Source of the DNA: Phallusia mammillata
Taxonomy: Eukaryota
Assembly (NCBI GenBank): GCA_965637545.1
Contig: OZ281495.1
Coordinates: 23,622,001 to 23,686,000 of the forward strand
Direction: 5' to 3'
Length of the DNA: 64,000 nt
Positions 1 through 64,000 of this stretch are shown here, piece after piece. Within the stretch, counting starts at the first letter, position 1. Each line of letters opens with the position of its first letter. Made by a program: the position numbers and the translations under genes. The notes below the pieces were generated by a model. It ran no database searches, was not told where the DNA came from, and saw only the letters and a list, made by a program, of their open reading frames with translations.

Positions 1-346
1 ATACAAGTTGCACACTATAAACAAATTATCTTTACAGATCTCGGTCGCTTGTGTTTACCTGAGCAAGAAACTTAAGCGGCATTGCTCCAACCCAGTGGTT
101 CCAGATGGGTTGAACAAAATTGAAGTCACCAACTGCCGAAGTCGAAAAAATCAAATAAAAACAGACAGCTCGACGGCGGACTTATATCGAGAGCATAACG
201 CATTCAGGCGTTGCCCGCCCACCAAGGATAAAAATGAAACAAACAAACAAACCAACAAATCAACCCAAAATCCACATACACTTTTTGTTGCCAACACCAA
301 TGCAGGTTAATTGCAAGTTAGAAATTAGTGAAGCATTGGTTGCAAA

Positions 347-3300
347 TTATGATAAAGAATCACGATAGTCTTGATTCTTCGTTTCATCATCATACTCTGG
401 CTTGGCATGTCCAAGACAACGCCGTACAGGTTCCAAAACATGTCTAAAAAGCACTTAGTTAAAGTTCTGCTCTAGTTTAAAAGCGTTTGAATAGATGCAA
501 AAAAATTGGTACTCTACCGTTCTTGTTCAAGTGCATCCTCTAGAGTTTCTGGCAGATTAAGGGATTTTGTCTCAGGAAGACCAAATGACGAAATCGCTGC
601 TGCAATCCCTAATATTCCCATGATAATAAACGGTAGATTTTTGTCAATCTGCTCCCCTGCAAGTAAAGATCATTTTTGCTGACAGTACACAAACGAATAA
701 TTAGGTTCGTTGTTTGGTTAACTATTTAGCAGCAAAATATGTTTTGCCAATTTGGTTTTACGTATTGTTTGGAGCTTGCTTATAGTTCTACCGTTGAAAT
801 TGATTGTAGGCCTACTGTTGGTTGTTACCTGCAAATACGAGATATGGTGAAATAATTGCACCCACACGTGCCATTGTTGAGGCCGAACCAAGTCCCATAT
901 TTCTCATCATAGTCGGAAATAACTCGCAGCAGTAAATGTAAACCAGTGCAAATGCACCACTAATTGCAAACTTTCCAAACATTGCGATCACTATCCCCAC
1001 GGTGTCGCTAGCTGAAACACAATTTAAGCGGTACAGGGTGAAGGTTTCAGTAGCAATGATTTTTAGTACAATTTTTATTGAAATTGTTCTTGCAATTTTT
1101 TTAAAAACTGAAGGTTTATTGAGTTATCGATTTGGCTGTTGTTGTAAAACAGGCGAATCCATATATTTATTGTTTTTGTTGCGTGATAATTGCATATTAC
1201 TGGTCATTAAACTGTGCGCGCAACTTAGAAGGTTACGTTTTGTTTCATGAGGTAGTTCTCTTTTTCCACCGTTCACATGAAAACATTGACTATCGAAAAC
1301 TACCCTGGCCATCAATCATTTGAACAAGCAAAATGTGCAACCAACTTAAACGTGTAAAACTATGTATGTGCGCTTCGTTAAAAGCAATACGTAAACTTCA
1401 TACCTTGGCGAAGAAAGGGAGAAATCAAACAACACGCTGCAGAGGTAAAGAGCAGTGTTGTCATGACACTCCGTCGTCCAGCCTTGTCGGCTGATATGTA
1501 GATGAAAAGATACGCTGGAAGTTCAACGGCGGCAGCGGTGAAGCAAACTACGTAGTTGTTGCCACCAAGGTTTGGTGTGTTCAAGCTAATGCAGTAGTAC
1601 ACCAAACTGCTGACGAACCTGTTTATACGAAACAAGGTTAGCGAAATATAGCCTATAAATGGTTGACATGCTAACAGGGTTAAAAAGTGCTATTCAAACA
1701 AAGATGACATTGGAATTGTGTTTAACAAAGGTTTAAGACAGGTGAATACATGCAACACAAACCGACGTTTGGTTGTACAGCTGTACACAAGTAGACTCGG
1801 GACTCGACAGCAACGTTTTTAAACCTCAATTCTGCCTCACAATCCTTCTTAGCCAGTTAGTGAACATGAGCATTGCAACATATTTAACGCCTTAATGTAG
1901 GCACCAATTAAACCTTTCAGAAAACTAAATTCTTGTAACATCTAAGCCAGGGGTTCTTAAACTGGGGGGCGCGCCCCCCTAGGGGGGCGTGAAGGGTTCG
2001 CAAGGGGGGCGCAGCACAATCTGGCTGCAAAGTTTTCATTTGCAAACAATTGTAAATGAATGTATTGGAATTATGTCGGCGCTGATTTTCGAACTTAGAA
2101 TAAATAAATAGTGTCAAGTGGGGCACGACCGAAAAAGTTTAAGAACCCCTAATCTATCTAAGCTATATTGATAACAAGGAACTAACCATTGCAAAAACAT
2201 TATGATAGTTCGTCGTCTTGTTGCTTTGTGTCGGAGCAGATCAGTGTAAGTGTATTTCGTTACATGTGTGGCCTCAATCATCGTTTCTTCATTGACGTCT
2301 GATTTTTCCAGCTATAGAAAAATAAACGTATAGAAAATAAACTGCAGTGGTTTAAAAAATAAACAAGTTTACGTAAAAATATATTAAAAATTAAAAAAAC
2401 AAATATAAAAAAACACTGTTCATACTTTGTTACGGATAATTTGTTTGTTCATATGGTTTTGTTGTCAACAAAGTTTACACTAATTTTTCTGTTTTGGAAT
2501 AAATGTTAGTATACTGTTGCCGTAATTTTTGCGTCGTTGCGTTATCACCTTGTTTCACATTGGTCACCTGTTTCTTGTATTGTCTGTAATTAACTAAGTT
2601 TGTTTACCAAGAGCTGTTTCCTGTTTTAAAGTTTACTTTATTAAAGCTGTTGGTGTTTAAAAACTAAAGGCTCGATGCTTTTTGTAATAAAAAAACGACA
2701 CCTACCAATTTTTGTTCCGTTTTCTCCCGGAGAATGTTGTGATCATCGGCAAGCGGGTTTCCGTTAAACTTTGCGATTATTTTAATTATCTTTACTGCTT
2801 CTTTGATTTTTCCTGCTTTCAACAGCCACCTCGGAGATTCGGGCACCCACCTACGTACAAAACAAGCGCAGTTTATTTACAAATTTTATCAATAGCCTTA
2901 CATTTCGAACACTTATTTTTGTAATCAAAGCTCTTGAGCGCAGAGTTTTGTGACCTGACCCAATATTTTAACTTTTTAAAAATTCTGATCCATGCTTACC
3001 AGTAATATGGTATAAAGAGGACGCCGCCAAATCCGATAACACGATACAGTGTTCTCCAATCATGGATGAAGTAAGCAAATACTGGCAAGATCATGTAACC
3101 TATTGTAAATCCAGCAACTTCAATGACTCCCATAAACGCCCGTTTTGACGAATCGCTGATCTCAGTTCCTACATAAAGAATGCTAGCAAACTATTCAAAC
3201 GCATATTTTTATCACGGCGTCTGCAAACGTAAATTAGAGGCAAATATTTATGTGCCACGATTCCAATGGCTCTTTATGCTGCATTAAATTTGAAAGTTAA

Positions 3301-5232
3301 GCAGAACCAAATTGTGTAATTACTTTGTCACTTTTTGTAGTGCGGTTGGTCAGTTCAGGGCAAGGATAAAAGTAATCACAAGTGCCAGAGGTCGGTCCTT
3401 ATGTGGCTACCATTAGTTTGTAGTTGTTCTTTTCTTTTCTTACCTATCACGAATGCAGCGACATAGTTGACGAGGCCAGTCAAACCGGAAACGAGGAAAC
3501 AGACGCAGTACATAATGATGTTGGCCGAGAAACTTGTCAGCACCATGCTCCCAAACTGAATAAGTGTTCCCCATAAAAAGACCGGGCGGCGACCATACCT
3601 AAATATACAGGGCTATAAAAAATGCCTGATTAAAATATTTTAAGTCTGTTTGTAGTTTGTGTGGGATGTGGTTTCCTTGCTTGGTAAACCGGATTCGAAC
3701 ACTCTGGATACTCGCCCAAGCGAGTCCGGATTACATTGTACGATTTACCCTAACGCGCTTTTACACGTATTATGATATTCTGATGAAATCTGCATCGGTC
3801 ACAGGTTAAGATATAGTAATTGTCACAAAAAATTTTATGTACGTAAGCACCATTAAATTTTGTACGTAAGCACCATTAAATTTTGATTAGATTAAAAACA
3901 CGACGTTTAAAAAAAACAGTTATGAAATACGACGTCTTAAAATTTTCATGCGTTACCTGTCAGAGAGTATCCCACTTACGAAGGAACCGACAAGGACTCC
4001 CGCCATGTAAAGTGACATTGAGAAAGGTCTGAACCAGGCCCTCGAACATACCAGATCCCACTGAAAAAGTAAAGCTTTTAATTTCCCAAACCCAAATTTG
4101 AATTTTATTATATTCGCAGGAAGTGACGATGACAAATAATCGACATACATAGTACCACGTGTTTTAGAATGGCTGATTTTCTTTTTTGAGTGTTTAGTGT
4201 TAAGGAGCAAAACTAAACTGCACATAGTTTTAAAGAAGTTTGTCTTGTCTGGTACATTTAAACATTTAAGACCACAGAGTTATATAAAACGCCCTTGTGG
4301 TTTTGAATAGCAATCCAACGTTAAATGGATGAAAAAATACACATATTGACCATATACACTTGCCTCGGTGGTAATAGTCTCTGAGCCTTGTTCTATTTCG
4401 TATGACCAACCATGATCACACGCTATATGTTTCCTTTGTCCGTGCAATACAACGTCTGTACCGTTCCATTCGAACGTTCCGTTGTATCTAATAAAAGGTT
4501 ATACTCAACCTGTTAGTCTGGACATATAGCATGGTTTTACTTATGTAGTGTACCGAAAGCATGTACTTCTTGTGTATTCGTTGTCCTGGTTCTTCTCCAT
4601 AGGGATAAGCACATTTAGCCATCGCTGGTATTGCTCAGACGACGTGGACACATTCTAAAACCGGTTTATGATAAATCAATTTGGCATGTTTTATGGCCTA
4701 AACTACGTACTTAACGTTATGTTAAGATTTTTTTACTTTGGCTTGGGTTTACACTGCACGATCAGTAATATGAGAAATTGGTGGCGAATCTTAATTTACC
4801 GAAGAACGTTTTAGTTGGATTTCTAAGACATAATTTTTCGCCAGTAACAAATCTATAAAAGTCCCACATAGGAAATGGCTACAGAAAATAAACAACAAGC
4901 ATTAACGATCAATTCAAATATGGCGAAATATCCTAACGAAATAAAACGACAATAAAAATCGGAATTTACTCAGCTTGTCACCTCTGGAGACCGCAAGTTT
5001 AACGCTTGGAAACCAGTGTTCTTTAAATGCATTTGTGTGTACGTACATTGCTTTGCGCTAAGTTCTCCAGTTGTGGCAAACGACAGTGGTGCGGAGGTGT
5101 GACGTGGGAAAATATAGAAATCATCGCCCAAAACCCATTTGGCACGGTGCTAAGCAACAGAAGCAGGCAGATTAGCTTCTGGTATTTCCCAAAGGCTCCA
5201 ATTTCGGTCAAAATATCATCAAACTTACGCAT
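347..5232 (-). CDS. SLC22-family organic cation/anion transporter, multi-exon (about 12 exons)
   Basis: Spliced translation gives SLC22/MFS hallmarks: MRKFDDILTEIGAFGKYQ (exon 5232-5047), CDHGWSY..TITTE|WDLVC, GILSDRYGRRP, PESPRWLL, ADKAGRR, IYCCELFPTMMRNMGLG, LPETKSLNLPETLED. The last exon ends RDSLS* (TAA at 347-349). The subfamily was not resolved. Confidence 0.92.
1948..2151. mobile_element. hAT (Charlie-like) MITE in an SLC22 intron
   Basis: Ends CAGGGGTTCTTAAACT and AGTTTAAGAACCCCT(A). Left flank ATCTAAGC (1940-1947) recurs on the right at 2156-2163 after 4 extra bp. Confidence 0.75.
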
Positions 5233-7106
5233 CTTGGCTGTCCTTAACCCTATATGACGTATCTATCGACAAAATTAGATTTGATATTAGCTATACCTTT
5301 TAACACCGTTTTTTTCCGTAGTGTTGCATCGTTTCGAAACATGGAAACAAAACATACTTTTTAATTGCCTCGGTATTATTTATAAGTCATGAAAGAAATT
5401 GCTGGTGTTTTAATAGTCGATTATGAAATCTCTTTTGTGTACTTTTTGTCATAATTTTAAGAACACCAATGTTTTTTGTCTGATTTCAAAAAAGCAACTA
5501 AAAATATCTTGATAGGTAACCTATATTCATACGTATCAAGAGGAAAAAACTGAACTTTGAAGTTTTTTGTCGAGTTAAAAACAGTTTAGAACCATGGAAT
5601 ACTCATTGATCACCATTCATCAATTGTTTAGCGTTACATATAAAAGATTTGCCATGAATATTATCAAACCCTGTGACTCTATAACTCGCTGATACAGTAT
5701 TTCTACTCGGGTACTACATACATTATAGTTAAAGACAAGAAAGTTAACAAATAACAAACAAATATCACCTCAGGATTGAAAACACAAGTAAAAAATAATA
5801 GCTTAACATAATCTGACGATTAATAAAAAGTGACACCGCTATGCCATCAGTTCATGGCCAACAACGAAAAGTTTTTTTTTTCCAACCAACTGATTGAGTA
5901 TCTGACTTTCCCAGCATTGTATGCTCAAGGCAACTACCATACGCGACAAATGCATGTGAGTTTGACTGCTGCAACATCCCGAAATCCATGAAACTTGTTC
6001 AGTCTAATCACCCTCGTACAAAACACCAACGACACCAAAGATTCTGTTCGCGGTTTGCGGCTAACATTGATCATACAATGCTGGGAATAGAGAACGGAAA
6101 CGACTGATGATTGGCGAACAGATCATAGAGAAATACGATGACTAAATATGTACCTAAAATGCTTCAATTCTCAAAAACCGCCACTCTGCTTTTTAAAACT
6201 TAAAAACTTTTAATAAAAACCGCAACTGTATGTTAACAAAAACAAGTCTAAAGCAACCTAAATTTTATCGCCATTCAACCGCTTGCAATGACCCATTCAT
6301 GTCAAAATGCATAACATAAAACGCCTTATGACAAACCGCATTAAAACGCAACCAATCCGCCCAATTGGGCGTGAAAACGCCACCAACAACACTGGAACAG
6401 CTGCTGGTAAAAACAACGTGGACGTTGCGCCATAAACTTAAGTTGTTTTCTTTTATCACCTAAAAATGAACGTTGCTTACCTCTTAGCAAATTCTATCAC
6501 TCTGACTAAACTAAGCCTGGGGACAACACCAGACCGCACCTTTGATTGCCCAACAAAAAACAAAGTATTACAGCAGACAGTTTTATGTTGACTTTGTTAC
6601 AATCCATAAATAGGAACTTCTTTATTAAAAAAGCATTGTAAACAGTGCACACTGTTTCGACCTGTAAGGTCTCAGCATTGTAAACATTGTCGTAATTTAA
6701 GACAGGGCGTTGTTTTGCCGGAAAAATATGCAATTAATTTGCAAAAGAAAAATGCAATGTTGATTGTTGATGCGACTCTGCTAAAATATTCCGCGCGTTA
6801 AGAACACTGTTTAATTTTTTCGCATATCGTAATGCGATTATAGGAATGATGGTATCGAGTTCTCACATAGGCTAATAGCGCAGGTGTTTAAATAGTGGGA
6901 AAATACTAATTTGTCGGTTAATTTTACAATAATTGTAAATTTTACACGTGGAACTTCATAGTGTTACATTTCCCAAAAAAAAGTTGACTTTACGACAATA
7001 GATTATTCTTTTTATGTTTGCGTGCTTTGCGTCCAGTCAACAATTGGCTGTTGGCCACTATTGCTCGGTTAAAAAGAACCTTAATTCATCCGGTAGTGTA
7101 GGAAAC

Positions 7107-7375
7107 TATCTCAACTAATTATGGCTAATGCGTATGTCCGGAAAATCTACTAACACCATAATTTACTTCAGCCGCACATTTAGATAATTTTCGATAGGTG
7201 GCGCAGAGCACGAACTCCTATTATAAACGGTATATCTCAAAAAATGCTAGCGATAAGGGGTTGGAGTTAGGTATTATCACTTATCGAAAATTAGCTAAAT
7301 TTGCCGCTGACGTGAGATATGGTGTTAATAGCTCTATGTTACGACCCAAGTTTAGCGAAGTTAATTGAGATGGCT
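7107..7375. repeat. Degenerate long inverted repeat (old MITE/foldback)
   Basis: 7151-7197 matches the reverse complement of 7280-7327 at roughly 80%. Outer arms ATCTCAACTAATTATGGCTAA and TTAGCGAAGTTAATTGAGAT also pair. Confidence 0.55.
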
Positions 7376-7751
7376 ATCTTAGATCGTACGTGAGTCCTAT
7401 TTAATATGTTCACTAACCTGACATTGTTTAAAAGTCTGACAAAAACTTACTCAAGATTATTATTATTATGTAAAAGTATGCACACCTGTTAACCATTATA
7501 CATTTTAGCCTTTTCATTGGCGTTTTAAATGACCCGAGCTTTTAATTACGTTTTACAAATTCTACCGGAATTTTTCGTTTTGTATGAGGGTGTCAATCAA
7601 CTAGACAAAATCATTAACTCCTTCAAAAAGTTTAATTTTTAACACGTTTGTCAGGTCAATTTTAAATCTAACCCCAGTTTACCGATTAAAACAGAGCAGT
7701 GTCTCAAAAGGAGCATTACTTCATGGACTAACGTTTTTCAAGACTTATAGA

Positions 7752-8133
7752 CAGGGTTGCCATATCGTCCTTATTTCTAAGATTTGTCCTTATTTTGAAG
7801 GTCAATGTCGTAGAAAAGTTCATTGTCCTTATTTCTAAGAAATGTCCTTATTTTTGACTTTAGTCCTTCTTTTGTCTTATTTTAAACAATTAGTGGTCAA
7901 ATCCCTGCTACAAGTAAAAGTAAACCTAGACCTGAGCTGTTGTGAGCTGCATGAAGTATTTTCTACGAACAAGGAGCTGCTGGAACAGATTGTTTCTGGC
8001 CAAATATATGGCATGTGATATGTCACAGCTCGTTTAAATGCAAAGATTCGTTCAAAAACGTTTGTTTTGTTTCGCATAAAAATTTAATATTTCGGTTGTC
8101 CTTATTTTTGGTTTCAAGTCGATGGCAACCCTG
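7752..8133. mobile_element. hAT MITE
   Basis: 12-bp TIRs CAGGGTTGCCAT / ATGGCAACCCTG; 8-bp TSD CTTATAGA / CGTATAGA (7/8); internal GTCCTTATTT repeats. Confidence 0.85.
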
Positions 8134-8319
8134 CGTATAGAGTTGTAAACGGGCCTAAAATCGAAGCCCAAACCCGGCCCGAATCCGAAAGTACAAGCCC
8201 GAAACCCGGCCCGAACCCGAATCTTGTTTGAGAAGCCCGAAAGTTTGATTTGACAGGCCTGTTAATTGAAGACTCGGGAAAGACCAATACAACAAACAAA
8301 ATAGAAAATTGGTCTAGAA

Positions 8320-9410
8320 CAGGGGGTCTTAACCAGGGTTACGTGTACCCCTTGGGGCTACAAAGCACCAAAGCAGGGGGTACGATATGCAGAGTGAAAT
8401 TAGGCATGTTCGTGAAAAATGCGTAACAAGTTACTTTGTTGTATGTCTAGGACGGTTTGTTTTTGTACTACTTATAAGTATTGTATGCAAATTCGGTATG
8501 ACGCCTTTAATGGGCCTGGCGTACTGTGATTAATACTGTTTAACGCAGTGATTTTCAACCGGTGTTCCGCGGAACACTATAGTGTTCCGTGAAAGATCGT
8601 CAGGTGTTCCGCGAGAAAATTGCTGGTTTGAATATAGGATTCTAATGTTTTAGACTTCTATGGTTTGAATAGTGTTTTATGTCAAACACCGGTCGAAAAT
8701 CACTGGTTTAATACAATAGGCGGAAATAGGTTTTCTTTTATGAAAATAATTATCCGCCATCCCCGATTGGAATGTTCTGTAGTGATTGGCTTCATTTATT
8801 GTTGTGTAATATTAAGACTCGTTGTCTAATAATGAAATAGCTGAATCGCGGGTAAATTGCTGACCGTTGGTGCAATTTAGCTTTGGGTGATCTTTAAAAA
8901 TAAAATAAAATTTAAACGCTGTTTCAGTCGACACGAGATTCAACAAATTTTCTAAGTTCAGCATAATTGCTTGCGCGGAAAACGATGAATCACGGAACAG
9001 TCAGTGCTAGGCGAATATTGTATTTAGGTAACTAGTTTCAATGAAACGATTTCGTAAAACTTCCCCCAACTTTAATAGCGCTATATGAGCGTTTTCATCC
9101 GTTTTAGTGATTACGTGATGTGCGATTTAGCGTTATAGTGTCACCCTAAGCCTATAGTTGTTTCATTGCATCAAAATTTCGTTTGGTGTTCCGCAAACAT
9201 ATTTTAATGTATAAAGTGTTCCGTGGCTCAAAAAAGGTTGAAAAACACTGGTTTAATGCATGCATTCAACATGCAAGTTATAAATACACTGAGTTTAATT
9301 CCCATCATTACAATTTTATTTACTTCTGTTGGTCATTGCAGACAGGGGGTACGAGAAAATTTCATCAAAGCTCAATAGGGTACGAGCTATAAAAAGGTTA
9401 AGAAACACTG
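8320..9410. mobile_element. Charlie-type hAT MITE nested in 8138-9530
   Basis: TIRs CAGGGGGTCTTAACC / GGTTAAGAAACACTG; perfect TSD GTCTAGAA at 8312-8319 and 9411-9418, matching the NTCTAGAN Charlie target. Confidence 0.9.
8546..9250. mobile_element. hAT MITE nested in 8320-9410
   Basis: TIRs CAGTGATTTTCAACC / GGTTGAAAAACACTG; TSD GTTTAACG / GTTTAATG (7/8). Confidence 0.88.
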
Positions 9411-9758
9411 GTCTAGAACAAGGCGTTTTGGTGCTGTTTGACATTGTGTCATGTCCAGCAACTGACTACTAAGATATAGTTAAATTTATTCAAAAAAAAC
9501 GGCCCGAACACGGTCCGACTTACAACTCTGGTACGAATACACTCGAAGGCCAGATATCTTGCTTATCGTAGCTCTCGAATAAAAAACTAATATGCTAAGG
9601 TTTGTAGCCTATCTTCACACTAAAGCAAAATGTTTGAAACCATAAATCTAACATTTAAAGTTAAGGACAAATTTATGATCTTCGAAAAGCTGTTTCATTG
9701 AAATATGGGCTATGCTCTTTTCGCGGAACTTATCGTGATGAAAGATTGTGGTTTATAG

Positions 9759-10620
9759 CAGTGGTTCTCAACCTTTCGACACCGTGAGACCGGTAAAAAT
9801 TAAAAAAAATTCCACGCCCGGCAACAAAATATCGTAGTGTCTGCAATAGATATTTGTAAGCTATTTGTTCACCAAAGTTGTCGTCACGCAACATAATGCA
9901 CGATTTGGTTAAGTTTTGGTATTTGAGACGAAAAATTACAACCAAACGGCAATCAACTCAACTAACAAAACGCCAATCATTTACGTAAAAATCTACGTAC
10001 ACAGCCAGTATAAGAGGCAAACAAGGCATCAACGAATTTTCTGAAACTCGTAGCTCTGCTTCGGCATCCAGCCGATTTCGATGCTTTGTTTTACTTAAAG
10101 ATAGCGATGAAAAAGATTTCTCGCACAAGTAGCTGGTTAAAAATTCAGAGTTTGCACATACATAAAAACATTACAGAATTAGGTTTAAACAATCGTTATT
10201 TTCCGCAAATGTTATTTATCACTACCTATATTATCCACATTTAGCTGTGTGGCCAGTTTAGCTCAAAAAACAAGCTAAACTAACCGAAAAGCTAAAAAAA
10301 AATGCAAAGATATGTAAACAAAAGTTCGTATCTATTGGTACAACACCTGTTTCTTGCATGAAAGGTGAGACGCGAAAGCTCAAATCAAATACTGCTGAGA
10401 AAAAAAAATATGTAACTATACTTCTCCAACCAAAAACATTAGTAAACAGGCGTTAAGATCTGAACTGTGATCTAAGAACTGCAAGAGCTTGTATTTCTAT
10501 TTGGCCCTTGTGACCTGCACGATAACCAAGGAACTGCATCAAGTACATGATGCACAATTGGTTGTCACCCCGACGCAAAAGCTTTGTTTAGGTTTAGAAT
10601 TTTATTTAAGAACATTTACA
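9759..10620 (+). mobile_element. Truncated Charlie-like hAT element with a possible decayed transposase C-terminal remnant
   Basis: Left end CAGTGGTTCTCAACCT at 9759; no right TIR found. Near 10340-10550, frameshifted fragments (TT...C.KG, LDLNCDLRTA) loosely resemble the hAT dimerisation-domain tail. Confidence 0.4.
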
Positions 10621-12186
10621 CGTTGCAGTGCTACACTTTCAGCAACATGGCGATCATGCAACTTTACATTTGCTTTTAATAATAAGGGTAATTGAGCGAT
10701 CAGGCTAAAACCATACCACTGCCCTGATAGCTTGCAACTAAGAGATTTTCTAATGTTTCCTAATGTTTCTGATCGTTTGTCAAAGTCCGGATAATAGGGA
10801 GATAATTGTGTTCTTCCAACATGCTCTTGCATCAGTTGCGCATAAAACATCCAATCACAGCACAAAACAAAAAGTTGCCAGCGCGTAAACATGAGTCTGC
10901 AGTACGACATTACTTCCTGATTAAAATTGTGGAGGAAATACTGATTTAAACTTTTTTTTGGATTGCTTTGGCAAAGTTGTTACTGACAAGCCAAAACAAG
11001 CTGCCTGAAAAACGATTACTGCAAGACAAAGCAAACTTTAACCTATTGGTCATGTAACGTCAGGGGTCCGTGTCGCCATTGCATCCCGCCCCCGACAGTA
11101 CTATAGCATTGGTTTACTAAAACGTTTCGTAACATTTGCTTTTTGGCCACTTGAGCAACTACATTTGTAGAAGCTTGCTGACTGCTATATGACTTGACTT
11201 TTTTGTTCAAACGCCGTATGCTAATTGGTTTGTCGTCTTTCCCTGGAGCTTACATATAGATTTTCAAGATTACAACGTATGTGGAAAAAGGGACATTGCT
11301 CGGTGGGCCAAACTTATTTAGAGGTTTTAAGTTTAAATGTAACTCTTGCACATCATTTCCAACACTTTTCAAAAAATGGGGATAACCCCTGTGCCACGTC
11401 ATTTGACGTTTATCTTTATCTAGGTCTTGCAGGACCAAGCCTAAAACCACTACAAATTAGCACACACCACCTATGTGGGAGTCGCCGATTCCAAAATAAA
11501 TTCAGCAATGTAAGCAACCACAGGCAAATCAACTGATATTGAAATATATTGCAACCGTCCATCATGCTTTCACTAGCCCTCATAGTTAAGCACTATTTGG
11601 GTTTTAGCCAACTGTTGTTCTGACTCCGCCTACATTTCGATGCCCAGCAGTAAGCGTATTTTGTTGGTCAGGCGGTCGGTCACGCATTCTTTGTGCCAAC
11701 TTACCCTGAATGCATGACCCAGTTTTTGTGCGGCTGGAAAGGTGTTGGATGGAAAATTTTAAGTTGTCTTCAACATTGCTGTCGGCCATAACTTAAGTAC
11801 ATGCTGGTGACAAACCGACATAGACATTTTGTGAAGTTAACCATATGTTTGTTATTTTTAGTTGCATAAAAAAATACTTGTAACTTGCAAGTAAGGTTGA
11901 TTTAAATTTGAAAATAATATTTTATTATTGCTTGGGTCAAAAAAAAATGAAAATTCAGGTATTTTTACCTGCTAACTCATATTTGTCACGTACTTGACCT
12001 TTATTTCGGACCTAACTTTCTTTTAGAAACATTTAGGCCTAGACAGGTTTCCGTCTTGGGGGCTTTCAGCATCAGAGCTAAAATTTGGGCAGCTAACAGC
12101 TCTACATGGTTGTTTTCTTTCTCCTATAGCTAGACGTTTCAGAAGGACTTTTCATTCGAAACTTGATTACTGGACCGCCCAAGGAC

Positions 12187-12554
12187 CAGAGTTGTAAACG
12201 GGCCTGAAGTTGAGCCCGAACCCGCCCCGAACCCAAAAGTACAAGCCTGAAACCTCGCAACCTGAATCGTTTTTGAGAAACCCGTTTAGGCCCGAAAGTT
12301 TGATTGACAGACATACTTGAAGTCTCCAATAAAGGCAGCAAACGCTATAGACAATTAGCCTCGAAAAAGTCGTTTTAGGGCTGTTTGACATTAGGTCAGG
12401 TCCAGCAACTGGCTATTTAGCAAGTAAAAATATTTATATTTGAAAAATACTGACACAAAATGTAAAGTCAGGCCCGAATCAAGCCCGTTTTTGAGAAAAA
12501 TTAAGCGCGAACCCGAACCCGGCTCGAAAAGCCAGGCCCGACTTACGTCTACCA
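12187..12554. mobile_element. hAT MITE, second copy of the CAGAGTTGTAA family
   Basis: Starts CAGAGTTGTAAACGGGCC, has CCCGAA repeats and a degenerate right end; TSD CCAAGGAC / GCAAGGAC (7/8). Confidence 0.75.
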
Positions 12555-15267
12555 GCAAGGACCCCCACATATGCCGTGCTATGTGCAGAAATGCTTGGAA
12601 ACCGGTCTAATTGGGTGTGTATGGCTTTGGGCTGGAACAATGTCGTTTAAGTTTCTTGCTTATGGAAACACAAGTGGTCGAGGTGGAGTTATTTAGAGAA
12701 AAATCTACCAACATTATACTCTTGTTGCGGCTTTGGCTATGTCTTTATTTAGACGATCTCTGTTCTCTCGTCTGTATAAAACGTCACTGATAACAAGCAT
12801 CTGGCCCGGGTCTTTAGACCTTATTTAAAATTTGCCCTTTAATGAGTTTGTCAAGCTGTAGTCACGTATGCCACAAACTCCACAAACTAAAAGACTACAA
12901 CCTCGTTAAAACAATAAAACATATTTATTTTATATCCAACTACTTTGCAATGGCATGAACAGTGCTAAAATGCTGCGCTCTTCTCGGGGATCGAATGTGT
13001 GGATCAGGATAGGATTCCTATGAACAACAAGAAGTTTGAAAAATATTTTACAACGATCACAATTTATCGTTTGTGATTGTTTAAAAATTGTTCTCATTCT
13101 AACTTAGATTAAACTAGCCTATATTTTTCTGGATCTGTGTAATTTTTTTCATAACCATCTTTGCAACAATTGCAAAAAAGTAGGTTTGACTTAACTTTTT
13201 ACTCTGTGCTTATACCACATAACCACAAATATGTTTTACCAGTTTCTTAACTACGACTAACTTGAGGTGCGTAACTTCGCTCGTAGCCTCTTCCAGCTTG
13301 TAACTCCTGGTATTGAACGATGCCAATGAACAAAATGAACACCTGCGTACAATTAAAAATATAGCGTTTAAATTCGCAAGTTGGAATTTAATTATTCTGC
13401 GATTCCGAGGTAGGCTACTTGTGAATTTTAAGCATTGACGTCTAATTTGTAGATCTGCATGGCCAGTTTTTTTTTCGGTAAGATTTAGGTTCGGAATTCA
13501 GATTAAATAAAAGAGCCTTGTTTCTGGCCGGACTTTACACTCGGGCTTAAGTGTGTCTGAAACCGTTGACAAGCAAACGACCTTTGTAATCAATTAAATT
13601 GCAGCTAAAATATAACCCCAAAATGTAAAAAAAAAATTCTTTTTCTCTGAATCTTTTCTTTCAAATACTTTGTCTCCATGTTTTTAAGTTATGTCTGATT
13701 ATAAACAATAGTAAGCCTACTTAGCCAAGAAACTAATTATAAGACTACGAAAAAACATTAAGATACACTTACGTTTAAAACGTTTTTGCCGAGAATAAGA
13801 AGTGCAATGAAAGCCACCAAGCCATCAGAACCTTGTTGTCCAAACAGTGCCACCACGCGGATTTCATCACCTCCGACTGTAAGAAATGCGTTGGAAACGC
13901 GCGTGCATTCTGTCGAATTTGCAACACCAACAAACAGCTGATCGTTTTGGTGTTGTTGCTGTAATACGTTTTTTTATGTTTGTGATCAAAGAATCAAACT
14001 AAATGTGAAAATGTTTACCGCAAGACTCCAGGCGCTGACGAAAAACTGCATGATGTTTCTGAGGCTGTTGAGATTTATTAATCCAACAAAGCTTATAATA
14101 AACTCCGAGATTGAGACTACGAGGTAGGTTAAGAGCCATGGCCTCATCCATTTGTGGTTATCCTGTCGTACATTTGATTTAGCATGTTTTTTTTAGCAAG
14201 CAACAATGTTAACATTTCAAGAAACTTGCCTTCGATACACTGATAACAAAGATCGTTGAAGTGGCGACGGCTAAACTCGAGAAAATAGCAGCAAATGCGT
14301 AAAAAACTTTGACAGCTGTGGCACAAAAGCAGCAATAGTTATGCAGGAAAAACTTTTTTACCAAGATGCTACATTTATTACGTACCAACCGTAAACGGGA
14401 CAATGTAAATTGCGAAGCACGAAAACGCCAAAATTTCGACCACAAACTGTGACTAGAAAAACAAATGGAAAATAAAAATTCCAAACATTACTTGAAATGT
14501 CACAAAAAACATACCAATGAAAATATTCCAGCAATTAGTGCCGCTCTTCTTGGATTATTACAACAAATTTTCATTCTGCAACCTGCCATGTTGTTCTACC
14601 GACTATTTCCTTTGATCCCCACTAATTCAAAAAACTTGCTGTCCTACTGTCAATTACATGTTTAAAACATACATTTACATGAATTTCGTTGTAGTTACTA
14701 GTGCGCAGCGTTTGTTACAAGGGGCAACAAAGAGTGACGCCGCTAGATTGTGTCAATAAAAGTCTAGAATTTCACAAAAATCACAACAAAAGACGCGAAC
14801 AATGGCAAGTACGCTTGTCGGTGCTTGATGTAATTTTTCCGTGTAGATCGTGTATAAGATATTTTATAACCGGTATTTATTTTAATATTCATCGAAAAAA
14901 CAATTTTGATCCATTTCGGTAAATTAATTGTAAAGTGTGTTTCAAGTTTGTACTGCCGAAAATATTTGGATAATTATAATTTTTGTTTTGTGTAACTTGT
15001 AACAAATGGAGCATTGTCAATCAAATAAACAGAAATTGTAAATAATTAACTTCGTAGGCCGAAAATCTACAATGTGTCATGGTTTAAAATAGCAACCACT
15101 AAAGGCTAATTAATTATTTTACTTTATTTCCGCCAAAAGACGCTACAGACCTGTATTTCAGTGGTGTGGCGCAACTTTTTCTTTTTTCTTGTTTTGCGGA
15201 AAAGCATGCTGCGTTGGGTCGTGGACAATTGCCTTTGTTTTGTTGTGTTTTGCAAAACGTTGCAAAA

Positions 15268-16049
15268 ATGACGGAAAGTGAGGAGGTATTCGATATTGGA
15301 TCGCAAGTTCTTGCCACTGGACAGCAGTTTGCATCTTTTAAAGATGTAGAACAAGCTATGAGAACGTATGAAGATGAACAGAAAATAATTTACCGCAAAC
15401 GTGATTCGCGCACATACAAAGCAGCAAAGAAACGGGTTAACATTCCTGAAAATCCCGCTCTGATTTACTACGAACTGAAATATGCATGTATTAAGAAAAC
15501 ACCGAGAAGTAGCCACAAATCACCGGACGAGAAAGTTGCTAACGGGTACGTTTGTTTGGAGTCATACATATGTGGAAATAGTTTTTATTTTAATATCTAA
15601 TATTGTTTGTATTAAATTCGGACGTTTTAACTCTTAATGTTCTCACCATCCATAATATTGCATATTGTTTGACTAGTGGTTATGTTTTAGATAAAGTACC
15701 CAAAACAGTAAGAAATACAGAACCTGTGCCATGTGACACATGTTGTTGTTTTGTAGTGGTTCTGATTGTGAATCTTTCGTTCAATTTCGAACATCAAAAG
15801 ATGGACAAAATTTGGTGGTTACAAAAATGAATACTGTCCACTGTCATCCAATTGATGAGGTATACATGGGAATAAATATTCATGCACCATGTAATGCTTT
15901 TTTGCAAATTACTCGATATTAAGTGATATATTTTTTACCATAAGGATTCATATGAACAACTGAAAACTCGAAGAAAACAAGATAGTCCAAAGAAAAAGAA
16001 TCCTGAACATGACCTGGAACAATCTTCAGCAGAATTAGGTTCTTTATAG
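15268..16049 (+). CDS. FAR1/ZSWIM3-N-like (WRKY-GCM1 fold, MULE-related) Zn DNA-binding domain protein, 3 exons; a separate cistron or the 5' part of KAT8
   Basis: Exons 15268-15545, 15757-15859 and 15945-16049 join in frame via GT-AG introns. Translation: FASFKDVEQAMRTYEDEQKIIYRKRDSRT...LIYYELKYAC...CESFVQFRTSKDGQNLVVTKMNTVHCH, giving C...C-x23-H-x-H. The family call is from pattern recall. Confidence 0.72.
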
Positions 16050-16172
16050 AAAACAAATATAATTTGTTATAATCGCATGTCAAACAAAAGTATTCTTATC
16101 ATCACAATTAATAACATTTCTAAATTTTTCATGACTCAGTTATGTTTAGATTTCAGTTCTGATGACAACAAA

Positions 16173-17543
16173 ATGGACATTGTAACACCTGAAGATAAAA
16201 ATGAAGACGAAAAAGTGTTGCAAGCAGACGCAGACTTGAGCAAGAAAATATCAAATATATCAGAATCACCAATAAAACCAAAGCTTGAGGACACAGATCG
16301 AAGCCATGATGCAAAAATAATGATCAATGGACAGTACTACTGTTGTCGTAGTGATGGAACCACCCACATTGCTGAAGTGATACAAAAGCGCATAAACTCA
16401 TCTCGTGGAGACAGTCATGAATATTATGTGCACTACCATGGTTGTAATCGTCGCCTTGATGAGTGGGTTAATGCTAGTCGTATCGATACATCTAGGGTAG
16501 TCGTAGAAACCAACACAGCAACTACAAAACCTGGTGAAAATACTGAAAATGTTGACAATCGAATGACAAGAAATCAGAAAAGAAAACATGATGAAATAAA
16601 CCATGTTCAAAAGTCTTATGCTGAGATGGATCCTGCAACAGCTGCTTTAGAGAGAGAACATGAAGCTATCACAAAAATCAAATACATTGATAGAATTCAG
16701 CTGGGCAGGTATGAAATTGATGCTTGGTATTTTTCACCATACCCAGATGAATATGGAAAACAACCCAAACTCTATGTTTGTGAGTTTTGTTTCAAGTACA
16801 TGCGGCTAGAGTGTACCTACAGAAGACATCTCACTGACTGCACATGGCGACAACCACCTGGAAAGGAAATCTACAGAAAATCTACAATATCTGTTTATGA
16901 AATCGATGGCAAAGATAACAAAATTTATTGCCAGAATCTGTGTCTGTTGGCCAAACTGTTTTTGGATCATAAAACACTGTACTTTGACGTCGAGCCATTT
17001 CTCTTTTATGTGATGACTGAAGTAGATAGAAGTGGAGCTCATGTAGTTGGATACTTTTCAAAAGAGAAAGAAAGTCCAGATGGAAACAATTTGGCATGCA
17101 TTTTAATACTTCCACCCTTCCAAAGAAAAGGGTATGGAAAATTTTTGATCGCCTTTAGTTATGAGTTGTCAAAGATTGAGCGCATGATTGGTTCGCCAGA
17201 GAAGCCGTTGTCTGATTTGGGAAAGTTAAGCTACAGAAGTTATTGGACTTGGGTTCTTTTGGAAATTCTTCGGGATTTCCGGGGCACTCTTTCCATCAAG
17301 GATTTAAGTGAAATGACCAGTATTACTCAGTCCGATATCATTTCTTCTCTGCAATCACTTAACATGGTAAAATACTGGAAGGGACAACATGTAATTTGTG
17401 TCACTCAAAAACATATTGAAGAACACTTAAAGTCTCAGTTCTTTAAAAGACCAAGATTGCCTGTGGATACAGCTTTTTTGCGATGGCATCCTAAAAAGAA
17501 AAGCTTAGCATCGAAGAAAGAGACTACGCAGCACAAAAAATAA
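16173..17543 (+). CDS. KAT8: Histone acetyltransferase KAT8/MOF (MYST1), no internal introns
   Basis: Chromobarrel [16 protein letters not shown]; MOF-specific [22 protein letters not shown]; C2HC finger CEFC; [11 protein letters not shown]; [15 protein letters not shown]; [11 protein letters not shown]. First ATG after the 16149 acceptor is 16173 (456 aa). ORF bases 16077-16149 look intronic. Confidence 0.96.
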
Positions 17544-17728
17544 CTTGTTTTGTTAAAAGCAACATTTGTTGTTGTGAAATAAAATGTTCTGAATGGTTTG
17601 CTACACTTTTTTCAGACTGGTCATGTTCCAGAATACCTTGTGATATACATATTATTTTTATGATGTATCTGTGAGTTTTGTAACAAAAACGTTTTTTTTA
17701 GATTTCAAAATGTAAGAAAAAATAAATA

Positions 17729-18184
17729 ATGAGTAATCAACCAACTAATGTGGTAGTGCTCGGTGAAGCATCTGAAAGTGATGAAGAAATTGAAGATCAA
17801 CATGATCGAGAAAAATGTGAGGATTTAAAGTCATTACCTACCAAAGTGGAGCAATCGCCAATAAAACCAGTTTTACCTTTACCGATGGCTGCTGTACCCA
17901 CAAAACCAAAGTATGATTCAATTTTGCACCTCAAGTTGAAGGAGGCAAACCTAAGATTGACAGCATCGCTGGATCCTTCCGAAAACAAGGCATTTCGAGA
18001 AATGATCGCTTCAATGAAACGAACAAGACAAAAGCTTGATACTTCCCAAGGTTTGGCTGTGAATAGCTCAAACAACATCCGATCAAACATAGCAAATTTA
18101 AAATCAACAATTTCGTGTATTGATTCTATCAATAAACATTCAGCAGTGGTTTTACCCCAATTCATTGATTTGCAACAAACATGA
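17729..18184 (+). CDS. BLOC1S3: BLOC-1 subunit 3 homolog
   Basis: 151-aa single-exon ORF with VVVLGEASESDEE (cf. VAGEAAETDSE), SILHLKLKEANLRL (cf. SLLQLRLAESQARL) and a coiled-coil-like C-terminus. Confidence 0.75.
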   Translation: MSNQPTNVVVLGEASESDEEIEDQHDREKCEDLKSLPTKVEQSPIKPVLPLPMAAVPTKPKYDSILHLKLKEANLRLTASLDPSENKAFREMIASMKRTRQKLDTSQGLAVNSSNNIRSNIANLKSTISCIDSINKHSAVVLPQFIDLQQT

Positions 18185-19022
18185 AATATAGTTTAATCTG
18201 AAGCACATCCATTATAAATCTGACCCATCAACAGTTGGTGCCTTAAATATTTCAAAATGAAAGCTTGTCATTGTTAAGGCAGTGTTTGATCCTCGTAAAA
18301 AACAATGTTTATTGACACACTGCGAATATTTAAAATAAAAATGTTTATGTGAAAGTCATCCAAAACTTTGTGGGATTACAAAGCATGTCTAAGTCCTGCT
18401 TTTATTGAATTTGTTTCCTTTTCTTAGTATATATATCTGTTTTTGCTGTGCAATAATAAGTTTGTCTTTTACGTTTTATTTTGGCATTTGCTTCAGTTTC
18501 ATCTTCCAGTCTGTGAGATAAAATTATTCAGAAGAAGAAAATAAATGATCACATAATTGTTTTAGCTAAAAGATTCAAACTGGTTGAACTAAAGAGCTAC
18601 ATTTCAATCATTCTGTCCTGCTTACCCAGAGTCATACTGCACTGTTGGCACTGATCTAATTCAAAAAAGGCACTTTGCAGATTTATTGTAGACAGGCGCC
18701 ATAAACATCATATTAAACAAACATAAGCATTTTTTCAGGGGTAAAACTCTTAAAACACATAAAAGTACAGATGCAAAGTAAGACAATGTCTGGAAAACAA
18801 TACAGCTTCACCACAATGTTCACAAGACTAACAGTTATTACAAAAAAAAGCAAATCCTATTTTTCTTGTGCTCTAGTAAAGCAAAAAAACTCCGTTTGAC
18901 AGATTTTGCTCACTTGATAACCAACAAATTGAATGCAAAGACACAGAGTGAACTGTTTATCAATGTCCAAAGAATAAATTAGCTCATTGCACTTGAATTT
19001 GTTGCCCTTTATCCATGTATAA

Positions 19023-21013
19023 TCATGTGTGGCTGTGGCCCACATTCAACAAAAGTGGCAACAAGGACCCAGTTACAAGAATAAGAACTTCAAAAGTGGA
19101 TAGGCCTCGATTGCCGGTGCTAGAATGGGATACTTCAGGCAGAACATGGACAGTCGCAACATACAGAAATGTACCAGCAGAAAACAACATAGCTATGCCT
19201 GTTGCATTGACTTCTGTTAACAGCTGCTTTCCACTCTAAAATACAAACAAAGAGTAGAACACATGTTCTTGTACATACAACTTTACATGTTTACAGACTT
19301 AAAATATATTGTACTGGGTTTTTATAATAGATCAAATCTGACATGTCTAATGACACACCAGGAAACTTAACATTAATCTGAGTTCCTATTTTGTTTTCTG
19401 ACACTTCTGATTCCAGCTATTCTAATCATGATTGTGACTAGAAATGATAATGTGGGATAACAGTATTAGTTCCTTTGTTGTTGTTTATTGCTCAGTTACC
19501 AAAATTACCTGGTTTAGAAAAAGAAAGGTGACAACAGCAAGAATAGGTGCTGCAAGTGCAAAAATTAGTAGATGTCGCTTCACTTTCCTTAACTCCAAAC
19601 CCTCGTGGACCAAAAAAGACACAAGACCAAATGCTGCTGGTGCCTACAAAATATGAGGTGTCTATCTATTTCAGAGTTATCAACAAGTTGATGAAAGGAT
19701 GAAACAAGTAAAGAAAAACCAAAAAAGCACATTTGGTAAATGTCAAACTTGTTTACCTTATGCAGCATGATAGCCAAAAACACAATCAACTGAAGATCAC
19801 TTCTTTCAGTGCTAGCTGCAGCACCCAGTGCTATTCCATCAGCTGATGCATGGACAACCAAACCGATAGTTGCAGTGTGGCATTTGGATTTTGGATCACT
19901 TTGCTGGGACCTTGCATTTCCTATTTTACTTTGATTGAGGTCATCTAAGTTAAAAACAAAGAAAATTGCATCATGGACAAAATTATTTTTTTACTAGTCC
20001 GCAATTGTATTCAACAAATATTCTCGACTCTATACCAACATCTGTAATGGCAGTTTTTTACATCTCATCAGGATCAAAAAATGCAAGCAAAAATTGAAAT
20101 AACATGCATGCTGACATTATAAGTGTTCACTGCAGAATTGTTAGGTTTCCAGGACACTTACCCAGACGAATATCAGGGGAATGTGAGTGTGAATGACCAC
20201 CAATCTGATCTACTAAAAGCATGAACACAAATCCTAATAAAAGTGATATTCCAACTGCTTGATGAAGACCTTCAACATGATGGTGATGCTCAGGAACTTC
20301 TGTTGATAAAAATATATGCACAATATGATAAAGTTTAGTTGCCAATTTGATCGGTATCTGTTTTACATAAAACAAGCACATATTTGGATCATGTAATTAC
20401 ATTTTTTCACCTTCAAATTCATTGAGAAGTCTTTGGCCACCAATTTTAGACTCTGATGTCTTGTCAGCATTCACCGGAGCATCATTTTCTGATGTGGCAT
20501 GACCTGTAAAATGGTAGGACTCATTGTTATGGCAATTTGATAGGAAGTTAGATATATTTTTGCAGTTTTAACATGCTGGTATGTCCTTGAGATCTAAAAG
20601 AGCTCCACAAAATAATATTGATGACAAGAAGTATGGCTGTAGGAACATATATTTTTAGGTTTGCTATGCATTTGTTTACCTATTGGCTGATTGGATTGAG
20701 CTTGACTGTACATGGCATCCACTCCTTCAGGAATAATAACTGCCAAAGCTGTTCCAACCAGCAAGCCAGCACCAAATATCGTGAACAGTTGGATTTTTCT
20801 CTGTAATGCAATGTCTAAATTATTACCCAAATATGTTAGTTAGTAAGTACAAACATTACTTTGTGGTTTTTAACACAGTGCACAACATTTCTTTGCATAG
20901 CAAATGTCAAAACCTACCTGTGACATGGTAACAGCAAGTGGAATCCATCCTGCAACCACGCACCCGATAAACATTGCAATTGACAACAAACATATTGTCC
21001 AAAATTCCGCCAT
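19023..21013 (-). CDS. SLC39A9: Zinc transporter ZIP9, about 7 exons
   Basis: [28 protein letters not shown]; [18 protein letters not shown]; [21 protein letters not shown]; [16 protein letters not shown]; AIMLHK|APAAFG; [19 protein letters not shown]; ends GHSHT*. Confidence 0.95.
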
Positions 21014-21532
21014 TAGGCAATTATCAAGGAGGTTATCTTTGTACTCAAGATATGATTAACTTCATCAGCTATGTTAGGGACATGTGTAGCGGAAAGTTTA
21101 AAAATCTACAGCACCAACAAGAAAAGAAAACGGACAACACTTAATAATTCAATACTTTCCTAGTTTCCTCTGATACTTTTACCAGACGTATCGATATGTT
21201 ACGTCATATTGCGTCACGGTTGACTGAAGTCCAAACAAACCAAATCACTGCTAAGCCAAAACAGTTTAGAAATGGATGGGACTTATTAGTTTATGGCAAT
21301 AAAGATCGTATCAACCTAGAAACCAACTAATGTAATCTCTTTAGCTAATCAGCAGCGATACTTGGCGGTAAGCAACCTTTTAAACATCTCGTTTTCTGGT
21401 TATGTCAAAATTAAAATGGCTTAGCGTAACATTATTATGTGTAATAGTGAGATATGCCAGTTGATTTGAATAGTCATTGAAAACTTGAACTAAATGTTAA
21501 ACCGAAGATCACTTTTTTTTAATTTTTTTCTT

Positions 21533-21636
21533 CACGGGGTTCAAACCCATGACTCTCCCGGGGACGAATCCCGATCAGGGTTTTAATGTCTGTATGTGGG
21601 TCAGGCGCGCCGGACCATTCGGCCAAGTTCCTGCCC
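21533..21636 (-). mobile_element. tRNA-derived SINE-like repeat
   Basis: Minus strand has an A-box-like TGGCCGAATGG, a B-box-like GGTTTGAACCC and an A-rich tail. About 60 bp recur on the plus strand at 54621-54680. Confidence 0.55.
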
Positions 21637-23145
21637 AACCGAAGATTACTGGGCGTTCCATGAACTCATCTTGCGCACTCCAGGGGTTGCCGACATCTGC
21701 TGTGAAGATTTATTTTTTAATCCGCTACATGGCGCGCGCGACTTAAAAGGCAATGTTAGTATTTTGCTTTCTCTATGTTATAGCACAAACGAACAGATAT
21801 ATACCTACATTAATCATAATCAAATATATTTAAACGATTTTTATCCTAAACAAAACTACGTGAAATGGCCAGGAACATTTTTAATTCACAAGAGTTTCTG
21901 ACCTAAACTATGAGTTCCGTTAATAAAACCTGTGTGTTTGACGACATCCATAAAACAACAAGTGTTTGCTTGGAAAACATAGGAATGGGTTTGGCCGCGG
22001 GCAACAAAGCGTTCATTTCCAACCAAGACTGTTTAGCGAAGGACTGTGGTTCTTGCTTCTTAGGTGATTTTGCCAACAAACAGAGGCAGGCTTAGTCTAG
22101 CATACGCTACAGGATTTTATTGCCTAGCAGCTAGCATTACACTAAAACAATATGCAAGCTTAATTTTATTTAGCAATTATGGTCGGCGCTGCATAAAGCG
22201 TGACAGTGCACTGTACCAGAGCGGGTCCACAGAAATCCTATAACCCTCAAGGCGAATCCAATAACGTTTGGTAGCCTAACCGAACCAGCATACAGTGTTT
22301 GTCGTAAGACACTAGCATTTAGCTAACAAACTTATTTATTGTTTCTGCAGCTAGATAATCCGGTTGTCTGGATTGTTTAATAACCGCCGTTCGCAGTATT
22401 GGATTTGCTTAGTAGATTTTAAATCTGATACTATGCCTTTCTCCTACTTTGTGACTAGCAGTAGTGGTGTTTAATATTAAACTTTTGTTTGGTCAACGTT
22501 CCACAAGTTTGTCAGCTGTAGCTATAGCACATACACAGAGTGTAGGCAGGTTATTAAGGATGTAAGGGCTAAGACTATCGCCCAGCATGACCGAAAAGTA
22601 GTTATACAGCTTAAATTGTAATGTGATCATTTACAAATTAGCAAAATGGTGGTAGGCAATTTATGTTACGCGTACCGATGGTGCAATGGTTCTTATAACC
22701 TGGGATGCACGCCGAACCCCAGGTTTTTATCCGAGGTTTTTGTTAGTCGCGGTATATGCCAACTTGTGGGAAACGAAGAACCGGAGCAGGGGCTATGAAC
22801 AAACTGTCAAAAGCTGTAGACGAATATGTTGGTGCCATCATTATGATTATGCAATATCATTTCGTTTTCGGAAAATACAATAGGGTTTAAAAGAGTGCCA
22901 AAATGGAAAATGGTCTAGAATCAGTGCATCACGGCGCTAATGGTACCCTTAGAAATTTTCCAATCAGGTGGTACGCAAGCTTTTTCAATTTGGCAAGAAT
23001 TGAGTTTAAAAATTTTGTTTACGTTGTTATATATTATAATTTTATCACCTTAAACATGTTTTTGAGCAATAATGTGAAATTTAAATTGCTTTACAGTGTG
23101 TAGCTTTCTACTGTACGCTAACAATTTCTGGGATAAGCGAAAGCA

Positions 23146-26100
23146 ATGCAAGACGCGGTGTTACCGAGTGAAAACGTCACCAGTCGATCAAGTTCTCAAA
23201 CCATTATTGCTTGGGACGATCGGCCAACCACCAAAATCATTCGTGAGATTACTTGCTTCACTTGTTCTTGCATCAAGGGGATGCGAACACTTGAATTTGG
23301 TGAGGACATTACAGAAGCTCTACGTAGGTAAGCAATACAAGCTTTCGTGTTCTACTACGTCATAGCCTAAACATAGCCACAATTTTGGACATTTACATGT
23401 ATTTAGTCATCACCGTAAACTAACAATACACCAAAAAGACAGGTACTTTCTATTTTAGGGTGACACAAAGTTAAACTCTACTGGCATGGCAAAATACTAT
23501 GACGTAACAAACTGCTATTGTGTCACACAAACAGCTTTACTGCTTCCTGACAATGGCGTAGATATCACTTCCGCGTGTAATACGAAAAACTGTCATTTAT
23601 AAATCACTGAATATTGGGTGTATGTGTAGTAATTCGGATGTAACAGGAGGCGTTAGTATTTTCATCTGTGTAGCTCTGTAGCTGAATGCGTTCGTTAATA
23701 ACAGTGTTGTGGTTGGTAATTGTTTGTTGATGGATGCCATAGTCCAAAATGCAAACAATTGGCAATGCCGTAAACCTAGAGTTTGGTCAAGAATTGTGCC
23801 AGTGCCAAGCTGATTATTTAGCGGCATTTAAAGTAGGTCACGGCGCTCTTGCGCCAAGAGAAAAAGGCGCAGCCATAAACGTGCTAACGAAAAAATGCGA
23901 CGGGCAACATCGCGCTGTGTTCGTGTTGTGTAGAATCGCAGAAGTCGGTTGTAGTTTGTTTTGAAACTTTCGCATCTTCTTGCGTTGTTTGAATTTGTAT
24001 TGTGTAGCCGGAGGCCCGCATTTGTTTGTGGATTTAGGCGGTACGACATTATTGACAGGTTTTGCTAAGATTCAGTGAACAGGTGTGTGTACGGTATTTA
24101 GTCAGAAAGTGTTGAAACGAAATGCTGGCGTATACTGAGCGCTTTTTATTTGAATGTGTTGGTACGTTTTTACTCATTCATCTAACAGTAAATCGTAGCT
24201 ATCTTAGTAAATCCCATTACCTATCAATAGTGTAGGATGGGTATGGGTACACATTTATTTGCTAGTTACAGTGGCAATTCGAAATCGTTTTGTATTGTTG
24301 CCGTTTTGACATAACTTTCAAACGTTTATGTATTTGTCGCCATAAGGTGGCCTACAAAACTTCTCATACAATAGTGGTCAACGTTAACATCAAACTGTTT
24401 TGTTTGCTAGTTGCCCTACGAACGCATTTGTAGCGCTAAGCAAGGCCAAGCGCGCCAAGCAAGCATCGACTTTTCGGCGGAGCAGCTTTGGTCGCAACAG
24501 CTTCGTCCGGCAATACTTTGGATATTATAATTACAACATCGAACCGTTCCCAGTATACCAGCGGAATATCGCACCTGAAGGGTCTGGATACGAATCAGAT
24601 TCGTCCGACTACAGTTCTTGCTCAGGTCGGGTTGGTTCCCCAGAAACTGCTAAAAAAATTCCTACCCCGCCTACTCGTTCATCGTCCACGGACGTCTCTA
24701 TTGGCGTAACCCAAGCCGACACGGATGAGTGCACCCGCATTGAGTGTCACGAGCCTTCACGACAACATAACGATCCTAAGGATTATAGAAGTGTCAAGCA
24801 GGAATCCAGTACAACAACTCATTTAAATCAGGGCACTGACAAGATAATTGTGAGGGAGTCAAGAACTGATATCGACATTGCTGTGACCGCTTTCCCCAGG
24901 AAAATGAAAGCGAATCCGGGCAAGAAACCAGTTCGCGTTCACCTGCTTACTGGCGACTCGATTTTACTGGTGTTTGATGTAAGTCACATTTCTGTTTCGA
25001 CCACTGATGTTTATCAATAAAAAAAATTTATATTGTTTATTAACTCTATCATTTTTACATGTTTGCCATCCAAATTATAGAATTTTTAAATTGTTTAGGC
25101 TAAAGCCACAGTTAAAGATGTATTTGATCAAGTATGTACGTTGCATTCCATCAAAGAGAGCCATTTCTTTGGATTATCAGCCGATATTGGTAAGCAATAA
25201 TATCTTTTGTATTTCTCACAAACAAGTTAACCGCTAAAGCTCAATTGCGTTCACTTATATTTTGTTAAACGTGCTGTCCTGTAACCTTACTGTTGTCGCA
25301 TTGCTCAGAAAACGAGCATAGATTCATGGATCCAAAACAGCGACTGAACAAGTACGCACCTAAAGAATGGGGAAAAGAACTAAAGCGAAGGGTAAGTACA
25401 ACTTATAATGTGCCCCTGTAACTGAATTAACTATATGTTCCCAACGCAATATATCGGTCAAAAGGTTTGTAAGTGTCAAACACAAGACTAAGTTGTAGTC
25501 AAAAGTTGTGTGCCATATTAAGAATGCATTATTCACACTTGGTGTTAAATAGCGGCGACGGTTGTTCTGGTGTACATTTAAGTTCTATGTTACGTCGTCA
25601 CTCGTCACCGCCATGAGTTTACGTGAAGAGTTTGAATCTTCAATCACCCACGGTCACGAGTGTGTATCGCCTTTCCAGCGAAAATCGAGAGTGTATTACA
25701 TTACTGTAGCCTTTTGCTGCCTCAAAAGCCCAATACCTTTGCAATTTGCCACTTCCCGCCACTCCATCGGGTTCTCAGTTCTCACAACCCGGGCTGCGCA
25801 GCTTTTGAACCGTGGCCGTCGCGTTTCGAGTGTGCTAGAAACTTGAACGCCAACCACAGGCTCTTGGGTTCCCTGAATTCAACCCCTTACGCACCCCCTT
25901 TGAAGCGAAACAATACAGTGTTACCATTACAGGATGAAAAACTGTCCAATATATAATATATACCTGATTTTGGGTGGTGATTGATGCATGGAAACGTTTA
26001 GAGTCGACACATGTTGTACCGAGTCACCCGGTCACCAAGCATTCACATTTATGTCTTAACTGATTCCAGAATAATTTCGCAACGATGCCAACAACACTCT

Positions 26101-29100
26101 TATAGATAAGGGTCTAATTCGATCAATCACACGTTGTTTATGTCTTGTCGTAACGTCGGTAATGGATTAGCCTGACTGTGGCACAGCGTGATTTTCGTGT
26201 CCAACTGTCAGCCCTGACACAGTTGTAATCATCGCTCAATCCTCGGCCAGCGCGGCAATGTTTGATGAACACTCGCGCAATCCTCAATATACCGACCTAG
26301 TTGCCGGCAAACATTCATTAGCGCTTGTCAATTCAGCTACCGGCTTTTCTTTGGCCTCGATACTACGTTGTTAGCGCGCCTTATATTTCAAGGGAGGGGA
26401 TCCAGGCAATATCCGATAGGTTTCTGCTGTATGTCAACAAAATAGCACGCCGATGTTTTACAAAGTCGTTACACCGCTCCTCGCGTATTTTGCTTCCCGC
26501 TCATAATTGCCACCAGTGTTGACGTAAGAAGGATTCCAGTTTTTAACGGGCCTCTCGTAAACGCTTTTAAATCATCTCATGCTCGCGCCAAACTTTACCT
26601 GCAGAAACTTGTTTTGCGTTTTGTTTTCAACAAGTTTCGTTCAGATGGGATCAACATAAAACATACTAAGATGGTAAAATCACTTGATTTATAAAAAGGC
26701 AAATGATTTAGCAATTTTGAATGTGTTACATTAATGCTGTTGCTATTGTACAGTTATTTATTCACAATTCGAAGAGCTGTAACTGTTTACCGCATTGAGC
26801 ACGATTGACAACTGGTCAAATTTAAGTTTATTTTCGTTGGCGACTTGGGATATCCCAAGCTTTTGTGTTGGTAGTGGGTATTCTATTTGTAGCCTCACGA
26901 CCCGGGCATCGAGATTTTGTGTTTCCTCGTTTCATATTGAACTTAGTGAGGCCTTATCCGTTGACAAAACAGGTGATATCCGGTGGGGAAAATTGTGCGC
27001 GACGCCATTACTTCTAAATGTGTCAACACTCAATATTAACCATTAATTAGAAGGCGATTTGTTTAAGTCTACATTAGATTTCCCTGTTTTAAGAGCAATC
27101 GATGAAAAGGTGAAAGTATTTTGTGGTAGAAGAATTTATTTTTAAAATGCCCATCCCGCGATGATTGTAATCTCAAACTATTTATAATATAATCCGTATA
27201 CTATCACTATGCTAACATCGTACTGTCATGTATATGCTAACAGTACATATGTTGTTTTAGGACAGCGACCTCAGCGTCCAGCCATCCTCAATCTTTACTG
27301 TGCAATTTCAAGTCCAGTATTTCGTGGAGCACCCGAAGCTTATAAAGTAAGTTGCCATTAATTAAGACATGGGCTGTAATGTATGGTTTTATTATGGTGG
27401 ACCAGTTTCGCCAATAAATTGGTCTTTGATTTCCCCAATTGGCACGTTTTTTTTCTGTCATAATACCCTTCAAAGCTGTTAGATTAGAGTAAATCCTCGC
27501 CGTGGCAAATTCATTACAATCTGCTTAATTGTGCAAGTCATGATTGAATCTGTTGTTTCGTCCTTGCGATTTCAGTAGTATGTAGTAGCAACGTTGTTTC
27601 GCCTCAGGCCACTGCGCTTTACGCGTGCACAACCGTTTGTCAAGGTTTAGAACGCTTTGTCCTGTGCTCCTCTGTTTCGCAAAACCAGCACCTGGGCAGC
27701 TTTTGTTCACCAAATTGCCGGCGCGAATTGCTTTCGTGCACTGTGCTAGTCAAAAAAGAAGTGTCGCTTGACGCCTGTTATCATCCGCTCCAAAATTTTC
27801 TTAATCCGTACGGTCGCAGCACCCGTATATTTGCCCAGAGTTAGTCGCAGGATTAGGTGACACAAAGCTTTCTTGCGCCACGGATTGGCGGCCTGAGCCC
27901 CGCATACCTGAGCGATGACGCAGCCATGTTCGCCCCCAGCCCGTTGTACAGTCATGCGTAGTAAACTGCGTGACTCAACTACCACCAATGCGAGTAAAGC
28001 ATTTACGCGTTGGCTTTGCACGGAGATTTTCGCTGATCCATAAAGCACTTTTTTGGTGAATAAGCGCAAAGGCTTTCGGCTATTTTGATTCGTAGCATGA
28101 CTTTCGTTTGTCAATTTGACCTGTACGACCCAGTAGTTTGCATAACAAAGTCATGTTAAACCTCCGATTTCACCATTGAGGGCTTGGTCGGTCAAGTTTA
28201 TTTAAAGGTCACAGCATTCAAGCGTGACTGACCAGCACAGTTTCAACATATCGTCGAAGTTTATGGCGTATTTCCTGATCATACCCAAGAATTTTACGTA
28301 TTACCGGTTTTACAATTTGGCAAGCGGTAGACCGCTCCTCGTGAAATTTAAACAGGCGTATTTTCTGTGAGCCGTGAAATTGGCAAAAGCTGAACAATGA
28401 GCGTGGTTGTTGGCGGGGCTACTTCATCGACGATGTGCAATCGCGAAAAAGTAGTTTGTTTCTCTATACTTAATGTATAACAAGGTCGTGCGGTCGGCAT
28501 GTGAATTGTACAGTCAATGTCACGCTTAGAAATAGAACGGTACTTTCAAGTGCTATTCAATAGAAGGAGAAACTACCAACGCCTTGATCATCAATGTGTT
28601 ATACTTCACTGAAATTTGTCCAAATTTGGCTTCGCCCTATTAGGTGGGTCTTGTTAAAATTTTTCGTCGTGTAATCATTTACAATGTACGTTACGGCTCG
28701 CAGATGCTGCTGATATTTCTTGGCGGAAACACTCGCACTAAATTTGATGTAATCGCCAATCAAATGGCCCTATTACGTATTGCCAGCGCGTGTGCCCGTC
28801 ACTTAAACCCACCCCACAGATTTAACAAGCCCCAACCTATAAGCTCTCTGCTCTGAAAAGCAACGTTTTCTTGGTCCGCTGGCCAGGACGCCGCTCGAGG
28901 TAAAATTGCCTCTTGGCTAACACGGTAATTGCTGCCTAGTTGACTTCGAAGTACTGTGGTGATTGACGGTAAAGCGTCACTGAATTTAATTGTGTGAGAA
29001 TTACTGCTGAGCCTTCTGCGGCCAAAACGTCCGTTTTGTATCAAAGGCTGCTAAAAGCGAACTGTCAAACCGCAAAACTAAATTACTTTAGTTGAAAACC

Positions 29101-32100
29101 TTGGTTTGCTGTAAATTGTTAGCACATGTGCAAATTACGTTGATCTCCTATTGTTTATGGAGTTTTTATTTAAATTCTACGGAAATGAAAGTGTAATTGT
29201 ACTTTTAATTCCATATGATTAGGGATCCAAATATCTTACTTTCATTTAACGATCTTTTTGTAGTGCAAACTGTCACTTAATGAGCTGACCATTCGTTGTA
29301 GCACAAGTACATGTTTTGTAGATATACATACTTTAACACCACTGTAGATATTTGATACTTGGTGATTGTTTATTGCAGCAAATAAACGCAACACAAACAC
29401 GTCAGTGGTCACGCGGCGCTGCAATAAACCTGAAACCGCACGGTCAGACGTTGTACGTGGAAACGTTTACAGTAATCGGATGATGTGTAGGTTATTTGTA
29501 CGAGACTGTTTATTGACCAGCGCTGCGACTGGTGTTGCAACTTTACACTTCAACAAAGCGTCAGAGGATTACGCACGTCTGAGTTAATAGTCGTAACGAT
29601 TTAGTAACGACAGATCGTGAATATGCAAACGGTGAATGATTTGTTGCATGATTGTTTTAAACATCTCAACCGTTGCTACATCACATAAGCTGCTAAAACC
29701 GTTTTTTGTCAGGTTTATTGATGTATTTTTTACCACATTCATTAGTGACTCTAGTTTTGGTAATATTTGTCCAAAAAACATAAATGTCAGTGAGCATGTG
29801 GTGAGAGGGGTGACATTTATCTCTAGTGTTAATAACACGCGTTCAGATGCACACTAGTGCTGTCATTCATTCTTGGCCGCATTCCAAAAACTCGCAGAAC
29901 TTCAACCCAAAAATCTGGACAATGGGCGCACGGCCAAGCTCACTTCGGTTATGTGTTTTGGAATTCCACGAAAGTCGAGCGCGGTGGCGGCGTATGTCAA
30001 CTTGTGATCACAGGCGGGGAAGATTAACCCACCGCGGACGCCTTGCCAGGCAAACGCTATTCTTTAATGGTACTTGAAGCGCGCGCCACGCTACTGGGTT
30101 TGTTGTGATTGTCCAGCGCGTAAATAGCTCGACTCCGAAGTTATTGCTCTTGGTTCATATCCCAGGTCGAGATCACTTATAGTTGACACACGCTCGTTGG
30201 ATGTGGCATCAAGTCGCCCGGTGTCGATGCCGTTGAAGTGGCGACGAGCCCAACCGCCGGACCACAATGAGACAACATTTTTCTGTTTGCTGACACCATG
30301 TTGCTAATGAGAGTATCGCGTTTCGCGTTGCTGCCCGAAGAGTTGATGTTTTTTTTTCGCATGTGGTAACGTTTATTGCAAACTGTTGACTGGAGCCTGT
30401 ACTGCCGGGTGAGCCCGTCTGAACCGCAACATACGTAATTGGTTGAAATATGCTGTGTATTTCCTACCCAAAGCATGTTAGTTAAAATAGACAGAAGAAT
30501 GTCGTGGTTCCAGGTACGCTTGGAATTCAAATTAGAAGCTGTGGTTCTAATAAATTTTCACGGAAATTATAGTACAACTTTTACTTTTCGCAAAATTACT
30601 GTCTCCGTGATAATAGCTTTCGCTATTCCCTGAATGTTTATCAGTTACCATTGGTTCAACGTCCCATTTACATTCGCGGTAGGGACTTCGTTCTCAGGGT
30701 TTTCGTACAAGAAAAAAGATGTCTCTGTTGTTGACGTCTCATAACATAAGTGTATCTTTCTAGCTCTCACCATTACAATTTTATTTAGGGACCCTAAATC
30801 ACGACATCATTATTATCTGCAACTAAAAAAGAATGTTCTGCAATCCAAAGTTCCATCCCAGGAGGAAGAAATATTTACCCTTGCTGCCACATCCCTGCAT
30901 CTCGACATGGGAACGTTCGATGCTGCCAAACATTTGGGAAGATATTTTGACCCCAATGAATATGTCCCGGCTTGGGTAAGAGTTTAGAACTGTATAAATT
31001 TGCAAATTAACTGACAATGTGTCATTGCTTTCTTGATTTAAAATATCATCAATATAACTTTTATTCAGTAGGTCTTAGTAGATATTGCATTTGAACTGTT
31101 GAGAGATACCAAGTACCCTGTGGTTTTGGTTTGATGCTAATGGGTAGAGCTGTTTAGACACGCCGCATGTGTACATTATATAACTTTCGTTTATAGTTTG
31201 CCAAGAAGTGGGGCGATGGCTACTTGTGGTCCCACTTACCGACGATGCACGCCGAGTTGTCAACGACTTCGACTTTCGAAGCCCAAGCGGATTACATCAG
31301 TAGAGCTTCATGCATCGAAGACGTTCCCGTACACTACTACAAACTCTACAAGGTTTGTTCCGTTTACGACCAACGCTTATTTATTCCAAACCATATATCC
31401 CCAAAGCAATTTTCACATCGTTTTCTTCCGTGACTAAAACAATGATTCATTATTGAACTGGTGACGTTTGGTTTGCGTAAGCCTGACTCTTGACTTGCTT
31501 TCTATAAAACGCCTAAACAATTCGCAGACTAGCAAGATAGTGCGTCACTAAAGGATTGCTAGGGCTTTCCTCCAGTCTATTAGGCAGACAACCCGCAGCG
31601 GTGTGGCGGATCTATTCGTTCCGATCTGCGTCAGCGAGATTTCGCTGGTCGATTGATTTTTGCGAAAATGAAGATTTTTACGAATGACTTGTTGTGAGAA
31701 AGTGCCATGTTGACGTCACGGAAACTAAATGTCTGGACACGTTAATCAAATAAAGATTTCGGGTCAATTTGTTAGCCCCAAAGTTGACCCTTCCGTTGTT
31801 TTTAAATGTTATAAAGAATAATTTACGTTTTGCCGAAACCGAGAGTGGCTGTGAGGTTTTGGGGTCATGTATGTAGGCTTCATGTTTGTCTTTGAGCTTT
31901 AGGCATCGTTGCAATCGGGCCAATCAATGCATTTACCCATCCCGTTGTTCCATTTCTGTCATGTCCTGCTGTTTTTTATTGTTTCCCGACCTTGTTTGCC
32001 GTCATATGCAGCTCTGTTGCCATAAAGTCAATCGGGTTTGTTGTTTGGACATGAAATTTCGTGCGATAAAACATACCGCCAACTGACCCTAACATTTACG

Positions 32101-35100
32101 TGACGATAAAAAGTTTCGTATAATTTAGGTCAGTTTTTAATTCGTTAAATAAATTTTACGCTAGAAGCAGGAGCGAATTTTGTTCCAACATGCTCCATAA
32201 ACAGACCTGTGTTAGTCAAGTGGTTGAATTGGCGCCATTTCCCGTCTTAGATCGCTTGGTCAACCTGGTAAACGTGCGAAAAGTGTTTGGTTCTCGGATC
32301 AACACGGGCGTGTTCGGCCATCGTAATCGTGTCTTGGACACAATCAAGTGCAATTGACTGTGAAGCTTTGCTCGTGGCGTGGACGCTCGAACTGTTAAAC
32401 TTGTTTCTCGCAAACATGTATTACACAACAAAATATTATTTCGCGTAAACGAATTTTTGCGCGTTACAAAATATTTGAATCATAGAGTTGCTTCCGCTTG
32501 ACTAGTTAAAGATGTGAACCACGCCCGATATTGCATCACTGTATTTATGCGCTGTCTTCAACGTTATGACCAATCAGCGTCTGCCGAAGTCAGCGACGAT
32601 ATCTTGGCGTGATTCACCAGGTTTTTACAATAAAGTTGTCAGTCGAGGCTGGTCGAGTGATTACGGCTGTATGCCCAAACAACACTTCTTCGCTAGGATA
32701 AAGTGGGCGCCGCAAAATAACTGACAACCCGCTGCTTCTGTTGTCATTCCCAGCGTTGAAAGTCAATTGCACACTGCGATGTCATACCAAGCTTCTTCTT
32801 TGCGGTCATTGTGGCAAGCTTTGCTTATTGCTGTTGTGCTAGGAGTATATACCACAACAGATTATCAGCAGGGTCCCGTTAAAAAGCTTTTTGCCCAGCT
32901 TCAACATTTCAACACCCTAAAATGTGTGGTTGGACAAGGTTTAATGCCAAACTGTTGTATCGAAACCTTTCCATGGTCCCTCATTGCAGCTTATGTTTCA
33001 TTGTGGTCAACACACACAGACACGTCTGGAAATTAGCTTTTATCGGGGCAATTTTCCAAAACTACGGTTGTTTGCCGTGGAGCCAAACGGCAGGAACGGT
33101 GTTGTGGCCAGCGTATCTCTTAACAGCAGACTGAACGTTTGTTTCAAAACGCGCCGTTGTCACAAAACCGTTCGAAATCGGACACCTAAGACAATGGAGG
33201 GGAGTTGTTGTGTGTTCTGGACACACACAAACTGTTGTGGGTCTTTCGTTTTCGTTTTAAATGAGAGATACTACCCATGACGTCATTACTGTAACGGCTA
33301 CCAGGGCTAGAGTTAGTGGGAAATAGTTGACGGTTATAAATGCGGCAAAGGATCCCACTCCACTGCCCAATGCATTACTGCGGTACAACCAAGTCGAGAA
33401 GGTGTAACGTTACGTTTTGTGTTACACCACTGCTGTCTGAAATGGTGGCGCTACGGTTGACGTGAAAAATCAATTGTTAACAACGACCGGTGGCTGAGGA
33501 CCTCACGCACTTCCTGTTTTGACTGTCTCGCTTTCGGATGTAACTTTTGTGCAACCTTTAGCGTGTGTGGATTGCGCGCGACTGTTTGCATGGTTTGACA
33601 CCATTATATGTTAATGGCGTAAACGCAGACACTTGCAAACTTATGGCAAGCATATACGTTTTGTGCGTACTCTGATATTAAAATCAGGCAATCTAACAAC
33701 TTACATGTGCAAAATAGTATGATCTGCATTTGCTATTGCCATTTAACTGTTTTATTTCGCTCAAATCTATATATCCAATTGCTTACTATTAGACCGTGTA
33801 TCTTGTGAATGTAATTATCCCGTACTCTGTAATATAAATGTTTGTTTGTTGTTTTTCAGACCAAGAAAGAAACAGAAGCTTCAGTGATCTTGGGCATCTA
33901 CCACCAGGGCATTCGAATCCATCACGTGGCTAAGGACGGCAGTCACCTCCTCGACTTTGAGTTTCCCTGGGCAAAAGTGGGTCGCCTCTTTTTCGCGGTG
34001 AGTGATTACCAATAGACGAAAAATACCTGAAGTCAAAACAACGTGACCGTTTGCTTTGTTGCTGGCTCTAAGGGTTAAAAATAGAAACTGGCGTAGTGGT
34101 GCTAGTTTATACACTGTACAGCCTTTGGGTTGCTCCCAATCGCAATCATGGAGAATAGATATTGTGTTTGAGTGCAAATTCGGCCCAAAACGTTGCAATT
34201 GTTTCGACTCGAGAGCACGTAAACCTGTAATCTATTGAAGAAACACTTCACAAACAACTGCAAAAGTTCTTTGGTTCGGGTTTTGGTATGAGCGGTTCTA
34301 CGCACAGAACTGTCATAAAAACGTTCACGGCGACAAGCAGCAAAGCTTGCATGAATCCTTGTCACGCAACTCACCGAACACCGCGCGTGTCACGTGATGT
34401 GTAAGTCACGTGACGTTGTTGATGCGTGAACTTCCCTGAAGGGTGAGCCTTGGACGAGCGATTTCCTGTCTTTGGCGAAGTAGACTAGTATAAGCCGTAA
34501 AACTGATCGAAGGTCCTGTAAAATACCACCGAAGTAGATAAATGACACCATTTGACGTATTTGTATTTTACTGCGAAATACTTGATGTCGGAATCTTCAG
34601 TTGTTTATTTTTTGAATTGAACTGTCGCAATATCTATTTTTCATTGGACCCTAAGTTGGGTTCTATCAAAAATGGAAATCATACTGCAGATTGCAGTGTA
34701 CGGTATTTTACTTCTCAGCAAGTTTTGTAACTAGAACTTGACGGCAACGTTTGTGTGTCCACCAAATCAAAATATGCAGCGGAAACTTTAACTTAAAAAA
34801 GCCCAAACAACACAAAACTGCCTAGCTGTCAAAATCAAAATACCGTCTAATTCGTAACCAGACTTAACTGTGAAGATGATTCTTGCCCTCCACCTAATCC
34901 GTAATTTCCTGTGCTAAACAAATCCCATAGTCGCCCTGCCGCGCTTTCCGCCGAGCCACCGCACCGCTGGGCATGATTATTTTCATCGCTAAATCCTATT
35001 ATTTGTCGTTGTGTTATAATGTCATGTTATAATGTCGCATCATGGTTGACTCTGATTGTCGGTTTGAGCAACTTCACTTTGTTTGTCGACACCGCGCAGC

Positions 35101-38100
35101 TGCTGTTTGCCTTTGCGCTCTGTTGAAAACGAGACAGAGCGGCAATAAAGCCACGGCGGTAATTAACAAGAATTCCTCGCATCGCTGTAGAGGAATTATA
35201 CCAGACAAACAGCGACTTTCATCGAAGTGAGTCCAGATTAGTTATTGTACATTGGGCGAATGTTAATTAGAATAGTTCTGTTGAAAACGATTTCAAGCTT
35301 TGTGTAGGCGGTACATACTATTTTTGATGGACAGCTTCCCAAAATGCCTCCGCACACAGAAAAATATGTAACCATCCCAGATGGTTTTACATCCATGTCA
35401 AGTAGAAGTGGTGTGTTTGTAGCAATGGTCGAAGTCGTAGTGTTGGCGTCCGTCTATTGCTCGTGCGCATCAGATCACGATAATTGGCGCGTGTGAAGTT
35501 TCTATTGATGTTCGGATTTTGGTCAAATGCACAGACAGATCTGAGCGCTCCAATCGTCGTAAATAACTCGCCACTTCTTGTGTCAAGTGCCGAACACTGT
35601 TCGACTTCACAGGCTTGTTCAAAATCACTTAGCGATGTGTTCGGTCGCTATAGTTTATGATGTGTTCCATTTTGCGTTGTAATACTGCTGCTCAGTTGAC
35701 CTTCGTCGGCCTTTATGAGCTGTAAACATCAAAATGTGATACTAAGGAGGCGTTGGAATGTTTATTCTATAGAGCTTTAATAATACACATTTGTTTTTAG
35801 GCCCGACGGTTTGACATCTATCCGGAAGATCTCCCGTCAAGTCGAAAACTCACTTACTACACCGGCAGTCAGACAAGATCGAAGTACCTTCTACGCTTAT
35901 TAAGGGAAACTCACTCGCTCTACATGAGCCTCACTCCATATGTTCAACACATGCGAAAGTCTGATGGACGACAAGGTTAGTTTCAGATTTTTGCAGATTG
36001 TTTGTACTCGTACTGGCCGAAATATAGTTCCCCTAAATAATAAATGACTGAAAAAGACGCATTCTTGTTTCAACCAAAGCCTGGTTTGTGCCGAAAAAAA
36101 TGTTTGGCTAAATTACTTACACAGATATTGGTTTTGGATCTTCAATTGCATAGAAAAAAATAGTATTGAGAAAGTTGCGACATACTGAGAATTAAACTAT
36201 TCCAGAAAATTTATCCAATCACTCCTATTTCCACGAATCGCCCAACACTATGTCTACGCCCACAGATCCGTTGTCAACTTGCATGTCTTGTTGTGTTTGC
36301 GTTGCCCGAGAAATTATCACTGGCTATCAGACCGAGAACATGTTAGCTCTTGCTCCCACGTTAGGAATACATGTCAATCGGCCTCGAGGAATGCACACAA
36401 CAAGTAGATCATAGTTGAGTCTTCGGCACTTCCGAAATAACGGTAGTAACTGAAATAAGTAAACAGGAGCCGTGAGAAAATAGACAAGGCGCGAGCTAGG
36501 CTTTAACATGGGTCTGCCCACAAGTTACAGGAAATGCTTGTAAACATGACTGCTTGAAGACCCTTTGATAAAATATGACCATGATGTCATATTCTAGTCT
36601 GATAGCTATTCCTGTAACCGTTTTACTCAATGTCTGTGCCGGACGATTACCGTAAATGCTGCGAGGGATAAGTTCAACTATTAAAAAACATATACAGGAA
36701 TTTTTGTTGTATCTTTTGCACATACAAGTAAATAGCAGTTTTCCTATGGTCTCGATGGGGCTTGTAAACATTTGTTATCTATAAACACTTCAGAGAAGAA
36801 GAACTTAAAAGGGAATGCAATTTCCCTTGTCTCTAGTGAGAAAAGACAGAACGCAGCTGCCGAACGAAGCCAACCCTCTTAACTGTTTAACCCAATTTTA
36901 AAACCCTAGCCAACCAACCATGTAGCTACTTGACGTGCTGCGCTCACATACAAGCACATCCTACGTTCTGTGTTACTAAAATGGGCTATCTTAACAAGCC
37001 GGCGATACTTGTTGAAGTGTGTAAGTCATTAACTGTAATGTTTTCTGTTGACAGGTCGACGTGCGTACAGAGAATCTTACATCAGCGGTCAGGACCTCGA
37101 AAAGGAAAAGTTCGCCTCGGAAAGACTGGTTGGAGATTTGGATGACTGTGGAAAGAGTCCTGCTTCCAACAACAGCAAAGACGGTAAGTTTCACCATTAA
37201 ACGTTTCACATTAGACCAGCATTTTTAATAATATAGGTTTTTGTGTGTGCTGAAGCAACATCGATAAGCTGTGAAACACCTTGTTATTTTCAGGTCGCGA
37301 CAAACTGTATAAGTCGTATAATTCTAGTACAAGTCACGGAAGCTCGCACACATCTGGAATCGAGAGTGATTCAAAGCAGAGGACCGAAGAGGAAGAGGAC
37401 GGTAAGAAAACAAACTTTTTATTTGACTGTTTGGTACTATTGTTTATTCTTGTCGGAACAAGCTCTTTAATGTATGATACTCATGTTTCAGATATTATCA
37501 CATAATGTTGTAAGTCAGGCCATGCTTTTCATTTCGGGTTCAGGCTTAAGTTTGAATGAAAGTGTTACTTTACACTGTTTTACCTTCGTGAATCTAAAGG
37601 ACCTAATTCAGACTTCATTATAAAATGTGGAATTCGGGCCTTAATTGCGGCCCCGTTTACAACTCTGATGGAATTAAAGCAAGTGTGCATATCATATTAC
37701 CCTAAATTTGCACAAAAATTGTGTTTTATTTCACTAAAATCGTTGTACTTGACTTACAGACAACGCCTTTGTGGATGATTTTGACCCGATCGAGCACGAT
37801 GGTCCTCCTAGCGGTGGCGTAATTTTTATCACTCAGGAACACTTGGAGGCGCCACAGCACAAAAGTTTGAGCGTGACAGACCTGACCGAATCAAGTCCTA
37901 ATGGGTCTCACGATGATTTGGACAAAGCTGTCGAACCAGGTAATTACTTGTACAAGTTGGTTTGATCATTGCGAAGACATAATGACTTACATGAGGTTAT
38001 TACAAGCTGTTCTAACCACGCCCTTGAAAGTGTAGGTGTTTGTTTTGTATGCGTGTTGTGTATTCAAGATAACGTACCGTTGAAGACTAAGAGGTATTTG

Positions 38101-39625
38101 GGGAAAAAAGAATGATAGATATATTAACCACAAGTAGACAGAATTTACTACATATCTCAACGGTTTGTGGCAACTTTGCAGAAACTTCTTCGGAATCGGT
38201 GAAAAGTGAACAAACGGTTCGAGAAACAATCCCATTAAACCAAGCGCCCGCGACCCCACCAATTGAATTGCTGCCGCAAGAACCTCACACCACCAGTCCG
38301 ACCCCCTCACTGGCCGAGCAAAACAACAACTCGAATTCCAACAATGGAGAAGCATTTGTGCTGACCACAAACACATTACCGCCTAAAACCGCTAAATTGC
38401 GGATATCCAAAGCAGAACTGCCATCTGCTCCAGCTACTCCGAAGATCAACGACAATCCTCGTAGCGAATACACTTCGTCGAGTTTAGCAAGGCCTGTATC
38501 AGTACCCGTCAAAAATAGCGTTTCCCACGATTTGATTTCCAGCGAACCAGTGAAAATATCCCATCAAGCGTTGTCGGCCAGAAACTCCAGTCCTGAATAT
38601 TTGTCAGGACCGAAGCGCACAGGCTCAAGAACGTTTTACGACGATATTGATTCAGTTTTCTTGCAAACAAGGTGAGTTAAACAACATACGAAACCCTTTG
38701 TTATTATATCCCCAACATACCACTAACAAAAGCTACTGCACATTTGTAAACGCACCGCATTATAGACAATCTGATTTTGTACAGATCACAGTCAGTTGAT
38801 TTGGACGGGAACGTACAGAGCGAGGTTGTGATTACAAGTCCAGAGAAGCACAGATCACATGGTGGACGCAAACACCACCGCAAGCGTGGTTCCCGGTCTT
38901 CGGGAAATATGAAACGCAGCGGTAGCATCGACTCGTCTCTACACAGTCACCACAACTCCCACCAACCGCTGTTTAAGCATGAACGCCACACTAAAAAAGA
39001 TCACCAGCGTCACCACCGCCATAAATCAATGCAGGAAGGGCCGATCAGTTTGGGTGCTGGACAAGACCAACAGGTCGCGGGCCCGTATTTTTCGTCTACC
39101 CTAAAGGCCGAAAAAAGTGTCGATGATCTTTGCCATGTGACAGAACACGGGACACTTACACGCAGCAGCCGACAACGCGACTTGCCAACGAGCATGACAG
39201 CAAGCAGCGACAGACTGGAACAAGCCGACGCTGTCACGCATCAACGCAAAATGAGCGACGCCTGCCACAAGACCCTTGCCGCCCAGCACAGAAAGCTGTC
39301 GGACTCGCGTGTCCAGCGCCAGCAGGACAGTAGCAACGCCAAAGCTGCCAAGCCTAAAAAGCATTCGGGACACTCTTCAGCGAAACCTAATGGACACGTG
39401 AGCTCTGCAGGAAACACACCTCACAAACATGAAGTCCTGCTGCGCACGAAACACGAACGCGCACACGGCGATCGTCGCCGTCCAGTCTCTTACCACCTGG
39501 CCTCCGGCGCCCTGCCTCCATCCTATGCAGCGCACCAGCAAGGCAACGGATCCTGTTATAATGACGCTGCACTAACCTCACGACCATCTGTTTTCATGGA
39601 TAGCTTTAAAGAAGTGATAGTGTGA
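23146..39625 (+). CDS. FRMD6: FRMD6/Willin/Expanded-like FERM protein, 13 exons
   Basis: Exons 23146-23327 (tentative first), 24411-24978, 25099-25189, 25309-25391, 27261-27346, 30789-30975, 31197-31352, 33860-33997, 35801-35975, 37055-37183, 37294-37401, 37760-37939, 38182-38671 and 38785-39625, all phase-compatible (13 plus the tentative first). Motifs: LNKYAPKEW, QFQVQYFVE, YYLQLKKNVL, VHYYKLYK, FPWAKVGRL, LPSSRKLTYYTG, YRESYIS, HTSGIES. FRMD1 is not excluded. Confidence 0.88.
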
Positions 39626-40393
39626 TTTAAGGACTCAAATTCGTTTTTTTTTTGTCTTTCGTTTTCGTTTATGTGCTACCTTCGTTTTTTATGCTTTGCA
39701 GTACAGAATTGCTTTTCTAGGGGGTTTCTATCTCTTTTTTCGCAGATATTTATAAAGTCGAAGATTTGTACAAACACACAGCTTTCCAGTGACAACGAAA
39801 CGACCCAAAGAGGCGCGATGTAAAAACATGGGACTAAACGTGAAGACACCAATCATGACCGTGTGTTGATATATTGCATTTTTTTCTGTTCCTGCATATT
39901 TGACGTTGCACCTCCCGACTTCTTCACGCTGCCTATTTAAAGAGATCGACTTCGCATTTTGCGTGAAACGGTGCAGCCGCCGCACATATGTCCAATATAA
40001 TTTGGTTTTTTGGTGGCGATTCACAGAACAGAGTTTGGACTGTCGATTGAACTACGCATGTGCCTTAAAGATGTTTTTTGTGCGTTTTGTTTCGTTTCTT
40101 TCAGACAATTGTCACTGCAGGCAATCGTTGATCTCTTGTTTTTAACTTTCTTTTAATAAAACAGTGGAATTACACACCAGTCGTATCAAACCAGGAAAAA
40201 GTATGTTTGAACGTTTAATTGACACCCAAAACGGACTTCAAAACAAATACTGCAGCAAACCGTTTGTCTTAATGAAGGCAGGATTTATCAGTTCCAGATC
40301 AGTTGTTCACACTATAACACCAAATTACACAGAAATTAGACCAAACAAATTAACTGTAATTGCAAAGTGTACAAATCAGCTATCACCCAGTCT

Positions 40394-42899
40394 TTACAAC
40401 CCAGCAATTGTTCTCAGGTCTTTGATAACAGTGGCGTGCTGTTCATCGAAATACATTCCGTCGACTGACATTGCCTGATCAGGGCTTATACCATCCTGTA
40501 TTCCGAAGTCTTCTATAACTTCCAGTATCTTTTTTTCCTAAACAGCGTTTCATCACAATTTAGTTGTAAATCGCCCAACGGACCTTGCATTTAACAAATT
40601 ACCCTTGTGTAAGACGGCATGTACTTTTCCATGAACTTTGTGTCTGATGGAAATCCGATCGCTTTTCTTAAATACCGATCGTGGATGGAACAAGACTTAA
40701 GCGTGTATAACGCCAAGCCGAGTGCATAACATGCCCAGTTAGACACACCTAAATTAAACAAAACAACAAGTCACCCGGACTGCCACTGGTTAGGTTACAT
40801 GAGCGAATACACCACATTAAATACCTGCAGCAAGCACAAGATCTGATGCAGTTACACAGGCCACTTTTTCACCCAATGGAATGTGCTCTCTTACTTTCTG
40901 GACAACTTTTCCCATCCCAAGCTCGTTGCCACCGTCACCAATTGCAATCGTAACAATATCAGAGTGATTAGAAGCCGCCTCAAATAGATCATCAATGGGA
41001 GTAAGGCGATCTGTGATATTCTTGCCTTTCATGCCGTAATAGCAACCATCTCTTGCCCTTCCACATCGTTCAGATGCAAGGACGACATCATAAAGACGGC
41101 CTGAATTGCACAGTTGTCCCTCCAGTGGTTGTTTTGGATGAAATGGAACTATTTGCAATTCTTTCGGCAATAAGCCCTCTTTATGACATCGTTTTGCGAT
41201 GGACTGGTTGAAATCGAGTGTATGAGCATCAACAATTAACGTTACACTTTTTCCAAGACATTGAAGGGATGCTGCCAAACTAATAATACCTAAAAAAACT
41301 TTTACGTAAGTATTGCAGTAAAGGTAAACATTAACGAAACTACCTCACCTGGGAGACCATCTGTCTCATCTGGTGGGTCAAAGTCGTGAACTGGAAAACC
41401 AGTTATCAGTGCAACACTTTGCGCGTGTGAAAGAGCAAGACAAGCCTTGACAAAGTCTCCCTGTACAACCAAATGTTGAATTCCTCTACGGCCAGGATCT
41501 TGCTCTGTCGTGGCTGCCAGTTGATCAAGAGCAGCTAGAGTGCGCTTTGACAACACACTGTAGCTTCGGTTCTTCGCCGAAAACTGGACAACCTCAGACA
41601 GGGTTTCTGGTGGCTTACTATTTAGATCCGGGACTTCTTGCGCAACGTCCGTAACAAACATCCGTCCAGGGGCATGGGAAAAGGACAGGTCGATCTTGGC
41701 TGCCTTCAAAGCTTCGGTGCCGGTTATGCCACAACACCAAAATACGGGCACATAACCTTCTTCAACAACTGCTGTGTCTCCAAAATCAACTTGTGATAGG
41801 TCTTTAATTCCGAGAGAAGCTGTCGTAAAGCAAAAATTAGGCATACGAAGGTAGCTAAGGTAGTTAAAGTTAAGCAAAGTATTCGAACTGTTATCAAATC
41901 ACAACGAAAAAAACGATTTAGTAATGTTTAATTATTAATACCGTATACATGTGTGCCATTTTCCAATCGTAACTTATATTTGTAATGCATTATGAACTAG
42001 CTGAAACTGTGCAAGGTAGTATATTTTTTAACAATAATCACAACATCGCTAGCGTACTTGGTGATCCGTAATGTACCGGGGCACCATGAACGTCGTCCAG
42101 AAAGTTGGAAAGGTCGGCCGCTAAATTAAGTTTGTTTTGGGGGACAGGCTGCATACTGACAATCATCTTGCATTTAAACGGACCACTAGCAGAACAGTCA
42201 AGGTTGGTTCTGTAGATGGCCACATTGTCTCCAGGTGGAAGGGGTTTGGTCACCCCGTTTTCGACCAACGTGTTTAAAAACGAAAAGCTACACCCGATGT
42301 AAAAAGTGACCATGTCCGAAAGGTTGAAATCTGTACGACAAGAGTAACACGAATTAAATAACTCACTAAAATATTATGTCTCCATACTTAAAACACTGGT
42401 GAATGTTTAAAACGCATATGCTTGAACAAGAAGGAAATAATTCGGCTTTCGTTTGTTGTGTATGAAAAGAGGAAGCAGCCTCGGATTGATGTAGCCTTTA
42501 TGCTGTTAGAGCAACGCCCAGGAAATTGGCATACGGTTTAGCCCTAACACTTCCCACAAGTATTATACAGTTAAAAGAATGCCAACCTTGTAAACTTTCA
42601 ACCTGAGATTCGGCAACGCCATTTCGGATTACCGTGTACAAAGGAAGATCGGTTCGAATATCCGAATCTTGGCACAAATCCGGAGCGTCGAACTCGCCCG
42701 GTTTGCTGGTGTACAGTAACGGTATGGCGCCAAAATTCTGTTTAGCAAAATTGCCAAAGTCCGCAGCAAGCGCACTGGGCAAGATTACAATATTTGCTTG
42801 CTTGTAACTTTCACAGTACAAGGTCGTTTTGAGATGCTTTAATTCTCCGCTCCTGATCAAAGCACGCACGGACGATGGTAATGCCTTACTGAAGTTCAT
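40394..42899 (-). CDS. DGLUCY: D-glutamate cyclase (C14orf159) homolog, copy A, complete, 6 exons
   Basis: Exons 42899-42587, 42330-42058, 41819-41349, 41289-40825, 40748-40603 and 40537-40394. N-domain GCSFS and PVFWCCG; C-domain [45 protein letters not shown]. Confidence 0.93.
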
Positions 42900-44664
42900 C
42901 TGTTTTCTTTCCGATAAATATTATACTCTTACGCAAAAATTCTGTAAGACGAATATCAATTTATTTGTACCTCTTAGCAAGGGGTGTAACACATGTGTTA
43001 CCCTGCTAAAATAGAAAAGCATATGCCCACAATATGAATAAGGCAATATACGTCAAATTTAAAATACATTACCACAGGGTTTTGTATTATGTCAAACTAC
43101 CTTATCTTATGGTTTCCTGTACTTATAACCGATCCAAGAGCCACTTTGGATAAAAACATTGCGAAAGAAAGCCGATGGTGCAACTGCAATTTGAAACTGC
43201 TCTAAAGCCACCTTCCGTCCTGTTAAACTGTTTTTGACGTGACAATACGTTACTATGTCGTCACAAGCTCCAGCACAAAACAAACTCTCCAAAATTATGT
43301 TGTTGTTGAAAACATGATCATGCTTGCTTGCAACTGCACAATATCCCGAAGTAATTTACCCTAAAAAGATTTAGCACATATCACTTTAATACGAATGTTT
43401 GACAACAAATTGTGGCACAGAATCCAGATTGGAAAGTTTTTTCTGTGATGCGGAGGCTTTTTGAAAAAATAATTGCGTGGATTTTCAGCTAAATTACGAT
43501 TTTTTTTCATATTTGATTAACAGGTGGATTTAACGATTGACGCAAAACCTCTATGCAACGCCTACAAGACCGACAAAAGAATAACAAAAATAAACTACGG
43601 ATCTTTACCAGTTTTGCTCCATTGCACACGTAGCTGCTCTACTGAAAGCTAAACCATTTCATTTTCATGACGATGTAAAATGTTTGTGCCATTATATTCC
43701 TTTTTTTGTTGGATGCTTTTTGAATGCCCATGTCAGTTCAAGCGTGACGATCGTTGAGTTTCGATGCGCTTGACTGATTTAGATGAGTTGAGTGGATCTT
43801 TAGCAAAATAAAGCTTGTGGCGACATATAACTTCATTGTGCAACGCAAATATAAAATTTTACAGAAAAACTATCGAAGTTACCTATGGGAGTAGTGCGAA
43901 ATTGCAAGGATAACACTTTTTTGCGCGGATTACAAGTAAAATTTCAAAATAGGTCATTCTTTCCAATCTAGCACCTACCCTACTACTATTTTTCCCTCTG
44001 CTTTATATTGTAACAGCTAACTAGGCAATGCAATTGTACTGATATTAGTTAGTTATATTTAACATGTCGTAACATACATTACACTTACAGTTTTCGGCTA
44101 ACGCATGTCCTGCCTGAAATGCTGCGCTACCGGTGTCACAATGCTGCAGTCTCGTCTCGTTAGCTGCGATTTCAATAGCGTTACGCGTGTGAGGAAAAGA
44201 GACAATTTTGCTCTGTTTGAACAGCACTGGAGCAACGGTTTAGCAAATGGTTCACTTCAGCCGCTAGCGCCTGGCCGGCAGCAACAACAACTCACGAAAC
44301 AGTTTGGCTGCGGTTGTCATCGAGGACTTGAAGCATTTTTGTCCTTGAATACTAAGCAATACAGGCTGTTAAAGTTTTCAGCACGATCAGAAAAAGACGG
44401 AAAGCCGTTTTTAAAGAGTCGGTTTATTGTATAAAGTAGAAAGTTATACATACAAAAAGGATGGTTGTGCTAAGCAACTACACTGTCCAGCAAGTAGCAT
44501 AAGTGGATAAACCGCGTTTTTGACACACACTCGTTGGCACATAATTCCCTGTAAAATGACCCAAAGGCAAAGCACGGAAGAAATATTTGCGACTTTGAGA
44601 CAAGACGAACAAAATTCAGGAAGTACAAACAAGTGACACACCCTAATTTGCAACAAGAACAGTG

Positions 44665-47516
44665 TCACAAACCAACCATCGACCTGATATCTTCATAAAA
44701 ATCGAAACGTTTTTTGTCAAACTTGGTCTGTATAGGACTTGTTCTGCAGACTTTCTGTAAAATCTCATGCATCTCTTTTTCCTGAAAAGCGTACAAAAAA
44801 ATAACTCGTGTCAGTGTCAACTTTAAGTTTACCACACAAAAATAAACTTTACCCTGGTGGAGGACGGCATATACTGTTTTGTGTTGTTGACATCGAAAGG
44901 AAATCCGATTGCTTTTCTCAAATATCGGTCGTGGATTGCACACGACTGTAACGCGTACATAGCTAGTCCAAGAGCACAGCTTCGAAGATCGGACGTTTCT
45001 AAACGCGTAAATTGTTATAGTGCGCAAATAAAGTACAAACAACTTGCCATACGTACGTTCATCAAATAATTTTAATAGTACTTGTTAATCGAACAACCGT
45101 AACTTTGTTTACCTGAACCAAACACAAAGTCCGCTGTGATACGCGGTGGGTTGTTTTTGTTCGTTGCAATGATGCTTTCTTTACTATTGGTGGATATCAT
45201 AATGACTTCGGAAATGACGGCAACAAGCTCAAACACTTGGTCATACTGCTTCTGTTTGAATGTTTCTGGGGAAAGTATTACGTCGTAGTGGCGTTCTTGG
45301 TTTAGCTGAGCATCAAGCGGTTGGTCCAGTTGAAATGGAATCAGGTGTGGAACCTTCGGTAGTAAACCTTTCTCATGACATATTTCGACAATAGCTTTGT
45401 TCAAGTCGAAGGTGTTTGCTTCAACAAACATCGCTACACTTTTGCCCAGCGATTGAAGCGATGCTGCCACACCAAGCACATCTGCAAAACCAGCATGTGG
45501 AAAAGTCGACGCTTTATGATTTGCATTAGGCGACAAAATGAATCGTTTGATGTCATCGCCAGTAGCCTACTGAAAAAAGTAACATTTTGTACAGCGTTGG
45601 CAGTTACTGGTGTAACCTATGGTGTAACCAAAACAAAGCCCTCTTTGCGGTTCGATGAGTACTGCCAAAGTTTGAACAACGGTAAAATTATAAAAAACAA
45701 GCTGATAATTAGATCTGCCCCCTAGCTATCGGTCTAAGCCTTAATTGCTACAAAACCAATGTAAAACAATAAAGTGTCCTGGTGTTCACATCTTACTATC
45801 CATCTGCTTATAAACAACAGACAAATGAGGTTAAATTTGTGTATATGTATTGGCCAATCATGTACTTACCCAATAGTCCATAAACATCATTTGGCAAATC
45901 GCGATCGCAATTCATAAACCCTGGGAAAAATGCCAAACTTTGTGCATTGGACAGGGCTAAACTGGCCTTGACAAAATCTTCTGGTGCTTTATTTGTTCCA
46001 GACCTCTGTTTAGTTGCTGCTGCTGCTATTTTTTCAAGGACATCCAAAGTGCGCTTTGAAACGACGCTGTATTGTTGATTCTTCGCCGAAATTTGTACAA
46101 CTTCCGACATAGCATCCTCGGGCATGTCTGTTAGGTCAGTACCTTGGGATGCAACGTCTGTAATGAACATATGCCCTGGAGAGTGTGTGAAAGACAAATC
46201 CACGTTAGCCGATCTCAAAGCCTCAAGGCCTGTCACCCCACAGCACCAAAACACCGGCACGAAACCTTCTTCTATATCTGTTGCGTCTCCAAAATCAACC
46301 TTCGATATGTCTTTGATTCCAATAGACGCTGGTATATGACAACAAACGCCAGTATTAACAACAACCAAAAGCACAACGATAGTATATGGAATATCGTTTT
46401 ATTTAAAAAAAATCGTTTTAAAGTGAATTTAAAAGTTATCATATAATTAAACCGAGGCTGCAAACTTGTGTTTTACGCCTTTACGTACCTGGCGATCCAA
46501 AGTGAATTGGTGCACCATGCACATCCTTCATACAGTTAGTAACATCCGCTGCCATGTTTAGTTTGCTGTGGTGAACAGGCTGCATACTGACGACCATCTT
46601 GCATTTGAATGGACCACTCGGATAACAGTCTACATTCGTCTTGTACATGGAAACATTTTTACCTGGCGCCTTTGCACTGGTTACACCGTTTTCAATAAGA
46701 GCTTGGTAGAAAGAAAAGCTGCACCCAATGTAGAAAGTAACCATGTTGGACATGTCAAAATCTGTACATATAAAAGCTTTAAGTTTAAAAGCACGGTCGT
46801 TTCTGAAGTCAGATACACGTGAGTCTCTTATATGTAAATCTGTTATAATGCGTGATACGATGCAGCATAGGCTTTAGGTTGCGACTGTTAACCCAGAGAC
46901 TGACGGCGACAATACACTGTAACTTTAGGCAAATGTTTTATTATTTTACCCAATTGGTGGAGGTTTACTAGATAACTGATACGTTGTAAGCTTAAATGCA
47001 GACTATCATACACAGCTGTGTCATGTTGTCCAAACAGTTAAAAATATACTGGGGTAGGGGGGTGACCAAACTGTAAATCAATAACCAAGATATAATTAAT
47101 TTTCAGTATTTAACACATTCAAGGATTGTCACGCGCATATCGAAGATTATACTCTAATATGCAGTCAACCTATGCATAAACATCAAGTAACCTTTTAAGT
47201 GTTCGACCTCCGTTTCAACAACTCCATTCTTTATCACGGTGTACAATGGAACGTCTGTGCGAATATCCGAATTGTTGCATAATTCTGGAGCCTCAAAATC
47301 GCCTGGTTTACTGGTGTATAGCAAAGGAATGGAGGCTGAATTTCCCTTCGCAAACTTTTCAAAATCACTAGTCAAAGAACTTGGTAAAATCACGATGTTG
47401 GCTTGTTTGTAACCCTCGCAAAATAAGGGAGTTGCTTGACGTTTTAAATCTCCAATTCGGATTAGCTTACGGACAGTAGATGGTAATGCTGTTCCCAGGT
47501 CCATTTGTTTTTTCAT
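44665..47516 (-). CDS. DGLUCY paralog, copy B: intact N-domain, divergent C-domain, 6 exons
   Basis: Exons 47516-47192, 46761-46489, 46328-45870, 45481-45113, 44998-44853 and 44781-44665; same intron positions and phases as copy A, with an open frame. The start could be 47516 or the next Met (MDLG). Confidence 0.85.
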
Positions 47517-49254
47517 GCACTTAAAACATGTACATTGTATAGCCTACAACGACAAAGCTATCATAAAATAGACATACGTGCTGCACAACGCACATTTTAG
47601 TTCCATTATTACAGCTTCGTATTTCTAAAGAAACAGCACCTGGTTGAAAATCAAACAAATGTACAAAGCTAATCCTTCCTGTCAGCGCGCAAACATTTAT
47701 TTTGTGATGTCACTTACAACGCCCAATGAAACCAAACAAAACGATAGTTCGGTTCTAGCAAAATCCTTGCTTTTACCCTTGTGCTTTTCTGGTCGTGCAG
47801 CATTTTCAACAAACGTCACGGTCTGTTCGTGTACAAATGAAATGCGGATCATTGCGAAACTATTATGTTTGTTCCATCAAATCACGTTTCTTCGGTGCGG
47901 CATGAGCACTGCGTACCAGCCTGCAATTTTGCACTGAACCCTAATGCTGTTTTATAAGAGGAAAAACTGACTTCAAAATGCAGAATGAATAATAAAATAA
48001 CACGCCACACTGTACCCATAAAGTAAAATCATGCTACTGGATCATTGCCAGCCAAATGGACAGGGCATTTCCTTTTTTCATGCGCACTATGGCGCAACAA
48101 AGAAGGCATCGTTACAGTGTGACATGTGATACAATGCAAGTCAAAAACGCCAATGATGCCCCTACACGTAACAACTTTCTCCGTGAAAAGAATTTGAAAG
48201 CAACTGGCTAATTGTTGAGAGTGCATTACAGGCCCTATAGCTTGACCCGCGCACCGTATGTTGCACGCCCTCTTGCATATTTTTTTTATGTACCCTATGT
48301 GACATACACTAGCTAGGCCCTGTATTTCTGACTCGCATGTCTCCAGGCATTGTTTAAATACCACGACAAACACAAGATAAACGCGCGCAAACCTTTAAAC
48401 GTGTTTGCCAAGCGATTTCGCACGTATGTACTTCGACAACCATACTTTTTTATGTCCCATAATCCCATTTCCTATCAAAAGCACATTTATCGTATATCCG
48501 CAGAAAAAGATAGCTAGGATTTTATCTAATTTCCAATCCTATTTTGCACAGCTGTTAATAGCTACCGTTGGTAGTTATGTCGACAAAGTGATTTAATTTT
48601 TAGGATTGTAGTGTAGTGAGCAAAGTCAACGTGTCAACCCAGACAACGTGTCAACCCACGGAACAGAACTTATTTTGGAAATTGATCAATATAAAAACCT
48701 TGTTGTAACAATTAGTAGTGCTAATTTAGGTCAACAATAGTAGTGTGTACTGAAACGTATCACAACAAAGTCACGTGCGCTACATGTTCCGCTTGATGGC
48801 TTTTATGAGGAGAATTGGAATATATTATGTTAGCTTTTCTGTCTCTTACTTCGTTTCAGAGCAATGATGGTGTGTCACGAGTAATTTAAAGTATGCTGTG
48901 AAAATTTCGCATTTGCAAATTCATCTCATGTTTAGAGCCTAATAAGTAAATCGTGGTTTAACAACCGTAAACTTTTGGGAAATAGTGATGTGTATGCATA
49001 TGAAATATGATTATGATACTATCTATGATTGTGTGCTAGTGTTACTTGCCAATGTGATAAAAAGGTTGTAGTTGGGTTTTGAGCACCAACTGGACAAGGT
49101 TAAGTGTGCGTTGTTTAGTCAGGTAGCATTGTGGGTAGCAAGTATTAGGGCTGCTGGATCCTGATAAAATTTTTAGTGTTGTTTTTTGTTTCAGGCAATT
49201 TAGTGACATTATGCTGTGTTAACGTATAATCTGTATTCAACACCATTACTCTCA

Positions 49255-52200
49255 ATGGATGTCGTTATATACTTGTCTGACAACACAGGTCACCAATTTA
49301 CACTTCCAAATGGAAAAACCACCCCAGCCTCACAACTTCTTCAAATTATGATCGCCACACTTAAACTTCCGGATGTTTTAGCTAAAAAATGTTTTTCTCT
49401 GTGGCTAAAATCTCCACTGCTAGGTAGGTCTTTCTTGGTTTTATTGTTATCACAAATTTTCACAGTGTGAATTTTTTTACAGATGTACAACTTAAGCCCC
49501 AACATATTCCGTTTCGCATGGTGAAGCAGTGGCCGATGTTTATTGAACGTTTTTCGATGTGTAGTGATCTTGAAAAATCACATGGTAGGTATGTTTGCTG
49601 TGTATGTAAGATGTCACTGTAAAATGTTTATGTGTTTGGACAGATGAGCCTGCCATACTGTTTAGACGAAACGCATTTTTAACGCGCGAAGAGGAAATGC
49701 AGATAACAGATGAATCTATTCTTGAAGTATTGCTTCTGGAAGCAAAACATAACATTCAACAAGGTTGTACATGTTTTTGCTTATGTCACAAATGATTGCT
49801 GTTCTACATACACCAGTAAATCATCTATGGCTCTTGTCAAACATTTTTTTGTACACTTTACAGGAATTTACCCTTGTGATGCTGAGGATATTGAACAGCT
49901 TGGTGCTCTACTTTGTCTTACTATGGAAGAAGCACCTGGAAAAGGGATTCAAAAAACTGCCAGGTAACTCAAGTTTGACCAGATATTTACTGTGTTCGTT
50001 TTTCTGCTGGAAGCACTTTATTTGTTTGTCAATGTAGTCATGTGGTTAATATAGTCAAGTGTATCATTAAGCATATGTTTTGTTCTACCTCAAGTGGTTG
50101 CTGCTCTACACAAGTGAAAAAAATCTTAATTATGCACACACAAGTTGGCCATAAGGAACTACTTCTTTTTGTTTGGGAAGAACATGACATGACTATCATT
50201 AAAATGATAACGTTTAATGCTAAAACCTTTTGTAGCTAAAAATTCATGATAAATGTTGGTTGCTAACTTGCTATATTAAGCAATCCCTGTATCACTCCAA
50301 CTTTGAGCATTTGTGGAATAACCCATTATGTTTTGTTGTTGTGACATATTTGTTAACTTTACAAGAGACAGATGCATTTGTGCCACAAACAATAATGTTA
50401 TAAAATGTGGCGAAAATACAGTGAATATAAACAAACATACATTTCACTGTCATTGTACTATTTGTTGTCTAAAAGGGAAAATCTGCCAACTTTAGTTCCT
50501 GAGCACATGGCTAAACCCAGAAGACATTTTCTCAGTCGACAGCAGTCTATGGAAGAAAGAATTATAAAATGTGCTAAAAAAGCATCACAAGAAAGAGCAG
50601 TCAACCCTACACTAGAGTTCATGAAGATTTGCTGGCAGTTACCTTATTATGGGTATGCTTCATTGTTATGAGCTATATCTGGTAACAACAGTTTAACTCA
50701 GTGGTCTTCAACCTGTGGGTCACGACCAGTGGTGGGATTCAGCCGGTTTGCACGGGTGCTATAGAACTGTCTCACGAAATGTGAGATCAGTGAACCGGTT
50801 AGCATTACTGGTTACAGTCAATGGACTTTTTGTGACAGAACAGATATGACTTTATGATAGAACCGGCTGACAAAAAATTTGAATACCACCACTGGTCGTG
50901 ACCCCAAGTGGGGTCGTCTAAACTTTTTCTGTGGTTGCCATATTTATTCAATTTATTGGCATTAAAATTTATTACCAAAACAATGACACATTTGCTTTTG
51001 TAGAAGTGTCATGTTCCATGGTATGGTTGAAAGAGCACTTAACAGCACATTGGCATCATGGTTCAGTGCACAAACTGAAATACCAGTTCGGGCTGCGATC
51101 AACACCGATGGAATATGGATTATAGACATCCACAAAAAGGTTGGGCGTCTATTGTAAGAACTAATACAGTAGTAAAGCAGAGTTTGTTTTTTGCTATAAT
51201 TTGTTTCTCTTTCTTTTAACCACTGGATGGTAATATTTTCAAAAGAGTGAACTTTATATGTAATAAATGAAAAAAGATAAGAAAACAATTTAGTCTGTCA
51301 TGAGGTTGTGTGCACAACAAATATATAACAAGCCAGCTTATTGCCATAAAATTACCAGCAGTTGTAATGGCCTGGGGCTGTAGAATTTATGACATGAGTA
51401 CATGACATGACTAGTGAAAAACTTTTAAACCAATTGTATTAAAATTGGGCTAGACAAAATACACATTTACATGCATTAGGAAAAAAATAACAGCTTTAAA
51501 GTGAAGCATGTTTTTATAGCATGTCCTGATTGGACTTTTGTATGATGAATTTAACTGGGAAGTGACAGACGGTCGAAGTGAAAATGCAGAGGAGGAACAG
51601 ATCCCAAGTCTTTTTCTTGAATTTGATGATAAGAAAACAAATGAAAACCAGCTATTACAGATTATGTCCAAAGAGGTAATATGGGTGTCCTTCCTCGTAT
51701 GTCAAATGATACCCCTGTAAATTTTCAAAATATCACATAGAATATATATGTATAAATCGGCAAGCAATCTGTTTAGTTGTGTACTTTGTTGTTCTGTCAA
51801 AATCTCAAAGTTTATTTTTCTGGGAAATGCAGGCCCCAATGATGAATTCAATGATTGAGACATGTATTGCCATGAAGCATGACAGAGAACAGCAAGAAAC
51901 GGAGTCACAGACAGTAACTGATGGTGCTAAAGGTAAAGGGGGGAATTTTTTTTTAAATTTCCAAACCTATTTTAGTAATTTTCTATTCTATTTATTTAGC
52001 ATAATATGTTGTTAAAAGGACATATTTTCCACATCTTTTGACTCTGGTTAAGTAAAGGTTCCAGAATTAGCTTTTAAATAAATAATTGACTAAAAAAATG
52101 GCTATGCATTACCAGGCAATTCCTCGAAGTCAATGGCAGCAGTTCTAAGTACCACAAGGGTCAGACCACTCTTTGAACGTCAGAACTCTGTAACAAAAAG

Positions 52201-54355
52201 TCACCCTGAAAAGCTGAATTTCACCAAACTTGTTGAACCCGGTGAGTGTTTGCAATAAATTGTTTATGCAACATGTACATTGTAGATGCTACATACATAA
52301 CCGTAGTCTGACTATTACTAATGCTCATCACCTTTTATACCAATTTCAGTTTCTAGTGAAATTATCAATTACCTTTCATTTAGACGACATGTTTTTTTAC
52401 TGCAGCATGTCATTAACTTTATTAGTCCAATTTTCTTGGCCAAATGTTGTTTTAATGAAAATTGATCTGTTTGTCTCATTGTAAACGCTGACATTTTCGG
52501 TAATCGCTCTGAAAATTGGTTTGTCTGTCCTGTCTCTGACTGCACAAATCCTCTGGCAACAATTATGTGCTCAAATTGTGTTTACACTTAAACCAGAGAT
52601 TCTATTTCTTTTGTTAAACATCAATCAAACACCACTGGTGTGTTAACGCTGGATTGTTGATTGCCTGATGCACATAGCTGACCATCCAGTATATGAGAGA
52701 TAGGCACTGTAGCTTTACTAATTTCCAAACACATTTTCCATACCAGATCTAAAATAGCTACATACATGCTTTATTCGCTTTTGTCTAACAGCAGCCAACT
52801 CTAAGCAAGCAGCAAAGGTAAGACCTGTTTTGTGGTGACATCGTTTCATGCAATGGTGGCATGAAGTGTCCATTAAACATGGGAAGAAATACAATAAAAC
52901 TAAGTTGAAACTTTTATAGCTGAATATGTAAAACTGTAAAGGATGCTGTAGTCTAGTTAAGGAAAAAAGGTCATTCAGGGCAGTGTTTCTCAACCTGGGG
53001 TCGCGACCCCCCAGGGGGTTTCCAAGCACTTTTGAGGGAGCAACCCAGCGTAGGATGATTTTATCCTAACCAGAAAAACTTTCCCTGTGTTTTCTGTTTA
53101 CCATAGTAACTCACAAGACAGTTTAATTTAGAATTGACACAACATTATTTGCGATTAAACATTTCTATGAATTTGTTTTTTGGCTTTTTTACATAAAAAT
53201 CAGGACATATTAAAAATGTTCATGCCAATGTGAGTCATGACCACATTTTAAGGGTTTGCTGCAGAGCAAAAAAAAATTATAGTAAATGCATGATAATGAC
53301 ATTCTGGTAGTAACACTTCTTACATACGTTTTTAAAGGGGTCATGTTATGTTAGAAATCCTGCAAAAGGGATGGCAAAGTAAGAAAGGTTGAGAACCACT
53401 GATTTAGGGCATCTAGCAAGCCAATAACCATTTGTTTCCAAACAGCTTAACTAATATATAGCACCCAAAAAGTGTGTTCTGTTCCACACACACACACAGA
53501 TGGCAATAAGTGTCACATGTGCATGACCTTATGTAACATATCTTTGAATCTGCCACTAACAGATCAATGAACTACATTGGCTGCGGTTATGCGATTGCAT
53601 TTAATGAAAATAAATTTGTGTTGCCATAATGATATGTGCATGGAGCTGAAATAGATTTTCATATTGAGTCATTTATTGCAAGCAGTGTTTCATACCGGAA
53701 CGGAACGAAACCAAATGACGTTATTCGTTCTGAGCAAATTATTTATTTCGTTCTGGAACGATATTTTCATTTCGTTCCGGTCTGACCGAAATAAATTTAT
53801 AACGGTATTTTTCGGTATATCAGTCTTAACAAAAGAAATTTTTTTTGTGGTCTTTACAACTATTAAGCGAAAAAAGGAAGAAAGTTGCAACACACAACAA
53901 TTATTGTCGGTAGTTGTTACGTCACATAACATTTGTCAATGATGGTCAAACGGATGTAAATTGTAGGAGCTTCAATTTTTATTTTAGTTCAACGGCGCGA
54001 ATTTTCAGCAATTTTTTCGTATCAAATGTCCAGAACGAAATACCGGAATAAAATATAACGGTATTTCGTTCCGTTCCGGTATTTCGAATATTTTTTATTT
54101 CGGCCAAAAATTATTTATTTCGTTCCGGTATGAAACACTGATTGCAAGGTTGCAACTAATGTTTGGTCCCAATGTCTGATGGATCTTTGTTGTGAAATAC
54201 TACAACGTAAATATGTTACAGGGGAGCAATCAGCATCATCCCCAACACAATCACACCCAAAAGCAGTTTCTTCAAACAAACGAGGATTTCTAAAGAAACT
54301 TGGAAGTCATCAAAAAATAATCACATCTAAAGAGGAACGAGATGAATTGTTATGA
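49255..54355 (+). CDS. FRMD8: FERM domain-containing protein 8 (iTAP) homolog, 10 exons
   Basis: Exons 49255-49423, 49483-49584, 49644-49763, 49864-49963, 50476-50652, 51004-51139, 51520-51675, 51833-51932, 52116-52241 and 54222-54355. Motifs: FSLWLKSPLLDVQLKPQHIP, DEPAILFRRNAF, EAKHNIQQGIYPC, CWQLPYYG, LFLEFD, LLQIMSKEAPMMNSMIETC. Confidence 0.88.
50699..50915. mobile_element. Truncated Charlie-like MITE end interrupted by a nested hAT MITE (50727-50894)
   Basis: Outer end CAGTGGTCTTCAACCTGTGGGTC..; inner TIRs CAGTGGTGGGATTCA / TGAATACCACCACTG; inner TSD GTCACGAC / GTCGTGAC. Confidence 0.75.
52981..53401. mobile_element. Charlie-like hAT MITE in the last FRMD8 intron
   Basis: TIRs CAGTGTTTCTCAACCT / AGGTTGAGAACCACTG; TSD ATTCAGGG / ATTTAGGG (7/8). 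Confidence 0.85.
53683..54140. mobile_element. Young hAT MITE in the last FRMD8 intron
   Basis: Perfect 20-bp TIRs CAGTGTTTCATACCGGAACG; perfect TSD ATTGCAAG at 53675-53682 and 54141-54148. Confidence 0.92.
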
Positions 54356-54620
54356 TAAGTAGGACATTGGGATAACCTTTTTTAATTTAAGATGCACACT
54401 TTGTGAATCATTCCTTTTCATTATGTTGTATAAACTCAACTAAGATCCACTAAATATTCTGGTCATTTTTTGGTTTGTTTTTTTACCAGATGGGAGGCCA
54501 TAGAGTAATGCATTTTTTTTCAATTTCAGCTAAATGCATTTAACTAAACTTTAGACCAATGTTGTGCTTTTGGTATCAAAATTCCAACAGCTAGGTGCAT
54601 CCAAACTTTTCGTGCTAATT

Positions 54621-54680
54621 ACATAAAAACCCTGATCGGGATGCGTCCCCGGGAGTATCCTGGGTTCAAACCCCGTGGAA
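54621..54680 (+). repeat. Partial second copy of the tRNA-derived SINE-like repeat
   Basis: AAAACCCTGATCGGGATGCGTCCCCGGGAGTATCCTGGGTTCAAACCCCGTG is near-identical to the reverse complement of 21533-21590. Confidence 0.6.
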
Positions 54681-55155
54681 AATTTTTTAAATTTTTGTTT
54701 GGTCATTGTATTTTTTATTTTTCATTGCTGTATTGTTGAAAAGCTCGGTTTATGATGTTAGCTCCCAAAAATTACCTTGAATAAGTTCATTTTTGTAGAT
54801 ATGTTTTACCAAAACCCAAACTTGGTGCTTCAAGACTAAAATTTTAAATATGAATTCTACCCACATTATTTTAGTTGTCTTGCACTTTTTATGCACTTAT
54901 TTCCATTGTCATGTGTATTTATCCACATCAAGTGCTCTGTTAGTCCCAATTTTTCCTTTAACATCAAAATCATTTTCTGTACTACATATTGCGTTCTAGT
55001 ACTACTGTAAAACGTAATACAAGTATTAAACTTGAGTAAAAATTGCTTGTTCTTGCTTTACACGTTTTTAAACACAGTGACATATACACAGCATTGCACT
55101 TAAATTCTCAAAACACACACATAAAAATGGCAGTAGTAGTAGTATGACAAAAATG

Positions 55156-57579
55156 CTAAATAACTCTGCTAACACTATGATTTTCTTTTCTGTTAAGTTT
55201 ACGAAAAGTAAAATTTAAAAGCAGCATGACCCTTTTCTGAAAAAAGACTATCACACAAATTGCTGCAATGAACAAAAGAAAGTAAAAAAACATTATTGGT
55301 GGTGCGTTTGAAAAGGATCGACTGTTCCTGTTAAGATAAGGATCAAGCATATGCTTCTTGTAGATAGGGTCAAAGTAGAGTCTCAAATAAGTAGCAAGGA
55401 ACGCTGCAGCAACTGCAGTTTTGTGTGTACTGCATCCATCTGTAAATATTAATGGTAAAACTGATGAACACCACACTTCATTAGACCTTAACAGGCCTTA
55501 TAATTTCATTACACTAGAGTTAAAACTAACCTTCTAAAGTTGTATCCATTTGCAGTTTACGAGGTTTCCACTTCCGTCTAATTTAAACGATAGCGTTAAA
55601 AAAACACAAATGCAAACAACCAGCAACTGTCCCTACTTGCTAACATTAATCCAATACTCAAGCTCCTCAATGAATTGTCCATCTCCATCTTCACCATTTT
55701 CATAACATCCAGTTTGTGAGTTTTGCCATTGGAGAGCAACCTGCAACCATTCTGGCCGGACTGCGTCTAAAAATCCTATGCCTCCACACACAAATCCTGT
55801 GCAGAAAGTTTGTGTAAGGGAAAAAGCATTTAAATTAGGACAACAATGGTCATACTACAAGTAAGCAACATTGACACTGGAAATGTCACTCAAGAAGCAA
55901 GCGACAGGAAATATAACAATCAAAAATACTACACTAGGAAAATTCAAGATTTGTGTAAAGAACCTTGCTCAAGAAAGATATCTTGTTCCTCTTCTATAAC
56001 GCCATCCATAGCCAGTGCCTCCATTTCCACCACAACACTTGCACATTTTAGTTTGATCACATCGTCAATTCCTTTGTAACCACTGTTAATTGCAGCTTGG
56101 TGGAGTTTTTCATGACAGCCATACTTAACAAAAACAAGCTTTGGTAAGCTTAATACATAAATTTTAAACGTTATTCCTATTTTTCGAGTTGTGTTTGGCA
56201 AATCCCAATAATCCATACAGTTCAGTAAGGTTTACCTTTGTCCCAAGCAGAATCCATAAAATCTGATGAGTAGTAAAATACAAGCTATGGCCTGGTGCAG
56301 ACATCACATTCCAACAATTTCCTAAGCTACATTTTTCATACTGTTTTTTGCCAGCTATAGAATTCATACAAGTGTCACTGTCTGCCTCTGAAAGACCACC
56401 TAAATTGGAGAAAATGGTTTGTTAATAACCCTATAAGTGACAAAGGTATAGTTAATTTAGGTCAGTGGACAGTGATTCTCAACAATTTTGCCTTAGTGGA
56501 CCCTTTTCGACTCTGTAATCTAATTGCGGCCCCTTTGAGTTTTGGGTATTTTTGTCCGTTTTTCATTAACAAGCAATCAAAACATGGTGCATAAAATAGT
56601 AACCATGTTTGGTCCAGGACCAAAAGTTCAATCCCTTTGTTTGGGTTGCAAACATCAGGAATCAACAAGACAGACAAATTGCTTTTGACATGGTTTTCTG
56701 CCGACAAGTTACGTCTGATGCATCGCAATATGGTTTATATGTCGTAATGCATTTGTTTTGTCGCCTATGAAGAATAATTTTAAACAAGTTTCATGCTATT
56801 TTAAAATGCTGAAGCGTATTTTTTTAAATTGTGAGTTATCAATCTTGTTGTGGGCGAAATAAGAAGTTGCAGTGGACCCCTCGGAAATGCTTTGCGGACC
56901 CCTGGTTGAGAGCGACTGATTTAGATCAGATTTTTCACTGATTAGATTACATACCATCAAAATCAACAGGAAAAACTTTAAGACTGTTGCGCACAGTAAA
57001 TTGTGGTGTAAGTTGATATGCAGACCATTCGTCTTCCACCAAAAAGCTTGTTTCATCAAAATATCTGGAACAGCAAATGCCAACTTAGTATGTGTTTGAG
57101 TGAATTTCGGCACAAAACTATTTAACACATTCTTACTGTCTGTTATTGGCCTTAATGTGTTGCAAAGACTGCGCCACTGCATCTTTAGAAAGCCTGTAAA
57201 GGTTTTTTAACCTTCGGTGAAATGATTTATCAGTTGAAAATTCGGTATGGACCACCTTGTCGAACATAGACAAGGCCCTGTTTAATTCACCTGTTAATAC
57301 ATCATTCAATTACGGTGAAAAAAAACAAGCTTTATTGCCAATGCAAAGTTTACCTTCTATCACACGAAGGCCAAAAGCCAAATCGACTGTTGCATTGTGC
57401 ATGTGCTTGGCAAAGTAAAGGACTATTTTTTCCAGAGCTCTTATTGTGTATTTGGGTGTCAACAAGCTTTCTCCCAATCTTGACTGAGCCAATGGTGATT
57501 GTTGGTAATTACGATGGTCTGTGAATGGTGCATGGACACACAAAACAGAAAACACTAAAATTAATGGAATTTCTTTCAT
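55156..57579 (-). CDS. UPF0764 / C16orf89-like protein, multi-exon
   Basis: Signal-peptide-like N-terminus; VDLAFGLRVIEG; GLSEADSDTCM; FTTHQILW; QDIFLEQGFVCG; PEWLQVALQWQNSQTGCY; DGCSTHKTAVA. These parallel remembered C16orf89 motifs (GVRVLE, SDSC, SHQLL, DLFME, WQ..GCF, DGCSSHNTA). Confidence 0.8.
56463..56918. mobile_element. hAT MITE in a C16orf89-like intron
   Basis: Left CAGTGGACAGTGATTCTCAAC, right GGTTGAGAGCGACTG; TSD ATTTAGGT / ATTTAGAT. It lies inside intron 56954-56400. Confidence 0.7.
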
Positions 57580-57762
57580 GATAAAGTGCTAAAAATACAA
57601 ATGCACACACATTTTAAACAAAAAATAATAATATTTCTGATACGAAACATAAATACATTCATAATGAAGTTCAAATTTTAAATATTTCGACATGAACAAT
57701 ACAATATTTTTTTTAAAATTGTGATATTTCTCGCTCACAGTTTCAAATTTGTGGGTTATAGT

Positions 57763-58171
57763 TAGTGATGGGACGATACCAGGTTTTGAAGCGAGTACCG
57801 ATACCGAGTACCACATGTATACACCTTCGATACCGAGTACTTAAGTGTAGTGCTGTACTTAGTTGTATATCACTGGCTAATTTATCTGCCATGGTCAGGG
57901 TACAGGCTTGCACACACACATGCCTAAAAATGTAATCACCACGTGATAGCGAAAAAAATATAAGTAACCTGGCGGAACTTTTTCCCGATTTTGTGCTGTC
58001 CGAAGCAAATATTGGCATAAAGTTGGCTGTATTCTTATGGTGTAAATCGGCCTTCGGTACTCGCACGTTGGTATTGAAAACTGAGGTAAAATATTTCGAT
58101 ACCGAGTATCAATACCACTGAAACCGTTCGATACCATCGATACCGAGTACCGGGTACTCGTCCCATCACTA
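57763..58171. mobile_element. hAT MITE inserted at the 3' end of the EFCAB11 CDS
   Basis: Perfect 14-bp TIRs TAGTGATGGGACGA / TCGTCCCATCACTA; perfect TSD GTTATAGT at 57755-57762 and 58172-58179; internal GATACCGAGTAC repeats. Confidence 0.93.
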
Positions 58172-58633
58172 GTTATAGTTGTGGGTTAAAAAGTTGTTGT
58201 CCATTGCCAATTGGAAATCCCGAAAACTTAGTTTCCCATTATTGTTTGCACAAATAGATTTGTAACATGAATTAACAGTTGCATCTGAAATATTTGGGGC
58301 TACAAGCCTAAAAGCTTGTTTTACATCCTCCAAAGTTAAATAGCCTTGACATCTGATATCAAACATCTGAAACTTTTCTCTTATGTCTTGTTCATCGTCC
58401 AATGCTTGGAGTTTTCTTGCCATTATTTGTTGAAAGGACTTCACTGTCATACCAGGGGTTTGCAAGGAGGAATGTTCAGTTTTCAGAAGTTGGGAAACTT
58501 CATGTTTAGAGGGTTTGTAACCAAACAAATACAGTACAGCCACTTTTAAATCTTCTCTTGACAGAAAGCCCTTTTGAGTTTCATCACACATGCGAAAAAC
58601 CTTTTCCAAAAATGCTGTTTCTCCTGGCTCCAT
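58169..58633 (-). CDS. EFCAB11: EF-hand calcium-binding domain protein 11, single exon
   Basis: VFRMCDETQKGFLSREDLKVAVLYLFGYKPSK; FQMFDIRCQGYLTLEDVKQAFRLVAP; GKLSFRDF. LFGYKPSK is a remembered EFCAB11 motif. Confidence 0.88.
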   Translation of the reverse strand: MEPGETAFLEKVFRMCDETQKGFLSREDLKVAVLYLFGYKPSKHEVSQLLKTEHSSLQTPGMTVKSFQQIMARKLQALDDEQDIREKFQMFDIRCQGYLTLEDVKQAFRLVAPNISDATVNSCYKSICANNNGKLSFRDFQLAMDNNFLTHNYN

Positions 58634-58991
58634 AGTGCATATACTGTCTTACCTGTCAAACAAAAACTCCTTTACACTGTCAATCGATTAATAAACAAAA
58701 CAAGTTATACATATATACCACTTTTAATAGCGAGTCCCAATGAAGCAGCATTAATAAACCCTAAAACTTTGACAGCACTACATATCTGCAAGTATAAAAG
58801 AACCATGAAAGGAAAGAACTCTGAAATATATATGTACTGTACTACAAAACATCACCAATTTTCAAAATTCATTGCAAATGAAACTCGATGGCATACAAAA
58901 GTTAACATAGCATAGCACATTTGAAAAGTCATTTTAGGTTCATCATGGCATTTGAAAAACTGTGTATTTTGGAGAACATAACAATATTTGC

Positions 58992-61900
58992 TTAAGTAGT
59001 TTTCTCAAAAGGCAAACGTGTTTGGCCTCTATCTGGGTCTGGCATTTTCCAGACATTTATAGATTTGGAATTTGGCAGTGCGCTAATGTCATGTGGGGTT
59101 AAAAAAATAAATTGTTTTTGATCCTGCATCAGTGCCATGTCAACCATCATGTCCATTGCCACTCTGCGGTTTGCCATGTCCATGAACACATCAAATTCAT
59201 CAAGACAGCGCAGAGGAGACTCTATGGCCTGCCATAATGCTAATACATAACATACAGTCGAAAAAGATCTTTCCCCACCAGATAATACACGCAAATCATT
59301 TGTAAGCAATGTGTTGTCATGTGGCTTAACAGAGATATACAGAAGCTGGTCATCATGGTTGAACTGCATTTTACCTTTAAAACCTCTCTGTGACAATAAA
59401 ACGTCAAAATCCAATGTGCACCGCATTGCAATAAGTGACCGTAAATGACAAAATGCAGCATTGCGGTCAGTCAAGTACTGGTCTATGCTAACTAGAAACT
59501 TTTTAGACCACCGAATGTTTCTCTTGATTTCTTTAAACTTCTCACCAACTTCATGGTATTCCCTAACAATAGCCTCATGATCACCATGGTTACTTTCTTC
59601 ATGGTTAATTCGACGAATAATTTGGTTAATTTCATTTTCAATGTTTTTTGGGGTACGCCTGGTGGCAATTCTTTCAGGGCAAATTTCCTTTGCCTTCTTG
59701 ATAGAGTCCTCAATATTTTTAGTGGCAGCCCTGATCACTGCAGTAATTGCTTCTACACTTGTCAAATGTTTCTTCTTTCGTTCCTTAAAATGAACTTTTT
59801 CGGCCTTGGCGGTTTCAAGATCATTAGAAGCTAAATTTATTTTTTCTGTCAAGTCCTCTGCATTTTCTCCAATATCTTTAATTGAGGCATAAACTTCATT
59901 CCATGCTTTCTTTTTCTCCTCAACATGTGTTGAAACAGTTTGACTTTGCTGAGTTTGCTGGGATATGACTGTGTCCAAAGACTCTAGTTGTTGAGAATAG
60001 TTGGCCACTTCCTCTTCAAGATCATTAACATCCAGTGGCTGTGGATCTTCAGTTGCTTTTATAGCTCTTATTTCAACAGAAGTTTTCTTCAGTTTGTCAT
60101 CTATGGACATTTTGTTTCGCTCATGGCGCTGCTGCTCATGTCCATTGGACTTCACTACATCATTAGCTGCAGCAATATCATGCTTTACTTTCTGCATTTT
60201 GCTGTTTAACTGATTTAACAGCTCCTTGTTCTTTTGTATTTCACTATCAACATTGACTTTTAAATATCTGGAAGCAGCTCCCTTTTGGTTAGAATAAAAT
60301 CTATCAACAAAAACTTCATCTCCATTCCCTGTAAAGGCCTTTGAACAATTGGTGGGTGGCCTATTATGTTGCATAGTTTTTAAAGCATCCTGAACATTCG
60401 GAATGACGAGAACAGATTCAATACCAGCCATGTCAATAAGACAGTTAGCAATCACTGGATCATCAATTTGCAGATTATCTAGTACAGAAGAAAATGTAGG
60501 GTGTAGTACCTTGCCTGCTGAAGTGTCATACACTTGGTTGGTAAATGACACGGTGTATATTGCAATGCGCGAGCGTTCCTGATCTGAAAATGTTGAATTC
60601 CTAAGGCTTTCAAGAAGTTTCTCATCATTGTGATTATTTACCACAAAGCTGTGCATATAGCCTTTTATTGAACATTCCACAGGAACAGCCAATGTGGCAT
60701 CCTTTACTGCCAGACAAGCTCCTATTGGTCCTCTTGGTTTCTTAGAAAATTTCTTTCTGTTCCATGCATCCTCAATCTTTTTGATAAAATCAGGCATTTT
60801 TGAACCAAACAGCTTTATTCTGTCATTTCTACCAGCAGATAAACTTGAAATTACTTGTTTGACTTTTCTTTGTTGCTGTTGTATATCAACTTCTTCAAGA
60901 CGAAGACGTCGTGAATCCTCCTTACCTTGTTGTACAGCCAAAGAAAACTGTTCAATTTGGTGGTTAAGATTTTTCAACTGTGCTGATAAAGATCTATTTT
61001 TCTCTTGAAGATGGGCTAGTGTTTCTTCACATTTTCTTTTTTCATCTTCCAAGTCAGTTTTGGCATTCCTCTTCAGTTCTTCTATCCGCTTCGTGAGTTC
61101 TTGCCTGTCCCGCAAAGTTTCGCGTTTTTGCCTTACAGTCCTACCCAAAGCATTTTCCAAAACTTTTGCATTTGCTTTGGCTTGATCATAGGCCTTTTTT
61201 GCCTCTAGTTTTTGTGGCTCTAGAGATTTAACACGGTGTTGGTATTCTTTTACTTTTTTCTGAAGCTCATCAAACTTCTTTTGTGCACTAACTTCTTTCT
61301 CAAGACACTTTTCTAGGGCCAAGTCATACTTTGGTGTTTTTAAATTTTCTCTATCAAGTTCCCGCTTGCGTGGTTTTGTATCATGCTCCAGTTGAACAAC
61401 ATGGGCCCATGCCAGTTCCGACTTTAAATCATTTACTTTGTGTTTCAGCTCCTGCAGTGTCGCAAGATCTTTAAACTTCTGCTCTTTTTCAAGAACCTCC
61501 TTTTCCAGCTCAGGCATTATTTGTTCTTTTCGTTTCAAAACATCCTGAATAATAATTCTTTGCTCTTTTATGAAGCGATAATCCCGACTCATTTGCTCCA
61601 GTTGTGTTGATTTTAGAAAAAACTTGTACTTGTCAGTTTCATTTTTTGAGTGTAGAAAATTTTTGCTCATTTCCTGGTTTAGACAGGTCAAAGGATTATC
61701 CACATGCAAATTCAATTCATCTAAAATGGTTAGTAGATCTTCCTTTTTCATTGAGATTACTTTCCCTGCTTCACTTTTAATTTTATAAATGGACTGTCCA
61801 TCCGATGTTATTCTTCTCTCAATAATAATTTTCTTTCCATATACATCAGGCCTTACAGGATCATCCCCTGAGTTTCGCAAGGTAATTTCAATGGTAGCAG

Positions 61901-62189
61901 AACTACTTCCAGTCTTAATTAAAGTTTTAAGTGATGTTCCACGACTGGTACTGCTTGTTTTGCCTCCAAGCCCAACAATCAGGGCTGTGAGGACTGCACT
62001 TTTTCCACTGCCATTGTGTCCAACTACAAAGTTGACAGTGCTTGTAAAGCGCAGTGTCAACCGACTGTGACACATAAAATTCTTCAAAAATATACTTTCA
62101 ATTATTCCTTGATATTTTGTTGATTGGAGAAAGCGCTTCTTTGGAGATGAAGAACTTTGTCCATCAGTAGACTTACGCTTTGTAGCCAT
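58992..62189 (-). CDS. SMC6: Structural maintenance of chromosomes protein 6, single exon
   Basis: IESIFLKNFMCH; Walker A GHNGSGKS; LNQEMSKNFL; hinge PRGPIG; signature LSGGERSFSTVC; Walker B CLDEFDVFMD; QFIFLTP. The ORF track starts at TTG 62201; the first ATG is 62189. Confidence 0.97.
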   Translation of the reverse strand: MATKRKSTDGQSSSSPKKRFLQSTKYQGIIESIFLKNFMCHSRLTLRFTSTVNFVVGHNGSGKSAVLTALIVGLGGKTSSTSRGTSLKTLIKTGSSSATIEITLRNSGDDPVRPDVYGKKIIIERRITSDGQSIYKIKSEAGKVISMKKEDLLTILDELNLHVDNPLTCLNQEMSKNFLHSKNETDKYKFFLKSTQLEQMSRDYRFIKEQRIIIQDVLKRKEQIMPELEKEVLEKEQKFKDLATLQELKHKVNDLKSELAWAHVVQLEHDTKPRKRELDRENLKTPKYDLALEKCLEKEVSAQKKFDELQKKVKEYQHRVKSLEPQKLEAKKAYDQAKANAKVLENALGRTVRQKRETLRDRQELTKRIEELKRNAKTDLEDEKRKCEETLAHLQEKNRSLSAQLKNLNHQIEQFSLAVQQGKEDSRRLRLEEVDIQQQQRKVKQVISSLSAGRNDRIKLFGSKMPDFIKKIEDAWNRKKFSKKPRGPIGACLAVKDATLAVPVECSIKGYMHSFVVNNHNDEKLLESLRNSTFSDQERSRIAIYTVSFTNQVYDTSAGKVLHPTFSSVLDNLQIDDPVIANCLIDMAGIESVLVIPNVQDALKTMQHNRPPTNCSKAFTGNGDEVFVDRFYSNQKGAASRYLKVNVDSEIQKNKELLNQLNSKMQKVKHDIAAANDVVKSNGHEQQRHERNKMSIDDKLKKTSVEIRAIKATEDPQPLDVNDLEEEVANYSQQLESLDTVISQQTQQSQTVSTHVEEKKKAWNEVYASIKDIGENAEDLTEKINLASNDLETAKAEKVHFKERKKKHLTSVEAITAVIRAATKNIEDSIKKAKEICPERIATRRTPKNIENEINQIIRRINHEESNHGDHEAIVREYHEVGEKFKEIKRNIRWSKKFLVSIDQYLTDRNAAFCHLRSLIAMRCTLDFDVLLSQRGFKGKMQFNHDDQLLYISVKPHDNTLLTNDLRVLSGGERSFSTVCYVLALWQAIESPLRCLDEFDVFMDMANRRVAMDMMVDMALMQDQKQFIFLTPHDISALPNSKSINVWKMPDPDRGQTRLPFEKTT

Positions 62190-63119
62190 AACCAGTAGCA
62201 AGAATTTAGAACCAAATTAACAAAATGTTTTAATGCAATATTATTGTTTATAATGCTACAACATAAAATACACAAATATATATTTAGACCAGAGATACAC
62301 TTCCTCTATTGCATTAATAACTAAACTTTTTTTTAGAAAAAATAACAATGTTTAAAAGGATTTTGCTTTTTGCAATTCTCTCATATAATAGTGCAAATAT
62401 TATAATGGTAATATAAGAACTTGCATGGGACTGTCAACAACAAACAAATCCAACTTGTCTAAACGGAAGAAAATTTGTTAACAATGTGTTATATGTGGTG
62501 CTTGGACTGTGAGTTAATCGGTTCAACTCACAGTCTCACACGTCGGTTATTCAACCACACGTCGAGCCTGCGAAACACCAAGTAGCTGATTTTTTTGCAC
62601 AATTTGCTAACAGACAAAAATCAGTTTAAAGAAATTAACCGGCAATTTAATCGAATTGATAAAACTGCTTTAGTACCAAATATAATCTAAGATTACCATA
62701 AAGTTTCACGATAATAAAGGAAATAGTAAACGATAAAACGAACATTCGCGGCTCACTTGTTTAATTTTTAGCGGGAGTCAAGCACAAATTTAAAAATCGC
62801 TGTTGGGAAATACTTGCTATTTACATGTTAACAGATACACTGGATAACAGAAATCCAGAATACCGGTATGTATTGTTTCAGTATTATAGATGACAAAACA
62901 AAAATAGTTGCATATTGTGACGTAACAAATAACAATGAAGAAAATATGACGCAATAATTGCAGCAGGTCGACAGCCATAATTGTTACTAGAAAAAGGCAT
63001 TACACTCAAAATGGCATGTCTGTTTCTAGTTTAATTTGCTGATCCAACATTTAAATCCCAAGTAAAACACTTGACTTAATTCATGTACCTTCAAGGTTAC
63101 TGGCCAGTATCAATTGTGT

Positions 63120-63600
63120 CAGGGGTCGCCAACCCGCGGCTCTTTCATCCCTCTGATGCGGCGCAGTTTTTGAAATTAACAAATGTTTGATTGCACATTC
63201 TATGACGATTAAGTCGAGCACAAAAGACGAAATTCCAGTGCAATTGCAGCGCGTTTCTCATTACTCCACCAACTGTGCTTAGTGCAATTGTGTTACTACG
63301 ATTTTTTCACCGAGCGAAATAAACTCAACTCAATAAAATGACCGAACCTGTTCTTGTAGTTAGCTACAACCGCGTCTATGCCATAAAACGTAAAGAGGTA
63401 AACTGGCGGCGCGCAGGTTAACGCACAACGTTACTGTTTCGTTTTGCGCCGTGTGTGCGCACGTAAAGGGCTCTGCACACCAGACGCGGTTGACGGTTGC
63501 GGCTAGCGATGTCAGCGCCGGCGGTAGTTGGCGGATTTTCCGCGTAACGTTTGGCGCGACGTTGGCCCTTCACACCGGCAGTGCGGTTGGCGTCAACGAC
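63120..63600. mobile_element. Decayed hAT MITE
   Basis: Left end CAGGGGTCGCCAACCCGCGGCTC; a possible eroded right end near 63570-63600 (TTGGCCC...GGTTGGCG). No TSD. Confidence 0.45.
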
Positions 63601-64000
63601 TTTTGTTGCTAAGAAAACTGGGTCAACGTGCTCGACATATTGAGTGTTTCTACGTCTTAAGAAAGTTGCTACAAAATTCCGTTTAGTTTATTTTGTGACA
63701 AAATATAATGTTGATCGTCATCCCACTTTGTACTGTTTCCAAAATCAATTGCAACAGCAATATTGGATTTAGTTTACTTCTGTCATTGCTGTTGAAACAC
63801 ACTTTCCTGTTTTACAGACACTTTATGTTTCAAAGTTGGCAATATAGAAGCAATACCTTAAATGAACACAATTTAGAAAACACAAGATTGCAGAAATGCA
63901 AAGAAAACAATCATATAACAACACACACAAAATCTTAAATGTAAGAAGATGCATGTACATAAACTTGCACATTGTTGCACAATCACAATGATGCTAGATG

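Follow-up and report, generated by a model that had tools for sequence, protein, structure and literature searches.

The KAT8/MOF locus of Phallusia mammillata is one gene and not two: three short 5' exons are cis-spliced onto an otherwise intronless exon for KAT8/MOF, the enzyme chiefly responsible for H4K16 acetylation in animals. The spliced open reading frame (1869 nt) encodes a 622-aa chimera with a zinc domain, a basic linker, a chromobarrel, a C2HC finger and the MYST acetyltransferase, in that order. I consider it nearly certain that this fusion gene is real and selected, and I place roughly 70% on the whole explanation developed here, which adds to the cis-spliced gene and its 622-aa product a proposed origin and a DNA-tethering function for the captured domain. 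The spliced frame had been predicted by the initial annotation from the DNA letters and turns out to be identical to a deposited protein, CAB3257918.1 / A0A6F9DFR9 ("histone acetyltransferase KAT8-like [Phallusia mammillata]", 622 aa); the chimera sequence is thus already public, under a database name that omits the extra zinc domain. Literature searches returned no paper naming Phallusia together with KAT8, and no description of a MYST/transposase-domain fusion.

Within the window (the whole 64-kb stretch of DNA that was analysed), the gene lies on the forward strand and begins with a 5' UTR at 15135-15267, in which transcript contigs start at 15135-15198 and a 21-codon upstream ORF (15206-15271) ends in a TGA that overlaps the main ATG at 15268. 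Coding exon 1 (15268-15545; aa 1-92 plus 2 nt) encodes the first two thirds of a ZSWIM3_N domain, with its conserved RKRDSRT strand and the predicted zinc ligand nearest the N-terminus, C74 (15487-15489), and is separated by intron 1 (15546-15756, 211 nt) from coding exon 2 (15757-15859; aa 93-127), which supplies the last third of the domain with the predicted ligand codons C97 (15767-15769), H121 (15839-15841) and H123 (15845-15847). After intron 2 (15860-15944, 85 nt), coding exon 3 (15945-16038; aa 128-158 plus 1 nt) encodes a basic linker, KTRRKQDSPKKKN, that resembles a nuclear localisation signal, and ends at the phase-1 donor G|GTTCTT (16038/16039), 8 nt before a TAG. That in-frame TAG (16047-16049) falls inside intron 3 (16039-16149, 111 nt, 23% G+C, no AATAAA and only an AATATA at 16056), and retention of the intron would give a stand-alone protein of 161 aa. 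The acceptor TGTTTAG|AT (16149/16150) opens coding exon 4 (16150-17543, stop codon 17541-17543) in the KAT8 frame, where eight bridging codons, DFSSDDNK (16150-16172 plus the G of 16038), lead to the KAT8/MOF body at Met 16173, from which internal start a 456-aa protein would result; the exon carries Tudor-knot (16329-16490), zf-MYST (16677-16841) and MOZ_SAS (16854-17387) domains. The 3' UTR (17544-17692) has an AATAAA at 17578-17583, with the X2 and X3 contigs ending at 17675 and 17692. An Rfam scan of 14000-18600 gave no match.

Three GT-AG-joined exons, the phase-1 donor and the acceptor beyond 111 AT-rich nucleotides had been proposed in the initial annotation, and they stand in the sequence and, for the joints, in transcript contigs of four runs from four independent studies, every one of which lacks 15546-15756, 15860-15944 and 16039-16149 precisely, each gap being flanked by GT..AG. 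The runs consist of assembled contigs whose RNA status is presumed, a presumption well supported by this loss of introns and in keeping with the absence of depth over the intergenic DNA upstream of the gene; being contigs, they cannot reveal minor isoforms, abundance or true 5' and 3' ends. Exact-sequence look-ups with the Ciona KAT8, the 622-aa chimera and the 456-aa MOF returned no contigs. The in-frame joint of the upstream exons to KAT8/MOF is beyond chance, because the three joints recur in the contigs of four studies and the frame is kept in a second species, described below.

The identity of the larger part of the protein is straightforward. Pfam profiles matched the 622-aa sequence far above their cut-offs for Tudor-knot (PF11717, 66.5 bits), zf-MYST (PF17772, 86.8 bits) and MOZ_SAS (PF01853, 293 bits with the cut-off at 32), and the acetyl-CoA motif (Q/R-x-x-G-x-G) and DHKTLYFDV are intact, the catalytic residues presumably lying within these MYST motifs as they do in human MOF. 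The closest named proteins among the best 120 relatives listed are all KAT8, and in a tree from which other MYST subfamilies (Tip60, HBO1, MOZ) were left out the chimera nests among tunicate KAT8s; by sequence, then, residues 167-622 are a KAT8/MOF orthologue. It shares with KAT8/MOF the chromobarrel, the C2HC zf-MYST finger and MOZ_SAS, but differs in 166 extra N-terminal residues with the ZSWIM3_N zinc domain, a domain absent from all 120 of those relatives; conversely, MOZ_SAS was absent from all 10 of the best long ZSWIM3_N proteins scanned.

The extra domain had been called FAR1/ZSWIM3-N by eye, with a C...C-x23-H-x-H pattern, and profile searches agree: ZSWIM3_N (PF21599) matches residues 17-123 at 56.8 bits (cut-off 27.8) and covers positions 3-102 of the 102-position profile, exon 1 by itself scores 42.4 bits, and FAR1 (PF03101) matches exon 2 weakly, at 14 bits and below threshold. 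The pattern reads C74-x22-C97-x23-H121-x-H123, and in a 53-sequence family alignment C74 is invariant, the other predicted ligands are conserved in full-length members and the R-D-S-R-T strand is conserved. In the same alignment a glycine that hardly varies stands after the first Cys, but the P. mammillata protein has T78 at that position, and its zinc domain has therefore diverged. A single-sequence AlphaFold model of residues 1-235 reached a pLDDT of only 38, and the 53-member alignment was required to obtain an AF2 model of the zinc domain with a pLDDT of 84.9 and a pTM of 0.76, which predicts a four-stranded sheet (strands 42-49, 67-74, 100-105 and 112-118). Its top PDB match is the DNA-bound AFT2 chain 4lmg_A, of the WRKY-GCM1 fold (Z 7.2, rmsd 2.5 Å over 85 residues; the next chain has Z 4.4), followed by WRKY1, WRKY18, WRKY33, FLYWCH and GCM; the Foldseek E-values of the matches as a whole are weak (0.02-0.3). 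Sequence searches were less generous: exon 1 had no phmmer match among PDB sequences, a homologous-protein search with exon 1 found the ORF of a sister species as its sole match, and the same search with residues 1-166 was blank, which says little because another sequence stands as the representative of the chimera's 90% cluster. Among the nearest relatives by sequence are ZSWIM1-like proteins that have ZSWIM1-3 RNaseH-like, MULE and SWIM domains, and ZSWIM3_N is also found fused to BEN and other domains.

That sister species (contig L001) is where selection on the captured exons can be read, and it answers the call to look for the fusion in related tunicates, since the same exons, splice phases (phase-1 donor and acceptor) and frame are kept there in a 625-aa ORF. 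The zinc domain is 82% identical between the two species, with a pN of 0.108 against a saturated pS of 0.755 (pN/pS about 0.14), and neither has lost the predicted ligands or the basic R-K-R-D-S-R-T strand; the native MOF N-tail is only 39% identical. The eight bridging codons that precede the MOF Met differ by six synonymous and no non-synonymous changes, and they are therefore translated, which is possible only in the fusion frame. From these comparisons, the captured zinc domain and the bridging codons are under strong purifying selection.

What the domain does is a more delicate question. WRKY, GCM, FLYWCH, FAR1 and AFT domains, which share this fold, bind DNA, and I would give about even odds that the captured domain acts in the same way. 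It is plausible that it gives MOF its own sequence-specific targeting: canonical MOF is recruited via the MSL/NSL complexes (PMC6607013), and the zinc domain would itself tether the enzyme to certain DNA sequences, which might be remnants of a cognate transposon's ends, with H4K16 acetylation then placed at the tethered sites in addition to the MSL/NSL-guided targets. The strongest competing explanation, to which I would give something like one chance in six, accepts the fusion as real and selected but holds that the domain no longer reads DNA sequence and works as a protein-protein, RNA-binding or regulatory module, one that might control complex assembly or, together with the basic linker, nuclear import. 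The replacement of the near-invariant family glycine at position 78, the versatility implied by the fusions of ZSWIM3_N to BEN and other domains, and fold matches that are moderate (Foldseek E 0.02; Z 7.2) would all suit such a role; however, the best structural match is a WRKY-GCM1 domain caught on DNA, domains of the same fold are DNA binders, and both species have retained the zinc ligands and the basic strand.

An alternative already raised in the initial annotation is that the zinc ORF and MOF are two cistrons of an operon. On this reading the AG at 16149 would serve mainly as a spliced-leader acceptor that yields a normal 456-aa MOF, with the cis-spliced chimera as a minor product, or, in a weaker form, a minor trans-spliced MOF would coexist with the chimera. 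Operons of the Ciona type are resolved by SL trans-splicing (PMC1488885), and this organism does trans-splice: BLOC1S3 (17700-18184 on the forward strand, CDS 17729-18184), a gene outside the fusion, lies head to tail with the fusion gene, about 185 nt away, and carries the Ciona-type leader ATTCTATTTGAATAAG joined at the AG of 17700-17701. The place at which the locus is trans-spliced is shown by the leader at 17700. The MOF Met at 16173 is conserved in the sister species, and a species of the sister lineage has an acceptor 14 nt before its KAT8 ATG and no zinc domain found upstream. Yet all four KAT8 contigs cross from 16038 to 16150, no leader was called at 16150 in any of the four runs although the same data have one at 17700, the 111 nt between the supposed cistrons lack a poly(A) signal, the deposited protein is the chimera, and the bridging codons have remained free of amino acid change at saturated divergence. 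The resemblance to Ciona-type operons therefore stops at BLOC1S3, the zinc-domain/KAT8 junction being cis-spliced in the contigs rather than trans-spliced between cistrons, and I reject an operon as the source of the main product on the cis-splicing of four out of four contigs and the selection on the bridging codons; a minor trans-spliced isoform may exist, because contigs drop rare forms, and the two versions together seem improbable to me. The least credible proposal, that two neighbouring genes were accidentally joined by non-functional read-through or by assembly or annotation, draws on the fact that these are contigs only and that one contig over two genes proves no single transcript, and I reject it as very nearly untenable because exact GT..AG excision cannot arise from an assembler, the same joint recurs in four studies, and the frame, phases and amino acids across it are kept in the sister species despite saturated synonymous sites.

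Returning to the single cis-spliced fusion gene, its distribution indicates a derived, lineage-restricted state. The two carriers, P. mammillata and L001, are sisters in the KAT8 tree, and tblastn and profile searches of the flanks (L002-L008) found no ZSWIM3_N in the 6-8 kb that precede KAT8 in three further tunicate species sampled, nor do the annotated Ciona and Styela KAT8 proteins contain it, an absence that covers those 6-8 kb flanks and annotated proteins only. Exon 1 of the divergent upstream neighbour, compared in order to delimit the insertion, is conserved in L001 only and not in L005-L008. I propose that in the Phallusia lineage a DNA-binding module of ZSWIM/MULE type inserted 5' of KAT8 and that its donor site captured the 3' splice site ahead of the MOF start codon, which may formerly have been a spliced-leader acceptor. 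The break between exons 1 and 2 is shared with relatives, which hints at an intron-bearing donor, and the immediate source may have been either an active MULE or a ZSWIM-type gene domesticated beforehand; the window yielded no cognate transposon and no terminal inverted repeats, and the surroundings of the nearest ZSWIM3_N ORFs (L009, L010) gave no clue to the donor element. The boldest version of this scenario, which I entertain only tentatively and would wager against, is that the MOF of this ascidian lineage, of which no second copy was seen in the DNA analysed, has become a self-targeting, sequence-specific H4K16 acetyltransferase, in which a captured MULE-type domain reads dispersed transposon relics and wires a new set of loci to MOF independently of MSL/NSL, the capture itself possibly having followed a route that only trans-splicing genomes offer, in which an upstream donor hijacked a spliced-leader acceptor.

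There are known parallels to such a protein. ZSWIM1/ZSWIM3 and FAR1/FHY3 are domesticated MULE transposases, and with these and AFT1/AFT2 the chimera shares an N-terminal domain family (ZSWIM3_N, weakly FAR1) and a C-C-H-H zinc site; however, the ZSWIM and FAR1 proteins keep a transposase core and a SWIM finger, and AFT1/AFT2, with their WRKY-GCM1 fold, are stand-alone transcription factors, whereas in the chimera an enzyme has received this domain and nothing else of such proteins. Transposase capture as a source of host-transposase fusion genes has been surveyed in tetrapods (Cosby et al., bioRxiv 10.1101/2020.05.07.082677), and the likeness is that a DNA-binding-type domain, of probable transposase ancestry in the Phallusia case, is spliced to a host gene with a chromatin or regulatory role and then held by purifying selection. 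The nearest analogue is SETMAR, a SET histone methyltransferase joined to a mariner transposase, the host part being a histone-modifying enzyme in both cases. The Phallusia chimera differs in being ascidian, in drawing on a MULE/ZSWIM-type domain rather than mariner, hAT or piggyBac, in carrying that domain N-terminally, upstream of the host gene and by way of an acceptor before the host start codon, and in keeping the DNA-binding-type module alone.

The fusion is confined to one lineage, its protein sequence is public and its function is putative; within those limits, what has been found is a natural MOF that bears a zinc domain of WRKY-GCM1 type, which two species have conserved under selection. 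Phallusia mammillata is a tractable embryological model, with transparent eggs and mRNA injection, and the targeting idea is therefore directly testable. The locus also suggests that, in genomes that trans-splice, an acceptor lying before a start codon can make it easier for genes to fuse. If the reading is true, nature would here have run an experiment in redirecting a chromatin writer, and transposase capture, surveyed so far in tetrapods, would reach tunicates and an acetyltransferase as well, with SETMAR as the methyltransferase counterpart.

The gene at 15268-17543 (+) is read here, with a probability of about 95%, as a genuine fusion in which three exons encoding a zinc domain are spliced in frame onto a KAT8/MOF exon (16150-17543). 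On re-reading the sequence, the structure proposed in the initial annotation was recovered throughout: the start codon lies at 15268, the GT..AG-bounded coding exons 1-3 (all +) occupy 15268-15545, 15757-15859 and 15945-16038, the donor G|GTTCTT at 16038/16039 and the acceptor TGTTTAG|AT at 16149/16150 are both phase 1, the latter in the frame of the long intronless KAT8 ORF, and joining 16038 to 16150 gives an ORF of 1869 nt (622 aa). The 111-nt intron between them (16039-16149) is AT-rich as described (23% G+C) and lacks AATAAA, with AATATA at 16056 only. Exons 1-3 read on to the TAG at 16047-16049 would encode 161 aa, and translation from the first Met past the acceptor (16173) would yield 456 aa. 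Another acceptor of consensus-like sequence, ATTTCAG|TT at 16156/16157, lies 7 nt 3' of the one used; it would break the fusion frame, and none of the four transcript contigs uses it.

These contigs come from four runs of four different studies, aligned over 14600-18400. Each run has one contig that begins within 15135-15198 and spans the whole KAT8 exon, and all four lack exactly 15546-15756, 15860-15944 and 16039-16149, each a GT..AG excision after the alignment tool's stated cut offsets; since depth is zero in the upstream intergenic DNA and in the introns, the material is RNA-derived, a status that the tool itself assigns only as a guess. An artefact is effectively excluded, as the same three excisions recur in the contigs of four studies. 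The initial annotation had also allowed for an operon in which 16149 is a trans-splice site, releasing a 456-aa MOF; this is unlikely to be the main product, because none of the four runs has leader letters reported at 16150 and all four contigs carry the cis joint there; it may be made as a minor isoform beside the chimera. Trans-splicing is instead visible one gene further on, at the boundary between KAT8 and BLOC1S3 (CDS 17729-18184, +; Pfam PF15753), where a BLOC1S3 contig of run X2 opens with GATTCTATTTGAATA, attached at the AG of 17700-17701, letters that match the Ciona spliced leader ATTCTATTTGAATAAG (PMC1488885). The fusion gene and BLOC1S3 (17544-18184) look like a two-gene operon of the Ciona type, and the adjacency of KAT8 and BLOC1S3 is conserved in the contigs L001 and L005-L008 of other tunicates. 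Contigs of runs X1 and X17 span both genes; in X2 and X3 they are interrupted at 17675/17692.

Upstream, a 21-codon uORF (15206-15271) ends in a TGA overlapping the main start codon (ATGA), which could place the fusion gene under termination-reinitiation control; short uORFs occur in L001 too, without this overlap. A divergent neighbour gene begins at about 14512-14589 (-) with MAGCRMKICCNNPRR and is conserved in L001 (23-100), and the block 14676-14805 between it and the fusion-gene start is 75% identical to L001 222-349; together these conserved stretches suggest that about 550 bp serve both genes as a bidirectional promoter region. No counterpart of this neighbour turned up near KAT8 in L005-L008.

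Pfam searches with the separate pieces and with the full-length spliced product find ZSWIM3_N (PF21599; residues 17-123) with 56.8 bits, where the cut-off is 27.8, followed by Tudor-knot (219-272), zf-MYST (335-389) and MOZ_SAS (394-571; 293 bits), with a weak FAR1 match on exon 2; the profile search proposed for the spliced peptide thus returned ZSWIM3_N above its cut-off. The zinc ligands follow the pattern C74-x22-C97-x23-H121-x-H123, and the basic R-K-R-D-S-R-T strand is conserved. Exon 1 has 108 relatives among 1.84 billion cluster representatives, and ZSWIM3_N is present in all ten that were scanned, some with further domains: two are "ZSWIM1-like" proteins with ZSWIM1-3 RNaseH-like and MULE domains (one with a weak SWIM match just below cut-off), a third is BEND7 of a fish, which pairs ZSWIM3_N with BEN, and none of the ten carries MOZ_SAS. 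An AlphaFold model built from a 53-sequence family alignment (pLDDT 84.9, pTM 0.76) consists of a single helix and a sheet of four strands; its top Foldseek matches in the PDB are DNA-bound AFT2, WRKY domains and FLYWCH, and exhaustive structural alignment returns AFT2 (4lmg_A; Z 7.2, rmsd 2.5 A over 85 residues) ahead of the next chain (4.4), with WRKY, FLYWCH and GCM further down. Taken together, profiles, relatives and structure uphold the original call of a MULE/FAR1-type domain of WRKY-GCM1 fold.

The search for the fusion in related tunicates found it in L001, a 5.3-kb genomic contig (run DRR090687) of an ascidian that is sister to P. mammillata in the KAT8 tree, with the same order of ZSWIM3_N exons, KAT8 and BLOC1S3, matching exon boundaries and phases, and a spliced ORF of 625 aa. 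Its third intron has 64 nt rather than 111, with a phase-1 donor (CTAG|GTTTAA) and a phase-1 acceptor (TTGCAG|AC). Synonymous sites are saturated between the two species (pS ~0.75-0.8), and against this the proposed check for selection gave pN 0.108 for the zinc domain (82% identity) and 0.033 for the chromobarrel-MYST body (95%); the linker is 71% and the native MOF N-terminal tail 39% identical. The 8 bridging codons (DFSSDDNK) that separate the acceptor from the "MOF Met" encode 100% identical residues, with 6 synonymous and 0 non-synonymous differences, and because the only upstream ATG after splicing is that of the zinc domain, this constraint is explained only by a translated fusion frame.

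The KAT8 tree has the topology (Ciona, (species of the tunicate protein P0243, (Phallusia, L001 species))). No ZSWIM3_N was found by tblastn and family profile (alignment A1) within 6-8 kb of KAT8 in the contigs of three other tunicate species (L002, L003/L004, L005-L008), nor in the annotated KAT8 of Ciona intestinalis (464 aa) and Styela clava (452 aa), and the simplest reading of these flanks and proteins would be a single gain in the stem lineage shared by Phallusia and its sister. L005, from a sister-lineage species without the zinc domain near KAT8, has a strong acceptor, TTTTTGCCTGCAG|G (7974-8003), 14 nt upstream of the KAT8 ATG; this acceptor is likewise phase 1, and the frame is open. 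It is a candidate for the ancestral leader acceptor that was captured later. Its position agrees with a scheme in which a 3' splice site, possibly a leader acceptor, closely preceded the KAT8 start codon in the ancestor, and in which a donor newly placed upstream would have taken that site over. ZSWIM3_N relatives in other eukaryotic genomes (L009 5953-6634; L010 5977-6264 and 8940-9107) are also interrupted soon past the first zinc-binding Cys, and the remainder of the domain lies downstream; the intron between exons 1 and 2 may be older than the capture, in which case the donor gene or element would itself have contained an intron.

The locus makes one cis-spliced mRNA with one conserved ORF, in which the MYST core (by its motifs) and the zinc-ligand set are intact. 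Domains with this fold from the AFT, WRKY, GCM, FLYWCH and FAR1 families bind DNA, and by analogy the zinc domain would do so too, bringing MOF, and hence H4K16 acetylation, to specific sites. The odds of such DNA-directed targeting seem to us about even, the rival being that the domain is re-used for protein or RNA contacts. The target sites may be remnants left by the cognate transposon, with SETMAR and other host-transposase fusions (Cosby et al., bioRxiv 10.1101/2020.05.07.082677) as analogues.

The capture of transposase domains by host genes is of a known kind, the KAT8 and ZSWIM3_N families are known, and the protein itself is public: clustering at 90% identity groups the closest database KAT8 with a 622-aa protein, "histone acetyltransferase KAT8-like [Phallusia mammillata]" (CAB3257918.1, UniProt A0A6F9DFR9), identical over its full length to the ORF spliced from the window, under a name silent on the extra domain. 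Within the library searched, no paper names both Phallusia and KAT8, and further literature searches found no description of a MYST/transposase-domain fusion. What is new is the recognition that this KAT8 is chimeric and conserved as such, with a DNA-binding-type domain of WRKY-GCM1 fold, together with comparative evidence for selection across the splice joint, an apparent lineage restriction and the part that an acceptor close to the start codon may have played in a genome that trans-splices. The fusion is a real, testable oddity in a model ascidian, and its function is a proposal.
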